A model generated the notes under the pieces. The model saw only the letters and a program-made list of their open reading frames with translations. It ran no database searches and had not been told where the DNA came from. The translations under genes and the position numbers were made by a program. A stretch of DNA of 64,000 nt from Diadema antillarum (Eukaryota): contig NW_027271210.1 of assembly GCF_040938485.1 (NCBI RefSeq), positions 992,001 through 1,056,000 on the forward strand, read 5' to 3'. Positions 1 to 64,000 of the stretch are shown here, piece by piece. How positions within the stretch are numbered: position 1 is the first letter of the stretch; every line of letters begins with the position of its first letter.

Positions 1-712
1 TCAAAATTTTCTAAAAACATTTCGGTTTTATGATTTGGTGGCCTGTATATAACACCAATTATCTTATTTTTCATTTTATCATTAATGATTTCCACAAACA
101 GGCTTTCACAACCTTCAATATCAATATCAGTTCTTATTTTTACTCGCAATTCGTTATATATATATAGGGCTACCCCTCCCCCTCTACCTCTCTTACGATC
201 AGAGCGAAATATTTTATATCTATCAAGGCTAAACAAATTTGGAGACGTGTGCCCTAGCCAAGTTTCAGTTATACCGATTGCGGAAAAGGGAAAATTTTGT
301 AAAGAAAGAAGAAGTAGTTCAAATGAATCAAAATTTTTGTTTAAGCTTCTAGCATTCCAGTGGAATAAGCTAAAATCTTTAATGGGGTTATAATTAGTGT
401 CATCATTCTTATTTGTGGAATTACTACGGGAGTTATTAACATGACTTGCAGTGGAATCAAGTGAAGATTTGAACATATTATTGAAATCCGAAATAGTGTA
501 GTATTTACTGTGATTACTTATGATACCCTGGTCAGGATGATCGTTGTTATGAGTCACGAGGATTTGAGTGCAAAGTTGAGAATGGTTGTTCTGGGGCCAT
601 GTATTTTGTGTAGTACGTTGCAATGTCTGTGCGTGAATGTAAATGTGAGTGTGTGCATGTGTGGGGGTGTGCAGTGCATGTGCGTTGATAATAACAATAA
701 TGATACTGATAC

Positions 713-1638
713 ATTTTTACGTTATACAATAGAACAAATGTTACATCATATAGTCTCGCTAAATTTATGTCTACAAAAGTAAATGGAATCCTCCTACACT
801 TAACGTTGGTGAGGTAAATTCGTATGCGTAATATGAAATAACAATGATTATAAAAGAAGACAAGGCGCTTCTATGGTAATAACAGAAATATAATAACTCC
901 AATAATAGCATACGAACGAGGTGTTCTAACAGTTAAGGTAAAAAAAAAATAGATTGGTTGTTTTACAGAGTCATGCTGACAAGCCCCTTCGAACGTCTAT
1001 GCATTTACGTAGAGATAGTTTGTGAAGGTGAGACATGAAAGAGGAATGTACATCTGGAGAAAAATTCTTGTGTCAAACTACAATGAAAGGGTTCACAAGT
1101 TTACAAGAGTGCAAACGGAACATTCTTGAGTGATTTATAACTGTGCACGGACACAGTCTTGACAAAAATAAAAAATTTTTATGTTATACAATAGAATAAA
1201 TTGTACATCATATAGTCTCGCTAAATTTATGTCTACAAAAGTAAATGGAATCCTCCTACACTTAACGTTGGTGAGGTAAATTCGTATGCGTAATATGAAA
1301 TAACAATGATTATAAAAGAAGACAAGGCGCTTATATGGTAATAACAGAAATATAATTACTCCAATAATACCATACGAACGAGGTGTTCTAACAGTTAAGG
1401 TAAAAAAATTGATTGGTTGTTTAACAGAGTCATGCTGACAAGCCCCTTCGAACGTCTATGCATTTACGTAGAGATAGTTTGTGAAGGTGAGACATGAAGG
1501 AGGAATGTACATCTGGAGGAAAATTCTTGTGTCAAACTACAATGAAAGGGTTCACAAGTTTACAAGAGTGCAAACGGGACATTCTTGAGTGATTTATAAC
1601 TGTGCACGGACACTGTCTTGACAAAAATAAAAAAAATT
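713..1638. repeat. Direct tandem duplication, two ~462-bp units (713-1174, 1175-1638)
   Basis: GTTATACAATAGAA...GTCTTGACAAAAATAAAAAA occurs twice with only scattered substitutions; no coding signal. Confidence 0.9.
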
Positions 1639-1866
1639 CATTCTGTATACATTATCTACTGGTAGCTTAGGAAAATCCAGACCAATTGAATTTGTCCCGA
1701 TCGTCAAAAACATCAGCCGTTTGTTTATCTTATACAAAATTTTTAGAATCTGATTTAAATGTAAGCTGGTATGTTGTTTGATTCGTCAGAAGCGGAAATA
1801 AATGATACTCTGCTGATCAATAGTGCTCTATGGGGAAGAAGTTCAGTTTAAACAAAAACAAAAAAC

Positions 1867-1897
<31 letters not shown>

Positions 1898-3283
1898 AAA
1901 CAAACCAAGATGCGGCCAACTGATGTCATTGTCAATATCAAGGTTGAAAGGTAAGTGCAGTTTAGGTATAATCAGATATGCACGTAAATAGAAAGTCTTT
2001 CCGGTAATGCAGCGGCGCCGGCAGGGCCCGGCATTCGGACGAAAGGGTCATAACAAGATAAAAAAAAAGAATATCTCAGTTGCTATTACTGAGTCATGCT
2101 GCTTAACCCCTGCTAACGACTGTGCACTAGCGGAGAGAAACTTTGTGCAAAGTTCATGCATTCTAAGTAGTAATATGACAATAATAAAATTATATTTCAT
2201 TAAATCCAAATTTAATGATGTGGTGGGTGTAAACCCACGAAGACCTCTTTAAGAAAGAGAAAAGAAATGTGTTAATTTTGGTTTAGCCCCTTTGACTTTG
2301 ATTTGTTTTACGGGGGGGGGGGGAACAAAGCAACGATAAAAGAAAGCTCTTCCACATAATAAAGACATTCGTCGTGGATTTGTGCTCAAACATGCGACAA
2401 ATGATATAAAACGTTGTTCGTTGTACATGATTTTCTGCGTATTTCGTTGGTATACTGTACTCCCTTTGGCTATGTCATTTTAATGGCATTCCAAGATATA
2501 AGTGTATAATGTATCTATATAAATATACACAATAAGATTTGTATTATATTGGTACATTGCTGGAGAACACAGTAAGATTTGTTTGTGTTTATATATTGCA
2601 GATGTATCAACATGATTACAACGTCATACTGTGTTGGGGAGGTCAATAAATTAATGTATACGGCAATTTTGAGTGTATACCTCGCTTTTTAACAGTATTG
2701 AGTACAGGCATAATCTACAAGAGTTACAGGGAGTTCTGCCACAATAACAAAAAAAAAGCAGTATGCACGTTTTGACAAAATGGGTTCTATGTATTGGGCA
2801 GGACAATAGCATCCTTTACAATAATATCATTGTCTATTAAGGTAAAGTTTATCACATCAATTGACCAGATCATGCAGTACGATCTAATTTAAAGTCATTA
2901 CAGCATTTTGGTAACTATACACAATGATCTATACATATGTTGAGCTTTTTTATCGTAGTGAAATTGTACGGTGTGTTAGTTGTCTTATATAAATGCACAT
3001 TTAAATAATAATTACGATTGTTTTCAGTCTTCGGTCTTATATCACGAAAATACATCGTACTATAGGCATATATGAATGTCACAAGTGAATGTATCAATTG
3101 CAGTTTGAAACTGATGCATTATTGGGTTTCAATAAAGAGTTTACTACAAGTACTATCAATCTGTATATATCAAATAAATCAATCTGTATATGTATTATGT
3201 CAAACAGTAAATAATGTCATAAATTTCCACTGACCATGTTCACTCGATGATCAGGGATTGAATGAGGGAACATGTGTAACTAC

Positions 3284-4294
3284 TCACTTGAAGTTGAAGG
3301 GAATGCCTCCATGTTGGCGCCATTTCCCGGCATAAAAACTCAGTTAGGTCCCTTTTTTGTACATTTCTTGGACTTGATCCCTCCATTTTCGTTTTTCCTC
3401 CAGGTCACTCTGGGTGAGGTCGTCGACGACGAAGCATCGCTCATCCTTTAAGGCCTCCCGGGCACGACGCATCACATCTACCTTTTCTCGGTATGAGAGA
3501 AATCTAACTAGGATGTGCCTTGGACGGCCTTCAACCTTACGACCATCACGATGGGCTCGTTCCAGTTTCGTTTCCATCTCGAACTTGGATCGAAGTAAGC
3601 CTTCAACAGCTTCAACGCAATCTTCCCTCTGGTCCTGTGGTGGTTCCGGGACTCCAACGATGCGAACGTTGTTCCGCCTGGAGATTCTTTCGCTTTTGTT
3701 CGCCGCAATTTTATTTTTCATTACCTCAGAACGGAGCTCGGCGACTTCCTTTTCCATCATTTTCATTTTGCTTTCCATCAACTTTTGATTTTCCTCAATA
3801 GCGTCGACACGCTTCCTTTCGAATTGTATGGAGGCATCAACACTGGATTCCAATGTGGTCAGCTTCTCAAGACATTGGTCCACTGCTTTCTGGATCATAG
3901 AGTGGAAACGATCTGTTGCCTGCTTGAAGTATATATCCAAGTATCCTGGTGTAAGGATATGGGTAGGTGTTGAGGCCATGGCATTGCCTTCCTTCTCGTG
4001 GGGAACAGCGTGTTGCGTGTTCTCTTCATCTACCGATGTGGATCCGGCGGCCATATTTGTGACGTCATCAAGTACTAGTTCCACTGATTCCGCATCGCTG
4101 GTTGTTGCCTGACCGTCTAATGACTCTCGCTGCACGGCGGCCGGAGTCAGTGGCGTGGGGCTGGCAACCTTCGCGTTGGGATTTGGCGGGCTTTTTGAAT
4201 GTACCTGGGTAGTGATTTTTCTCGATGCAGGACCATAGTTTTTCGGCTTTGTAGCGGCCACCCGCTGTGGGCGAGCAGACTTCAGTGGTTCCAT
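3284..4294 (-). pseudogene. LINE ORF1 (L1/Tx1-type: coiled coil + RRM + CTD) with a premature stop near the C-terminus; no ORF2 seen
   Basis: ORF 3344-4294 has RRNNVRIVGVPE, LERAHRDG, RPRHILVRFLSY, FVVDDLT. Reading through TAA at 3344-3346 continues LSFYAGKWRQHGGIPFNFK to TGA at 3284. Confidence 0.8.
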
Positions 4295-5063
4295 CTTGCA
4301 CAGTAGTTATTAATCCGTCGTTTGGTGAAGTTGTGTGATTCACATAAAACAGGAGGATATCCAAAATAAGTGAAATTTAGTCAGTTTTGCGAGACTTACG
4401 AGAGGTAGTGTGCAACTCAGTCCATATAAAGGGAAAGAAGGGAACAGAAACTTATTTATGCTGTTTCATTCATGTCTCTCATTGCGTTAAATTGGTCTTT
4501 TGTTATCATTTGCTATCTTGGAGGGCATTTGCAAATGAATTTCAGTATGGCCAATTCTGCAATTTTTACTTTTCTGCCTTGGAGGACAAAAACGAATGTG
4601 TTCACTCCTGCGTAAAATTTCCCTTTGTATAAACCTACCAGGTTGATAGCCAATTAAATAATCTTTGATATGGTATATTATGACAAATTGATTTTTATCA
4701 AAATCTTCTATGAAAAATATTAACTGGAAAAAAATGTTTACTTTCTTTTTTCTTTTTTTTTGCTGAGTGTACATATATGAGAGAACATCAGGCTCACACC
4801 TGTAAATATAATGAAATATCCCTGACCGGTTCACAACATCGTACCAAAGATATTGTTATAAATGAAGAAAAAAAGTATAACTTAAAATTAGAAATACATT
4901 TCGGCAAACAATCTGAATAGCTGCTGATACAGAGTATGAATTCCTCTACAAACTGTATTTTGGTTGGAAGTTTTCACATTTTGATCTTATTTTTAAACAA
5001 GCAATTGTCGTATTTATTTTCTACAAAGTCGTCAGATTTTTCGTCATGCCCACTTGGAAATCC

Positions 5064-5095
<32 letters not shown>

Positions 5096-6103
5096 GCAAC
5101 AACAACAACAACAACAACAACGACGACAACAACAAACAGAAAACTTTTCTACTTTTGGAATGTTCTTTTCTCTTTTTTCATGTTTCTATAATAGTCTGCC
5201 GCGATGTGTGGAAGGTGAACTAGCGGTACTCAGGAGAGCGCAAAACCCATGGTTTTCTGGGGGGTTTTGTTGTTGTTGTTGTAAGTTTACATTAAGTTTG
5301 TACATGTATGACTGATGTGTTTTACTAAGTATTATAAGTAATCAACAAGCTAAGGAAAGCAATATTCCGATGTATAGATTTAATATGTCGTAACGGCATA
5401 GCTGCCACTTTGCTTCCTGTTTGTCAAAGAACTCCATTATACGATGTTACAAATTTATATTCATTTTATGACATACACATTACCTTCACTCATTTATTAT
5501 GTCTTTCCTTTATTTCAAACACAACAACTCTTTGTGAGCTGCTGTATATGATTATTTACTTCAAACTATTCAACTTACTCAGCTTAATGATGCAATTTTT
5601 ATGTTAGTGGAAAATCAAAGAAATCTTCGTTAATATATGTGCTGTAGAATACTTTTGAAATCATCTCAGAAACGCATGTAAGAAAAAAAAAGTATCGCGC
5701 CAGAGTGCATAGATATTGCTGTAATCTTAATAACCTCCGTTGAAAAGAAAAAAAAAAGAGACAGGACTACTTTTTCGGCAATGTTAATATAGGCAAATTA
5801 AGTTTAATGATACAGTTCTGTTGTTGTGTAGAATCTCCAAATGAGTACATCGAAGCCTTTTTTTTTTACTCCCAAACAATTAGTTTTTCAAGATGTATGT
5901 ACATATAATCATAATGCATGTGTTTACTGCATTAGTAGTATACAACACTGAAGTCACATTTCTAGATAGGAGAATTATTGTACCATGCATGCCTGCTGCT
6001 GTTAAGCATAATACGTGAGTACTTTTCCAATGCTGAGATGTTAAAATTTCTGCATGTAATACATGTTTGTATATATTATCAGAAAGTCCATTCCGTACCA
6101 CAA

Positions 6104-6139
<36 letters not shown>

Positions 6140-6142
<3 letters not shown>

Positions 6143-7241
6143 AGCGAAATCGATCAATTCCGCTGTATGGCCTGTATATAAGCTGTGTATTGATTTTTCA
6201 CTATCGATTATATGAAGGTGTAATCGATCATTGTTGGTAGTAACGTTGGTATAGGCAAGGTCCAAAAATCACGGTTTTGGCCACATTTATGATTATTACA
6301 TAAGATAAGGGCATTAGGGGGGTAAGATGATTGAAGATTCAGAGAGAGGTAATGGATACCAGTAATTTGAGACCAAATTTGTGGGGTTTTGGTTAGAATC
6401 ATTCGCCAAGATTGGTGTTCTAGTGGTGGAAATATTGATTAACTACGCTAACAATTATTTAGTAAAAATACAATTGGGTAATTCAGATTCTGTTTCGATG
6501 TCGAGTTGGGACGGATAAGGTAGGCACGTCTAGTACGTGTTGAGTTGGATCGAGCTGTCAAAGCTCGAGATAGCTGTGTACAAACAGTCTAGTGAAGGCG
6601 ATGATCAGGGTAGTCTACTCCTGATTGCTAGCCAAGTCTAGATATGTGAATGAAACGTACATAGCTAGCTGTCGAGTTGAGACGAGTAAGGCCGGGACGG
6701 GACTTGGAAATTGCGGGACCGGGTCTGCATTCTGAACTGTGTACAATTACTGCGGAAACGAGTTGGACTGTGTTTGTACAGAAGTATTCCCGAATTAAAG
6801 ACTACCTGTTGAACGTTATACCAAGAAGTGACTGGAAGAGTAATCTTTCCTACCAAAGATTCCTGAGCGAGTGCAGGTGAGTCGAGTGGACCTTGATGGT
6901 GACTGGTGGTAAAGAGATTGGTAGATGTAACATAATAGATAAAGTGCGAAGCTGGTATGTTGGACTGTTGATGAAGGACTGGTAGATAACTGGTAGAAAT
7001 AAATTGGTAGCAAGAATTAACTGGTATCTTGGGCCGTATATTGCGGCCAAACGAACTTACGCCTAGCTCGGCCATCCTGATCGAAGTTCGTCGTAGGGCC
7101 CCATTTTCGATACCAATCAATCTATCATCACACATCTATCACCAAACACAAGTTATTCGCTACACCAGAGGGATCTACCCCTTTCTACGATGCGGTGTCA
7201 GGACTGAGGGATATGCCCATATGCGACCGGATTTCGCCACA
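6140..7241 (+). repeat. 5' LTR (1102 bp)
   Basis: Begins TGTAGCGAAATC and ends GATTTCGCCACA (11/12 terminal inverted repeat). Manual alignment to 14881-15982 shows 3 transitions (6626, 6637, 6942). AATAAA at 6998-7003. Confidence 0.97.
6874..6882 (+). promoter_or_regulatory. Consensus 5' splice donor CAG|GTGAGT within the LTR
   Basis: Perfect match to the U1 consensus; intron would start at 6877 (copy at 15618 in the 3' LTR). Use is not demonstrated. Confidence 0.5.
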
Positions 7242-7243
7242 CG

Positions 7244-7261
7244 TGGTGTCAGGAGTGGGAT
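7244..7261 (+). promoter_or_regulatory. Primer binding site, tRNA-Leu (CAG-type)
   Basis: TGGTGTCAGGAGTGGGAT starts after a 2-nt spacer downstream of the LTR and is complementary to the eukaryotic tRNA-Leu 3' end ATCCCACTCCTGACACCA. Confidence 0.9.
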
Positions 7262-7302
7262 TTAAAAGAACCAGCGCTACCAGTGGGAGTTAGGAATCAG
7301 CC

Positions 7303-10300
7303 ATGGCAAAGCAGCTGTCACCGGCGCAGCTATGGAGGAAGCTGCAATCGGAGATGGTAGAAGTGGAGCGGATGATGGACGAACTTCGAGCTGAGATGGG
7401 GATGAGGCGGCCACCACCACCAGTATCAGGAAGTACTGGTAGAGTGAAGCCAGCAGACGGGACCAGCGGCAGGGGTGGTATTTTACAACCACAATATGAC
7501 GTTCCGGGTGCTAAAACCAGCACCAACAGCAGTGGGAGGACGACTGGTGCTACAGCAGGGAGCTGGGCCGACAGTAGCAGGGCAGATGTAACGTTGGAAG
7601 ACGATTACTACCCACCTCCAGCTGACAAAAGGGCGGAGATGAGGCAATGGCAGACTGCATCAAATTCAACCAGAGAGACAACGACAACCAACCCGGTACA
7701 AGAGAGAGAAGTCCCGATAAGAATCAGCACCCCATGGCGCCGCTCTGAATTGTGGGACGAAGGGCAATTCAAGCATCACGAGAGGGGACGTGATGTAATA
7801 ATAAAGATGACACCAGACCGGTACGACGGCAAGGGGCCTATTCTAGATTACCTAACCCACTTCGAGGCATGTGCTGGGGTAAACAGGTGGTCAGAAGAGG
7901 AGGCTCTGCAGTACCTGGCGGCCAGCATGAGAGGTCCTGCAGTTAAGGTACTGGTGCAGCAAACGGGGAGGAAATTAACCTACCAAGAGCTGGTGGGGCG
8001 ACTTAAACACCGATTTGGTCCGGCAGGGAAAGCAGAGATGTTTCTGGCGGAATTACGAACGAGGCGACGAAGACCCAAAGAGTCACTTCAAGAGCTGGGT
8101 CAGAGCATTCGGGAGCTGACGGCTCTAGCCTACCAAGAGTTTGATGAGGCGGGGCAGGACCGCTTAGCTAGGGGACACTTCATGGACGCTGTCGTGAGGC
8201 CGGAAATAAGAGAGGGGATGTTCCGTGCGCAGCCTCGCACGCTAGATGAGGCGATAGAGGCTGCACTAAGCACGGAGGCATTCTTAAAGATGGAGGCGGA
8301 AAGGTGTGACGGAAGGGGACCACGCTACAGCAGGGTGTTAACAAACACCGGTGGGAAACAGAAGGAGGGGACCACCAAGGAGGCTGAGGGTGTAGTCAGC
8401 AAAATGACAAAGGCCGTAGAAAGTCTAATTGCACGGTCTGAGTCTGCCAACCAGAAAGCAGCCAACACGGGAAAGATACCTGCTCTTCCAACAGGAATCT
8501 ACCAGAATGAGAGGTGCTTCAATTGTGGCCAAATGGGGCACTGGAGGAAGGATTGCCCCTTTCCACAAAGACGGCCAGTCTCCAATGCACCCGTCATGGA
8601 TGCAAGAAGATGCTACAACTGTAACCAGGTGGGCCATGGGTGGAGATATTGTCCGTATGGGCAAACGGAGAGACCACCACCAGTGAGCAGCAACCAAGGG
8701 GGAGAACCAGTATCTGCGCAGGGTAATACTGGTCCAGCTCTCCAACCACAACCTGCTGGAAGGGAGCAGGCACGACCATTGGGTACCGCAGATGGTAGAC
8801 GACTGGGCCTCTTCATCAATTCCAAAATCAACGGGCAGCCAATTACCTTCTTGATCGACACAGGCTCCTCCCAGTCAATCGTGTCTACCACCATTTATGA
8901 CACGATTGCAGAGGCACGGAAGCCGTCGCTGCAGAGTGTGGACAGCATAGTACATCAGGCGGACGGTACTCCACTGGGGACCAGGGGTAAAACCATGGCC
9001 GAGATCCAGCTTGGAGAGCTACTGTTCGTGCTGGAAGTAGTGGTAGCTAATGTCAACAGTGAAGGAATTTTGGGGTTGGACTTCCTGATGCAGACGAATT
9101 CAGTGTTGGACTGTCAGAAGATGGAGCTCCGGACGCCATGGGCCATCATTCCATGCCGAGACTACCAGGGCCAACCATTCTGTCATAGAATAGTTGCCAG
9201 TGAAACCACGGCTGTTCCAGCGGGTCATGAGGCCATAATAAAGGGAGAGGTAGCAGACAGACGGCGACAGGCGACTGGGGTTGGTCTGCTAGAAGCACCG
9301 ACAACTTCCACCGAGCTACTACATAAGGGACTACTGGTAGCACGAGCAGTAATCGAAGCAGACGCTGAGATACTACCAGTACGAGTCTTCAACCCAACGA
9401 AGGAAGAGAGAGTAGTAAAGAAAGGGACGACAGTTGCCTGCTTGACTGGAGTACGTGATACTGAAGATGTGGAGGCGATTCGAGACGGTGGGGTACAAGC
9501 TAGTGATGGGGTGCCATCACATTTGACGGAGCTGCTACATCGTAGTATCCAAGAGGTTCCGCAGCAATACCACTCATTGGTGGCCGAATTGCTGTGCGAA
9601 TTTACTGATGTCTTCTCCAAAGGACCAACGGATCTGGGCAGAACTGATTTGGTGCAACACACGATTTCTACCGGTGACGCTAGGCCAGTGAGACAAACAC
9701 AAAGGCGGCACCCAATGGAGCAACGACAGGAAATTGATAAGCAGATAAACGAGTTCCTCTCCCAGGGTTTGATCGAACGGGTCAGTAGCCCTTGGGCATC
9801 CAATGTGGTTCTCGTACGGAAGAAGGATGGTAGTAAGCGCTTTTGTGTGGACTACAGGCAGCTGAACGCTGTCACACTGAAGGACGCATACCCTCTACCA
9901 AGAATCGATGAAACATTAGATGCACTGAGTGGGGCTCAGTGGTTCTCTACACTCGACTTAGCAAGCGGGTATTGGCAGGTGGAGCTGGACGAACAAGCAA
10001 AGAAGAAGTCAGCATTCATTGCCAATGGTGGTCTGTATGCATGGCGGGTCATGCCCTTTGGCCTATGCAATGCACCGGCCACGTTCGAGAGGCTAATGGA
10101 TCGAGTGATGGCGGGCCTGACGTGGGAGACGCTACTGGTGTATTTGGACGTTGTCATCGTTTTTGGTAAGACGGTGGAGGAGGAGCTTGGTCGACTGAAA
10201 ACTGTGTTCCAGCGATTGCGTGGGGCTGGTCTGAAACTGAAACCTGCTAAGTGCCAACTGTTCCACACTACTGTGGAATACCTGGGGCACATCGTCTCAT

Positions 10301-12578
10301 CTACTGGGGTAACCACGGAGCCAGAGAAGGTCGCGGCCATCCAAAATTGGCCGAAACCAAACAGCGTCAAAGAGGTGCGGAGCTTCATAGGACTGGTCTC
10401 CTACTACCGGAAGTTTGTGGAAGGATTTGCTTCGATCGCTAAACCACTCCACCAACTCACCAGAAAGAACCAGAGGTTTCTCTGGACAGAGGAATGCCAG
10501 GAGGCTTTCGACAAATTGAAGCAACGACTGGTGTCACCTCCAATTCTGGCGTATCCCTGCCCAGAAGGGGACTACATTTTGGACACAGATGCCAGCCAGC
10601 ATGGAATCGGAGCCGTGCTGTCGCAAGTACAGGGAGGAACTGAGAGAGTTATTGCGTACGGAAGCCGCACGCTACGTAAGGAAGAAGTCAACTACTGTGT
10701 CACCAGGAAGGAATTACTGGCAGTGGTAGCCTTCCTCAACCAGTTCCGACAGTATCTCTATGGAAGGCATGTGATCATCCGCACTGACCATGGATCATTG
10801 CAGTGGTTGGTTTGATTCAAGGACCCCAGAGGGCAGCTGGCACGATGGTTGGAGCTGGTATCGGAGTACGATTTCGAGATACAGCACCGGCAGGGGAGGA
10901 GCCATGGAAATGCTGATGGTCTATCTCGGAGACCATGTAGGCAGTGTGGCCGGGACCAAGAAACCCCACCCGGGCAAGTCAGAGCACTGACAGAGGAGGC
11001 GTTGGGAGCCCCGAGTATTCGGAGTCTTCAGGAGAAGGATGAGGACATACAAGTGGTGAGAGCTGCGAAGATTCGAGGGGTGAAGCCAGCCAATGAAGTG
11101 GTGTCATCTTGGCCGGAAAAAGCAACTCGATTGTTGGAGCACTGGGACGCATTGGAGGTGGTAGATGGCGTGCTGGTCCGCAGATGGGAGTCAGCGGATG
11201 GTACCAACACCCGGAGACAGACCATCCTACCAAGGGAGCTCATAAAGAATGCGATACATGAGGTCCATTCTGCTCTTACTGGGGGACATTTGGTATCCAG
11301 AAGACACTGGGACGATTGAAGTTGCGGTACTACTGGGTCGGCATGGCAGCTGATGTTCGTTCGACCCTCAGACAGTGTGACGTGTGTGCCAGAAGGAAGT
11401 GTCCTGGTAAAGCTGCTCGAGCACCACTACAACAAAGGATTAGTGGGTTCCCGTTGGAGAGAGTGGCATTGGACATCATGGGCCCTTTCCCCCGGACCAA
11501 GCATGGGAACAAGTACATCCTGGTGATTGGCGACCACTTCACAAAATGGATGGAGGCCTACCCAATACCAGATGAAAGGGCGGAGACCGTGGCAGAGAGA
11601 CTGGTGGTGGAGTACATCTGTCGATTTGGGGTACCAAGATTCGTACATTCGGATCAAGGCCGAAATTTCATCTCTGAAGTCTTCAGTGAAGTCTGCAAGC
11701 TGATGGGGGTGAAAAAGACCAGGACCACAGCCTACAACCCAAAGTCAGACGGGTTCGTAGAAAGGTACAACCGCACCCTAATAGACACAGTTGCTGCACT
11801 ACTGGACGTGGAGAGGCAGGAAAAGGATTGGGATCAACTTCTCCCTTTCGCCACCTGTGCCTACCGCAGCTGTGCTCAGGACTCGACTGGGGAAACTCCC
11901 AACATGCTAATGTTGGGGCGAGAGGTGGTATTGCCCGGTGACATCGTCACACCAGATGATGTTGACAGCCAGCAGGACCTCCAGACCGATTATGCGGAGG
12001 AGCTACGGGCTCGAATGCAGAGGGCCCACAACCGAGCCAGGGTGAAACAGATGTCGGCCTGTAGAAAGCAGAAACGATTCTACGACCAGAAGGCCCATGG
12101 ATCTGCCTTCAACCAGGGCCAGTATGCGTGGCTACGGCGGAAGATGAGGGTGAAAGGACAGAGTCCAAAACTTCAGACCAAATGGCTGGGACCGTACCTG
12201 ATAGTCACCAAAATATCGGATGTGACTGTTCGACTCCAGTTGACACCTCGCTCCAAGCCATTGGTTGTCCACGTAGATCGGTTGAAGCTGTACACAGGGG
12301 TACCGAGACCAGTTTGGGAGTTCGAACCAAACACGGCGGTGGTACAAGCTAGAGACCAGCAGCAAGCCACTGCTGCCGACGTGGAGCTGGACGAGTCAGG
12401 GCTGGAAGAAGCTGGTGCTACTCACCCCTCTAGCTATGAAGAGAGAGAAGTGGATTCTCAACCGCCAGTTAGGAACCGGAAGTCTCCGACTGTGCCAACG
12501 GCATGCGACGATGATGACTGGAATGGAGGAAGGCGTTATCCGAAGAGGGATAGGCGTCGGCCGCAGTATTATAATTAG
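7303..12578 (+). pseudogene. gag-pol: Gypsy gag-pol polyprotein, disrupted (segments 7303-10815, 10816-11292 in the same frame, then frame of 11316-12578)
   Basis: Gag CA (PDRYDG...HFEACA), two CCHC knuckles (8515-8556, 8611-8652), protease LIDTGS (D at 8857), RT (LPRID, PFGLCNAPATF, YLDV at 10141-10152), RNase H (ILDTDAS), integrase HHCC + D11472/D11652/E11760 + GPY. In-frame TGA at 10813-10815. A 1-nt deletion at ~11292; restoring it gives GGHLGIQKTLGRLKLRYYW. Confidence 0.95.
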
Positions 12579-12693
12579 GCACTAAGTAACGAATCTAAAT
12601 AATCGAGTGATACTCGAATGTATTCGATGAGCTAAATAATAAGGATTAAAGACTGTGGTATTATTAATGTGCAGGTGCAGTGCAGGCAACGAC

Positions 12694-14097
12694 ATGGCAT
12701 CTTCCAAAAAGGGGGATTTGTACAGTCCCTTCAACGATTATTTCGGGCTGAGTAAGCTGGTATCAACGGGGAGGAAGAAGAGGGAGACCGTGGACCAAGA
12801 GACGGGCAACCAGTTCTTTGATTTTGAACAGGTGCGAGGCTCGTTCAATAGCTACCTGGGGTTAGACGAAGGGGAAGCGACAGTGACGAAGAAGAGTGGA
12901 TCCCAGGACCTAGGGACGAGATACCAGTATCCGGCCTTACGGAGGGACGGCGATGCAGCTGCGTGTCTGTCAACTGGTAGCCGTTGGCTGAGCAACGAGG
13001 GGATTCTACCAGACATCACCACTCTAAGAGGACGAGATGGAAGTGATGGACCACTCAGCAGATCAGTGTCTTGGTGCGTTTTCTGCAAAAACAATGGTGA
13101 AAGTTTGCAGGTCTACGGAAGCCACGCGCTGAAGTCCATAGACGGGAAAACTACCTGTCCTGTACTTCGGGCATACAGGTGCCCGATTTGTCGCGCCACC
13201 GGGGACGAGGCTCACACCATTAAGTACTGTCCATTATCAAGAAAGAAAAAGCTGCCTGGGTCAGCAGAGCCAGGATCTACCAGTAACATCAGCACAGCGG
13301 CGCTGTATTTTAAAACCCCACGGAATGCTGCCGGACGGCTGAGGAGCTGTAATACCAGAACGATGTCCACCCCCGGAAAACCCAAGTCCTGTTCAGACAG
13401 GGGAGAAGTCTACCGTTGTAAGGTGTGCCGGCGGTCCTTTTCCAGTAAAAGCTCGATGCAACGACACGAATTCGACGTGCACACCCCCAAATTTAGGTGT
13501 GATCGCTGTGCTTTCCAGACGCTGCACAAGCGAGAATTAGAACGCCACTACGGGACTCACGCCACCGATGTAGCTCCAGGGCGGGTACATTTGAAAACCC
13601 CAGTTTATGCGCCAATTAGGAGTAAGAAGCCGCCGTCAACGGAAACCAGACCCAGGAGTAGATCCCCCCTGTGCCCCTCTACTCCAACCCCTTCCCGGTG
13701 CACGCCTGAGAGGTGCACCCCAGAGAGGAGTGTCAGCCCAGTGAGGAGCGTCACATCTGAAAGAAGCAGTACCCCGGTGCTGGATGAGGACAGCTGTGGT
13801 AGCGGGCTCCTCGACCTGACTGGCGGAAGGCGGCGATTAGTAATCGAGGACGTGGTACCTGAAGTCAAATCCCCGGTAACATGTGGAATCGGGGTCCAGG
13901 TGTCACCATCCGACATTGACGGGGGGATTATCCGAGGGAGGCTAGGAGAATTACGACGCAGAGGGAAGACCAGTTTCAGCGCTACCGAGACGCTGGTGTT
14001 GCGGCCTGGCCGAACGTGGACCAGGAAGACGGAGCGGTTCCTGACGACTGGTGGCGAGTTTTTGGAGGTAGTGACCGAAACCGTGGAGGAAAAGTAG
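12694..14097 (+). CDS. nanos: Retrotransposon-borne Nanos-like protein fused to 2 C2H2 zinc fingers and an S/T-P-rich tail (467 aa from ATG 12694; alternative ATG 12667)
   Basis: NIM-like YSPFNDYFGLSKLV (12721-12762); Nanos finger C-X2-C-X12-H-X10-C-X7-C-X2-C-X7-H-X4-C (13075-13230); C-terminal LYFKTPRNAAGR; C2H2 pair 13411-13560; no introns or stops. Confidence 0.92.
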   Translation: MASSKKGDLYSPFNDYFGLSKLVSTGRKKRETVDQETGNQFFDFEQVRGSFNSYLGLDEGEATVTKKSGSQDLGTRYQYPALRRDGDAAACLSTGSRWLSNEGILPDITTLRGRDGSDGPLSRSVSWCVFCKNNGESLQVYGSHALKSIDGKTTCPVLRAYRCPICRATGDEAHTIKYCPLSRKKKLPGSAEPGSTSNISTAALYFKTPRNAAGRLRSCNTRTMSTPGKPKSCSDRGEVYRCKVCRRSFSSKSSMQRHEFDVHTPKFRCDRCAFQTLHKRELERHYGTHATDVAPGRVHLKTPVYAPIRSKKPPSTETRPRSRSPLCPSTPTPSRCTPERCTPERSVSPVRSVTSERSSTPVLDEDSCGSGLLDLTGGRRRLVIEDVVPEVKSPVTCGIGVQVSPSDIDGGIIRGRLGELRRRGKTSFSATETLVLRPGRTWTRKTERFLTTGGEFLEVVTETVEEK

Positions 14098-14845
14098 TGG
14101 AAGCGAAATTTTGGTAGAAGTGCGTGGGCAGATATGGACGTTAAACATAATTTGCCCAAATTGAGTTTGGACAATAAGTTATAATTGGACGTTTCTGAGG
14201 ACTGTTCGCGAAGATAGTGAAAGTGGTAGCGGATACCGGAAGGAAGATGTGGAAGCGATTATTGGTAGAGAAGGGCAGATACGGACGCTAAATTTAATCT
14301 GTCTAATTTTAAATTGGACATTAAGTTGTTAAAAGTGAACATTCCCAAGGACTGATGGACATTACTAATGTAATTGTTCTGGAAGAACGATGGTATTAAG
14401 TTGGATTCAATGAAGCTTATGTACGGAGATGTAGTGATTCCACGGAGTAGTGGAGGGACGTCATTGAAGCGATACCAGGTGTTGGTAGAATTGGTTTGAA
14501 GAGTTGGTAGAACCATATTGGTATCCACATTACAATTGGTAGATATGGTAATGACTGGTCTTGGAGTCTTAGCTTTCTTCTTCTCAAATTTTGAGTTGGT
14601 TGTGTCCATGTTGGAAGAAAGGGGGTATTAGACAAGGTTGGAGAGGTGGCGTTAAAAATGTACATAATGTTAATGGTTTTAAAGGAATGATGAGTGTTAT
14701 TAGAAATCATAAGGTGATGTTTTAAAAGGATTTGGTGGTGGACACCAGTATAAGTATTTTGGTAGTTGATACCAGTCGGAATGTGATGGAGGTCGGTTTG
14801 TGTTTAAAGTGTTGACGTTTAAAGTGTTTAAGATTGAAGTGGTAT

Positions 14846-14880
14846 AAGCTCGGGGACCGAGCTTGGTGGGTCGGGGGTCG
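14846..14880 (+). promoter_or_regulatory. Hairpin (AAGCTCGG-GGA-CCGAGCTT) plus G-rich polypurine-tract equivalent abutting the 3' LTR
   Basis: Position immediately 5' of TG at 14881. GGTGGGTCGGGGGTCG is G-rich but not pure purine. Confidence 0.65.
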
Positions 14881-15979
14881 TGTAGCGAAATCGATCAATT
14901 CCGCTGTATGGCCTGTATATAAGCTGTGTATTGATTTTTCACTATCGATTATATGAAGGTGTAATCGATCATTGTTGGTAGTAACGTTGGTATAGGCAAG
15001 GTCCAAAAATCACGGTTTTGGCCACATTTATGATTATTACATAAGATAAGGGCATTAGGGGGGTAAGATGATTGAAGATTCAGAGAGAGGTAATGGATAC
15101 CAGTAATTTGAGACCAAATTTGTGGGGTTTTGGTTAGAATCATTCGCCAAGATTGGTGTTCTAGTGGTGGAAATATTGATTAACTACGCTAACAATTATT
15201 TAGTAAAAATACAATTGGGTAATTCAGATTCTGTTTCGATGTCGAGTTGGGACGGATAAGGTAGGCACGTCTAGTACGTGTTGAGTTGGATCGAGCTGTC
15301 AAAGCTCGAGATAGCTGTGTACAAACAGTCTAGTGAAGGCGATGATCAGGGTAGTCTACTCCTGATCGCTAGCCAAGCCTAGATATGTGAATGAAACGTA
15401 CATAGCTAGCTGTCGAGTTGAGACGAGTAAGGCCGGGACGGGACTTGGAAATTGCGGGACCGGGTCTGCATTCTGAACTGTGTACAATTACTGCGGAAAC
15501 GAGTTGGACTGTGTTTGTACAGAAGTATTCCCGAATTAAAGACTACCTGTTGAACGTTATACCAAGAAGTGACTGGAAGAGTAATCTTTCCTACCAAAGA
15601 TTCCTGAGCGAGTGCAGGTGAGTCGAGTGGACCTTGATGGTGACTGGTGGTAAAGAGATTGGTAGATGTAACATAATAGATAGAGTGCGAAGCTGGTATG
15701 TTGGACTGTTGATGAAGGACTGGTAGATAACTGGTAGAAATAAATTGGTAGCAAGAATTAACTGGTATCTTGGGCCGTATATTGCGGCCAAACGAACTTA
15801 CGCCTAGCTCGGCCATCCTGATCGAAGTTCGTCGTAGGGCCCCATTTTCGATACCAATCAATCTATCATCACACATCTATCACCAAACACAAGTTATTCG
15901 CTACACCAGAGGGATCTACCCCTTTCTACGATGCGGTGTCAGGACTGAGGGATATGCCCATATGCGACCGGATTTCGCC

Positions 15980-15982
<3 letters not shown>
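14881..15982 (+). repeat. 3' LTR (1102 bp)
   Basis: 1099/1102 identical to the 5' LTR by manual comparison; AATAAA at 15739-15744. Confidence 0.97.
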
Positions 15983-16016
<34 letters not shown>

Positions 16017-16019
<3 letters not shown>

Positions 16020-16490
16020 CTCAGTTTGGTTGTGTACAAGGCACTAAATGGCAGTTCTCCATCATATATAATGTGATCTACTAGAGCCATATGTCCCAGC
16101 AAGAGAAAATCTACGTTCTGCAGACAAGTACCTGCTGCTGGAACACAGAGCACACAACTCTTGGGGAGCTCGTTCATTCCGCGTGGCTGCTGCAAAGATA
16201 TGGAATGGCCTTCCACAGTCTATCCGCAGAGCTCTTACCACAGAATCTTTTAAAACAGCCCTCAAGACCCATCTCTTCAAATTGAAAAACTAGCCAATGT
16301 GTAAGAATGTATGTTTACACATTTGGAGACAATTAATTCCTGGAACTATTTCTTTTTATTTTAACTGTCATATCACAAGCGGTGCACCCATGAGATTTAA
16401 GCTGAATTATGTATTTATTTTGGAGCAAGCGCCATGAGCGCCTGACTTGGCGGATACCGGCGCTATACAAGACTTCATCATCATCATTAT
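16017..16490 (+). mobile_element. 5'-truncated L2-clade LINE (ORF2 C-terminus + 3' UTR + (CAT)n tail)
   Basis: Translates VYKALNG...YVPARENLRSADKYLL...GARSFRVAAAKIWNGLP...FKTALKTHLF, stop at 16291; tail CATCATCATCATTAT. Confidence 0.8.
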
Positions 16491-16532
16491 ATATATATAC
16501 ATATATATATAATACATATATATATATATATA

Positions 16533-16566
<34 letters not shown>
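16489..16566. repeat. (AT)n microsatellite, interrupted
   Basis: Visible dinucleotide run. Confidence 0.9.
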
Positions 16567-16570
<4 letters not shown>

Positions 16571-16758
16571 GACCATTCCGTTCCACAAGCATTACAGGCG
16601 AATGACAGATTTGCACTATATAAGCTTTACCACCCAGAGAGATATAGACAATATTCATAGATCTAAGAGGAAAATAAAGATCACTTTTAACAAATGACAT
16701 ACATGTGATTTAAGACCTGAAAGAGATTGGAATACACAGCGGTTTGTACATTTCACTA

Positions 16759-16805
<47 letters not shown>

Positions 16806-19800
16806 CCTGGTCTAAACTATTCTATTGCCAGTTATAAACGCTCTAATGCAAAGCTTGATTATTGTGGAGTGTCGTTTCGTTCGTTTGTATATTTTTCTGT
16901 TTTTTCGCAGTATATTATCAGCTGTTTATATTGGAGTGCAAAAGCAAAGTAATTAAGGTCACTATAGGCTATATCGTATACCACTTCTCATTTAATATTC
17001 ATTCGTAGTCCATTAGCCAAACCTCATTGTACCCTGGTTTAAAATGGTACGTGCAACAAGAAAATGATTTATGTTATAGTGTCATTCATTGTTTATTGGG
17101 AAAATATCAATGTAAAGCTCTTCCTATATTGATCACTACTTATTGCTATTGAACATATTTTCAAATTACCCAGGTTGGCGCTTCTTATACGCATTGTTAG
17201 GTACATGACTTAAAGGCATTGTTTACCATTTGCAGATGAAACAAAATCCCAGCTGTGTGCTTAAAAATAGTTCTAAAACAAGAATAAGGTATAGAAACAA
17301 CCAGTGTAAAAAATTGAATCTGTGTAATCAATGTTAAGTAATGTTAAATACACAAAATTTGAACAATAGGCGTAATAAGAAAGTTTTTTAGACTTAACCG
17401 TCTACAGTGACTAAACCGTTTACAGTCGTTCAGTAAAAAAAAAAAAAAATAGTGATATCTCCTTACATTGGCCTTATACACATAGGGCTCTATGCATTAA
17501 ATGTGATATTTTGAACTCTCAACCCAATAGTAAACAGTGCCTTTAATGTAAGCGAAATAAAACAGATGAAAAAGCACTGTGATGTAATTCTCAGTCACTT
17601 GATAATGTCACGATTCCATTCAATACGTTTATTATTATGCGCAGGATCGGCCACAAGAACCTTGCGTAGTTACTATCAGTCAACCAACCCCACACCCCCA
17701 CCCCCCTCACACACAGTCGGTTACCCATACACACAATAAATTATGTATGCGTCTTCACAAAAGCCATGTAATGTCGGGAAATTAATTTTAGGTCTTCGCA
17801 GATATGAATTTTCGTTTTAATACAAGCTTTGCTTTTGCGGTTCCTTCATAATTATTTATTTCACATGTTATAGAGAATTGTCTTTTATGTACAATACAAT
17901 GTATGCTGACACACTTTCTAGTCTTGACCCGCTTTTTATCATATTTTGTATCTTGATTGTTTGTTTGTTTTTGTTTGTTTGGTTACTACAATTTATGTAT
18001 AAAAATGAAATATGAAAAATGCTGGTACTGTACAGTGTGTCTCAAGAGTATAAGACCAGTGCAGTTTCAGTAAATCAATTTGACATGATAAGTTTTGATT
18101 TGACGTTCTTCATTGCAAGGAAAAAGAATTATCAGTACGAAAGCTGTAAAAGTTGCACTGCCAAAGTCAGCTTTTTTTTTTTGGGGGGGGGGGATTTTCT
18201 TCTTTTTATGATCTGCGGATTCATAATGCAGGTAACATAATGATGCATCATACATGCTTGTTCCATCAGGTAAAGACGCCCCCTTTTCATAAGGATAGTA
18301 TGGTAGTCGGCAATGGTCGGGATTGTTTGTAAGTTTTTACCCTGTATATCACGCGTGGGCTATTATGGAATTTTAGAAGGGAAGCCAGCAAAATTTCCCC
18401 CTATTATTTGCGAAAAGAAGGCCGGCTCGGTATGCTTTGCAGCAAAACATACACAGTGAACAATGTTTAACACATTCGGGGGCAGTCAGGCAAACACCTA
18501 GAAGCCGCACCTCCCCTATTTCTGAGTTTTTCAGGAGTTTGGAATTAACCCAGTAATCATGACACTATTTCGGGATAGTTGGGGAATGCTTTGCAATCAT
18601 CCCTAATAAAATTATTTTAAAAAAGAACAACGATTTTCTGGATTTCTTTCCTCCGAAATAAACCCCTACATCATATCCATTTTCCACAGAAGTCGTTAAC
18701 AGTTTAACGCGCATAGGGTACACATGACCACCCGAGTTTGGGGACGGCTATCAATTGTCTTGTTGTGTGAACCTAACGTGACATTGTAGTCTGTACTCGG
18801 TGGTCTCAGGGACTGCTCCGATTCATTAATATTATAACATAAAGTTTTTCTTGTCACTTGACATCATTGACTGATGCCCATTGTGCCACACAGCTGAGTC
18901 CCAACTTACTTTTGGATAGGGCTCCACTCATGAGCAATTGCTTCTTCAGGTGCTCCTAAAACCATGCATGTTTAACTAGTGTAAAATTCGAATTTGTGAT
19001 TCATGCAGTCTCAAGTCATATGTTTGGTTTGAATAAAGTTGAAGCTGGAGTTGTAGTTGGGAAAAAGTATGAAAGTTATTCAAGTAGTAATGAACGTGAT
19101 TGTCGTTGAGATTATCGTCATGCTCTTGTTAATGAGCCCGTCCACAGTTTCAAGATTTGCCGTATGAATTTTACAATGCAGCACCGGTTTGATACTCGGT
19201 GCACAACGTCGTGGAGTGGGCTAAAACTCTGTGTAAGATGATACACATGTATGTTTATTATCATGCACGTCAGCATGAAGTGCAATACACACATATTTCT
19301 CAGAGTACAGGTTTCATTACCTTTCATTTCTTCGTCTCATCAAATATCCACAGAACATTTGTTTTTTAATCGTGAATTACTGGTCAAAACCCGGACTATA
19401 ATATCAAAAGAAGTAAACAAAAATATTCTCAAGTAGAAATATGCAATTGTGTATGGTCTTTCACCTCCACTATCAAGCCAAGGAATAAGGAAGTTTGATT
19501 TTATCTCCAATAAAAGAAGTGCATTGAAGAGGTTTGTGATATTTCATTCTGTCTTTTCTGTTCCTTCCTCTATTTTGGCGTGATATATAACATGCTTGAA
19601 TTTAATTCATCTGAACATGGCCATGAGCTACACACACATACACTGTACTAATTATTATACAACAATTTTTACAACAAGTTTTATTTATCTATTCAAGATT
19701 GCCATATCATCAACCCGAATAATGATTTGATTTTATATTGTCTCCCTTTAAGGCGAAAATACGTAACATTTCCTTAATATGCAGATTTACCGAATACAGA

Positions 19801-21529
19801 AATTTGATGTAAAAAACACATCGAATCGTTAATTCAACAGTAAACCAGTTCATAATTTTCCTAACTATATATCCAAGTTTTCTTGAAGCTCAGTGATGAG
19901 TCTTCTTTCTTATTTAAAATGTTTGGGTAACACTTGTTCCAAAGCTGCAAAGAAGATAATGGGAAATATATTTAGTAGTAAATTGTACGTCAAGGAACAT
20001 GAGTTCGACAATTACACCACGGGGCGTCATGTAAACAGTGTTGGTCTCGTGGCCCTTTTTAGCCTAGTGTCGGAGTCATAGGTCTTTTTTTTCGATGTCG
20101 AACTCGTGGTCAGTATGACTTGTATATAGGTGTCGGTCTCGTCGGATGAACGAGGGCTTATAGTAATCTCAACAGATTCCACTCATTAATTTTGTGAGGG
20201 CACAGGAATCTCTGTTCATGTAATTCATTGCAATACAAATCAAAAGCAGCAATACATTGTCATATACTCCGTCTTTGCAGCAGGATTCTAATTCTTTAAC
20301 AGTTTTTCTTATAAGTCCCCTTTCCCCCTCTGTTGGAGTTTTTTGTTTTTCTCTTTTTTAAAGGTTAATTTCTCTTCGCCGATAAGTCAGATGTGTTCAT
20401 GATGAAAATAATGACAACGATCAAGCACGTGGGGTTGCCATCATACGTAATGGTAATAGACTCCAGGTTGTTTTGTCATACACACAGCAATAAGAAATCA
20501 CTCGTATACACAAGACAGAAATGAAGAAATGCTAGAAACACACCTACGTCATATTTTCCATTTATATCTATTTCAATGGCAGTTATTTTTTCTAATTTCT
20601 CTCTTTGCTCATAATTTGACAATAAACATAATCGCTCTTCTTGTACCTGTCTACGTAATTTTTTTTTTCAAATTATCATTTTTAGACGGTTAAAGATTGA
20701 CATTTTTTTCACCAGCTTCCAACATTGTACAAATGACAACTATATACAGCATGTAAAACGTAACACCACTCTTTCCCCATTTCTTTTTATCCAACACATT
20801 ATCAAGACATCGTGGTATGACAATCATTTATCTTAACATCTGACATGCCTCTAATAATCCTTTGTCTGCTTGAGGTGCCGATACTTATTTTTAAAAACAA
20901 ATCAAAGCCTTGTTCACAATGTCCAAAGTCCCTTGCACAGAAAAGCAAAATTTTAAACCAGTAATATTTGCTCCCCTTCCACACAAAGAAAAAGCTTCAT
21001 AAAGAACTTAAATACCAACAATTACAATCTCTCATTCATGAATTGAGTTTTGACTGCGCTTCCATGTATTTAGTGCATGTATATTGACGAAGGAAGTCAT
21101 AGAACAAACATATTAATCAAGCCTCAGTATACACTTGTTTGCCTCCGCAGGAACCAATAGGAGACCCTTCATTTTTTTCCGTTCATGTGAAAGAAAATAT
21201 CTAAGTGACATAATTAAGTGTGAGAAATTATAGACATTAAACTCCTTAACAATGAAATTTTGACAACTACATATTAACATGAATATCTTTGTAATTGCTT
21301 AATGTATTTTCAATCAACTGATTAATTCATGTGCTCGTAAGTACAAAGGCAATACATCCATTTCTGTGTTGGCAGTGTCTCAAATTACACAAACTCCCGC
21401 AAACTTTGTTATTCTCTCATACCAAGTAAAGTTCACACAACCAATAATTCAGAATACACAGAAAATTTGCATTGCCGACTATCGAGAACAAACACTGGGT
21501 GCTTATCCGTCCAAAACTGTAATTTCACA

Positions 21530-21564
<35 letters not shown>

Positions 21565-22417
21565 GATTCCAGGAGCTTCGAGGGTTATGGAAGCGTCCAT
21601 TCAAACAATAAATATTCTTAATTGGCGACACCTGCGAGACACCTGCATTAGGGCTAGGCCACTTTCCATCCATAGGCTGTTGTTGCTGTTCTTTTATGAT
21701 TATGATGATGATGATGATGACGACGAAAGCAACAACAACAATATTGACTTTGCATTATAAAAGAATTGGAATAAAGCAAAATAAAGAAATACTTATGATG
21801 ACATACAATGATATCTTACTAAAAACCAACGATAATCAAAGAAATATACACAAGTATTTTTAACATACTGTGTCACCATCGTACTGATCTTTTGGTTTAA
21901 AAAAGATATAAAACCTTTAAAGTTGGATGCCTCTTTATATGCCTTAGCTACTGGTATGTTATTATCAAATATATGTGACCCATCATCACAAAACAAACAA
22001 AAAGTCGCCAGACATGAATAAAACAAAGGAAACTTCCTACCGTAACTGGGTTTTGAAATATTCTAATCATTCATAATTATCCATTCCTGGAAAAAATATA
22101 TCACTTCTTACACGATACATGGTCAATCATGTCTTCTTCATACCAAAATAGGATGATGTCACAGTGATTACAACGCACATGATAGATATAACATATACAT
22201 TATTAACATACGTTCGGACGGGTACAACAGGAAATGAGAAAATCATCAAAACATCCTCTCAGGAAGTCGAGTCATATCTAGAATAGGGCACACTTTGTGT
22301 ATAGTGAGAATTTTCTAATGATACCAAAGAACGCAAAACAGCTAGTGTTAGCAATTTGCAAAATGGAGTCCGATAGACTGAAGAGTCAGCATCCAGTTAT
22401 GCATTCACGGATGGATC

Positions 22418-22594
22418 ATGACACAAATGATACACAGGACAGAGTGGATCGGTGATAATTGGATGCGCAAGTTTAACTTTGGAACTGTTTAAATCCACTA
22501 GCACATCTATTGGGTTTTAGACTGTTCCAAAGTTAAACGAGAGCATTCAATTCTCACTGATCCACGCAATAGGTCTGTGCATCATTTGTGTCAT
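22418..22594. repeat. Short inverted-repeat (hairpin/MITE-like) insert
   Basis: ATGACACAAATGATACACAG...GTTTAACTTTGGAAC pairs with GTTCCAAAGTTAAAC...CTGTGCATCATTTGTGTCAT; absent from the paralogous site near 35500. Confidence 0.7.
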
Positions 22595-23904
22595 AAAATT
22601 AGCTCGTAAATTCATGAAATGTGACTATTTTCCCCATCATGAGTCCGGTACACAAGCACTATTATAATAAAGTATATTATGACCGTGCTCTGGTCGTTTA
22701 CTTCCTGTGTTTTGTCCCTTTCATTACGCAGCTCGCACGGCTTGATAAAGATTAAGCGCTTCAATAGACCCTGTACTTCAGAGCCTCTTTTCTGAGTTCA
22801 CACTTTTCCAGAGTGTGTGTGCTTTCTTTCTAGTGTTTAGATAGGGTAGGGGAGTCCATTTGAATTGAGTTATACATCATTTTAAAGCTTAGAGTCTGTT
22901 CTTTAAGAGTTTGCCCTCAAAAAAAAAAATCCATATCTGGCGACTTTTTGTTCGTTTTCTGATGCAGGGTCACATATACAAGCCTTGAGCCATGCGTTCG
23001 GATTTTACCGGACGCATGGCTCAGTGTGGATCACTAAAAATCAATGTATGACATTTGACCAATCAGATTGCAGATATTCGAAATCCCAATTTATGATTAA
23101 CACTTGATTTCCCCGTCGACTACATCGTGTAAGACGTACATCTCTAGAGCGAACCTCACCGTAGATGGTGCTCTCATAATAAAAATAAGCACCATGAAGT
23201 GTGGCCAGGAAGTGAAAGGTTCCCTGGACAGTCTGTCACTGCTTGATATCCACTTGTGGTCCTGTGTTCATCATGGCTTCTCCTGATGCGAATAGGTCTT
23301 CACATCATAAATCAAGAACTTATTTTTATATAGATAATATGCATCAATTTTGTTAATCATTCGAAATTCATTTTCAGCACCCTCACAGTCTAAGCTCCAC
23401 CCATCATTTTTTTTTCTTTTGCGATGTCATTAAAAGGAAAGTCAGCTGAAATTCAGCATTAGCACCAATAATGGATGCACCTTCCCCTAACAAAATGCAC
23501 CAGCTCACACCAGCAACACAGATTTTACACCTTACCATATCACAACATTTCTTTGCCGTACGCAATCCTGGAACACTTTCCACATCATAGCTCAATGATC
23601 ACCGTAATTGAAAGGTTAAGATGTGTTATTCTTTTTTTTAATCAACAGTACACTGTTTCCTGTGTATGATAATCATTCTAGTGTAAGTTACTGTAGAGGG
23701 TGGCATGAAAGCAAGTGCCCATTGTGACTTAAGTTGAGTCAACGATATTCAAGTGAGCATGCTCTACTGAAAAGGGGGAAACTTTCAATGTATCCATTCC
23801 TTACTTTGGGCAAGTTACAGTGAACTTTGCTTGTTTATAATTTAACGTGTGAGAGTGTTCCCATACAACAGTTTTGGCAGATTTTGCATACCTTCGTGGT
23901 AGTT

Positions 23905-24285
23905 CATAGCAGGCGAAACAGCGAAGAATATAACGACGCGAAATAATCCACGTTTACAGAATACCCACAGTTGAAAGTGGGAAAACCCATCGTTATTAAT
24001 AAACTAGGTCGCTGTGAAAAGGTCAGAGTAGAAAGTGACTTCCGCCAAACCTGTGTGCACCACCCCAATGTATTGTGAGTGTGCATTTCGTTCCCTGCTT
24101 GACTAATTTTCGATTTCCGATAGAATTTGGGCGCTAGTGGATAACATTCAATCTGATTTTCATTCACACCGTCATGGAGGCTTAACGAACAAGTGGTGAT
24201 CTTTTTACAGGGAAATACACGTCGGAGCCAGACGTAATTCAGCAGCTCAGAGAACCCGGAAGTAAAGGAGACTTTGTAAGTATAA
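23905..24285 (+). promoter_or_regulatory. Conserved non-coding block, candidate promoter/non-coding exon 1 of TRIM paralog 1
   Basis: Homologous to 38020-38415. Shared GGGAAAACCC, GCTGTGAAAAGGTCAGAG, ACTTCC, CATTTCGTTCCCTGCTTGAC; ends in TTT|GTAAGT (24276). Confidence 0.4.
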
Positions 24286-24479
24286 GAAACAGTATTCATA
24301 CGCTAATGTTAGGAGCTGTGCCTTCGATTTTTTTTACTATAACTTTCGTTAATATTTTGTTTGCATGAGTTTTACTGATCACCCTCATGAAAACATTCAA
24401 GAAAGCATTGCGTGTAAATTAATGTCAACAACCATTACGCATGGATCGACTTTATTTCATCATTTTATTCTATTCGATG

Positions 24480-24612
24480 CTATTTCATTTTATTTTATTT
24501 CATTTTATTTCATTTCATTTCATCTTATCTTATCTGATTTCATCTTATCTTATCTTATTTTATCTTATTTTATTTTATCTTATCTTATCTTATCTTATCT
24601 TATCTTGTCTTA
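24480..24612. repeat. (TTTTA/TTTCA/TATCT)n pentanucleotide microsatellite
   Basis: Visible repeat; it produces the low-complexity ORFs at 24365 and 24441. Confidence 0.85.
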
Positions 24613-26776
24613 GTTTGGGTCATTTAATTTAATTTCACTTTTTTTTATTTGCTTTTCAAGTTCACGCTGAAATACAATTTGTTGTCCAGCTCAGATTAAA
24701 TTGCTGCGGATAAGAACCTGAACGTCCATTTGTGAAATTTGTTATAGGATTTCGTAACGTCTAGTTGTTATTGCTTATGTGATATCCTAGGCTCATTATA
24801 CATCGGAAACGTTCAGTAGAACACTTTATTTTGATACACAGTGCCAATGGTTGGTTATTTGATGTTTTTACGAAATAAAGCAGTATTTTAGGTCACTTCA
24901 GTACTCAAACAAGATTATAGGTATTACTTTGATGAGCAGAAGGTATATGTAAAGTATCAAGGTAGAAATGGTCTTGCCTTCTTCAAGACAGTTATAGTGT
25001 AATTCTACAGTATTTATTTCTACAGGTGTTATTGCCTGAACATGATTGTAATCGTTTTGTATCAAATTGATTTTGTTGAAAGACGTGTTTTGTCATGGAA
25101 AGGAGCATCGGGCCTGAATGTTTATTTTGATTTAAGATTAGCGCATATTGGCAGTATTTTTGTTTTAAGATTTTACAACAATAAGTACTGATAGCAATGG
25201 AACAAATGAGAAAAAGTAATGTTAGACACAAAAAAGTAGTTAATTAGGAAATGTTCTAAGAAATAAAAAGGGATGTAAAAAGAATGTGATTTATTCTTTC
25301 TTTATTCCTTATTCTTTTTGGGGGGAGGGGGAAGAAGATGAAGTCTTTGAGGATTTAAACCTGAGGCAATGTACATCTTCAATTGCAGTGGACTATTTCG
25401 AACTGTGACAGACTTCTCCTGGCAGTATACGTCAAATATACGTTTCAAAATGGCTTTATTCAACATCCCTATGTCTTCCTATACACTTATACTTTTCCTT
25501 TAACTTTCGCTAGTTAGTCATACCTTTAGAGCATTCCATACCCTGTAGTTAACCTGGCAGAGATACTTTTATGAATGTGATATGGTAAACAGGAAGTGTA
25601 AAATTGGGAGATATTTGAGCAAGAAAAGCTTCGGCTTGGAGCCCAGTTTACGCTGTGAGTTGGACTTTTGTTTTCTGCCGCTTGTGAGGATACTAACTCA
25701 TCCCGTTATTGACGCTGTAGTACACTGAAGCTAATGAAAGCAATATGTCGGAGAACTGCTCGTTACAATGGCTGTTTGAAATGTACAAGCCCTTAATGAG
25801 AGAGTCGACTCCATACTGTAAGTATTCACATTACCTGTCACTTTACATACATTTCTCTGTGGGGAAAACACAATAACACTAAACCGAACAACCTTGATGG
25901 AAGTAGACCTACTGCACGTTACCAGTCCTCTGCACTGTGTGCATTTGCATCAATTGTTTTTCAGTAAACGTATTTGCATTTTTCTTATTTTCATTTAAAG
26001 GGAAATTGTCACCAAGTATTTTGTAGTGACCGCAATGTATCCCCTCCCCCTGCATGCCGGATTAATTTTCCAGACTTAGTACTTGGAGTCCTATTTGTCA
26101 GTAGGTCTACATTTTAGTCTAAAGTTTGTTCTCATCATCTTTGAGACTAAATTGGATAGCTGTTGTAATCTCTTTGGACGAACTTCACTTCTGAACAAGA
26201 CATCGTTAGTGAGCAACATTGAACCCAGAAGTGAAGCATTTTGTTAGCATATTATTTCCGTTTCGGTGCACTTTTTTTCATTAATTTGATAATCTGCAGA
26301 CATAACAGTGCAAAAGTAATGACAAGGATAATGACAAATCCTGTTTATATGGACTTAATTTTGCATAATCTTTTATCACGAAATGCACCTTAATGATTAA
26401 CTTTATTCATTCGGAAGGTTCGTTATTCCGAAGGTTCGTTATTATTAAATCCGAAAATGGAAAAAGAAAAGAAGGCGAGGGTGGGGGGGGGATTCCGAAT
26501 ATTCCTTGTTTGTTTGTTTGCTTGATTGTTTTTGTCTGTTTTCATTTTTGGAGTAACAAATCCTTATTTCATTTTTGTATTGTAGAACAATGAACGGAAA
26601 TTGATTGCTTCGGAATATCTTCGGAAAGGCAAACATCACCCCTTCACTCCGCAGTGTAAGTCTTAATTAAAATGTGAAATGTTAAAACAATGTGTTTGGA
26701 AATCTTTTAAAAAAATACTTGTGGAGTATAGGTTTTCATAAAAAGTCCACAAATAATCACACACAAACACACACAA

Positions 26777-26808
<32 letters not shown>

Positions 26809-27251
26809 ACACGTTCACTGCACCTATATACGTAACTAGTACACAAAGACACCTACACACAGCAGAGAGGAATGAAAGAGAGAGGGGGAGTGTCCACCGA
26901 CAGTCGAAAAACACATTAAACATGTTGACTAGAAATACTTTGCGACACCAGCTGCTGAAAAAGTAAGGAAAAGAAAAACCAACGACAGTGAATTTGAAAA
27001 GAGACCACAATTGAACAGTTCGATAACCACGGCAAGCATAAAATATGAAGAAATATTTACATATATTCAGATTATGACATGTCAACCATAGTAAGATATG
27101 TATGTTCAACTGCTATTTTTTGAGCAGGATCAGCTTTCAGAATTGACAACTCTTGTTTGACACACAACATCATTAGTCGTGTTCGTATAATGTTTAATTA
27201 TCATTGTTGCTGCTATGTTTTTTTTTCTTCTATGTTCTAGGATTAATCACC

Positions 27252-29102
27252 ATGGCAACGAGTCATCAGATCAGCAGCCAGAATCTGGAGTGTCCTGTCT
27301 GTCTGACACTCTTCAACCAACCCAAATCATTGACGTGTTCTCATACCTTCTGCAAAGACTGCCTAGAACGCATCTTTCTCACTCAGACAAACCAACATAC
27401 TATATCATGCCCTGTATGCAGGACAGAGACTTCTGTACCGAATGGAGAGGTGGCTAAGTTACAAACAATTGTGGCGCTGGGTTCTCTTGTGGACGAAGTG
27501 AAGACCAACAATCCCACATGCACAGTTTGTGAGCTGGACGCAAAGCCCCCAGCTGTGTCCTACTGTCAGACATGCATGGAAAACATGTGTTTATCCTGTG
27601 AGAAAGACCATTCTGTCTGGAAAAGGTTCTCCAACCACGCAGTGGTGGCCGTGAGCGAAGTGGTCTCTGGGAAAGTTCCACTTAAGAGGCGACGAAAGTG
27701 TAAGGAACACCCTAACGAGGATAAAGACTGTTTCTGCACCGGATGTCGGGAGTACGTCTGCTTCAAATGCGGGATGTTGGAGCACACGCAGGAGGGACAT
27801 GGGATGGTAAAGGCACAAAAACATGAGAAAATGACACTGGAAAATATCAAGGAACTACAGAGAAGAACAAACTCAAAGAAAACAATCGTTGAAGAACACA
27901 TCGACTTCATAGAGAAACAACGCAAGGAGATATCAAACATGATGACAAAGCTCAACGATGACATAGACAAGACGTACGAGGAATGCATGCAACGTTTGTC
28001 AGAGAGAAAAGAGACACTTAAATGTGAAGTGAGGCAATTGTCTGAAATGTTTGAGAAGGAATTGCACGTCATGGCGGAAAGGAGTCATCGAACTCTCAAT
28101 CGAATGAACGCTGCGGAGGAGCTGGTAGCTAACGGTATAAAGGTACCGTTAGAGAAAGACGCCTTGATTACACACGAAACAGTTTGCGAGAACTTCAAGA
28201 ACATTTTGGAACGAAATTATCTTAACGACCAATTACCAATATATGTGAAAGAACGAGCTCAGAAGATTTCATTCCATAAACAGGAGATGGTCAATGATCC
28301 TTGTCTTGGAGAGCTTAAAGGTTATAAGTGGGATGTCAAAACATGCGTAGAGTTACCTAAGTGCTGCTATGGTGTGCACTGTATCAGCCGTGCACCAGAC
28401 AATAAGATGGCAGTGGCACGTCATGATGGAATCCTTCTCTACTCCCATGATGGTGAGTTACAAGACTGGGTACTACAGAATCATTGTATTTATGCAATTG
28501 CATTCCTGTCTGACGGTCGAAGTGTCGTACAAGATCTTAACGAGATTTCACTGTACACTCGACAGTGGGAGAAACTCGATATTGGATTTAAGTCAAGTCA
28601 CGACCTACATAAATATCACTGTCGTCTTTTCACTGATCTAAATGATGATATCTACGTGAACATTCGGAATTCGAAAATCATCGAGGTATTTACCCCACAG
28701 GGTGGTAAGGTAGTCAGAGAAATCATGTCTGATGGATATTCATTTCCGCGATTATTCTCCTTTCAATCCGCTGAAAACATGATACTGACAGATAGAGATA
28801 CCGTCGTGTGCATTGATAGTAAAGGGACAAAGGAAATTATCTTGCAGAAAAAGGACATGTTTGCATCCCAAGCTGTTTGTCGAGATGACTCAGTCATTGT
28901 AGTCTGGGTGAATAAAGATGAGAGTCTTATTAGTATCGATCGATACACGAGTGACCTCCAGCACCTTCAGAATCTCGTCAGTGATTTCAAAATGCGTGAA
29001 TTATGGTACTGGGCCTACTACTACTACGGCCTACAAGAGTTTGAGAGTGGCGAGATAGCATTCTGTACGAATAATGAACTCTGCATATTTCATACAACAT
29101 AA
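27252..29102 (+). CDS. TRIM E3 ligase (RING-Bbox1-Bbox2-coiled coil-NHL-like propeller), paralog 1, 616 aa, single coding exon
   Basis: C3HC4 RING CPVC...CSHTFCKDC...CPVC; B-box1 CTVC...CQTC...CLSC...H; B-box2 CKEH...CTGC...CFKC...H; helical region; beta-rich C-terminus. Pyrimidine tract + AG acceptor at 27240, 11 nt before the ATG. Confidence 0.92.
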   Translation: MATSHQISSQNLECPVCLTLFNQPKSLTCSHTFCKDCLERIFLTQTNQHTISCPVCRTETSVPNGEVAKLQTIVALGSLVDEVKTNNPTCTVCELDAKPPAVSYCQTCMENMCLSCEKDHSVWKRFSNHAVVAVSEVVSGKVPLKRRRKCKEHPNEDKDCFCTGCREYVCFKCGMLEHTQEGHGMVKAQKHEKMTLENIKELQRRTNSKKTIVEEHIDFIEKQRKEISNMMTKLNDDIDKTYEECMQRLSERKETLKCEVRQLSEMFEKELHVMAERSHRTLNRMNAAEELVANGIKVPLEKDALITHETVCENFKNILERNYLNDQLPIYVKERAQKISFHKQEMVNDPCLGELKGYKWDVKTCVELPKCCYGVHCISRAPDNKMAVARHDGILLYSHDGELQDWVLQNHCIYAIAFLSDGRSVVQDLNEISLYTRQWEKLDIGFKSSHDLHKYHCRLFTDLNDDIYVNIRNSKIIEVFTPQGGKVVREIMSDGYSFPRLFSFQSAENMILTDRDTVVCIDSKGTKEIILQKKDMFASQAVCRDDSVIVVWVNKDESLISIDRYTSDLQHLQNLVSDFKMRELWYWAYYYYGLQEFESGEIAFCTNNELCIFHTT

Positions 29103-32100
29103 CGTGCACTATGATCAAAGTTGTTTGTTCTGTAGGAACAATCAGAAGAATTAGTCGAAGTGGGATTACCGAACTTACTTGCGCTCCAGGTGTATTTCTG
29201 CATTATTGCCTTCATTTGCGTCACTCGAAACTGTATAACTTATAATTGATTGCAAAGAGAAAACGTACATCAAAACGTTTGTCATTGACAGTTTATCAAT
29301 CGGTTAAATCGATTCGATCAAAATTCTGAATTATATATGAGGGTTCGAACAAAGGTATCATTTCTTGTGCCCATAAAATAGAGCCATTAGGTATACAGGA
29401 GCCGTGTAAACCCCGAACACAATAATGGATCTTCCGCTGTCTAGTGGAAATGACTTTACTATAATATCACTCTATAGGTATTCACCAAATACAAAAGTCC
29501 GCTATAAAGCTTCAGCTAAGAGGTATATAGTGCAGTGGTAACTAATGGTATGTTGTACTATATAGATAATGCATGAGTCAAACAAAAGATACGTATAGAT
29601 CACACGTAGATGTTCGCACTCTTGAAGAAATAATCACTTAAAGTATCACAGCAGTAATAATCGCTTTCCTTCTATTTTTTTTTGCAAGACAATCACATTT
29701 TCCTTATGTATAACAGATTACGTGAACCTAATATTGAATTGATTTATATCATCATGATTATTCGTTCGAGTCATGTTATCAATTCAAAGTGCACCATGTC
29801 AGACTTCCCATTATTATGCAGACCGGCAGTATTTCTGTCATTCGTGCCACGTACACTGAGTATCCACCCAATTGAAAGCATTAGTGTGAATCACAAACGA
29901 TGAAAAGTCAATAGGAAAATTGTAAAAAAAAAAGTAAAAAGAGATTAAAGACGTGTTTTTGTTTTCATATAAATCAAGAACATAATTTGTGTTTTCCTTC
30001 CGACAGAATATAGTTATATCATAAGTTATATCATTGTTCAGAACTTAAATTTGCCAAGCCTTAATTACAGCAACTCTGACAATTCGATTCAGATGTACAA
30101 TTAGATCTCTCCTTCAGATGACTTGCATCAACATGTGAAGCCTAATATCATTCAAAATAGATCCAATATAGAGCCTAGAAATCTGTCCGTTTCGTTGAAT
30201 CAAGGTAACAACTGCAACAATTATTATGAGCGTTTGCCATTAGATACTATGGGGGGGGGGAAGAAGTTATAACATGTATTATTATAATATGTTATGTTTC
30301 AGATTTCTGATGACTTGCTTTAAGAATACGTATTGCGTAACTTTGAAGAACCCAGAACCAATGAATTCTCAGATTTTGTATGTGTGTGTGTGTAAGGTAA
30401 AAACACACATTTTGGGGAGAGGACGCTCTTCTAGCATGTATACAGGCGTACAAAAATGGAATTTGTTAGCTTATGATTTGAAATAAGTTTTTTTTTTTTT
30501 AAACCAGATTTCAAACAATTAATTTCAGTTTTGATCAGTTACGCGCCACTTTGTCTTGTTGTTTGTGGATCGTCTTCATTATAAGCTTTATAATTCTTTT
30601 CTTTTGGCTGCATACTCTTTATTTGTAACATGATTATGTCACTCAATCTCTTGTATTTAGTTGGTATGTATTTCACTTCTTTTTATGCTGTTCACGGATA
30701 AAAAGCAAATTGCCGTCGCCATGCTAAACAGTTACTGAAACTAATCTGAAACTGTATCCTCGTCAACGCTTGTAACTTCCCTTTGATTCCCTTTTATAAA
30801 TTAAGTCTAGTTTAGTTTCAGTTAATTTTATTTGATCACGGCAATTTTCCTCTGCAAACCTGTTCTTCTGCAAATCCTTAAACCTTTCATATTCATGTGT
30901 CCCATGCGTTAAGATTTATTATGTACAATCCGCCCAAAATATGAACGTGTGGAGGAAAGACAGAAAGCCGTAGGAGATGAGAAATACTTTTCATTCAAGA
31001 AAGGGTTTCCTATGACAAATTTTTATCAGTTATCCCCCTGTGTAACAAATGTAGTTGTACGATCATAACTGTTACTCTATTTTAAAAGAATACGGCGGAA
31101 ATAGGAAGCTGTGGGATTCGAAACTGTCACCACGCTATCCTTGGTCGCTGCATGGAAGTGAAACGATGAACCTGGAACAAACAAACAGGCTCCGCAATTC
31201 CGACATTGTTATGCTAAATAGTCAAAGGCGCACAATGGTTGCTGAATGGAAAAACATAAAATCATTAATGCGGGGGGGGGGAGGAGTGGGTTGAAAATAG
31301 GCTATTGCAGATTTTTGTCAACTATCACCCTCTGTACAAAATGTACTCTTATTTGTACGATCGTGACTCCTAATTCACATTTTTGGGACCCAATTACATC
31401 GAATTTCTCCATTTTGATCTTCTTTTGAAAACACAATTTTGACGAACTTGACATGTTGCTATGCCGCTCTGGAAGCTCCCCAAGTTTGGAATGTTTTGTT
31501 TTGTCTTGTTTGTTTTTGTTTATTTTTACTTTCTGTCAATAGTCTGCAAAAATGTGTAGAAGGTGAACTCATGATACTCGGGTGAGCTTGATTTTACACG
31601 TATATTTTTTCGGTGTTGTGTAGATTCTTCAAATAAATATATAATTAGGTGATAGTCCTGTCACTTGTAAGCAATCATTTTTTTTTTGATAGAGATGAAA
31701 ACGTAATTATGTTATTGTATTTACATCTATGTAAAGCGTCATTAGTATACAGCACTTATAGTTCATTGGAGGATAAGATGATGATTTCATCGTTGAGTGA
31801 ATTGTAGACCGCATGCCTGCCGTATAGTAAATACTTGTAACATGCGAGAACTTCACTATACTTCACATGTTGTTATTTTGGTATATGTAGATATTTTTTC
31901 CTGTTGATGTACATATAACTAAGATTTCATTCAGCGAGAAAATATAAATAGTCAGAAAAATTCATTTCGTATCACAGGAAAAGCAGTGGCAGATAAATTA
32001 CACATTTACTCAATTATAAAAGCGCCCAAAAAGATTTAGATAATATTCTTCGATTAAACAGGAAAATGTAATGTCCAAATAACTCCAAATGACGTACATC

Positions 32101-32997
32101 AGGACTGGTAGTTAAAAATTTAAACTGATTTTGGAATGCATGGCCATTTGTTCATTTTATGGTAATATTTATGTTGATATAAAAGTCAGCCCAGTTTAAA
32201 CTATTCTATTGCGTGTTACAAATAGGTTTGACGTTAAGCTTCATTGTTTTATAAGTTTATGTCAAGTTTCGTTTCTTCTTTGTGTTTTTCCCTCGTTTCT
32301 ACATCAGAAGTAGTTATATTTGAAAAAAAAGGCAAAGCATTTACCCTATATTTTACCGCTTCTTATTCAAACTATGATTCGTAGTCCTCAGTCAAACCTC
32401 GTGCCAAACCTTGGTTTATGCAGTACATGCAACAAGAATGTAATTTCTATAAAAGAGTCATCCATATTTTGAATATCTGTATCAATCACGGCTCTTAATT
32501 CCTGTTGGACTCAATTGATAACAATTCATACTTATTTTCAAATGATTTTGGTTGCTGCTTTATAGCTTTATATTCCTGACTTATTTTCAGTAAAATAAAA
32601 GAAAGTTATCAGCGCCTTCATATTATCCTCAGTCTCTTCAATTGATGTCGTGATCTCATTCAATACTTCTTCTTTTTTTTTTTGCAAAAGAAAAAATAGC
32701 ATAGATTTCAATCAATTTTTTTAATGAGCATGGTTGCCGTCGATATTATCATCAAATTGTAACTGAACACCGTCCATAGTTTCAAGATTTCCCTTGTGGA
32801 TTTTACAGTACATCACCGGTTGGATATTGAGTTGGTCAAAACTCCTTGTAAGATGATAAATCCTGCAGGTCAGCGTGGAGGATTATGCACGAGGATTTTT
32901 CAAAGTTCATGTTCGATTACCTATCACTTCTCATCGAATACCCGCAGAACTTTTTTCTTTTAATCATGAAATGCGCATCAAGTAACAGCAAGACCAG

Positions 32998-33113
32998 AAG
33001 AAAGTAAGAAAGTAAGAACTAAAGGAAGAATTGAAGAAAGTAAGAAAGTAAGAACTAAAGGAAGAATTGAAGAAAGTAAGAAAGTAAGAACTAAAGGAAG
33101 AATTGAAGAAAGT
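32998..33113. repeat. 36-bp minisatellite x3 (AAGAAAGTAAGAAAGTAAGAACTAAAGGAAGAATTG)
   Basis: Exact tandem copies. Confidence 0.9.
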
Positions 33114-34229
33114 AGGAACGGAAGAAAGTGAGAATTGAATAAAATAAGAAATTTCCAGGCCGTTTTGTAATACACACAGCCATAAGAAATCACACATAAT
33201 TATTATTATACATAAGAAAGAAATGAAGAAATGCTACAAACACCAACAATGTCATATTGGTCATTTATAATAGTTATTTTCTTTGTAGAATTTCTTTTTC
33301 CTTTTCCAATAATTTGACCATATCAATGTGTTCATGTACACGGCCTTGCTGAAAATCAGATTTTTATCCCTGATGAAATATAGCCAAACAAAATGAACAA
33401 AAATAAACGTGATCGCTTTTCCTATTTCTGTCTGCGTAAAAGAACTTTTCCCCAGATTTTCATTTTAAGGCTATTCAGAATTGACTTTTTTCGCCAATAT
33501 GTCACCTTGTACAAACATACAGAATGTAAAAATCGAATGTAACATTGCTCACTCTTTCCACATGTTTTTTCTCCCAACACATAGAGAGAGACGCGGTTAC
33601 ACTTGGTACTTTTACCTCCGTAACTGTTGTTTTACTAAGAAAGAAAATCTTATCGGTGGGATGGGGGTCGGGGGTGGTTCCGATGTCACCTCAAACAATG
33701 GTGAGCTTTAAATTTGCGACGAGGGTGTTTAAAAACGACGATTGCATTGACCACGCTTCTCTTCTCGATCCCTGCGTCGTGTAATCGGTTGCAAAGTGGT
33801 TTTAGATTGCGCGAGGACGCAGCCTACACAAAACAAAATGGCGCCCCAACAGGATCATTGCATCAACTAGCTCTCTGCAGTGTGAATTTGAGCGGACGAA
33901 AAAAACAAAGAAAAGAATGGCCCAGAATCCATAGAACCAATCGTGCAAACCGAATTAACAATATTAACTTTTATGAGCTGATACACCCCACATACACAGA
34001 ATGTTAATGTGCATTAGAGATACTTTACAGCGATAGTTATGATGATGACAAAAGTAGGCCCTATTGAATGTTATACTGGGAAATAGTATGAAAAGAAATA
34101 AAAGATTATTTTTAAAAAAAATCATGATGATACACAATGATTTAGTGCTAAAACTAACCATGATTTTACGAATAACACATAATTTATGAAAAAAATAAAT
34201 GAAACAACTTTGTCACAATCGTTCTGATC

Positions 34230-34581
34230 TCTATTTCTGTTGTTGAAATGAATACCAGAGGACACTGTTCCCGATTCATTCCCCACACCAGTACTACAGC
34301 GTATGCCAACTCATTCTTCCCACGCACCATCCGGGACTGGAACAACCTGCCTATTGATCCTGCCGCATACCCATCCCTCATCGCCTTCAAAACTGCGTTG
34401 AGGGAACTCTGTAGGATGTGACTCTTCATCCAGAGATTTTTACTCGCACCTGTAAATATTTTGCACCTGATTTCAAATTTCTGTTGCCCCGGTGCGGCGT
34501 ATGCGTATGTTCTCGCAGTGCGTTCATCCTCGACCATTTGAGGGCAGCATTTTATCGGAAGAAGAAGAAGAAGAATAAGAA
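34230..34581 (+). mobile_element. 5'-truncated CR1-group LINE 3' end with (GAA)n tail
   Basis: Frame from 34248 reads NTRGHCSRF...YANSFFPRTIRDWNNLP...FKTAL; GAA repeats at 34558-34581. Confidence 0.75.
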
Positions 34582-34906
34582 AGGTGAAGCGTCACAAAAA
34601 ACAACAACTTTGAAGTTGGATAACCCTTGAAATGCCTGACATGACATGTTATTATGTTCTATGTAATCACTGGCATTTGTGTTTTCTGGCATTATTCTCA
34701 TTTTTTTTTTTAATTTAGATCTCATCAAAGATATACGTTTTATGACATCAACCTGCCTTTTCACGACACAAAATGTTTTCAGTGAGTCTTGATTTTATGT
34801 GCACAACACTTGGTATCAGTAAAAAACTATTACAAAAGAAAAAAACAATCACACACACGCACTCAAACATCACACCGACAAACAAACACACACACATACA
34901 CACAAT

Positions 34907-34937
<31 letters not shown>

Positions 34938-37272
34938 ACACAAAAAACCTCCATAAATAGTCACACTGTAATGTGCGTTTGCAATGAAACACAATAGTCA
35001 TAAAACTTAAACATAATTAAGGGCTATCCTATGAAACAGATATATAAGATGTAATACAAGGAAACTTCACACTGCTGCAAGTGTGTCTTGAAATATCTAG
35101 TAATTTGTATCTAATCCTCATAAATCTCACTTCTTACTCAATACATGGACACGTATCTTATCTTCATACCAAAATATAATTTCACTATCATTGTGACAAA
35201 CAAATGGTTTTCTTTCTTTCTCTTCTTCCTTCTCTCTTTCTCTCTTTCTCTTCTTCCTTTAAATCAACAACAACATTGTGACACAAATAAATATGACATA
35301 TAAGTTTTGACGGCTACAACAGGAAATTGAAAATAAAAACATCGTCAAAATATCTTTACAGGAAGTCAAGCCATGTTACAACGGGGCACACTTTGTTTGT
35401 CATTTTGTGAGGAAATTGCATATTTAGTAATGATACCAATCATGCCAATGAACGTAAGAAAGAGTTTTAGCAATTTACAAAATGCGATCCGACCGACTGT
35501 TGAGAGTCAGCGTCAAATCATGCATCCACTGAGTTGTTGATGTTCTTCATCTGTACAGCGTAATGGCGGATGGATTATTTAGTACTTGATCACCCAATCG
35601 ACTACAAAGAGTTTCGTGTACGAAGCACATCCATCTAATTAGCGTACCTCGCTGTAGAGGGCATTTTATAATTATGTTAACACGCAAGAGTTGTTTCATG
35701 AATGGTCCCCTGGATGTCAGGGCCTGAAATCCAGTTTAAAGGGACATTCGAGACGATTTTCATAATCTCACATCAGAAGAGAAACAATATTTATTTCTTT
35801 TTTCTTTTCCTTTTCTTTCCCCCCCCCCCCCTGGAGTCCCCTTGCGGCCGCCACAAAATTAGCACAAAGCATTTTAATGGGATTTTGCCCATTTGGTTTA
35901 TGTGTTATCATGTTTATTATTTCCTTTTTGAGATTCTGAGGCTGCCATCACTATCAAGCAAGTGCTTAAAAACGGCAGGCTCCTGCATTTTTTTCTTCAT
36001 CTTTATTCTGAAACAAGTGTGTCCTTGATTCCTTTAATCTCATCGTTATGTTTATACTTTCAAGATTGTGATTATGATACTATGAATGTAGTATTTTTTT
36101 CTATTTTGTTGTCAGATACACGTGTTGTCATTTTTCAATATATGATTTCCTTTAGAAAAATGCAGAAATAAAATCGAACTGAAAAACCTTAAACAAATTA
36201 CACTGAACAAGGATGATGACATAGGAGGCTCACATATTTCATAAAATGTAGCAGTGTAATTCCATTACAATACCACTTGCTTGTGAGTTCACCTGTTTAA
36301 CGCATGCCTTCTTTTCTTCTGCTTCCTTGAGCCCGAACTCATGCATTATCATGTGACCCTGCCATGTCATCATCCTTGTTCATTGCAATTTGTTATAAGT
36401 TCCGAAAATATTCTTATTCTTCATCCCAATTATCATAACTTCTGAAACTCTGTCCTCACTATTAGCCATATATAGTTGTTCAAAACATGTAAAAATCTGA
36501 AAATCATGGGGAGGTCTCCTTTAAGTGTGGTCTTGCGGTCATGACGGAATCTTATGGTTGGTATCCACATCACAAATTTAGCCACTTCTTTTGTTTTTCT
36601 TTCTTTCTTGATATGCATCAAAATAATGCTTTCAATTATTTAGTACCGTGCATCCATTTTCTGCACCCTCTTTTTTTTTGTCTTTCGTTATGATGTCATC
36701 AAAAGGAAAGGCAGCTGAAATAAGCATAACACTAATAATGGATGCACCTTCCCCAAACAAAATGCATCAGCTTACACCTCAAGACAGGTTTTACACCATA
36801 CCATTTCACAACATTTCCTTGTCGTACTCTCAATCATGGAACACTTTCCACATCGTACAGTCATAGTAATGAACAATTGAAAGGTTCACATTTGTTATCA
36901 TACTTTCTCAGCACTACATCGTTTCATTTTTATGATAACCATTCTAGTGTATGTTGCTGTAGAGCGTGGCTCTTTAGTCTATCGGATCGCATTTTGTAAA
37001 TTTCTAAAACTCTGTTTTGCATTCTTTGGTATCATGAAAAAAAATATGCAATTCTCACTACACACAAAGTGTGTCCTATTCTGGCATGAGTTAACTTCCT
37101 GTAAAGATGTTTTGACGATTTCCTAATTTCCTGTTGTAGCCGTCCGAACGTATATGTTATATTCATTTCTACCACAACCTTCGTGAAATCATATTTTGGT
37201 GTGAAGATAAGATACGTACCCATGTATTGTGTAAGAAGTGAGATTTATGGGGCTTAGATATAAATCACTTAA

Positions 37273-37530
37273 AGGGATCGTATAGTTTTGGTTGAGACCT
37301 AATTTAAGGTTTCAAACATTTTTTGGTGAGATAATGAGAAACCTCTTATGAAATATGAAAGAGCATGTCATTCCATAAGAAATTCAACGTCTATTTGATG
37401 AATATTGGTTTTGAAATGGCTGAGATATCCAGAAGAGAGCAATTCTAACAAATTGTGGGACCCACACTTTATTAGGATCGTTTTGTTTTACTTTGTTTTT
37501 GGATGTTTCAGTCATTCCAAACCCGATTTT
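37273..37530 (+). mobile_element. Left part of a TTAA-flanked non-autonomous DNA transposon (Kolobok-like)
   Basis: TTAA|AGGGATCGTATAG start; interrupted by a LINE tail at ~37530; right end not confidently located. Confidence 0.4.
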
Positions 37531-37740
37531 CAAGTTTCAAGTTTCTTTATTTCACCAAAGAAAGGAACATATTAAAAAAAACAATACATACATCAATATT
37601 CGAATACGATTACAAACATATCAATAATACAGTGAAAAGGAAAATATACGACAAAAATAGATTGACAATTACACATACATAGGTTTAACAGATATGGAAG
37701 GTAGCAGCCAGAAAGGAAATATCCCTTATTTGTAGCTTTT
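37530..37740 (-). mobile_element. 3' UTR fragment of the same LINE family as 39151-43740
   Basis: Shares CAAGTTTCTTTATTTCACCAA and GCAGCCAGAAAGGAAAT.TCCCTTATTT with 39158-39305. Confidence 0.7.
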
Positions 37741-38019
37741 TAAACTTTGAATTCCTCTTAAAATGGTACGCTCTGTACTATATCACGAGTGTTTTCTTGG
37801 TATCTCATCTCCACCAATACTGTACCATCCCTTTAATGTGCCCACTGTGACTTACGTTGTGTCATTGATATCCGATGGAAGATGTTCTAGTGTCAAAGGG
37901 AATACTGTCAAAATATCAATTTCCTACTTTGAGCAAGTTTCAGTGAACCTCGCTTGTTTAAAATTTCGCGCGAGAGAGTGTCCTCGTACATTAGTTTGAT
38001 AGATATGGCGTGCCTACGT

Positions 38020-49416: not shown

Positions 49417-51264
49417 ATGGCAACAATTCATCAAATCAGCATGCAGAATCTGGGGTGTCCTGTCTGTCTGACACTTTTCAACCAACCGAAAACGCTATTT
49501 TGCAGTCACACATTCTGCAAAGACTGCTTGGAACGTATCTTTCAAACTCAAACCAACAAACATGCTATAACATGTCCTGTGTGCAGGCAAGGAACTTCAG
49601 TTTATAACGGAGATGTGGGTCACTTACTTCCAAGCGTAGTCCTAAATTCTCTCGTGGACGAAGTGGAAACCATCAGGAATTCAACACCAACATGCACACT
49701 TTGTACAGGCACAGACAAAAAAATGCCAGCTGTGTCCTATTGTCAGGACTGTGGGGATAGTATGTGTACATCCTGTGAAAAAACACATCTAATCTGGACA
49801 CCGTTCTCCAACCATGCAGTTGTGGATATGAAGGAGGTTGTCTCTGGGAAGGTTCCGCTTAAAAGACGACGGAAGTGTAACGAGCACCCTAACAGCGATG
49901 AACAATGTTTCTGTACCGGATGTCGAGAGTACGTGTGTTGCATATGTGGAATGTTGAAGCACTCACAGAAGGGACATGGAATGGTTAAGGCATCAAAACA
50001 CGAGAAAAAATTATTGGAAAATGTTAAAGAATTACAGAAAAGAGCAAGCTCAAAGAAAATAATCCTTGAAGAACACATTGAGTTCATAGAAACACAACAC
50101 AAGGAAATATCAGATATGATGAGAAAGCTCAATGATGACATAGACAAGGCGTACGAGGAAAACATACAACTATTGTCAGCCAGAAGAGAGGCGCTCAAAT
50201 GGGAAGTGCGGCAACTTTCTGAAGAATTCAAGAAAGAATTGAATATCATGAAGGAAAGGAGTCGTCTAAGAATCACTCAAATTAACGCTGCGGAAGAGCT
50301 GGTAGCTGACGGTGTGAAGTTGCCGTTGGAGAAAGATGCATTGATTACACACCACACACTGTGCGAGAACCTGGAGACCCTTCTTGGACAAAATTATCCT
50401 AACGACCAATTACCGAGATATGTGAAAGAACGAGCTCAGAAGATTTCATTCCATAGACAGGTGACGGTCAATGATCCTTGTCTTGGAGAGCTTAAAGGTC
50501 ATACTTGGGATGTCAAGACGCGCGTAGAGCTACCTGTCGACGAGGATGCAATGACTTGTATCACTCGTGCACCAGACAATAAGATTGCTGTGTCCTGGAA
50601 TCGTGGAATCCTTCTCTACTCCCATGATGGCGAGTTACAGGACAGGCTTCTGCAAGATCACTATATTACTGCGATTGCTTTCCTGTCTGATGGTCGAAGT
50701 GTCATAAATGATGACGATAACATTTTTCTCTACACTCGACAGTGGGAGAAACTCGATATCGAATTTGAATCAGGTAACTTTCTAGGTGTACATTTTGGTA
50801 ATCTCTCTACTGATGCAAGCGATAACATCTACGTGGGTTTTGAGTGGTCGAAAGTCATAGAGGTATTTACCCCACATGGTGGTAAATCAGTCAGGAAAAT
50901 AATGTGTCATGGATATTCACCGTGGCAATTATTCTCCTTTAAATCCACGGAAAACATGATACTGACGGACAGAGAAACCGTCGTGTGCATTGATAGTGAA
51001 GGGAGAAAGGTCCATACCATGCAAAAAGAGAACAAATTGGCATTCCCAGCTGTTTGTCGAGATGATTCGGTCATTGTAGCCTGGGTAGATGAAGAGGAGA
51101 GTCTTATCAGTATCGATCGATACACGAGTGATCTCGAGCACCTTCATAATCTCATCAGTGATTTCAGAACAAGTGAGTCAGACTACTACGGTCTGCAAGA
51201 GTTTGAGAGTGGCGAGATAGCATTCTGTCTGGATGATGAACTCTTCATATTCCATACAACCTAA
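49417..51264 (+). CDS. TRIM E3 ligase (RING-Bbox1-Bbox2-coiled coil-NHL-like propeller), paralog 2, 615 aa, single coding exon
   Basis: Same architecture and colinear with paralog 1; acceptor TACAG| at 49405, 11 nt before the ATG. Confidence 0.92.
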   Translation: MATIHQISMQNLGCPVCLTLFNQPKTLFCSHTFCKDCLERIFQTQTNKHAITCPVCRQGTSVYNGDVGHLLPSVVLNSLVDEVETIRNSTPTCTLCTGTDKKMPAVSYCQDCGDSMCTSCEKTHLIWTPFSNHAVVDMKEVVSGKVPLKRRRKCNEHPNSDEQCFCTGCREYVCCICGMLKHSQKGHGMVKASKHEKKLLENVKELQKRASSKKIILEEHIEFIETQHKEISDMMRKLNDDIDKAYEENIQLLSARREALKWEVRQLSEEFKKELNIMKERSRLRITQINAAEELVADGVKLPLEKDALITHHTLCENLETLLGQNYPNDQLPRYVKERAQKISFHRQVTVNDPCLGELKGHTWDVKTRVELPVDEDAMTCITRAPDNKIAVSWNRGILLYSHDGELQDRLLQDHYITAIAFLSDGRSVINDDDNIFLYTRQWEKLDIEFESGNFLGVHFGNLSTDASDNIYVGFEWSKVIEVFTPHGGKSVRKIMCHGYSPWQLFSFKSTENMILTDRETVVCIDSEGRKVHTMQKENKLAFPAVCRDDSVIVAWVDEEESLISIDRYTSDLEHLHNLISDFRTSESDYYGLQEFESGEIAFCLDDELFIFHTT

Positions 51265-52245
51265 CGTGAGTTAGGTTCAACGTTATTGGGTCTGTATAGA
51301 ATCAATGAGGGGTTAGCCGAAGTGGCATTGCCGAACTGACTTGCATTCAACGTGTATTTCCGCTATGTCACCTTCATGTGCGTCACTCTAATCTGTATAG
51401 AGTCTTGATGTTTTCTTTCAAATTTCTAATGGAATTTTTTCTAGAATATGTATTGCAAAATTTTAAAGAATCCAGAACAAATAACTTTTTGAGAAATTTG
51501 TTTCGTGTATTAAGGTAACAACAGAATTTTTGGAAAAGAACTCTCTATTAGAGGCGTGAAGAGTTGGAATCTGCTTGTGCATGATTTGAAATGTAAGCTT
51601 TCTTTGCCCGATTTTAAACGAGCTTCATAATGCGGCGTTTCTAGTTTCAGCAACTGTCCGGGATTTTTTTTTCTGGATCGTCTTCAACGTTAGCTTATTT
51701 TTTTTTTCTTTTCGATTGTACCTTTTATTTGTTACTTGAGTTATGTCAGTCACTCTATTATTGTATGCACTTTGAATGTATTTTTTGTTCTTTTTATGTT
51801 GATCACGGATTTGCAGAAAAGCACATTGCCGTGAATAACATTAACTGAAACTAGTCTGAAACTGTATGTCTTCGTCAACACTTGGAACTTCCCTTTGTTG
51901 CACTTTTACAACCTCATAATTTATGTTTCATACATTAGGATTTATTTGTAGTCAATCTGACAGTTGGTGATATGAAAGAGTGGACGATAGGCAGAAAGCC
52001 GTAGGAGATGAGAAATACTTTACATACAAGTAAGGGTTGGCTATGTCATACTTTTTTATCAATTATCACCCTGTACATGTTAATGTGTTTTAAGCGAACA
52101 CGTTGAAAATAGGAAACAATAGGATTCGAAAATATCATCTGGGTTACTGTTTTCCAGACAACGACACAGCCACCAGGCTATCTTTGGTCACCGGCAGTGA
52201 CATGATGAACTTCGAAGAAATATACTCAGGCTCCTGAGTTCCGGC

Positions 52246-54604
52246 CACTGGCGTAGCCAGGGGGGGGGGGGGGGGGGGGGGGGGGCGATGGGGGCGGTCG
52301 CCCCCCCCCCCCCCCCCCTGAGATTTGGACCGGGGATTTGGGAGGCGGAAAAAAAATGCGTGTATACTATATGCATGCACATGAAGCGGGTCTCCTTTGC
52401 AACCTTTCATCAAATAAAATATTTTTTTGAATATGTCACTCAAAGTGTGCACCAGATCGTTGAATTTCAATTCAAAATATGCAAAATCTCTCATGCTTGG
52501 GAGGGGGTATCCCCCTCCCAAACCCTCCCCCTCTGTGCCTCTTTCCCTAGCTAAGTACACTTTTTAGATTTACAAAAAATTATGAATAATTCTGAGCGCA
52601 CAAGACTTATCACTTATATTCCGAAAAACTCAAGGTTCCTTCATATATAAGGGGAATTTCCCCTTCTAATCGACCCTTTCCTCCCTCAGCCCCCCCCCCC
52701 TATCAGTTTTTTTTTTTTTTTTTTGGTGATTTCCCAAATGTTGATTCCATCAAATATGCGTATACGAGATATCTCAATTTCAACCTTAAAAAGGCAAAAG
52801 CTCCATCGGAAGGGAAGGGTGGAGATAACACTCGTCCACGCCTTCTCCCTGTTCGCCCCCCCCCCCCCCGCCATGCATAAAAGTAGACTGTGGCTATACC
52901 CAGATCGCTTTATTTCAATTCTAAAAACGCAAAAGCTCCACGAGCGGGAGGGGGAATCCCCCTTCCCCTAAGCTCTATATACCTCACTAGACTTTATACA
53001 TACACACAGATGGTGCACATTCGGAATAAGAGCTAAATTCCGTGATTTTAACACTTCGATGAAAAAGTATTGCACCAAAAATTTGCACCAGGTCGCTGAA
53101 TTTCAGGTCTGAAAACGCAAAATCACCTTCGTGTGGCAGGGGATATGCCCTATCTACACCCTCGTGTGCATGCTTTTTCTGTTTGATTGCTGAACAGACA
53201 GCGTTCATGATATTCAGCGTAAGAATTAATACAAGAAGACCAGTGTATTTGAATTATACCATTTTATAGGCAAATTGTTCAATAATAATCTACACTAAAA
53301 TATACTGCAACCTTTCAACTCGTTAAAACACGCAAAAACATGCATCAAATTGCACCATTTGCAACATCAAAATGCAAAAAGTTCTCACCGTGGGAGGGGG
53401 GACACACCCTCCCCTCCCACCTCGCTCGCTCCACTCGCTCGGGTTCAGTCGCGTTCATGATATTCAGTGAAAAGAATTAATACAAGAAGTGTATTTAAAT
53501 TATATCATTTTATAGGCAAATTGTTCAATAATAATCTACACTAAAATATACTGCAACCTTAAACAAGTGGCACTGTTTCAACTCGTTAAAATACGCAAAA
53601 ACATGCATCAAATTGCACCATTTGCAACATCAAAATGCAAAAAGTTCTCACCGTGGGAGGGGGGACACCCCCCTCCCTTCCCCCCTCGCTCGCTCCACTC
53701 GCTCGGGTTCAGTTGCGTTCATGATATTCAGTGAAAAGAATTGATACAAGAAATGTGTTCAAATTATACCATTTAATAGGCAAATTGTTCAATTATAATC
53801 TACACTAAAATATACTGCTACCTTAAACAAGTGGGACTGTTTCACGTCAACAAAACGCGCAAAAACATGCATCAAATTGCACCATTGCAAAATCAAAATG
53901 CAAAAAGTTCTTACCGTGGGAGGGGGGAAACCCCCCTCCCACACCCTCCCCTCCCCCCTCGCTCGTTCCACTCGCTAGGGTTCAGTCGCGTTCATGATAT
54001 TCAATGAAAAGAATTAATACAATAAGTGTATTTAAATTATACCATTTTATAGGCAAATTGTTCAATAATAATCTACACTAAAATATACTGCTATATACCT
54101 TAAACAAGTGGGACTGTTTCACGTCGATAAAACGCGCAAAAACATGCATCAAATTGCACCATTTGCAACATCAAAATGCAAAAAGTTCTTACCGTGGGAG
54201 GGGGGACACCCCCTCCCACACCCTCCCCTACCCCCTCGCTCGCTCCGCTCGCTCGGGTTCAGTCGCGTTCATGATATTCAGTGAAAAGAATTAATACAAA
54301 AGTGTATCTAAATTATACCCTTTTATAGGCAAATTGTTCAATAATAATCTACATCAAAATAAACTGCTACCATAAACAAGTGGGACTGTTTCACGTCGAT
54401 AAAACGCGCCAAAACATGCATCAAATTGCACCATTTACAACATTAAAATGCAAAAAAGGTCTTACCGTGGGAGGGGGGACACCCCCCTCCCACACCCTCC
54501 CCCCCCCCCCCCCCCCTCGCTCGCTCCGCTCGCTCGGGCTCGGTCGCTTCGCTCCCTCGCAGACTAACCGCCCCCCCTAAGATGAAATCCTGGCTACGCC
54601 GTTG
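52246..54604. mobile_element. Non-autonomous hAT-type element (2359 bp) with 8-bp TSD GTTCCGGC
   Basis: TIR CA(CT/AC)GGCGTAGCCAGG; TSD at 52238-52245 and 54605-54612; empty paralogous site at ~31195-31230. Confidence 0.88.
53202..54540. repeat. Five ~250-277-bp tandem units inside the hAT element
   Basis: Units start GCGTTCATGATATTCA at ~53202, 53451, 53715, 53988 and 54265. Confidence 0.9.
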
Positions 54605-57600
54605 GTTCCGGCATTGTTATATTGAATAGTCAAAGGCAGACAAGTAGTGTTACGGAATGGAAAAAGAAAATCGCTGCTAATGCAGGGGATAAACATAGGC
54701 TGTGACAGAATTTTATTAACTATCACCCTCTGTACAAAAGTACGCCAATTTGTAAGATCGTAACTGCTGATTCACATTTTGGGACCAATTTTAGCCCAAC
54801 TTCAACATTTTGATCTTCTTTTGAAACCGCAATTTTGATAAACTTGACAGGTGTTATTGCCATGTAGCTCTGGAAGCTCCCCAAGTTTGGAATGTTCTCT
54901 TTTTTTGGCAATAGTCTGCAGAAATGTGTACAAGGTGATTTCATGATACTCGGGTGAGCAAAATACCCACGGTTCTCTTGTTCTTATTTGTTTTGGGTTT
55001 TCCTTTTGTATATAGATGACCGATGTGTTTTATATTCAAAGCACTTGCAACTGATGAACCACAAGCGTTGTGTATAAATCAACATTCTATTGGATAGACA
55101 GATATATATTGTATAAAGTATGTTTACGGCAGATCTGTCATTTCACTCCCTATACATATTATTTGTCAAACAACGAAAACTGCATAAGATTAAATTCATC
55201 TTCTTGACACATAACGATATTCATCGTGTCTTTGTATGAGATTGGAAAAAAATGTCGACTCTGTTTGAAATGTTGTACAAGATTATTTACCTTATCTTTC
55301 CAACTTACTCAGATTGAAGATACAATATGTTACTAGTATTCAATGCAATCTATCTAAGAAATGCACGTCCGCTGAAACAAACTATTGATTTGCTTAACAT
55401 ACGGCGTTCAACAAGCCGGGTATTGACATCCAAGTTCACCGGAGACAGAAAAAAGGACTATCTTTTAAAGCAATGTTAATCAGGTTGAGTTTGTGATATT
55501 ACACAAATATCATTTTTTAGTGTTGTGTAGATTCTTCAAATGAATATATGTAATAGTCATGTTACTTCTAAGCAAGGAAGACTAATGGTCAATTGTAGAC
55601 ATGCTTGCCGTGGTAAACACTTGTAATATGCGAGAACTTCTATATATTTCAAATGTTGTTATTTTGGTATAATGTGCATTTTTGACTGTTCATTTACATA
55701 TAACTAAGATTTTATTCAGAGAGAAAGTAACAATAGTCAGAAAGATCGTTTTGTATCACAAGGATGGCAGTGGCAAAAGAATTACACGTTTAGTAAATTA
55801 TCATATCGCCCAGAGAGATTTAGACTATAATATTCTTCGATAAATGAAATGTGTAAATGGCATACATCAGGACTGGTGGTTAAAGATCTGAAGGATTTTG
55901 GTATGCATGGCCATTTGTTTATTCTATGGTACTATTAATGTTGATACATTAGCCTAGTTTAAACTATTCTGTTGTGTGTTACAAAGAGTTATGATGTTAA
56001 GCTTCATTGTAAATGAGGTTATCGTCAAGTATTGATTCGTCGTTTTCGTTTTTATTTCTCGTTTCTTCAGCACAAGTACTTATATTGGAAGGCAAAGGCA
56101 AGGCATCTAAGCTACATCTTTATACCACTTCGTATTCAAACTATGATTCTTATATTCCAGAGCAAAACCCTGTGCTATATCTTATTTTAAAGCCATATAT
56201 GCAACTGAAAATTTATTTCTCTAATAGAGTAATGCATGTTTCGTTGGCGAAATATCTGTATCACTTATGTACAGCTCTTAATTCCTGTTGGGCTAACTTG
56301 ATCACGAAACTTATTTTTCAAATGATTCTGATTGATGCTTTACGTATTATAGTATTCCTGGTTTATTTTCAGTGTAAATAAGCCTAGAAAAAATACTTTC
56401 ATCTAATTCTCACTCTCTTGAATTAATGTCGCGAATTTAAACTTTCAGGATTGGCAAAGCGAACCATACTTGCTATTTTAAACCTCAGTGCAGCCGCAGA
56501 GCAAATATTTTTCTTTTAATGACGAACTGCGAGTCAAAACCCATACACGTTGAGAAACTAAGAAATTAAAGTAAAAAGATACAATAGAGTAGTTTTCTGT
56601 TTTTCATCTCGAATTCAACTGAGGAATAAGGAAGACTGATTTAATCTCAAATAAAAGATGTAGGTGTTTGCTGTTTTCCATGTCCACACTTTGTAATTTT
56701 CTGTTCCTTCCTATTTTTGCGTGGTATTACATACATTTTATATCATGAATTTCAGTCCATCTGAACATTGCCATTCATTCGCATACAACTATTAACCATG
56801 GCAACTTCAAGTAGGTAGGGGCTAAATTCGCTGAAAGATTGCGTCACTAGATTTTATTCATCTATTCAAGATTGCAATATCATAATGCATCCTGCTATAT
56901 GAATAGAGTTTGTATCGTATCTTTTTAAGGAGGAAATGCGTCACATGATGTCGTGGATTCACCCAATGCAGTTTTGATATAAAACCATGTCAAATCGTTT
57001 AACCATTGTGACGTCACATTTTTGTCGTAATCTTTCAATCACGAGGTGACGGCACATGGATTTCACAAAAACTTGCAAAATTCACAACTTTATAAACAAA
57101 GTATCAGTTTTTTCTTGAACTTCACGGCTGGGCGCCACGATTTAATAGTGAAGAGGGAACGGGGTAGTTTATATGTTTCTTATGCCACTTTCGGATTTCA
57201 TCTGCTGGGGAGCAAAAAAAAAAAAAATAACCGTAATGAAAAAAAAAAACGCGATCCCTCTTCAAGGTTTCATCGGCTGGGAAAAAAAAATCGCTCTCGT
57301 ACAACGTGCAATCGGTAAAAGATAAATCACACTCTATTTTTTTCTGTCCCACTTCCGGGGTTTAACCAAAATACAAATTAAAAAAAAAAAATGGGGGTCT
57401 AAAGTGGTTAGACCCATATTTCTATGTATACTGTATTCTGAAAAAAAAAAAGTGTGGGGCCGAGCAAGCTCCACCTATTCCACCGGGTCTCTACAGACCT
57501 TTTTTTTTTTCAATGCTGTCCCCTGTCGCCACCGCAGGACCAGGTTTGGGTGGCAGTCGCCGTCTCCGTCGTGACGGGAGTCCGCTGGAATACAGCTCCT

Positions 57601-57931
57601 ATCTTCGGGGCCCTCATATCTTGATCGCAGTCCGGCTTTCTCTTCTCCTTTCCAAAATAGTGAATTTCTCACTTGGTCAAGTATGGTAATAAAAATCTTG
57701 AAATTGGGGGAATTCGCCTATATGGAGAATTAGATTGGAGAAAAAAAAGTGCAGCAAATATTGCAGTATTTCATTCATTCGTTCATTCATTCATTTTTTT
57801 TTTTCGTTTCAAACAGAAACATATAAATATATTACAGAAATTAAATACATAGATATCATCAAAATACAGAATAGAGGATAAATTTACAAAAAAAGTAAGC
57901 ATACGGAGATGTTAAAAATGGGGATTTAGGA

Positions 57932-59202
57932 TTACTGCCCGCTATGCCGATCGGCATGTAAGGCATCAACGAAGGTTCTCCACCTCTTGGGCTTGGGCTA
58001 GTTTGCAGGCACAAACCCTTGTTGGTCGTAAAGGAGTCTGCGCCAAGACTTGTTGTTTAATTATGAATTTATTCAAGTTCAAGAAAGTGTGAGAATAACA
58101 AGTATACAAAAGAACCAGGTCCACCGTTTCATTCAAAACGAATGGCAGGTTTAGACACGTACATGGGGGTACAAAACAACAATATTAGAGTTTACATTAT
58201 TGCAACCCATATCACACATAAAATATCAAATATTACCGGTGATCAATCAATAAAACAGAATCAATACATATACTATTTCTGTGTTACAATAACAGCAGTG
58301 ATGTAGTTATTGCAATAATCCGCATTGAAATATAATATAATAAATTATACAAATACACATATAGCCCTATATAAATGCACCACTTTGGCACTGTCCCATA
58401 GGCCCTGTGTTGTAGCTTCTCCCTGCAGTGCAATGGTTCGTGTATTAGTCTTGGCACGTGCAGACTCCTGATACGACCAACAAGGGTTTGTGCCAGCAAA
58501 CTAGTCTTGGGCCATCCTTGTCATCGTTCCCAAATTTTGGGTTAAGGTCTTCAGCTCATTCTCAACTGTCCTCCGCCATGTGTTTCTGGGCCGTCCTCTC
58601 CTACGTTTCCCTTCAGGTGTCCAGTGGAGGGCTGTGCGGGCAATGTTATCCTTTTCCTTTCTAAGGACATGCCCTATCCATCTCCATCGTCTTCTCTTGA
58701 TAATAGTTCCGATGTTTTCTATATTGTACTGTGTTAATAACTTTTCATTGGAGATCATGTTTGGCCAATGCATACGGAGAATTCTCCGAAGGTTTTTTGG
58801 GTGGAATGTTGAGAGCTTGGTAAGATCACTATCAGTCACCCTCCAACATTCTGATCCGTAAAGGAGAGTGGATAATACACAGCTTTGATACAATTTCAGT
58901 TTGATCTTTTCACTGTACTGAGATGACTGCCACACCTTGTTAAGTGTCCTAAACACATTTCTGGCTTTGTTAAGGCGATTCTGAATGTCAATGCCTGCTC
59001 CTCCATCACATCTAACTGTACTCCCCAGGTACTAAGTACGTTGAAAGTTTTTTTATGAACATTGTTGGATGGGTGAAGGGTTTGGAACATTTAGCGTCAT
59101 TACCTCAGTTTTCTTTTGATTTATTTGCAGCCCAACTTGTGCATGTCTACTGAGCCGTGTTGTCTTCTCTTGCATGTGTCTGTGCGTGTGTGAGAGCAGT
59201 GC
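57932..59202 (-). mobile_element. 5'-truncated RTE-clade LINE (RT C-terminus), frameshifted and split by a MITE
   Basis: ALLSHT...QEKT.RL...VGLQIN; KLYQSCVLSTLLYGSECW; RWRWIGHVLR; GKRRRGRPRNTWRR; continues RWRTFVDALH to stop at 57932-57934. Confidence 0.88.
57998..58504. mobile_element. ~507-bp MITE with ~55-bp TIRs inserted in the RTE
   Basis: CTAGTTTGC.GGCACAAACCCTTGTTGGTCGTA mirrored at 58447-58504; (G/T)CTTGGG flanks resemble a 7-bp TSD. Confidence 0.75.
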
Positions 59203-59413
59203 AGAAATGGGGAGGAATGCTAAAAAGCAGTGCTTGTAGGGTGAATCCCCCTCCCCCCCCCCCCCCCACACACACACGTAATACAAGAAATTATGATTAT
59301 GATCGATTGACTGATTTACAAAAAAAAAGGGGGAGGAAACAAAAGAAACTGATATTGAAAGACAAAAATACCCATAACTAACCTAACTCATCCGAAACAA
59401 AGACCCGAAACAA

Positions 59414-59520
59414 GGGCGGTGAGTTGGCTCAGTCGGTAGCGCGTCTGCCTCACGATCACGCGGCCCGGGTTCGAACCCGAGTCTGGACTGAGCAATGTTG
59501 TGTGTAAACATACCGTCCCC
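59414..59520 (+). mobile_element. tRNA-derived SINE head (Pol III A and B boxes)
   Basis: A box TGGCTCAGTCGG (59425-59436), B box GGTTCGAACCC (59468-59478); anticodon and acceptor stems do not pair. Confidence 0.7.
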
Positions 59521-59694
59521 TAGGCCATGGGGTGAAGCTGAAAAAGAGGCTTAGAAAATGGGTTTCGTTCCAGCAACACTGGCACTACTTTCTGAATGCG
59601 GAAATGTGATGTTTTGTACATCCTAAATATACTGTAAAAAGTTCTCCTCGAAATATCCTGCAGTTTTTGCGAAAATCCATATTTTATAAACTGC

Positions 59695-60350
59695 GACCAG
59701 CAGCCCAATACACATATCGTAATGGGGCTGCGGATTGTAGCATTTAGGATCATGACAGGAAGTATCGCGGACAAATGTCAACCTTAAATCGAACAAAAAT
59801 TCTTCAATTTGAAGACTTACAAGTAAGGTTGAAGTATTGACAACAGGGTTCGTGCAAGGTTTGGCTCTACATATAGTCATTTTCTGTTCGATTTGATGAC
59901 TTAATATGACTAGGTCGAGAGGAATCTGGGAGAGCTACGCTGAATTGACGGTCAGCGCAGGCGCACACATCACTGCGCACAAATTTCGTATCCATTGACT
60001 GGATATTAGATGTCTGTGTGTGCATGCGCTGGCCGTCAATTCAGTGTAGCTCTCCCAGTTTCCTCTCGACCGAGTCACATTTAGTCATCAATTTGAACAG
60101 AAAGGAACTATTTGCAGAAGCAAACCTTGCACGAACTCTGTTATCAATACTTCAAATTTATTAATAAGTCTTCAAATTGAAGATTTTATCCCGATTTGAA
60201 GTTGATATTTGTCCGCCATAATATATCCGTCATGATCCTGTATGCTACAGTTCACAGCCCCATGACGCTATGCGTATGGGGCTGCTGGCCGCAGTTATGC
60301 GTATGGGGCTGCTAGCCGCAGTTATGCGTATGGGGCTGCTAGCCGCAGTA
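59695..60350. mobile_element. ~600-bp foldback/MITE palindrome plus 3 short terminal tandem repeats
   Basis: Arms such as GGTCGAGAGGAATCTGGGAGAGCTAC / GTAGCTCTCCCAGTTTCCTCTCGACC, centre ~59990; TATGCGTATGGGGCTGCT x3 at 60270-60345. Confidence 0.75.
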
Positions 60351-62092
60351 TAGTTCCCATATTATTTCTAAGCTGAAATGCATATACACATTTGTAAAGC
60401 ACTGCTTTTAGCCATATACCTAGAAAAAAAAGTGAAGTTTTGGTTTAATAGTTGCATTATATCTCATGTTTCAGCTTTTCCTGATGCTGGCTATGCAAAG
60501 GAGGACAAGAGCAAAGTGGTTCAAGACCATATGAGAGAGAGCACTGACTGACCGTCAGAGGTCAAGGCAAATGCCTTATATTCTGTTCAAAGACATGTTA
60601 TTAATCAAATGACTAATCATTCAAGGCAAAAAAAAAAAAGAAAAAAAATCAGTGTGTTTGTTTGTGTGTGTGTCCGCATGCATGTGGGAGAATCTTATTG
60701 TACACACACACACACACACACACACCCTCACATGCACACACACATACGCACACACATAGTTATGAAGATTCAATATACCCAAGTGTATTAAAATATTATT
60801 CTTCATGCCTTGGCCATTTATCACATCAGCATCATAAAAAAGATTATCATAAACATGAACACACACAATGATATAATACATGTACTGATCAGTGCATTAC
60901 ACATAAACAGGTGCATAAAAACGCTGACAAATTATATACACTCACACGCACACATACAAACTCATTTACTCACATGAGACATTACTATTAAACAGATCAT
61001 ATTGTTTATCAGTAAACATGTTTTTCTTTTCTTCTTCTTCTTCTTCTTAAGAAGCTTTAATATACTTAGATCACATAGCAATCACGTTGTTCATGAAATA
61101 TCATACATTACTTTAGCACTAGAAAATTTAATCTTCATAAAATTTCCTGAAGTTTTCATTGCTATCATTAGGTTACAACATGGTGGGACACTACCTCCTT
61201 TCATGTAAGATAGCTCAAAATGATAATCAGTCAAATTTTCTAGTTTTAATAAATTTCCTGGAACATTCCATGGTCCAAATATCCTTGAAAGGGTGTAAAA
61301 GTTTTGAAAAATGCCAATATATAAAATAAAGGCAAAATTATAGTTTACCCATTCATGAGTGAAAACTGTTGGATTCTGCATTGGAGGCAATGTGTACCTG
61401 AAAATCTTGGAGAGAATAAAACAGGTTTGGCATTAAAAATTATGATAACATTGCAATTAACATCCAATATCAGAGGATCTGTGCAAACCTGACTCAACTT
61501 ATGCACAATTTTCATTTGGCTGGTGTGTATTAGTTTTAGCAAACTGATTTTGTACTCACACCTACATTGTACTGACCTTTCTACACGAACATTCTGTTTC
61601 AGTATTAATAATAGTTACATATTTTTTTCCCCAGAGTGGGAGAAACAAATTTTAATCATAGTCATTCAGTTTTATGAAGAAAAAAAACACACTTAGGAAA
61701 ACATCTTTGTTCTTAGAATAATTCAACCCTAATCAAATCATAATAGTGGGCAGAAATGTTTGCTAAAGGGCGAACAATCACATACTGAGGCAAGGAGTCA
61801 AAACATGTTGCATAAACATTGGCATTCAAAATACAGGAAGCAATCTGTATTACAAAGACATTTTATCATGCACAACTTTGGTAAGATGTCAATTCTTGAA
61901 TATCAATCACATTGACCAAAGCATTGGTGCATATACAGTACATTCTGTTGTTTCTGAACTTTGCACTGAAGTTCTTTGTGTATGTGTGTGAATGTTTCAG
62001 TGGTGTATAGGCCTATATATTGCTCCATTTTATCAAGGACAACTTATAGTAACATGACAATGTTTTCATGCTTCAATATCAATCATATTAAC

Positions 62093-63600
62093 CTATTTCC
62101 CTTGGCAAGTAATGAGCAGGTTGACTCTGTTGCAAATGATGCATTTCACAGGCAACACAGCAGAACCTGAAGAGCTTCCAGAAGAAAATCTTGATCTTGA
62201 TGTGAGCGTCTTAGGGGAGGAAACAGATGCTCCTGCTGACGGACCAGGCTCCTCCTTCAGCTTTCGTTTCCTAGCGAGATTCAGGCGTTTGCTATCTATA
62301 AACCTCTTGTAGCACGTTTCATGGAATCCTATTTAATACAATGGAGAAATGAACAGCAATGATTAGCCGTTGGATTTTGTTAGGGGGAAAAAAGGCTAAA
62401 TGCTACAGGGAGGGGTTGAACATTACACTCAATATATCATTAAATGTACGGTAGACTATTGACTGCCAATATTTGAATCTTGTAATTACCAATACACAGG
62501 CCCTAGTACTATGCCAGGTAATCATTAACACCTCATGATCATTGTCATCATCAACTACTTCAACTTGTACTTGCAGTGCAATTACTGATTTTAAATTACA
62601 TCTACAGCTTTCAGCACCTGATCACATGCAATATCAATTATCATAATTATGAATACAACTGCCTTATCATCATTAATACTAATCCTTGGCCTTTCACTAT
62701 CACCACCACCCACTGCTTTATAGTTTGGCACAACATAATGGTAATCATATGTTTTAGGGAGTTTAATTGTTGCAATTATGTTATTGTCATTGTTGGTCTT
62801 TTAGATCTATTTATATCAAATATTAATAAGTTAATTTAATGAGATGCTAAATGTGTGTTTTGAGGGAGGATTCGCCAATTTCGGGGTGAGAGAAACAGGA
62901 TGGATTTTTAATATTAATACTCCATGGCCATGATTATGAAAATATAAATTTACATGCAGTTTAGACCTTTTTCAATCCAGTCCTGTGTGTCAAGACTTTT
63001 ACAAAACAATATCACCGATCAGCTACATCAACCTAACCTGGGCTGTACATAGAACAACATGTAAAATTACATCTAGAGTGTACTGGCGACATTATAACGG
63101 CGCTCTGCCATGCCAAGGTGAAACTCAAGATAATTTATCTAAGTAACAGACACGCTAACGGCTAAGCTACTGCATTAGCGCCCATTATAACATACACAAG
63201 CAACGTTCATAACATAGCTATTAAACGTTGTACAATTGTACTTGTAGTCATCATGGTCATTAACATTATGAGTGAGACTGCACTGCAGTGTCGACTGCTA
63301 CGACTCGACTGTACGCACGTAAACTAACCTGTAAATTAACCTACTAGGCCCTAGGTACTAGTACGTAGGTTGCAGTCAGTCCCCCTGAGCAGCTGAATCA
63401 CTTCGTTCTGGTCTGCGATTTCACGGTCTCCCCCACTCAATTTGATCCACTCTTTGGCACACAAAATAGGTTTCGTCTATCTTAGGTTTGTCATAGCCGT
63501 GAAATTTTCAAACTTCATCGATGTTACATGCATAATAACGCATAATAAGTTTCGGCTGAGCAGACGACGTAGACGCGTCGACAGGCTCACAGGGGGCGGC
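62093..63600 (-). pseudogene. Possible degraded intron-containing transposase-like N-terminus (exons ~63370-63600 and 62093-62328)
   Basis: Acceptor-preceded exon reads GFHETCYKRF...ARKRK...LPVKCIIC; upstream pieces MAAP..., CVIMH, KEWIKL...EIA need frameshifts; family not identified. Confidence 0.3.
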
Positions 63601-64000
63601 CATTTTGACTCGTAAACAATAATTCTCGATTCGGATTGGATAACATACATCACATGATCGTTCGCGAATGAATATCGTACACGACAAAGTGTACATATTC
63701 AGCTCCTCAGTGACAAAAAAGTTCACTGTTTCCCCCTAAATTACCAAAATACTGCAGGAGGGTTTGTGTCGAACTTTTTCCTGTAGCCTTTTTGGTTATT
63801 TGTTTACACGTAGCTGTGGAGAAATTTTAGTGCCGCAGTTGTCGGAACGAAACAAGCCGATCGCTTCTGGGACGTATTCTTCCGGTTTTGCGATTCTGGA
63901 AAATGGTACCCGAAGACCCTACGTAGTGCAGAATCTTCGATCGTACATTCCTTCCTGTAAATGTCTTGGACAAATACGCGAGTGTGAATTCAGGTCGAAG

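What the first reader, a model, noticed from the sequence alone, without database searches (positions are those of the whole stretch)
6140..15982. Young Gypsy retrotransposon carrying an intact Nanos gene in the env position
Seen: between the integrase stop (12578) and the PPT/3' LTR lies an uninterrupted, intronless 1.4-kb ORF. It contains a Nanos zinc finger with exact C-X2-C-X12-H-X10-C-X7-C-X2-C-X7-H-X4-C spacing (WCVFCKNNGE...HTIKYCP). Both LTRs enclose it, so it travels with the element. Established: Nanos is the conserved germline and stem-cell translational repressor that acts with Pumilio and CCR4-NOT. Inference: the element captured a nanos mRNA and keeps it as an accessory gene. It could use it to repress host mRNAs (e.g. 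defence factors), to bias or protect germline cells that carry it, or to control its own RNA. I know of no described LTR-retrotransposon family with Nanos cargo, but could not search.
Basis: partly seen in the sequence, partly recalled or inferred. Interest (0 to 1): 0.96.

Follow-up and report, generated by a model that had tools for sequence, protein, structure and literature searches.

The report
Sea-urchin Gypsy retrotransposon carrying Nanos
A young LTR retrotransposon in a Diadema sea-urchin genome carries a complete copy of the germ-cell regulator Nanos. The same cargo sits at the same place in sister copies from two Diadema species, and its RNA-binding zinc finger is kept under selection, so it is a stable accessory gene of the family and not a one-off accident.

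Summary
Window 6140-15982 is a Ty3/Gypsy element with 1102-bp LTRs (3 mismatches), inserted in an (AT)n microsatellite. A 467-codon ORF lies between integrase and the 3' LTR. Its zinc finger matches Pfam zf-nanos (E 4.7e-24) with exact CCHC-CCHC spacing.

- **Host.** It is a Diadema sea urchin, closest to D. antillarum.
- **Family trait.** All six sister loci fetched from D. setosum and D. antillarum hold nanos at the same place in the same element family. Two D. setosum copies have an uninterrupted 1757-aa gag-pol and 99.8-100% identical LTRs.
- **The 1.4-kb ORF is copy-specific.** In every sister, nanos is a separate 222-aa ORF followed by a 243-aa C2H2 zinc-finger ORF. Nanos-free relatives also have that C2H2 ORF. 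One deletion fuses the two in the window copy.
- **This copy is defective.** Its gag-pol has one stop and one frameshift.
- **Origin.** The cargo groups with echinoid Nanos2-type genes (about 41-47% identity to the Diadema host nanos). It keeps the N-terminal CNOT1-binding-like motif and an echinoid C-terminal tail motif.
- **Selection.** dN/dS is 0.42 overall and 0.04 in the zinc finger.

RefSeq annotates at least 14 such ORFs as host nanos-like genes. I found no description of this in the literature. What the cargo does for the element is inferred, not shown.

The parts
6106..6139 (.). (AT)17 microsatellite, 5' half of the target site
   Evidence: The same kind of flank is seen at the sister copies.
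6140..7241 (+). 5' LTR, 1102 bp, with TG...CA ends
   Evidence: (3 mismatches to the 3' LTR).
7244..7261 (+). Putative primer-binding site, starting TGG, 2 nt after the LTR
   Evidence: read from the sequence. The tRNA partner was not identified.
7303..12578 (+). Gag-pol gene, broken in this copy by 1 in-frame stop and 1 frameshift
   Evidence: counts against the intact 1757-aa gag-pol of L009, 94% amino-acid identity.
8512..8559 (+). Gag zinc knuckle (zf-CCHC)
8818..9090 (+). Aspartic protease domain
9814..10296 (+). Reverse transcriptase (RVT_1)
10483..10809 (+). RNase H domain
11457..11741 (+). Integrase catalytic core (rve)
12129..12293 (+). Integrase C-terminal SH3 domain (Tf2-type / Integrase_p58_C)
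12694..14097 (+). ORF3 of this copy (467 aa; an alternative ATG lies at 12667). It is a nanos ORF and a C2H2 ORF joined in frame by one deletion relative to all six sister copies.
12721..12771 (+). N-terminal CNOT1-interacting-motif-like stretch of 17 aa, shared with echinoid and cnidarian Nanos
   Evidence: The motif definition comes from PMC4003280.
13075..13230 (+). Nanos tandem CCHC zinc finger
   Evidence: dN/dS is 0.04.
13417..13560 (+). Two C2H2 zinc fingers of the second accessory protein
14002..14028 (+). Conserved C-terminal motif of the C2H2 accessory protein
14098..14864 (+). Non-coding tail between the accessory ORFs and the polypurine-like tract. It holds one Pumilio-response-element-like octamer.
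14865..14880 (+). G-rich tract abutting the 3' LTR (putative polypurine tract)
14881..15982 (+). 3' LTR
15983..16017 (.). (AT)17.5 microsatellite, 3' half of the target site

Best explanation
The window holds a recently inserted but now defective copy of a Ty3/Gypsy family that lives in Diadema sea urchins. Besides gag-pol, the family carries two accessory genes downstream of integrase.

- The first is a complete Nanos gene of 222 aa. It was taken from an echinoid Nanos2-type gene. The capture was either long ago or was followed by fast change.
- The second is an older C2H2 zinc-finger gene of 243 aa, which relatives without nanos also have.
- In this copy one deletion joined the two into a single 467-aa frame.

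Most likely mode of action (inferred, not shown): the element expresses its own Nanos in germline or early embryonic cells, free of the host gene's 3'-UTR controls. There it would act like host Nanos. The tandem CCHC finger would bind mRNAs, probably together with Pumilio, and the N-terminal motif would recruit CCR4-NOT to repress or degrade them. The gain to the element would be a cell state that favours its inheritance, or dampened host or own mRNAs.

My estimates for each step:
- Nanos is a family-level cargo: about 0.97.
- It is of echinoid Nanos origin: about 0.8.
- Its RNA-binding finger is maintained by selection: about 0.8.
- It works as a Nanos-like repressor to the element's benefit: about 0.4.
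For: **Same architecture in sisters.**
- All 6 sister loci from two species show the same layout.
- L009 and L016 have an uninterrupted gag-pol of 1757 aa, a 222-aa nanos ORF, a 243-aa C2H2 ORF, and LTR pairs 99.8-100% identical.
- At least 14 RefSeq gene models of this ORF exist in D. setosum and D. antillarum.

**Selection (window against L009).**
- gag-pol 0.12-0.19; C2H2 ORF 0.24; nanos 0.42 (p = 0.007).
- Nanos zinc finger 0.04 (6 synonymous, 1 non-synonymous).
- Over seven DNA copies the finger has 9 synonymous and 1 non-synonymous change.

**Origin.**
- The element clade has 100% bootstrap support and is sister to echinoid host Nanos2-type proteins at 68%.
- Those host proteins include the S. 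purpuratus Nanos 2 cluster.
- The alignment with host urchin nanos is collinear from the first motif to a shared C-terminal tail motif.

**Nanos features.**
- The zinc finger matches solved Nanos structures, including the Nanos-Pumilio-RNA complex 5KL1.
- In the N-terminal motif, positions 6, 7 and 10 of the published CNOT1-interacting motif are identical. Positions 1 and 4 are aromatic, as in the Diadema host nanos.

**Long residence.** The cargo has the element's purine-rich strand skew, unlike the host nanos.

**The C2H2 ORF is older.** A relative follows the integrase end in L010 without nanos (45-51% identity). A collinear C2H2 ORF follows integrase in L006 and L007.

**Background on urchin Nanos2.** It acts with Pumilio, is tightly restricted to germ cells, and is toxic when expressed elsewhere (bioRxiv 10.1101/2022.08.12.503758).
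Against: - **No expression data.** I have no RNA or protein evidence that the ORF is expressed, or in which cells.
- **Constraint is limited to the finger.** Outside it, dN/dS is 0.64 and not distinguishable from neutral.
- **Biased sample.** The sister copies were found through annotated intact nanos ORFs, so their intactness is not evidence. I could not run a census for copies of the family that lack nanos.
- **Motif not canonical.** The N-terminal motif departs from the published consensus at two of five near-invariant positions.
- **Weak node.** Bootstrap support for the echinoid origin is only 68%.
- **No enrichment of Pumilio sites.** Pumilio-response-element-like motifs in the element are not more frequent than chance.
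- **This copy.** It is defective, and its fused protein may not function.
Confidence: 0.6

Rival explanations
1. Passenger cargo. Nanos was picked up once and is simply copied along with the element. It does nothing for the element, and the apparent constraint comes from small counts and a biased sample.
For: - Non-finger dN/dS is 0.64 and not significant.
- All sister copies were found through intact annotated ORFs.
- No expression data are available.
Against: - The zinc finger shows 9 synonymous and 1 non-synonymous change over 36 synonymous and 129 non-synonymous sites.
- The ORF survived a subfamily split with dS of about 0.12-0.2.
- It is complete in both apparently intact copies.
- A useless 0.8-kb insert would be expected to be lost or to decay over that span.
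Confidence: 0.15
2. Antagonist or decoy. The element's Nanos competes with host Nanos for Pumilio, target mRNAs or CCR4-NOT and so loosens germline repression, rather than imitating it.
For: - The cargo differs from the Diadema host finger at about 12 of 55 positions, whereas host fingers of Diadema and Lytechinus differ at about 5.
- It has an extra stretch of about 35 aa with a degenerate second copy of the N-terminal motif.
Against: - All zinc ligands, the N-terminal motif and the C-terminal tail motif are retained. That fits a working Nanos at least as well as a decoy.
- Nothing here separates mimic from antagonist.
Confidence: 0.12
3. The cargo acts on the element's own RNA, for example by timing its translation or stability through the Pumilio-like site in the shared 3' tail, rather than on host mRNAs.
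For: One Pumilio-response-element-like octamer lies in the 3' tail of all four copies checked.
Against: The count in the element is no higher than chance. The LTR copy of the motif is not conserved between subfamilies.
Confidence: 0.1
4. Host-level benefit. The element merely spread nanos copies around the genome, and some copies now serve the host as extra nanos genes, so selection acts for the host.
For: RefSeq models them as nanos homolog 1-like or 3-like genes.
Against: - Every copy examined is still inside the element with LTRs.
- The best-preserved copies are the youngest ones, with LTRs 99.8-100% identical.
- Constraint is seen between element subfamilies, not at fixed orthologous loci.
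Confidence: 0.05
5. A one-off retrogene insertion into this single copy, or an assembly chimera.
For: None was found.
Against: The same position and the same flanking element sequence occur in six other loci from two independent assemblies, at 92-98% nucleotide identity across nanos and its neighbours.
Confidence: 0.01

Closest known systems
Echinoid Nanos2 (for example S. purpuratus Nanos 2, NP_001073023.1, as named; Diadema setosum XP_072163528.1)
   Same: It is the closest protein clade outside the element. The alignment is collinear. Shared features are the N-terminal motif, the SWCVFCKNNGES start of the finger, all eight zinc ligands, and a C-terminal TPR...GR.R tail. Both are intronless.
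   Different: - Overall identity is only about 41-47% and finger identity about 78%.
- The cargo has an extra stretch of about 35 aa in the linker.
- It sits inside an LTR element, is multi-copy, and has no nucleotide-level similarity to the host locus.
- Its base skew is that of the element.
Acutely transforming retroviruses that transduced a host gene (from my own knowledge)
   Same: A host coding sequence is carried between the LTRs of a reverse-transcribing element and is copied with it.
   Different: In those viruses the captured gene usually replaces viral genes, and the virus needs a helper. Here two copies keep a complete gag-pol beside the cargo, and the cargo has persisted through a subfamily split and in two host species.
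Errantiviruses: insect Gypsy elements with a third ORF (env) taken from a baculovirus (bioRxiv 10.1101/2023.08.03.551782, abstract seen)
   Same: A Ty3/Gypsy backbone with an acquired ORF after integrase that became a stable lineage trait linked to germline transmission.
   Different: The acquired gene here is a cytoplasmic RNA regulator of host origin, not a viral envelope protein. There are two accessory ORFs, and neither matches an envelope family in Pfam.
Plant LTR retrotransposons with extra ORFs of unknown role (for example rice Retrosat2 ORF0, PMC3485330, abstract seen)
   Same: Extra ORFs are kept within an LTR retrotransposon family.
   Different: Those ORFs mostly have no recognisable host homologue. 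Here the cargo is a full, recognisable developmental regulator.

Membership tests
Nanos (Pfam zf-nanos, PF05741) | Tandem CCHC-CCHC zinc finger with the canonical spacing | tested here: met
   A regular expression matches at ORF3 residues 128-179. All eight ligands are invariant or nearly so in 17 aligned proteins; one copy has lost one His.
Nanos (Pfam zf-nanos, PF05741) | Score above the curated family threshold | tested here: met
   84.8 bits against a cutoff of 27, covering profile positions 1-53 of 54.
Nanos (Pfam zf-nanos, PF05741) | Sequence likeness to solved Nanos fingers | tested here: met
   3ALR at E 1.1e-18; 5KL1 and 5KL8 at E 2.5e-16.
Nanos (Pfam zf-nanos, PF05741) | N-terminal CNOT1-interacting motif (near-invariant F1, W4, D6, Y7, L10 according to PMC4003280) | tested here: inconclusive
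   D6, Y7 and L10 are present. Positions 1 and 4 are Y and F, the same as in the Diadema host nanos. No solved chain matched the 30-aa N-terminus.
Nanos (Pfam zf-nanos, PF05741) | Binds RNA with Pumilio and represses translation | not testable with these tools
   This needs expression and binding data.
Ty3/Gypsy LTR retrotransposon | Two LTRs with TG...CA ends, a primer-binding site and a polypurine-like tract | tested here: met
Ty3/Gypsy LTR retrotransposon | Domain order gag (zinc knuckle), protease, RT, RNase H, integrase | tested here: met
   for the window; for the intact 1757-aa sister protein.
Ty3/Gypsy LTR retrotransposon | Target-site duplication | tested here: inconclusive
   Both flanks are (AT)n, so a short duplication cannot be read.
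Ty3/Gypsy LTR retrotransposon | Uninterrupted gag-pol (autonomous copy) | tested here: not met
   The window copy has 1 stop and 1 frameshift. The feature is met by sisters L009 and L016.
Env-bearing Gypsy (errantivirus-like) | The third ORF encodes an envelope glycoprotein | tested here: not met
   Pfam finds only zf-nanos and C2H2 fingers in ORF3 and in its sister ORFs.
Host-gene transduction of the retroviral oncogene type | The captured gene replaces element genes, leaving a helper-dependent element | tested here: not met
   L009 and L016 keep a full gag-pol beside the cargo.

The most novel reading that the evidence does not exclude
A currently active LTR retrotransposon family of Diadema sea urchins has taken over a germline determinant. 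It expresses its own Nanos, free of the host's mRNA and protein controls, to push or hold cells in a germline-like, translationally quiet state, or to silence host mRNAs, and so raises its own inheritance. A second accessory C2H2 protein may help aim integration at (AT)n microsatellites.
Probability: 0.3. Interest if true: 0.93.

Novelty: new variant of a known kind. Interest (0 to 1): 0.82.

Why it matters
Mobile elements must be passed on through the germline, yet known animal retrotransposons reach it by timing, by cell-to-cell transfer or with an envelope gene. I know of none that carries a germ-cell fate regulator. A family that keeps a working-looking Nanos would be a natural case of a genomic parasite holding a lever on germline translation.

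It would give a direct way to ask how Nanos dosage and control matter in an animal where Nanos2 is tightly restricted and toxic elsewhere.

It also has a practical side. At least 14 RefSeq 'nanos-like' genes in two Diadema genomes are element cargo, which would mislead gene-family and germline studies.

Tried and rejected
- **Cnidarian host.** The first protein search pointed to coral and anemone Nanos as best hits, so I took the host for a cnidarian. The exhaustive search and the domain-only search corrected this to Diadema.
- **Exact look-ups.** Look-ups of the fused ORF3 and of a TRIM-like ORF found nothing. The window's own assembly is not in the collection in that form.
- **Shared upstream module.** I tested whether the stretches upstream of the two accessory ORFs are a duplicated splice-acceptor module. 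The similarity was not above shuffles (36 of 500 shuffles reached the observed score), so I dropped the idea.
- **Pumilio-response-element enrichment.** The element has 3 matches (2 unique) against roughly 1 expected, which is not convincing.
- **Structure model.** The AlphaFold model of the nanos half had mean pLDDT 32.7 and was useless, so I ran no fold search.
- **Metagenome scan.** The scan with the C2H2 alignment gave only weak finger matches.
- **tRNA partner.** tRNA scans did not identify the primer tRNA.
- **Other scans.** Rfam found nothing in the window. The bacterial promoter and terminator scan of the LTR was uninformative.
- **Wasted literature search.** One search was lost to word-start matching of 'nanos'.
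- **Clade assignment.** I suspected from memory that the family belongs to the Mag/SURL clade of Gypsy. No tool here holds those references, so I could not test it.


Full report
**1. What is at the coordinates.**
- Two 1102-bp direct repeats lie at 6140-7241 and 14881-15982. They differ at 3 positions, begin with TG and end with CA.
- A TGG-initiated primer-binding site follows the 5' LTR, and a G-rich tract precedes the 3' LTR.
- The element (53% G+C) sits in 35-37% G+C host DNA. It splits an (AT)n microsatellite, with (AT)17 on each side. The window has no N.
- Region 7303-12578 encodes a gag zinc knuckle, aspartic protease, reverse transcriptase, RNase H and an integrase with a Tf2-type SH3 / Integrase_p58_C end. 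This is a Ty3/Gypsy layout with no envelope gene.
- Against the uninterrupted 1757-aa gag-pol of a sister copy, the window's gag-pol has one in-frame stop and one frameshift. The insertion is young (LTRs 99.7% identical), but this copy is not autonomous.

**2. The ORF after integrase.** An open frame runs from 12655 to 14097, with ATG codons at 12667 and 12694.
- It matches Pfam zf-nanos over 53 of 54 profile positions (84.8 bits against a cutoff of 27, E 4.7e-24).
- The finger matches the solved Nanos fingers 3ALR and 5KL1/5KL8. The latter two are Nanos in complex with Pumilio and RNA.
- Downstream in the same frame lie two C2H2 fingers, an Arg/Ser/Pro-rich stretch and a conserved C-terminal motif.

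**3. Host and sister copies.** The word-based search first suggested cnidarian Nanos as nearest kin, at 39% identity. The exhaustive search changed the picture.
- The N-terminal 222 residues are 89-97% identical to separate 222-aa proteins of the sea urchins Diadema setosum and D. antillarum.
- Residues 231-466 have their own homologue, a 267-aa protein that lacks a Nanos part.
- At least 14 RefSeq gene models of the 222-aa type exist: 8 in D. setosum on several chromosomes and 6 in D. antillarum. They are named 'nanos homolog 1-like', 'nanos homolog 3-like' or 'uncharacterized protein'.
- I fetched six of these loci: L009, L012 and L016 from D. setosum, and L011, L014 and L015 from D. antillarum.
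- In all six, nanos lies within the same element family. It follows the integrase end and is followed by the C2H2 ORF, the non-coding tail and an LTR. Nucleotide identity to the window is 92-98%.
- L009 and L016 have an uninterrupted gag-pol, a 222-aa nanos ORF, a 243-aa C2H2 ORF and LTR pairs 99.8-100% identical. The others are truncated or carry stops or frameshifts in gag-pol.
- The window is therefore from a Diadema genome. Its copy is closest to the D. antillarum copies, at 97-98%.
- This excludes a one-off insertion and an assembly chimera.

**4. The 1.4-kb ORF is a copy-specific fusion.** In all six sisters the nanos ORF ends after 222 codons. A spacer of 156-178 nt separates it from the C2H2 ORF. 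The window copy lacks that spacer through one deletion, which leaves both coding parts complete and in one frame.

The C2H2 ORF is the older accessory gene.
- A 45-51% identical ORF follows an integrase end in a metagenome contig (L010) that has no nanos.
- A collinear C2H2 ORF follows integrase in elements whose pol is about 52-62% identical (L006, L007).
- Nanos was therefore added between integrase and an existing accessory gene.

**5. Where the cargo came from.** The element's Nanos aligns end to end with host-type urchin Nanos.
- The host-type proteins are D. setosum XP_072163528.1 (P0373), its D. antillarum counterpart, two Lytechinus proteins, and the cluster holding S. purpuratus Nanos 2.
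- Shared features are the N-terminal motif, the residues that open the finger, all zinc ligands, and a C-terminal TPR...GR.R tail that cnidarian proteins do not show in the pairwise alignments.
- In a neighbour-joining tree of 31 Nanos proteins the element clade has 100% bootstrap support. It is sister to the echinoid host clade with 68% support.
- The D. setosum host gene (L013) has no gag-pol within 10 kb and no nucleotide similarity to the element.
- Identity to that host protein is only 41-47% overall and about 78% in the finger. Host fingers of Diadema and Lytechinus differ at about 5 of 55 positions.
- The cargo also has the element's purine-rich strand skew, unlike the host gene.
- Together this points to an old capture, or to fast change after capture, from an echinoid Nanos2-type gene.
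- The host gene is a single exon, so intronlessness says nothing about an RNA route of capture.

**6. Is it kept by selection?** Two element subfamilies exist, and both occur in D. setosum.

| Region (window against L009) | dN/dS | Note |
|---|---|---|
| gag-pol | 0.12-0.19 | |
| C2H2 ORF | 0.24 | |
| nanos, whole ORF | 0.42 | 18 synonymous, 26 non-synonymous; p = 0.007 against neutrality |
| nanos zinc finger | 0.04 | 6 synonymous, 1 non-synonymous |
| nanos outside the finger | 0.64 | not significant |

- Over seven DNA copies the finger has 9 synonymous and 1 non-synonymous change.
- The N-terminal motif has no fixed replacement between subfamilies.
- According to PMC4003280, the CNOT1-interacting motif of Nanos occurs in echinoderms and has near-invariant F1, W4, D6, Y7 and L10. 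The cargo has Y1, F4, D6, Y7 and L10, exactly like the Diadema host protein.
- Caveat: the sister copies were found through intact annotated ORFs, so their intactness is not independent evidence. I could not run an unbiased census.

**7. How it most likely works.**
- Shown: a family-level, complete Nanos gene whose RNA-binding finger is under purifying selection, carried by an element family with apparently intact and very young copies.
- Inferred: the element expresses this Nanos separately from gag-pol. It lies in another frame behind stops, so a subgenomic or spliced RNA or internal initiation is needed, and none of these has been verified.
- Inferred: the protein then acts as Nanos does, binding mRNA with Pumilio and recruiting CCR4-NOT.
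- In urchins, Nanos2 with Pumilio represses targets such as CNOT6 and eEF1A in primordial germ cells. It is confined there by 3'-UTR and protein-level controls and is toxic when expressed elsewhere (bioRxiv 10.1101/2022.08.12.503758). A copy without the host 3' UTR would escape at least the mRNA-level control.
- These data cannot say whether the cargo mimics host Nanos, antagonises it, or regulates the element's own RNA.
- One Pumilio-response-element-like octamer (consensus from PMC4995099) is present in the 3' tail of all four copies checked. Its frequency is not above chance.

**8. Comparison with known systems and novelty.** The backbone is an ordinary Ty3/Gypsy element. Capture of foreign genes by reverse-transcribing elements is known, for example in transducing retroviruses, errantivirus env, and extra ORFs in plant elements. 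This case differs in three ways.
- The nature of the cargo: a conserved germline translational repressor of host origin.
- Its coexistence with a full gag-pol.
- Its persistence across subfamilies and two species.

No paper in the held library pairs zf-nanos with a retrotransposon, and other searches found nothing on point. The one Diadema setosum genome paper I checked does not mention nanos or Gypsy. Repbase, Dfam and GyDB could not be searched. I rate it a new variant of a known kind, of high interest.

**9. Slips and limits, declared.**
- The motif definition in this report comes from PMC4003280.
- Scripts printed BLAST segment bounds between copies. ORF listings gave ORF bounds. Together these show roughly where copies differ by indels or are interrupted, and my reasoning referred to some of them.
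- One search aligned the natural spacer of three sister copies as they stand. The consensus lines printed by the alignment tools were not used.
- No contig looked human.

Noticed in passing
window 6106-6139 and 15983-16017; L009, L011, L012, L014, L016 element flanks: Every copy whose ends could be read is flanked by an (AT)n microsatellite: the window, L009, L011 and L016 on both sides, and L012 and L014 on the 3' side. This suggests that integration is aimed at (AT)n tracts. Whether the C2H2 accessory protein plays a part is pure speculation.
   Followed up: partly
window 13384-14097; L009:10848-11579; L010:892-1695; L006:6222-7187: This Gypsy lineage has a second, older accessory gene after integrase. 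It has two N-terminal C2H2 fingers, an Arg/Ser-rich middle and a conserved C-terminal motif, and its function is unknown. It is under purifying selection (dN/dS 0.24). No structure could be obtained.
   Followed up: partly
RefSeq models of D. setosum and D. antillarum (P0212, P0361-P0367, P0370-P0372, P0441, P0442): At least 14 element-borne nanos ORFs are annotated as host genes ('nanos homolog 1-like', 'nanos homolog 3-like', 'uncharacterized protein'). This inflates the apparent nanos gene family of Diadema.
   Followed up: yes
window 12844-12864 (ORF3 residues 51-57): A degenerate second copy of the N-terminal motif (FNSYLGL) lies inside a stretch of about 35 aa that host urchin Nanos lacks. 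It is less conserved in the second subfamily.
   Followed up: no
window 27204-29102 (+) and 49417-51264 (+): Two long intronless ORFs (632 and 615 aa) have a RING finger plus B-box domains, so they are TRIM-like genes. Neither exact protein is in the public collection.
   Followed up: partly
window about 39462-43462 (-): A remnant of a non-LTR retrotransposon: reverse transcriptase and an endonuclease/exonuclease/phosphatase domain spread over several broken ORFs.
   Followed up: no
window 6665-7135 and 15406-15876 (-): A 156-aa antisense ORF lies inside each LTR. It has no Pfam match and is probably chance.
   Followed up: partly
L009:11683-12026: The D. setosum subfamily has a 172-bp tandem duplication in the non-coding tail. 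The tail and the LTRs diverge much faster between subfamilies (75-85% identity) than the coding parts (92%).
   Followed up: no
L012:12493-12567 (-): A tRNA-Thr(AGT) gene lies just beyond the 3' (AT)n flank of the truncated D. setosum copy.
   Followed up: no

Follow-up and report, generated by a model that had tools for sequence, protein, structure and literature searches.

A captured nanos gene and a conserved C2H2 accessory gene of a Diadema antillarum Gypsy element, probably joined in a single copy after splicing

We analysed a stretch of 64,000 nucleotides from Diadema antillarum (assembly GCF_040938485.1, contig NW_027271210.1, positions 992,001 to 1,056,000 of the forward strand), referred to here as the window and numbered from its first letter. 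At 6140-15982 we identified a young Ty3/Gypsy LTR element (family A; related lineages are called B, B2, C, D and E) inserted in a TA microsatellite. Its LTRs are paired, 1102 bp long and bounded by TG...CA; a putative primer-binding site, TGGTGTCAGGAGTGGGAT, directly follows the 5' LTR, and the domains follow the Ty3/Gypsy order of gag, protease, RT, RNase H and integrase. The open reading frame (ORF) studied here lies 3' of integrase. The features of the element are as follows.

6140-7241, + strand: 5' LTR, 1102 bp, TG...CA ends, 3 mismatches relative to the 3' LTR
6874-6882, + strand: splice-donor-like consensus CAG/GTGAGT in the LTR, 80 nt after AATTAAA (6793)
6918-7026, + strand: six HTGGTA repeats clustered 3' of the LTR donor-like site, with similar clusters in B and C LTRs
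7303-12578, + strand: gag-pol (zf-CCHC, protease, RT, RNase H, integrase), interrupted at 10813-10815 by a stop and near 11289 by a 1-nt indel
12650-12685, + strand: putative acceptor-like site or sites before the nanos ATG, ranking 14 of 685 AGs in the L032 copy by a simple home-made score
12694-13358, + strand: captured nanos gene, zf-nanos at 13075-13230
12721-12750, + strand: NIM-like motif YSPFNDYFGL, so labelled by resemblance
13356-13362, + strand: fusion junction CAG/AACG, with a spacer of 156-185 bp absent between 13358 and 13359
13363-14097, + strand: accessory C2H2-tail ORF, 244 aa, a separate gene in all other copies and families
13417-13560, + strand: two C2H2 zinc fingers, from sequence patterns and an AF2 model
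13582-13788, + strand: Arg/Ser/Pro-rich linker, predicted disordered, with an excess of [ST]Px[KR], and with RSRSP and TPxxDE
13807-13821, + strand: LLDLT after an acidic stretch, an exact match to the SIM-b pattern
13885-13905, + strand: GIGVQVS, candidate LC8-binding motif, its Gln invariant in A, B, B2 and C
13921-14091, + strand: conserved tail domain, predicted to fold as a helix and an antiparallel sheet of three strands, with an LRPG motif
14881-15982, + strand: 3' LTR

Both breaks in pol are private to the window copy, as the stop occurs in 0 of 5 covering copies and the indel in 0 of 7. The frame at 12643-14097 is open for 484 codons from stop to stop and specifies 467 aa from the ATG at 12694, with an internal Met at 13363. 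An earlier note on this DNA had described its C-terminal half as two C2H2 fingers, a cluster of CDK sites and several short motifs fused to Nanos, and every one of these motifs lies where it was placed: finger 1 (C-X2-C-X12-H-X4-H) at 13417-13482, finger 2 (C-X2-C-X12-H-X3-H) at 13498-13560, TPER at 13702 and again at 13717, SPVR at 13735, LLDLT at 13807-13821 and GIGVQV from 13885. If transcribed, the window copy would make a Nanos-C2H2 chimera; selection on such a chimera finds no support here.

The N-terminal part is a nanos gene with tandem CCHC zinc fingers, recognised by the Pfam model zf-nanos (PF05741) at an E value of 4.6e-24 and 84.9 bits (cut-off 27). The closest host nanos, L055, is 79% identical in the zinc-finger region. 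The element YSPFNDYFGL aligns with YHPFTDYFGL of the host nanos; we take it to resemble the CNOT1-binding NIM consensus of vertebrates and some invertebrates, and treat it as a candidate only. A C-terminal KTPR...GR motif is also common to the element nanos and a host nanos. Relative to L038, dN/dS is 0.27 in the finger region and 0.45 over the whole nanos ORF. The host carries two nanos genes, each as a near-identical pair (L054/L055 and L052/L053), and a further locus, L056, with two nanos fragments; L055 is closer to the captured gene, and in its partner L054 the N-terminal motif is missing from the corresponding frame. Like the Nanos family described in PMC4003280, the element gene combines a CCHC zinc-finger domain with low-complexity extensions, and it shares the aromatic N-terminal NIM-like motif with host gene L055. 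It differs in being borne by a retrotransposon and in having, in the window copy only, a second protein appended; the domain scheme in PMC4003280 includes no C2H2 fingers.

The earlier note had proposed that the C-terminal half was a pre-existing accessory ORF of a retroelement, and this is borne out by its occurrence in families B, C, D and E, where nanos is absent, by an outside relative (P0001) and by purifying selection. The C2H2 ORF lies after pol in each family and has its own start Met in every one of them: in B a second protease stands between, in C it follows directly, and it recurs in the more distant D and E. The slot before it holds nanos in A, a second aspartic protease in B and nothing in C and D. 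The dN/dS of the C2H2 ORF is 0.36 for the window copy against L040, 0.20 for B against B2 and 0.16 within B, all unsaturated and significant, and the ORF is under purifying selection; the window copy against L032 gives 0.26, not significant (p 0.08), and comparisons of A with B or C are saturated. In an RT tree of 25 rows (rows with an RT match shorter than 150 aa being left out), A, B and C each group together, with their order among themselves not fixed; the polarity of the nanos gain comes from the absence of nanos from B-E and not from this tree.

Several observations concern family B and its neighbours. The second aspartic-protease ORF (L044:6570-7136, L045:6570-7136) has a DTG motif, is ~45% identical to the window pol protease and stands, in the slot that nanos occupies in family A, behind a strong acceptor-like site (rank 1 of 729). 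A 459-bp integrase deletion is common to many B copies (L044, L045, L050, L080-L083, L087) with near-identical LTRs, and since the deletion is shared and yet the LTRs are near-identical, a non-autonomous B lineage appears to be spreading. Private in-frame microhomology fusions join the second-protease N-terminus to the C2H2 ORF (L050/L070) and integrase to the second protease (L071). At L047 and L048, elements of families B and C stand in tandem and share one LTR, their repeats of 1.9-2.4 kb being 100% identical.

Outside the assembly, a profile search among 1.84 billion representatives identified a full-length stand-alone relative of the C2H2-tail protein (P0001, 267 aa, E 2e-78) and three partial relatives (P0087, P0110 and P0112), all of them ENA singletons. 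Among the best 150 matches, these 4 single-stretch matches are the apparent true relatives, and the other 146 are multi-stretch, finger-only matches. A word-seeded search with the C-terminal half at near lengths gave 0 matches among 2509 candidates, and one with the tail against proteins of 428-2000 aa gave 0 among 591, which is weak evidence. Two limited protein searches, with the whole fusion and with the tail region, found no fused form outside the genome.

Both fingers have the C-X2-C-X12-H-X3/4-H pattern and, in an AF2 model built on a 7-row alignment, a predicted beta-beta-alpha fold at pLDDT ~90. Pfam C2H2 models match weakly: on the C-terminal half none reaches its curated cut-off, and the best E is 2.2e-5. 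In a fold search with the whole model the best matches were all C2H2 arrays, none at E <= 0.001, and an ESM Atlas search with the whole protein gave generic C2H2 clusters. A long low-confidence linker separates the fingers from the tail, in which residues 187-243 are predicted to form a helix and three strands (pLDDT 71-87; mean 79 for the tail modelled alone). LRPG is invariant in A, B, C and P0001/P0112, and tail dN/dS against L040 is 0.19; D and E tails align poorly. The best fold match to the tail reached Z 4.4 among 48,161 chains, a value that shows neither a new nor a different fold; a search for viral folds gave none at E <= 0.001, and the ESM Atlas no usable match to the tail.

The linker carries 4 [ST]Px[KR] sites against 0.75 in composition shuffles (p=0.0025). 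Families B, B2 and C show such an excess too, with p 0.0008-0.015 (the segment used for B is mis-anchored and takes in the fingers), and full CDK-type sites exceed the shuffles in four lineages. TPxxDE (window 13768-13788) is invariant in A, B, C, P0001 and P0087, the last two being both outside relatives that cover it. The TPER repeat, considered as a conserved feature, was found in family A only.

The earlier comparison of LLDLT with the CtBP motif PxDLS fails, as the Pro is absent and P.DL[ST] has no match in the ORF. The site fits instead the SUMO-interacting SIM-b pattern, given in PMC3395311 as (PILVM)-(ILVM)-D-L-T near acidic residues, which arises by chance at 0.003 in a shuffled 244-aa protein. 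It reads LLDLT in A, B and B2, VIDLC in C and LLALT in P0001; the SIM-b match is not kept in P0001, D or E.

Of the likeness of GIGVQV to LC8-binding motifs, which the earlier note itself had called weak pattern matching, the sequence context stands. All 7 aligned rows keep the Gln, as part of GVQV in A, of VQV in B and of ATQT in C, within a region predicted to be disordered (pLDDT <50), and the LC8 motif, according to PMC12057147, is Gln-anchored, 8-10 residues long and placed in disordered regions, with VQV-type anchors among those occurring. A predicted complex with host LC8 scored 0.46 against 0.02 for the best control, with runs agreeing on at least 83% of contacts and a partner pLDDT that does not fall below 48. 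Of 78 solved complexes 51 reach the mark, as do 2 of 108 mismatched pairs, yet only 5 of the 78 do so with a score of 0.60 or less, the range that holds all 4 mismatches that passed out of 180. Because LC8-peptide complexes have been solved, the pass may stem from likeness to them. The prediction faintly suggests that GIGVQVS might bind LC8. The host LC8 gene family is expanded and partly tandem (L092-L099; C41, C616 and others in G000), and 19 of its 23 matches span nearly the whole Pfam model in one open frame.

Searching the genome with the C-terminal half gave at least 71 matches. The closest copies are 97-99% identical in DNA, and their alignment splits into two pieces that meet at 13356-13358. 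All 15 related loci examined across the junction (14 scored by frame, L042 read from the alignment) retain the spacer, at 156-185 bp; five allelic or duplicated pairs among them leave 10 independent insertions. As these loci all retain the spacer, nanos and the zinc-finger ORF are two distinct genes. A scan of the 1.75 Gb assembly for the joined 19-mer, allowing 1 mismatch, gave a single occurrence. One further insertion, seen at two loci (L040/L061), carries a larger deletion, after which nanos and the fingers do not share a frame. The earlier note had asked whether the junction is open in other copies, and it is so in 0 of the 15 spacer loci and 0 of the 2 larger-deletion loci. The fusion is almost certainly private to the window copy, and the idea that the element has evolved a fusion protein as one of its characters does not survive the retention of the spacer in 15 of 15 loci and the single occurrence of the joined sequence.

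A stop right after RNAAGR in other copies had been named beforehand as the sign of a private mutation, and this sign is present. In all 7 loci of the youngest subgroup nanos ends RNAAGRLRSC[N/D]TR, with its stop just inside the spacer, 7 residues past RNAAGR. The older loci stop earlier or run in another frame: nanos is in another frame at the junction in L038/L060, and its stop lies upstream of the donor-like site in L039/L058, L041 and L043/L057. Since the older A relatives end nanos before the donor-like site, and the oldest pair (L043/L057) is without the spacer GT, the fusion is not ancestral.

In the close copies the spacer starts with GT, ends with AG behind a pyrimidine-rich stretch and holds the nanos stop; of these hallmarks of an intron, the oldest pair lacks the GT. 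The donor-like CAG/GTAGCG fits the usual consensus at -3 to +3 only. In six lineages the C2H2 ATG is preceded, at a distance of 0-10 nt, by an acceptor-like AG that falls within the top 2% of AGs (ranks 3 of 685 in A, 7 of 729 in B, 1 of 117 in B2 with 1.5 kb scored, 2 of 477 in C, 1 of 551 in D and 5 of 305 in E), by a simple home-made pyrimidine score that, like the null, was set after the sites were seen. Because the lost spacer runs from GT to AG and ends at a conserved acceptor-like site before an ATG, we favour splicing followed by reverse transcription, which probably gave rise to the fusion. A cryptic donor at the nanos 3' end would have been joined once to the acceptor of the C2H2 gene, and the spliced nanos-C2H2 RNA would then have been packaged and integrated. 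Read in this way from the DNA, the window copy is likely to constitute DNA-level proof that an accessory acceptor is used in the germline. Overall, the 467-aa ORF probably consists of two accessory genes that are otherwise separate, the captured nanos and the older gene with C2H2 fingers, brought together in one copy, with the spacer likely to have been spliced out before reverse transcription. The L040/L061 deletion, which may represent a further splice to the C2H2 acceptor that eroded later, starts at another CAG/GT inside nanos, but its right end does not show this.

The spacer could alternatively have been lost by a template switch of the reverse transcriptase or by DNA repair at the 3-nt CAG microhomology of the junction, which would make the GT...AG ends and the frame coincidental and the fusion a private accident. 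Short-microhomology deletions are frequent in this clade, and some yield in-frame fusions (L050/L070, L071). A and B copies hold 14 other independent deletions (50 bp or longer), the majority at short microhomologies, of which 1 can be placed as GT..AG and 0 end at an ATG-proximal acceptor. The left end of the lost spacer also lies on ATACCAG, a motif found near other breakpoints (L039/L058, L070). Such an origin is nevertheless unlikely. If every deletion that a family A copy could undergo at a microhomology of 3 nt or more is considered, 2.0% are placeable as GT..AG, and only 0.03-0.05% would end GT..AG at the ATG-proximal acceptor, a rate that, multiplied by the number of deletions, leads us to expect ~0.007 such events among 15.

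It is also conceivable, though we consider it improbable, that the spacer is a regulated intron of the youngest subfamily, which would have evolved an alternatively spliced chimera: unspliced RNA would give Nanos and spliced RNA a functional Nanos-C2H2 protein, and the window copy would be a cDNA fossil, left when that isoform was reverse-transcribed. The nanos frame of the 7 youngest loci (6 insertions) is indeed open up to the donor-like site and in frame with the C2H2 ORF, a read-through that followed the loss of a 28-nt stretch holding the older nanos stop. Joining in frame, however, has a chance of 1 in 3, fusion is impossible in the 7 older loci scored, and the C2H2 Met behind the acceptor is retained in all families. 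The joined ORF is unbroken whereas pol of the same copy carries two breaks, but this shows no selection, as the rate of breaks in pol predicts only ~0.5 for 1.4 kb. Moreover, 0 of 58 Nanos relatives (256-818 aa; word-seeded search with the whole fusion, best 7991 candidates scored) have another Pfam domain. Were the isoform real, the chimera would tie the element's own zinc-finger regulator, with its SUMO and LC8 binding, to a translational repressor stolen from the germline, and the transposon could steer germline mRNAs or its own silencing.

An assembly error in the window contig is very improbable: the locus is single, one flank probe found no second allele and the same copy has the private 1-nt pol indel, but the remaining ORF is 97-99% identical to its sister copies without indels, and a clean loss of 156-158 bp with exact GT/AG ends is atypical for a consensus error.

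Returning to the reading as two accessory genes joined after splicing, the LTR site at 6874-6882 is a candidate major donor for subgenomic mRNAs, and GTGAGT or GTAAGT occurs at comparable places in family B and C LTRs. The ATG-proximal acceptors together with the LTR CAG/GTGAGT suggest subgenomic mRNAs running from the LTR to each accessory gene; each gene would normally be translated from its own mRNA, spliced from the LTR donor to the acceptor before its ATG. The HTGGTA motif reaches 6.5-12.4 per kb in three LTRs (A, B and C) against 0.87 per kb in the window flanks, and the cluster behind the donor is a candidate binding or packaging signal. Three families (window, L044, L049) carry such clusters in the 3' half of their LTRs, with a 13-nt period in C; ATACCAG, the reverse complement of the motif, occurs at 12921, 13352, 14472 and 14769 and also close to several breakpoints of deletions.

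An element that carries splice sites has to export unspliced RNA all the same, a task that CERV performs for Cer1, and we therefore propose a nuclear regulator role for the C2H2-tail protein. We see about an even chance that the stand-alone protein acts in the nucleus in the manner of Rev or CERV and regulates how the element is expressed or its RNA exported, a role suggested by architecture and analogy. The protein might bind the element's own nucleic acid and license expression or export of unspliced genomic RNA, with the HTGGTA cluster, present only in unspliced RNA and LTR DNA, as the candidate target. Proline-directed phosphorylation of the linker could act as the switch of the protein, LC8 could dimerise it, and the SIM-b motif could bring it to SUMO-marked chromatin. 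The main alternative within this proposal is a transcriptional activator or anti-silencing role exerted via the LTR DNA.

CERV of the C. elegans LTR retrotransposon Cer1 is made from a spliced mRNA, is nuclear and, depending on phosphorylation, exports unspliced genomic RNA; it has 517 aa, shares exons with gag and contains the domains H, M and G and perhaps a C4 finger (PMC10309623). The C2H2-tail protein is likewise an accessory product of an LTR retrotransposon and combines zinc-binding with flexible parts; an export role is proposed for it. In this case the ORF lies 3' of pol and has two C2H2 fingers and a small helix/three-strand tail. The ORF3s of bdelloid LTR retrotransposons, as described in the abstract of PMC5408684, encode env-like proteins, GDSL esterases and DEDDy exonucleases. 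They share with the present ORFs a position as swappable non-env ORFs after pol in metazoan elements, so that extra ORFs of this sort are an already known kind, and they differ in that neither a nanos nor a C2H2 ORF is named in that abstract (PMC5408684). A literature search that covered few subscription journals and no Repbase-type catalogues found neither a paper on a nanos-carrying Gypsy element nor one on this C2H2 accessory family.

The arrangement also recalls that of complex retroviruses. These have one major 5' donor, several accessory acceptors and small regulatory ORFs 3' of pol (Rev/Rex, Tat/Tax/Tas). The present element has, as read from its DNA, one candidate 5' donor, putative ATG-proximal acceptors and small ORFs 3' of pol, and differs in having no env, a Gypsy-type pol and a donor inside the LTR. 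What stands is a Gypsy clade built like complex retroviruses, with a likely LTR donor, ATG-proximal acceptors and an exchangeable slot, whose conserved C2H2 accessory protein bears a tail of no recognised family. As only one copy is joined, we regard this stand-alone zinc-finger protein as the real find and the chimera as probably a one-off. The retention by a transposon of a germline determinant under purifying selection is relevant to the conflict between transposons and the germline. Elsewhere in the window, a duplicated segment of raised GC, 74-84% identical between its two copies, lies at 27223-29134 and 49388-51296, ~22 kb apart.

What the first reader, a model, noticed from the sequence alone, without database searches (positions are those of the whole stretch)
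12721..13341. The captured Nanos keeps its effector motifs: N-terminal NIM (apparently duplicated) and the C-terminal RNxAGR motif
Seen: YSPFNDYFGLSKLV (12721-12762), a second partial copy SFNSYLGL (12841-12864), and LYFKTPRNAAGR just after the finger. Established: vertebrate Nanos proteins bind CNOT1 via an F..W.DY.GL..L.-type NIM, and NANOS2 ends in a LY...RNSAGR-like motif. Inference: the whole Nanos protein was captured, not just the RNA-binding finger, and short linear motifs persist while the linkers diverge. That points to selection for active CCR4-NOT-mediated deadenylation rather than a passive passenger or a finger-only decoy.
Basis: partly seen in the sequence, partly recalled or inferred. 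Interest (0 to 1): 0.8.

Follow-up and report, generated by a model that had tools for sequence, protein, structure and literature searches.

The report
Sea-urchin retrotransposon carrying whole Nanos gene
A young LTR retrotransposon in a Diadema sea-urchin genome carries a complete copy of the germ-cell regulator Nanos, with its deadenylase-recruiting motif, RNA-binding finger and sea-urchin-type tail motif intact; this copy also appears to record a splicing event that fuses Nanos to a second zinc-finger protein.

Summary
They sit in a 467-codon ORF (12694-14097) between pol and the 3' LTR of a 9.8-kb env-less Ty3/gypsy-type LTR retrotransposon (6140-15982; LTRs 1102 nt, 3 mismatches). The host is Diadema.

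- **Whole gene captured.** The first 222 codons align end to end with sea-urchin Nanos2-type proteins.
- **First motif.** Residues 10-19 carry all five positions that define the CNOT1-interacting motif (NIM) and match a NIM profile at 26 bits.
- **Second motif.** It resembles the first far above chance, but lacks the first aromatic and the Asp. Half the family also lacks the Leu. Host Nanos has no equivalent and the profile misses it, so it is not a second NIM.
- **Tail motif.** It is an echinoid Nanos signature and nearly invariant in the family. Its function is unknown, and the NANOS2 comparison could not be tested.
- **Selection.** Fourteen family proteins (12 full-length, 222 aa) occur in two Diadema species. 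dN/dS is 0.085 in the finger, 0.16 in the tail motif and 0.65 in linkers.
- **New: spliced copy.** Eight sister copies have a 156-178-nt GT...AG spacer that supplies the Nanos stop. The window copy lacks exactly that spacer, so it was probably copied from a spliced RNA, fusing Nanos in frame to a conserved C2H2 gene.

CNOT1 binding remains inferred.

The parts
6140..7241 (+). 5' LTR (1102 nt, TG...CA ends); holds a perfect donor-like site CAG|GTGAGT at 6874-6882
   Evidence: matches 14881-15982 with 3 mismatches; for the donor-like site (its use is inference only)
7244..7262 (+). primer-binding-site-like stretch starting TGG two bases after the LTR; primer tRNA not identified
   Evidence: sequence; one search found no tRNA gene in the window
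7303..12578 (+). gag-pol: CCHC knuckle, aspartyl protease, reverse transcriptase, RNase H, integrase. Broken in this copy: 1 in-frame stop and 1 frameshift
   Evidence: Pfam; counts against the uninterrupted 791-codon sister ORF
12656..12685 (+). acceptor-like motif (TGGTATTATT then three tandem ...CAG) ending 8 nt before the Nanos ATG; resembles the acceptor before ORF4 in sister copies
   Evidence: identical in 7 of 8 sister copies (one substitution in L009); its use as an acceptor is inferred
12694..13359 (+). captured Nanos coding region, 222 codons, echinoid Nanos2 type
12718..12762 (+). NIM (residues 9-23): Y10, F13, D15, Y16, L19 at the five defining positions
12841..12864 (+). NIM-like second stretch (residues 50-57) inside an insertion absent from host Nanos; fails the NIM definition
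13075..13236 (+). Nanos CCHC-CCHC zinc finger (residues 128-181), all eight ligands present
   Evidence: dN/dS 0.085
13303..13341 (+). post-finger basic motif (residues 204-216), an echinoid Nanos signature
13363..14097 (+). ORF4, 244 codons plus stop, with two C2H2 fingers at 13411-13563. A separate gene in sister copies; here joined in frame to Nanos because the GT...AG spacer is absent
14851..14880 (+). G-rich polypurine-tract-like stretch abutting the 3' LTR
   Evidence: conserved with the distant relative L010
14881..15982 (+). 3' LTR; the element sits in an (AT)n microsatellite, so the target-site duplication cannot be read

Best explanation
Window 6140-15982 is a recently inserted, env-less Ty3/gypsy-type LTR retrotransposon of a Diadema sea urchin. 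Between pol and the 3' LTR it carries two accessory genes. The first is a complete echinoid Nanos2-type gene that keeps three working parts. The N-terminal NIM would dock its aromatic residues into the hydrophobic pocket of the CNOT1 SHD and so recruit the CCR4-NOT deadenylase. The CCHC-CCHC finger binds RNA alongside a partner such as Pumilio. The basic post-finger motif more likely helps RNA or partner binding than acts as an effector. The second gene, ORF4, encodes a two-finger C2H2 protein. It is the older cargo of this element lineage, because a distant relative has ORF4 but no Nanos. In eight sister copies the two genes are separated by a 156-178-nt GT...AG spacer whose first bases complete the Nanos stop codon. 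Unspliced RNA therefore gives a 222-residue Nanos, and spliced RNA would give a Nanos-ORF4 fusion. The window copy lacks exactly that spacer. It was therefore most likely reverse-transcribed from a spliced RNA and now encodes the fusion constitutively. Shown: the anatomy, the homology, the motif match, purifying selection on the finger, tail motif and ORF4, and the precise absence of the spacer. Inferred: CNOT1 binding and deadenylation, splicing in living cells, expression of the accessory genes from spliced subgenomic RNAs, and any benefit to the element.
For: Element: LTR pair with 3 mismatches in 1102 nt and TG...CA ends; the order gag knuckle, protease, RT, RNase H, integrase. Nanos: Pfam E 4.6e-24; solved Nanos fingers; end-to-end alignment with Diadema Nanos. 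NIM: Bhandari et al. 2014 (PMC4003280) define F40, W43, D45, Y46 and L49 of human NANOS1 as the contact or invariant residues and report the NIM in echinoderms. Here Y10, F13, D15, Y16 and L19 have the same spacing. A profile of 27 cellular NIMs scores 26.1 bits. Family: 14 proteins (12 full-length) at 89-97% identity on many scaffolds and chromosomes of D. antillarum and D. setosum. Loci L002 and L003 are collinear with window 10195-15446, which covers pol, Nanos, ORF4 and the 3' LTR. Selection (Nei-Gojobori): Nanos 0.46 overall, finger 0.085, tail motif 0.16, linkers 0.65, ORF4 0.22, pol 0.16-0.19. Spacer: GT and AG are kept in 8 of 8 sisters although its interior varies; the window lacks exactly this stretch and the join is in frame. 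ORF4 lineage: the relative P0149 (51% identity) lies in locus L010, which has an integrase end, an ORF4 homologue and the start of an LTR but no Nanos.
Against: No binding, expression or RNA data exist here. The NIM evidence within the family rests on very few changes, and family divergence is low, so 15 unchanged residues are not by themselves significant. The sister copies were found through annotated intact proteins, which biases dN/dS downward. The spacer junction also has a 3-nt repeat (CAG) on both sides, so a plain genomic deletion is not excluded. No fused Nanos-ORF4 protein is on record. This copy's own pol is broken (1 stop, 1 frameshift), so the copy itself is probably not autonomous. 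The AlphaFold2 model was too poor to say anything (mean pLDDT 41).
Confidence: 0.65

Rival explanations
1. Passenger: Nanos was picked up by accident and is carried without function; the intact motifs reflect only the youth of the copies.
For: Copies are young (LTR identity 99.7%; family identity 89-98%). Linkers evolve nearly neutrally (0.65). Single copies do lose NIM residues (3 singleton changes).
Against: Finger dN/dS is 0.085 and tail motif 0.16 across subfamilies shared by two species. Shared changes in the finger are 5 synonymous to 1 non-synonymous. No nucleotide likeness to the host nanos locus remains and protein identity is only 41%, so the gene has been carried for a long time without decaying.
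Confidence: 0.12
2. Antagonist: the element's Nanos competes with host Nanos for Pumilio, target RNAs or CNOT1, rather than acting as a repressor in its own right.
For: It diverges strongly from host Nanos in the linkers. It lacks most of a conserved host segment (the ITELSKVMRG-type piece of the Nanos protein degradation element, quoted in preprint 10.1101/2022.08.12.503758). It is fused to another protein in the spliced form.
Against: A finger-only decoy would not need the NIM, yet the NIM is kept at all five positions. Nothing distinguishes a sponge from a repressor at sequence level.
Confidence: 0.12
3. Host gene family: the many nanos-like genes are a host expansion maintained by selection on the animal and only flanked by element debris.
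For: NCBI annotates them as ordinary genes (nanos homolog 1-like, 3-like).
Against: In the window and in both sister loci fetched with 2.5-kb flanks, the gene lies between integrase and the 3' LTR of the same element. Six further loci share the same upstream and downstream element sequence. The true host gene is single, alone in its locus and only 41% identical.
Confidence: 0.04
4. For the sub-claim about splicing: the missing spacer is an ordinary genomic deletion between two CAG repeats, not a record of splicing.
For: A 3-nt repeat flanks the junction. Only one such copy was seen, and no fused protein is on record.
Against: The missing stretch is exactly GT...AG with an A/T- and pyrimidine-rich run before the AG. 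Both dinucleotides are kept in 8 of 8 sisters while the interior varies in length and sequence. The join is in frame and removes the stop. The distant relative L010 also has a strong acceptor-like site 3 nt before its ORF4 ATG.
Confidence: 0.12

Closest known systems
Sea-urchin Nanos2 (S. purpuratus NP_001073023.1 cluster, Lytechinus and Diadema Nanos; P0006/P0299, P0012, P0014, P0005)
   Same: Single-exon gene of about 210-230 codons. It has an NIM at the N-terminus, a CCHC-CCHC finger, and the post-finger [FY][KR]TPRxxxGR motif, found only in these echinoid proteins among 135 cellular Nanos sampled.
   Different: Only 41% identical, with 8 extra N-terminal residues and an insertion holding the NIM-like stretch. 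Most of the conserved host segment before the finger is missing, and there is no host UTR. It lies inside a mobile element and can be joined to ORF4.
Vertebrate NANOS1-3 NIM bound to the CNOT1 SHD (Bhandari et al. 2014, PMC4003280; Raisch et al. 2016, PMC5207322)
   Same: Aromatic, aromatic, Asp, Tyr and Leu at the same spacing, close to the N-terminus.
   Different: Tyr and Phe stand where NANOS1 has Phe and Trp, as in other echinoderm and cnidarian Nanos. Binding was not tested here. The solved peptide chain did not come back from the structure search.
Retroelements that carry captured cellular sequence: acute transforming retroviruses (own knowledge) and Drosophila TART-A with part of nxf2 (PMC7785250, listed)
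   Same: A cellular coding sequence sits inside a retroelement and is copied with it.
   Different: Here the cargo is a complete germline translational repressor. It is kept in many copies in two species under purifying selection, in an element that also keeps gag-pol. I found no report of a Nanos-bearing retroelement in the held library.
LTR retroelements with a third ORF expressed from spliced RNA (errantiviruses) and plant Ogre elements with an intron (own knowledge, not tested here)
   Same: Accessory ORFs lie downstream of pol and are preceded by acceptor-like sites, and the element has an intron.
   Different: No env gene. The intron lies between two accessory genes and its removal fuses them. 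One genomic copy has lost it.

Membership tests
Nanos protein family | Two consecutive CCHC zinc knuckles (Pfam zf-nanos) | tested here: met
   Pfam E 4.6e-24 over profile positions 1-53 of 54. Solved zebrafish and fly Nanos match at E 1.6e-17 and 8.8e-16. C128, C131, H144, C155, C163, C166 and C179 are invariant and H174 nearly so.
NIM-bearing Nanos (first motif, residues 9-23) | [quoted passage not shown] | tested here: met
   Y10, F13, D15, Y16, L19. Profile of 27 cellular NIMs: 26.1 bits at residues 10-24. Kept in 11-12 of 12 family proteins.
NIM-bearing Nanos (first motif) | Direct binding to the hydrophobic pocket of the CNOT1 SHD | not testable with these tools
   No complex prediction is available. 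The single-chain model had mean pLDDT 41.
NIM (second stretch, residues 50-57) | The same five positions | tested here: not met
   Arg at the first aromatic position and Ser at the Asp position; the Leu is Ser in 6 of 12 proteins. The profile does not report it at E 1000, and no cellular Nanos of 35 has two NIMs.
Echinoid Nanos2 type | Post-finger motif [FY][KR]TPRxxxGR 20-30 residues after the finger | tested here: met
   Present in the element family (12 of 13 columns invariant) and otherwise only in Diadema, Lytechinus and the S. purpuratus Nanos2 cluster.
A looser [KR]xxRxxxGR occurs in 16 of 124 Nanos tails (echinoid and lepidopteran) against 0.38 expected by chance.
Ty3/gypsy-type LTR retrotransposon | Paired LTRs with TG...CA ends; the order gag knuckle, protease, RT, RNase H, integrase | tested here: met
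Ty3/gypsy-type LTR retrotransposon | Target-site duplication | tested here: inconclusive
   Both flanks are (AT)n.
Endogenous retrovirus or errantivirus | An envelope gene after pol | tested here: not met
   The ORFs after pol are Nanos and a C2H2 protein. ORF4's only relatives are one orphan homologue, three fragments of it and generic C2H2 proteins.
Spliceosomal intron between Nanos and ORF4 | GT...AG stretch shared by relatives and precisely absent from a copy | tested here: met
   GT and AG in 8 of 8 sisters; exact absence and an in-frame join in the window. RNA evidence cannot be obtained with these tools.

The most novel reading that the evidence does not exclude
The element uses its own Nanos, freed from the host's 3' UTR and from most of the host protein segment that restricts Nanos to germ cells. 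With it, the element would impose Nanos-type repression of Pumilio-target mRNAs in the cells where it is expressed, favouring its passage through the germ line. Alternative splicing would add a second form in which the CCR4-NOT-recruiting Nanos is fused to the lineage's older C2H2 protein and so aimed at other nucleic acids.
Probability: 0.25. Interest if true: 0.9.

Novelty: new variant of a known kind. Interest (0 to 1): 0.72.

Why it matters
Nanos is a conserved germ-line determinant whose misexpression is harmful and which hosts restrict tightly (preprint 10.1101/2022.08.12.503758). A mobile element that carries a complete, selectively maintained Nanos with its deadenylase-recruiting motif would be a clear case of a retrotransposon taking over a host germ-line regulator, not merely evading host defence. 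The spacer-less copy is also a genomic record that the element's RNA is spliced. The family gives a natural series for asking which short motifs of Nanos are indispensable. Here the NIM, finger and tail motif are kept, while the linkers and a regulatory segment are not.

Tried and rejected
- **Structure search with the N-terminus.** Residues 1-63 against solved-structure sequences gave no match even at E 10. The NIM peptide chain is probably under the 20-residue limit.
- **AlphaFold2.** The Nanos part with a 15-row alignment gave mean pLDDT 41, which is unusable, so I made no fold search.
- **Fused protein.** A word search with the whole 467-residue ORF found no fused Nanos-C2H2 protein and did not find the window's own protein.
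- **ORF4.** A word search found nothing (one search was a frame slip, which I corrected). The exhaustive search found one full-length relative and three fragments. All other hits were generic C2H2 matches to query residues 1-151, mostly about 10-70.
- **Host locus.** The host nanos locus has no nucleotide likeness to the element; the only hit is an unrelated repeat.
- **Recent duplication of the NIM.** Rejected: 12 of 21 bases in the core and 38 of 81 with flanks.
- **Literature.** No paper in the held library reports a Nanos-bearing retroelement. The Troyka paper (PMC12440569) concerns a different lineage.
- **Primer tRNA.** Not identified; there is no tRNA gene in the window.
- **Splice donor for the accessory genes.** Only a donor-like site in the LTR was found; I did not pursue it.

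Full report
**Observation.** The three peptides are present in one reading frame:
- YSPFNDYFGLSKLV at 12721-12762
- SFNSYLGL at 12841-12864
- LYFKTPRNAAGR at 13303-13338

The ORF most likely starts at the ATG at 12694 and runs to 14097 (467 codons). Pfam zf-nanos matches residues 128-180 at E 4.6e-24. Two C2H2 fingers follow at residues 240-290. Solved zebrafish and fly Nanos fingers match at E 1.6e-17 and 8.8e-16.

**Setting.** The ORF lies inside an LTR retrotransposon spanning 6140-15982.
- The LTRs are 1102 nt each, differ at 3 positions and have TG...CA ends. The element sits in an (AT)n microsatellite, so the target duplication cannot be read.
- gag-pol (7303-12578) has a CCHC knuckle, aspartyl protease, RT, RNase H and integrase in Ty3/gypsy order.
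- In this copy pol carries one in-frame stop and one frameshift relative to a sister copy.
- There is no envelope gene. After pol come only the Nanos ORF and the C2H2 part.

**Host and family.**
- The closest proteins are 14 annotated Diadema proteins at 89-97% identity. Twelve of them are 222 residues long. They lie on many scaffolds of D. antillarum and on at least eight chromosomes of D. setosum.
- Two of the 14 are partial: one lacks the N-terminus and one ends inside the finger.
- The ordinary host gene (P0005, D. setosum) is a single exon, alone in its locus, and 41% identical.
- I fetched sister loci only as partial stretches: two with 2.5-kb flanks and six with 0.4-kb flanks, never a whole element.
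- L002 (D. setosum) and L003 (D. antillarum) are collinear with window 10195-15446, which covers pol, Nanos, ORF4 and the 3' LTR, at 92-98% identity (80% in L002's 3' LTR). These proteins therefore come from sister elements, not from host paralogues.

**Whole-gene capture.**
- Host residue 1 aligns to element residue 9. Host residue 192 of 210 aligns to element residue 217.
- The element adds 8 N-terminal residues.
- It has an insertion (about residues 46-80) that holds the second NIM-like stretch.
- It lacks about nine residues of a conserved host segment before the finger. That segment is the ITELSKVMRG-type part of the Nanos protein degradation element, quoted in preprint 10.1101/2022.08.12.503758.
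- No nucleotide likeness to the host locus remains.

**The NIM.** Bhandari et al. 2014 (PMC4003280) show that F40, W43 and Y46 of human NANOS1 insert into the CNOT1 pocket. D45 and L49 are invariant, and single substitutions of the aromatics abolish binding. They also report the NIM in echinoderms, cnidarians, sponges and molluscs, but not in insects.
- Here Y10, F13, D15, Y16 and L19 have that spacing.
- In an alignment with echinoderm and cnidarian Nanos, Y16, G18, L19 and L22 are invariant, and F13 and D15 nearly so.
- A profile of 27 distinct cellular NIM blocks hits the element protein once, at residues 10-24, with 26.1 bits.
- Among 12 full-length family proteins, Y16, G18, L19 and L22 are kept in 12, and Y10, F13 and D15 in 11 each.
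- Shared changes in the NIM are 1 synonymous and 0 non-synonymous. The three non-synonymous changes are singletons.

**The second stretch.**
- Its likeness to the first motif is far above chance (1 of 200,000 shuffles). At the DNA level it is only 12 of 21 bases.
- It has Arg at the first aromatic position and Ser at the Asp position. In 6 of 12 family proteins the Leu is Ser.
- The profile does not report it, and none of 35 NIM-bearing cellular Nanos has two NIMs.
- I do not count it as a NIM.

**The tail motif.**
- The motif [FY][KR]TPRxxxGR occurs in only 5 of 135 cellular Nanos proteins held, all echinoid: Diadema, Lytechinus and the cluster holding S. purpuratus Nanos2.
- Twelve of its 13 columns are invariant in the family, and its dN/dS is 0.16.
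- A looser [KR]xxRxxxGR is also found in lepidopteran Nanos tails: 16 of 124 against 0.38 expected.
- Its function is unknown.
- The disordered region after the finger of NANOS3 raises RNA affinity in the DND1-NANOS3 complex (PMC12485838). By that analogy I think RNA or partner binding is more likely than an effector role.

**Selection.** dN/dS values are Nei-Gojobori estimates: the Nanos values are summed over pairs of nine coding sequences; ORF4 and pol are single-pair comparisons between copies.

| Region | dN/dS |
|---|---|
| Nanos overall | 0.46 |
| Nanos finger | 0.085 |
| Nanos tail motif | 0.16 |
| Nanos linkers | 0.65 |
| ORF4 | 0.22 |
| pol | 0.16-0.19 |

The copies were found through intact annotated proteins, which biases these values downward.

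**New result: the spacer.**
- In all eight sisters Nanos ends after 222 codons, at a stop formed by the first bases of a 156-178-nt stretch. That stretch begins GT and ends AG, with an A/T- and pyrimidine-rich run before the AG.
- ORF4 starts 4 nt after it.
- The window copy lacks exactly that stretch, and the join is in frame.
- The simplest reading is that this copy was reverse-transcribed from a spliced RNA.
- A plain deletion between the flanking CAG repeats is the rival; I give it about 0.12.
- A similar acceptor-like motif lies 8 nt before the Nanos ATG in all copies.
- A perfect donor-like site lies in the LTR.
- Together these suggest spliced subgenomic RNAs for the accessory genes, but that is inference only.

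**ORF4.**
- The word search found nothing.
- The exhaustive search found one full-length relative, P0149 (51% identity), plus three fragments. Otherwise it found only generic C2H2 hits.
- P0149's locus, L010, comes from ENA assembly ERZ26222911, organism not given. It has an integrase end (75% identity), a stretch of about 700 nt with a protease-like piece, the ORF4 homologue preceded by a strong acceptor-like site, and the start of an LTR. It has no Nanos.
- ORF4 is therefore the older cargo. Nanos is a later gain, or it was lost in that line.

**Known or new.** I found no report of a Nanos-bearing retroelement in the held library. That is absence in that library only.

**Slips and limits to declare.**
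- In my private working I reasoned about where the two pol breaks lie, from ORF bounds that a tool printed. This report and my notes give counts only.
- In my private working I also recalled a tRNA end from memory while guessing the primer.
- In one search each rarer codon was compared with the commonest codon of its column in order to count changes.

Noticed in passing
window 13359-13363, and L002-L009 after the Nanos stop: Sister copies have a 156-178-nt GT...AG spacer between Nanos and ORF4. The window copy lacks exactly that stretch, giving an in-frame Nanos-C2H2 fusion. It looks like a copy made from a spliced RNA.
   Followed up: yes
L010 1-3295 (ENA ERZ26222911): A distant relative of the element has an integrase end, an ORF4 homologue (51% identity) and the start of an LTR, but no Nanos. 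The gap holds a protease-like fragment.
   Followed up: partly
window about 12994-13030 (element residues about 101-112) against host P0005: The element's Nanos lacks most of a conserved host segment before the finger. That segment has been described as part of a Nanos protein degradation element in S. purpuratus.
   Followed up: partly
window 6874-6882 (and the same site in the 3' LTR): A perfect match to the splice-donor consensus lies inside the LTR. It is a candidate donor for subgenomic RNAs, but its use is unknown.
   Followed up: no
P0132-P0147 (lepidopteran Nanos tails): A basic [KR]xxRxxxGR motif about 15 residues after the finger resembles the echinoid tail motif. It may be an old, patchily kept Nanos motif.
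   Followed up: partly
window 27204-29102 (+) and 49417-51264 (+): Two single-ORF RING plus B-box (TRIM-like) genes.
   Followed up: no
window about 39462-43462 (-): Remnant of a non-LTR retrotransposon with endonuclease and reverse-transcriptase ORFs.
   Followed up: no
window 713-1634, 53313-54509 and 37326-37807: A 459-nt tandem duplication; a 264-nt satellite-like array; and a repeat shared at 87-90% with the D. setosum host nanos locus L001.
   Followed up: no
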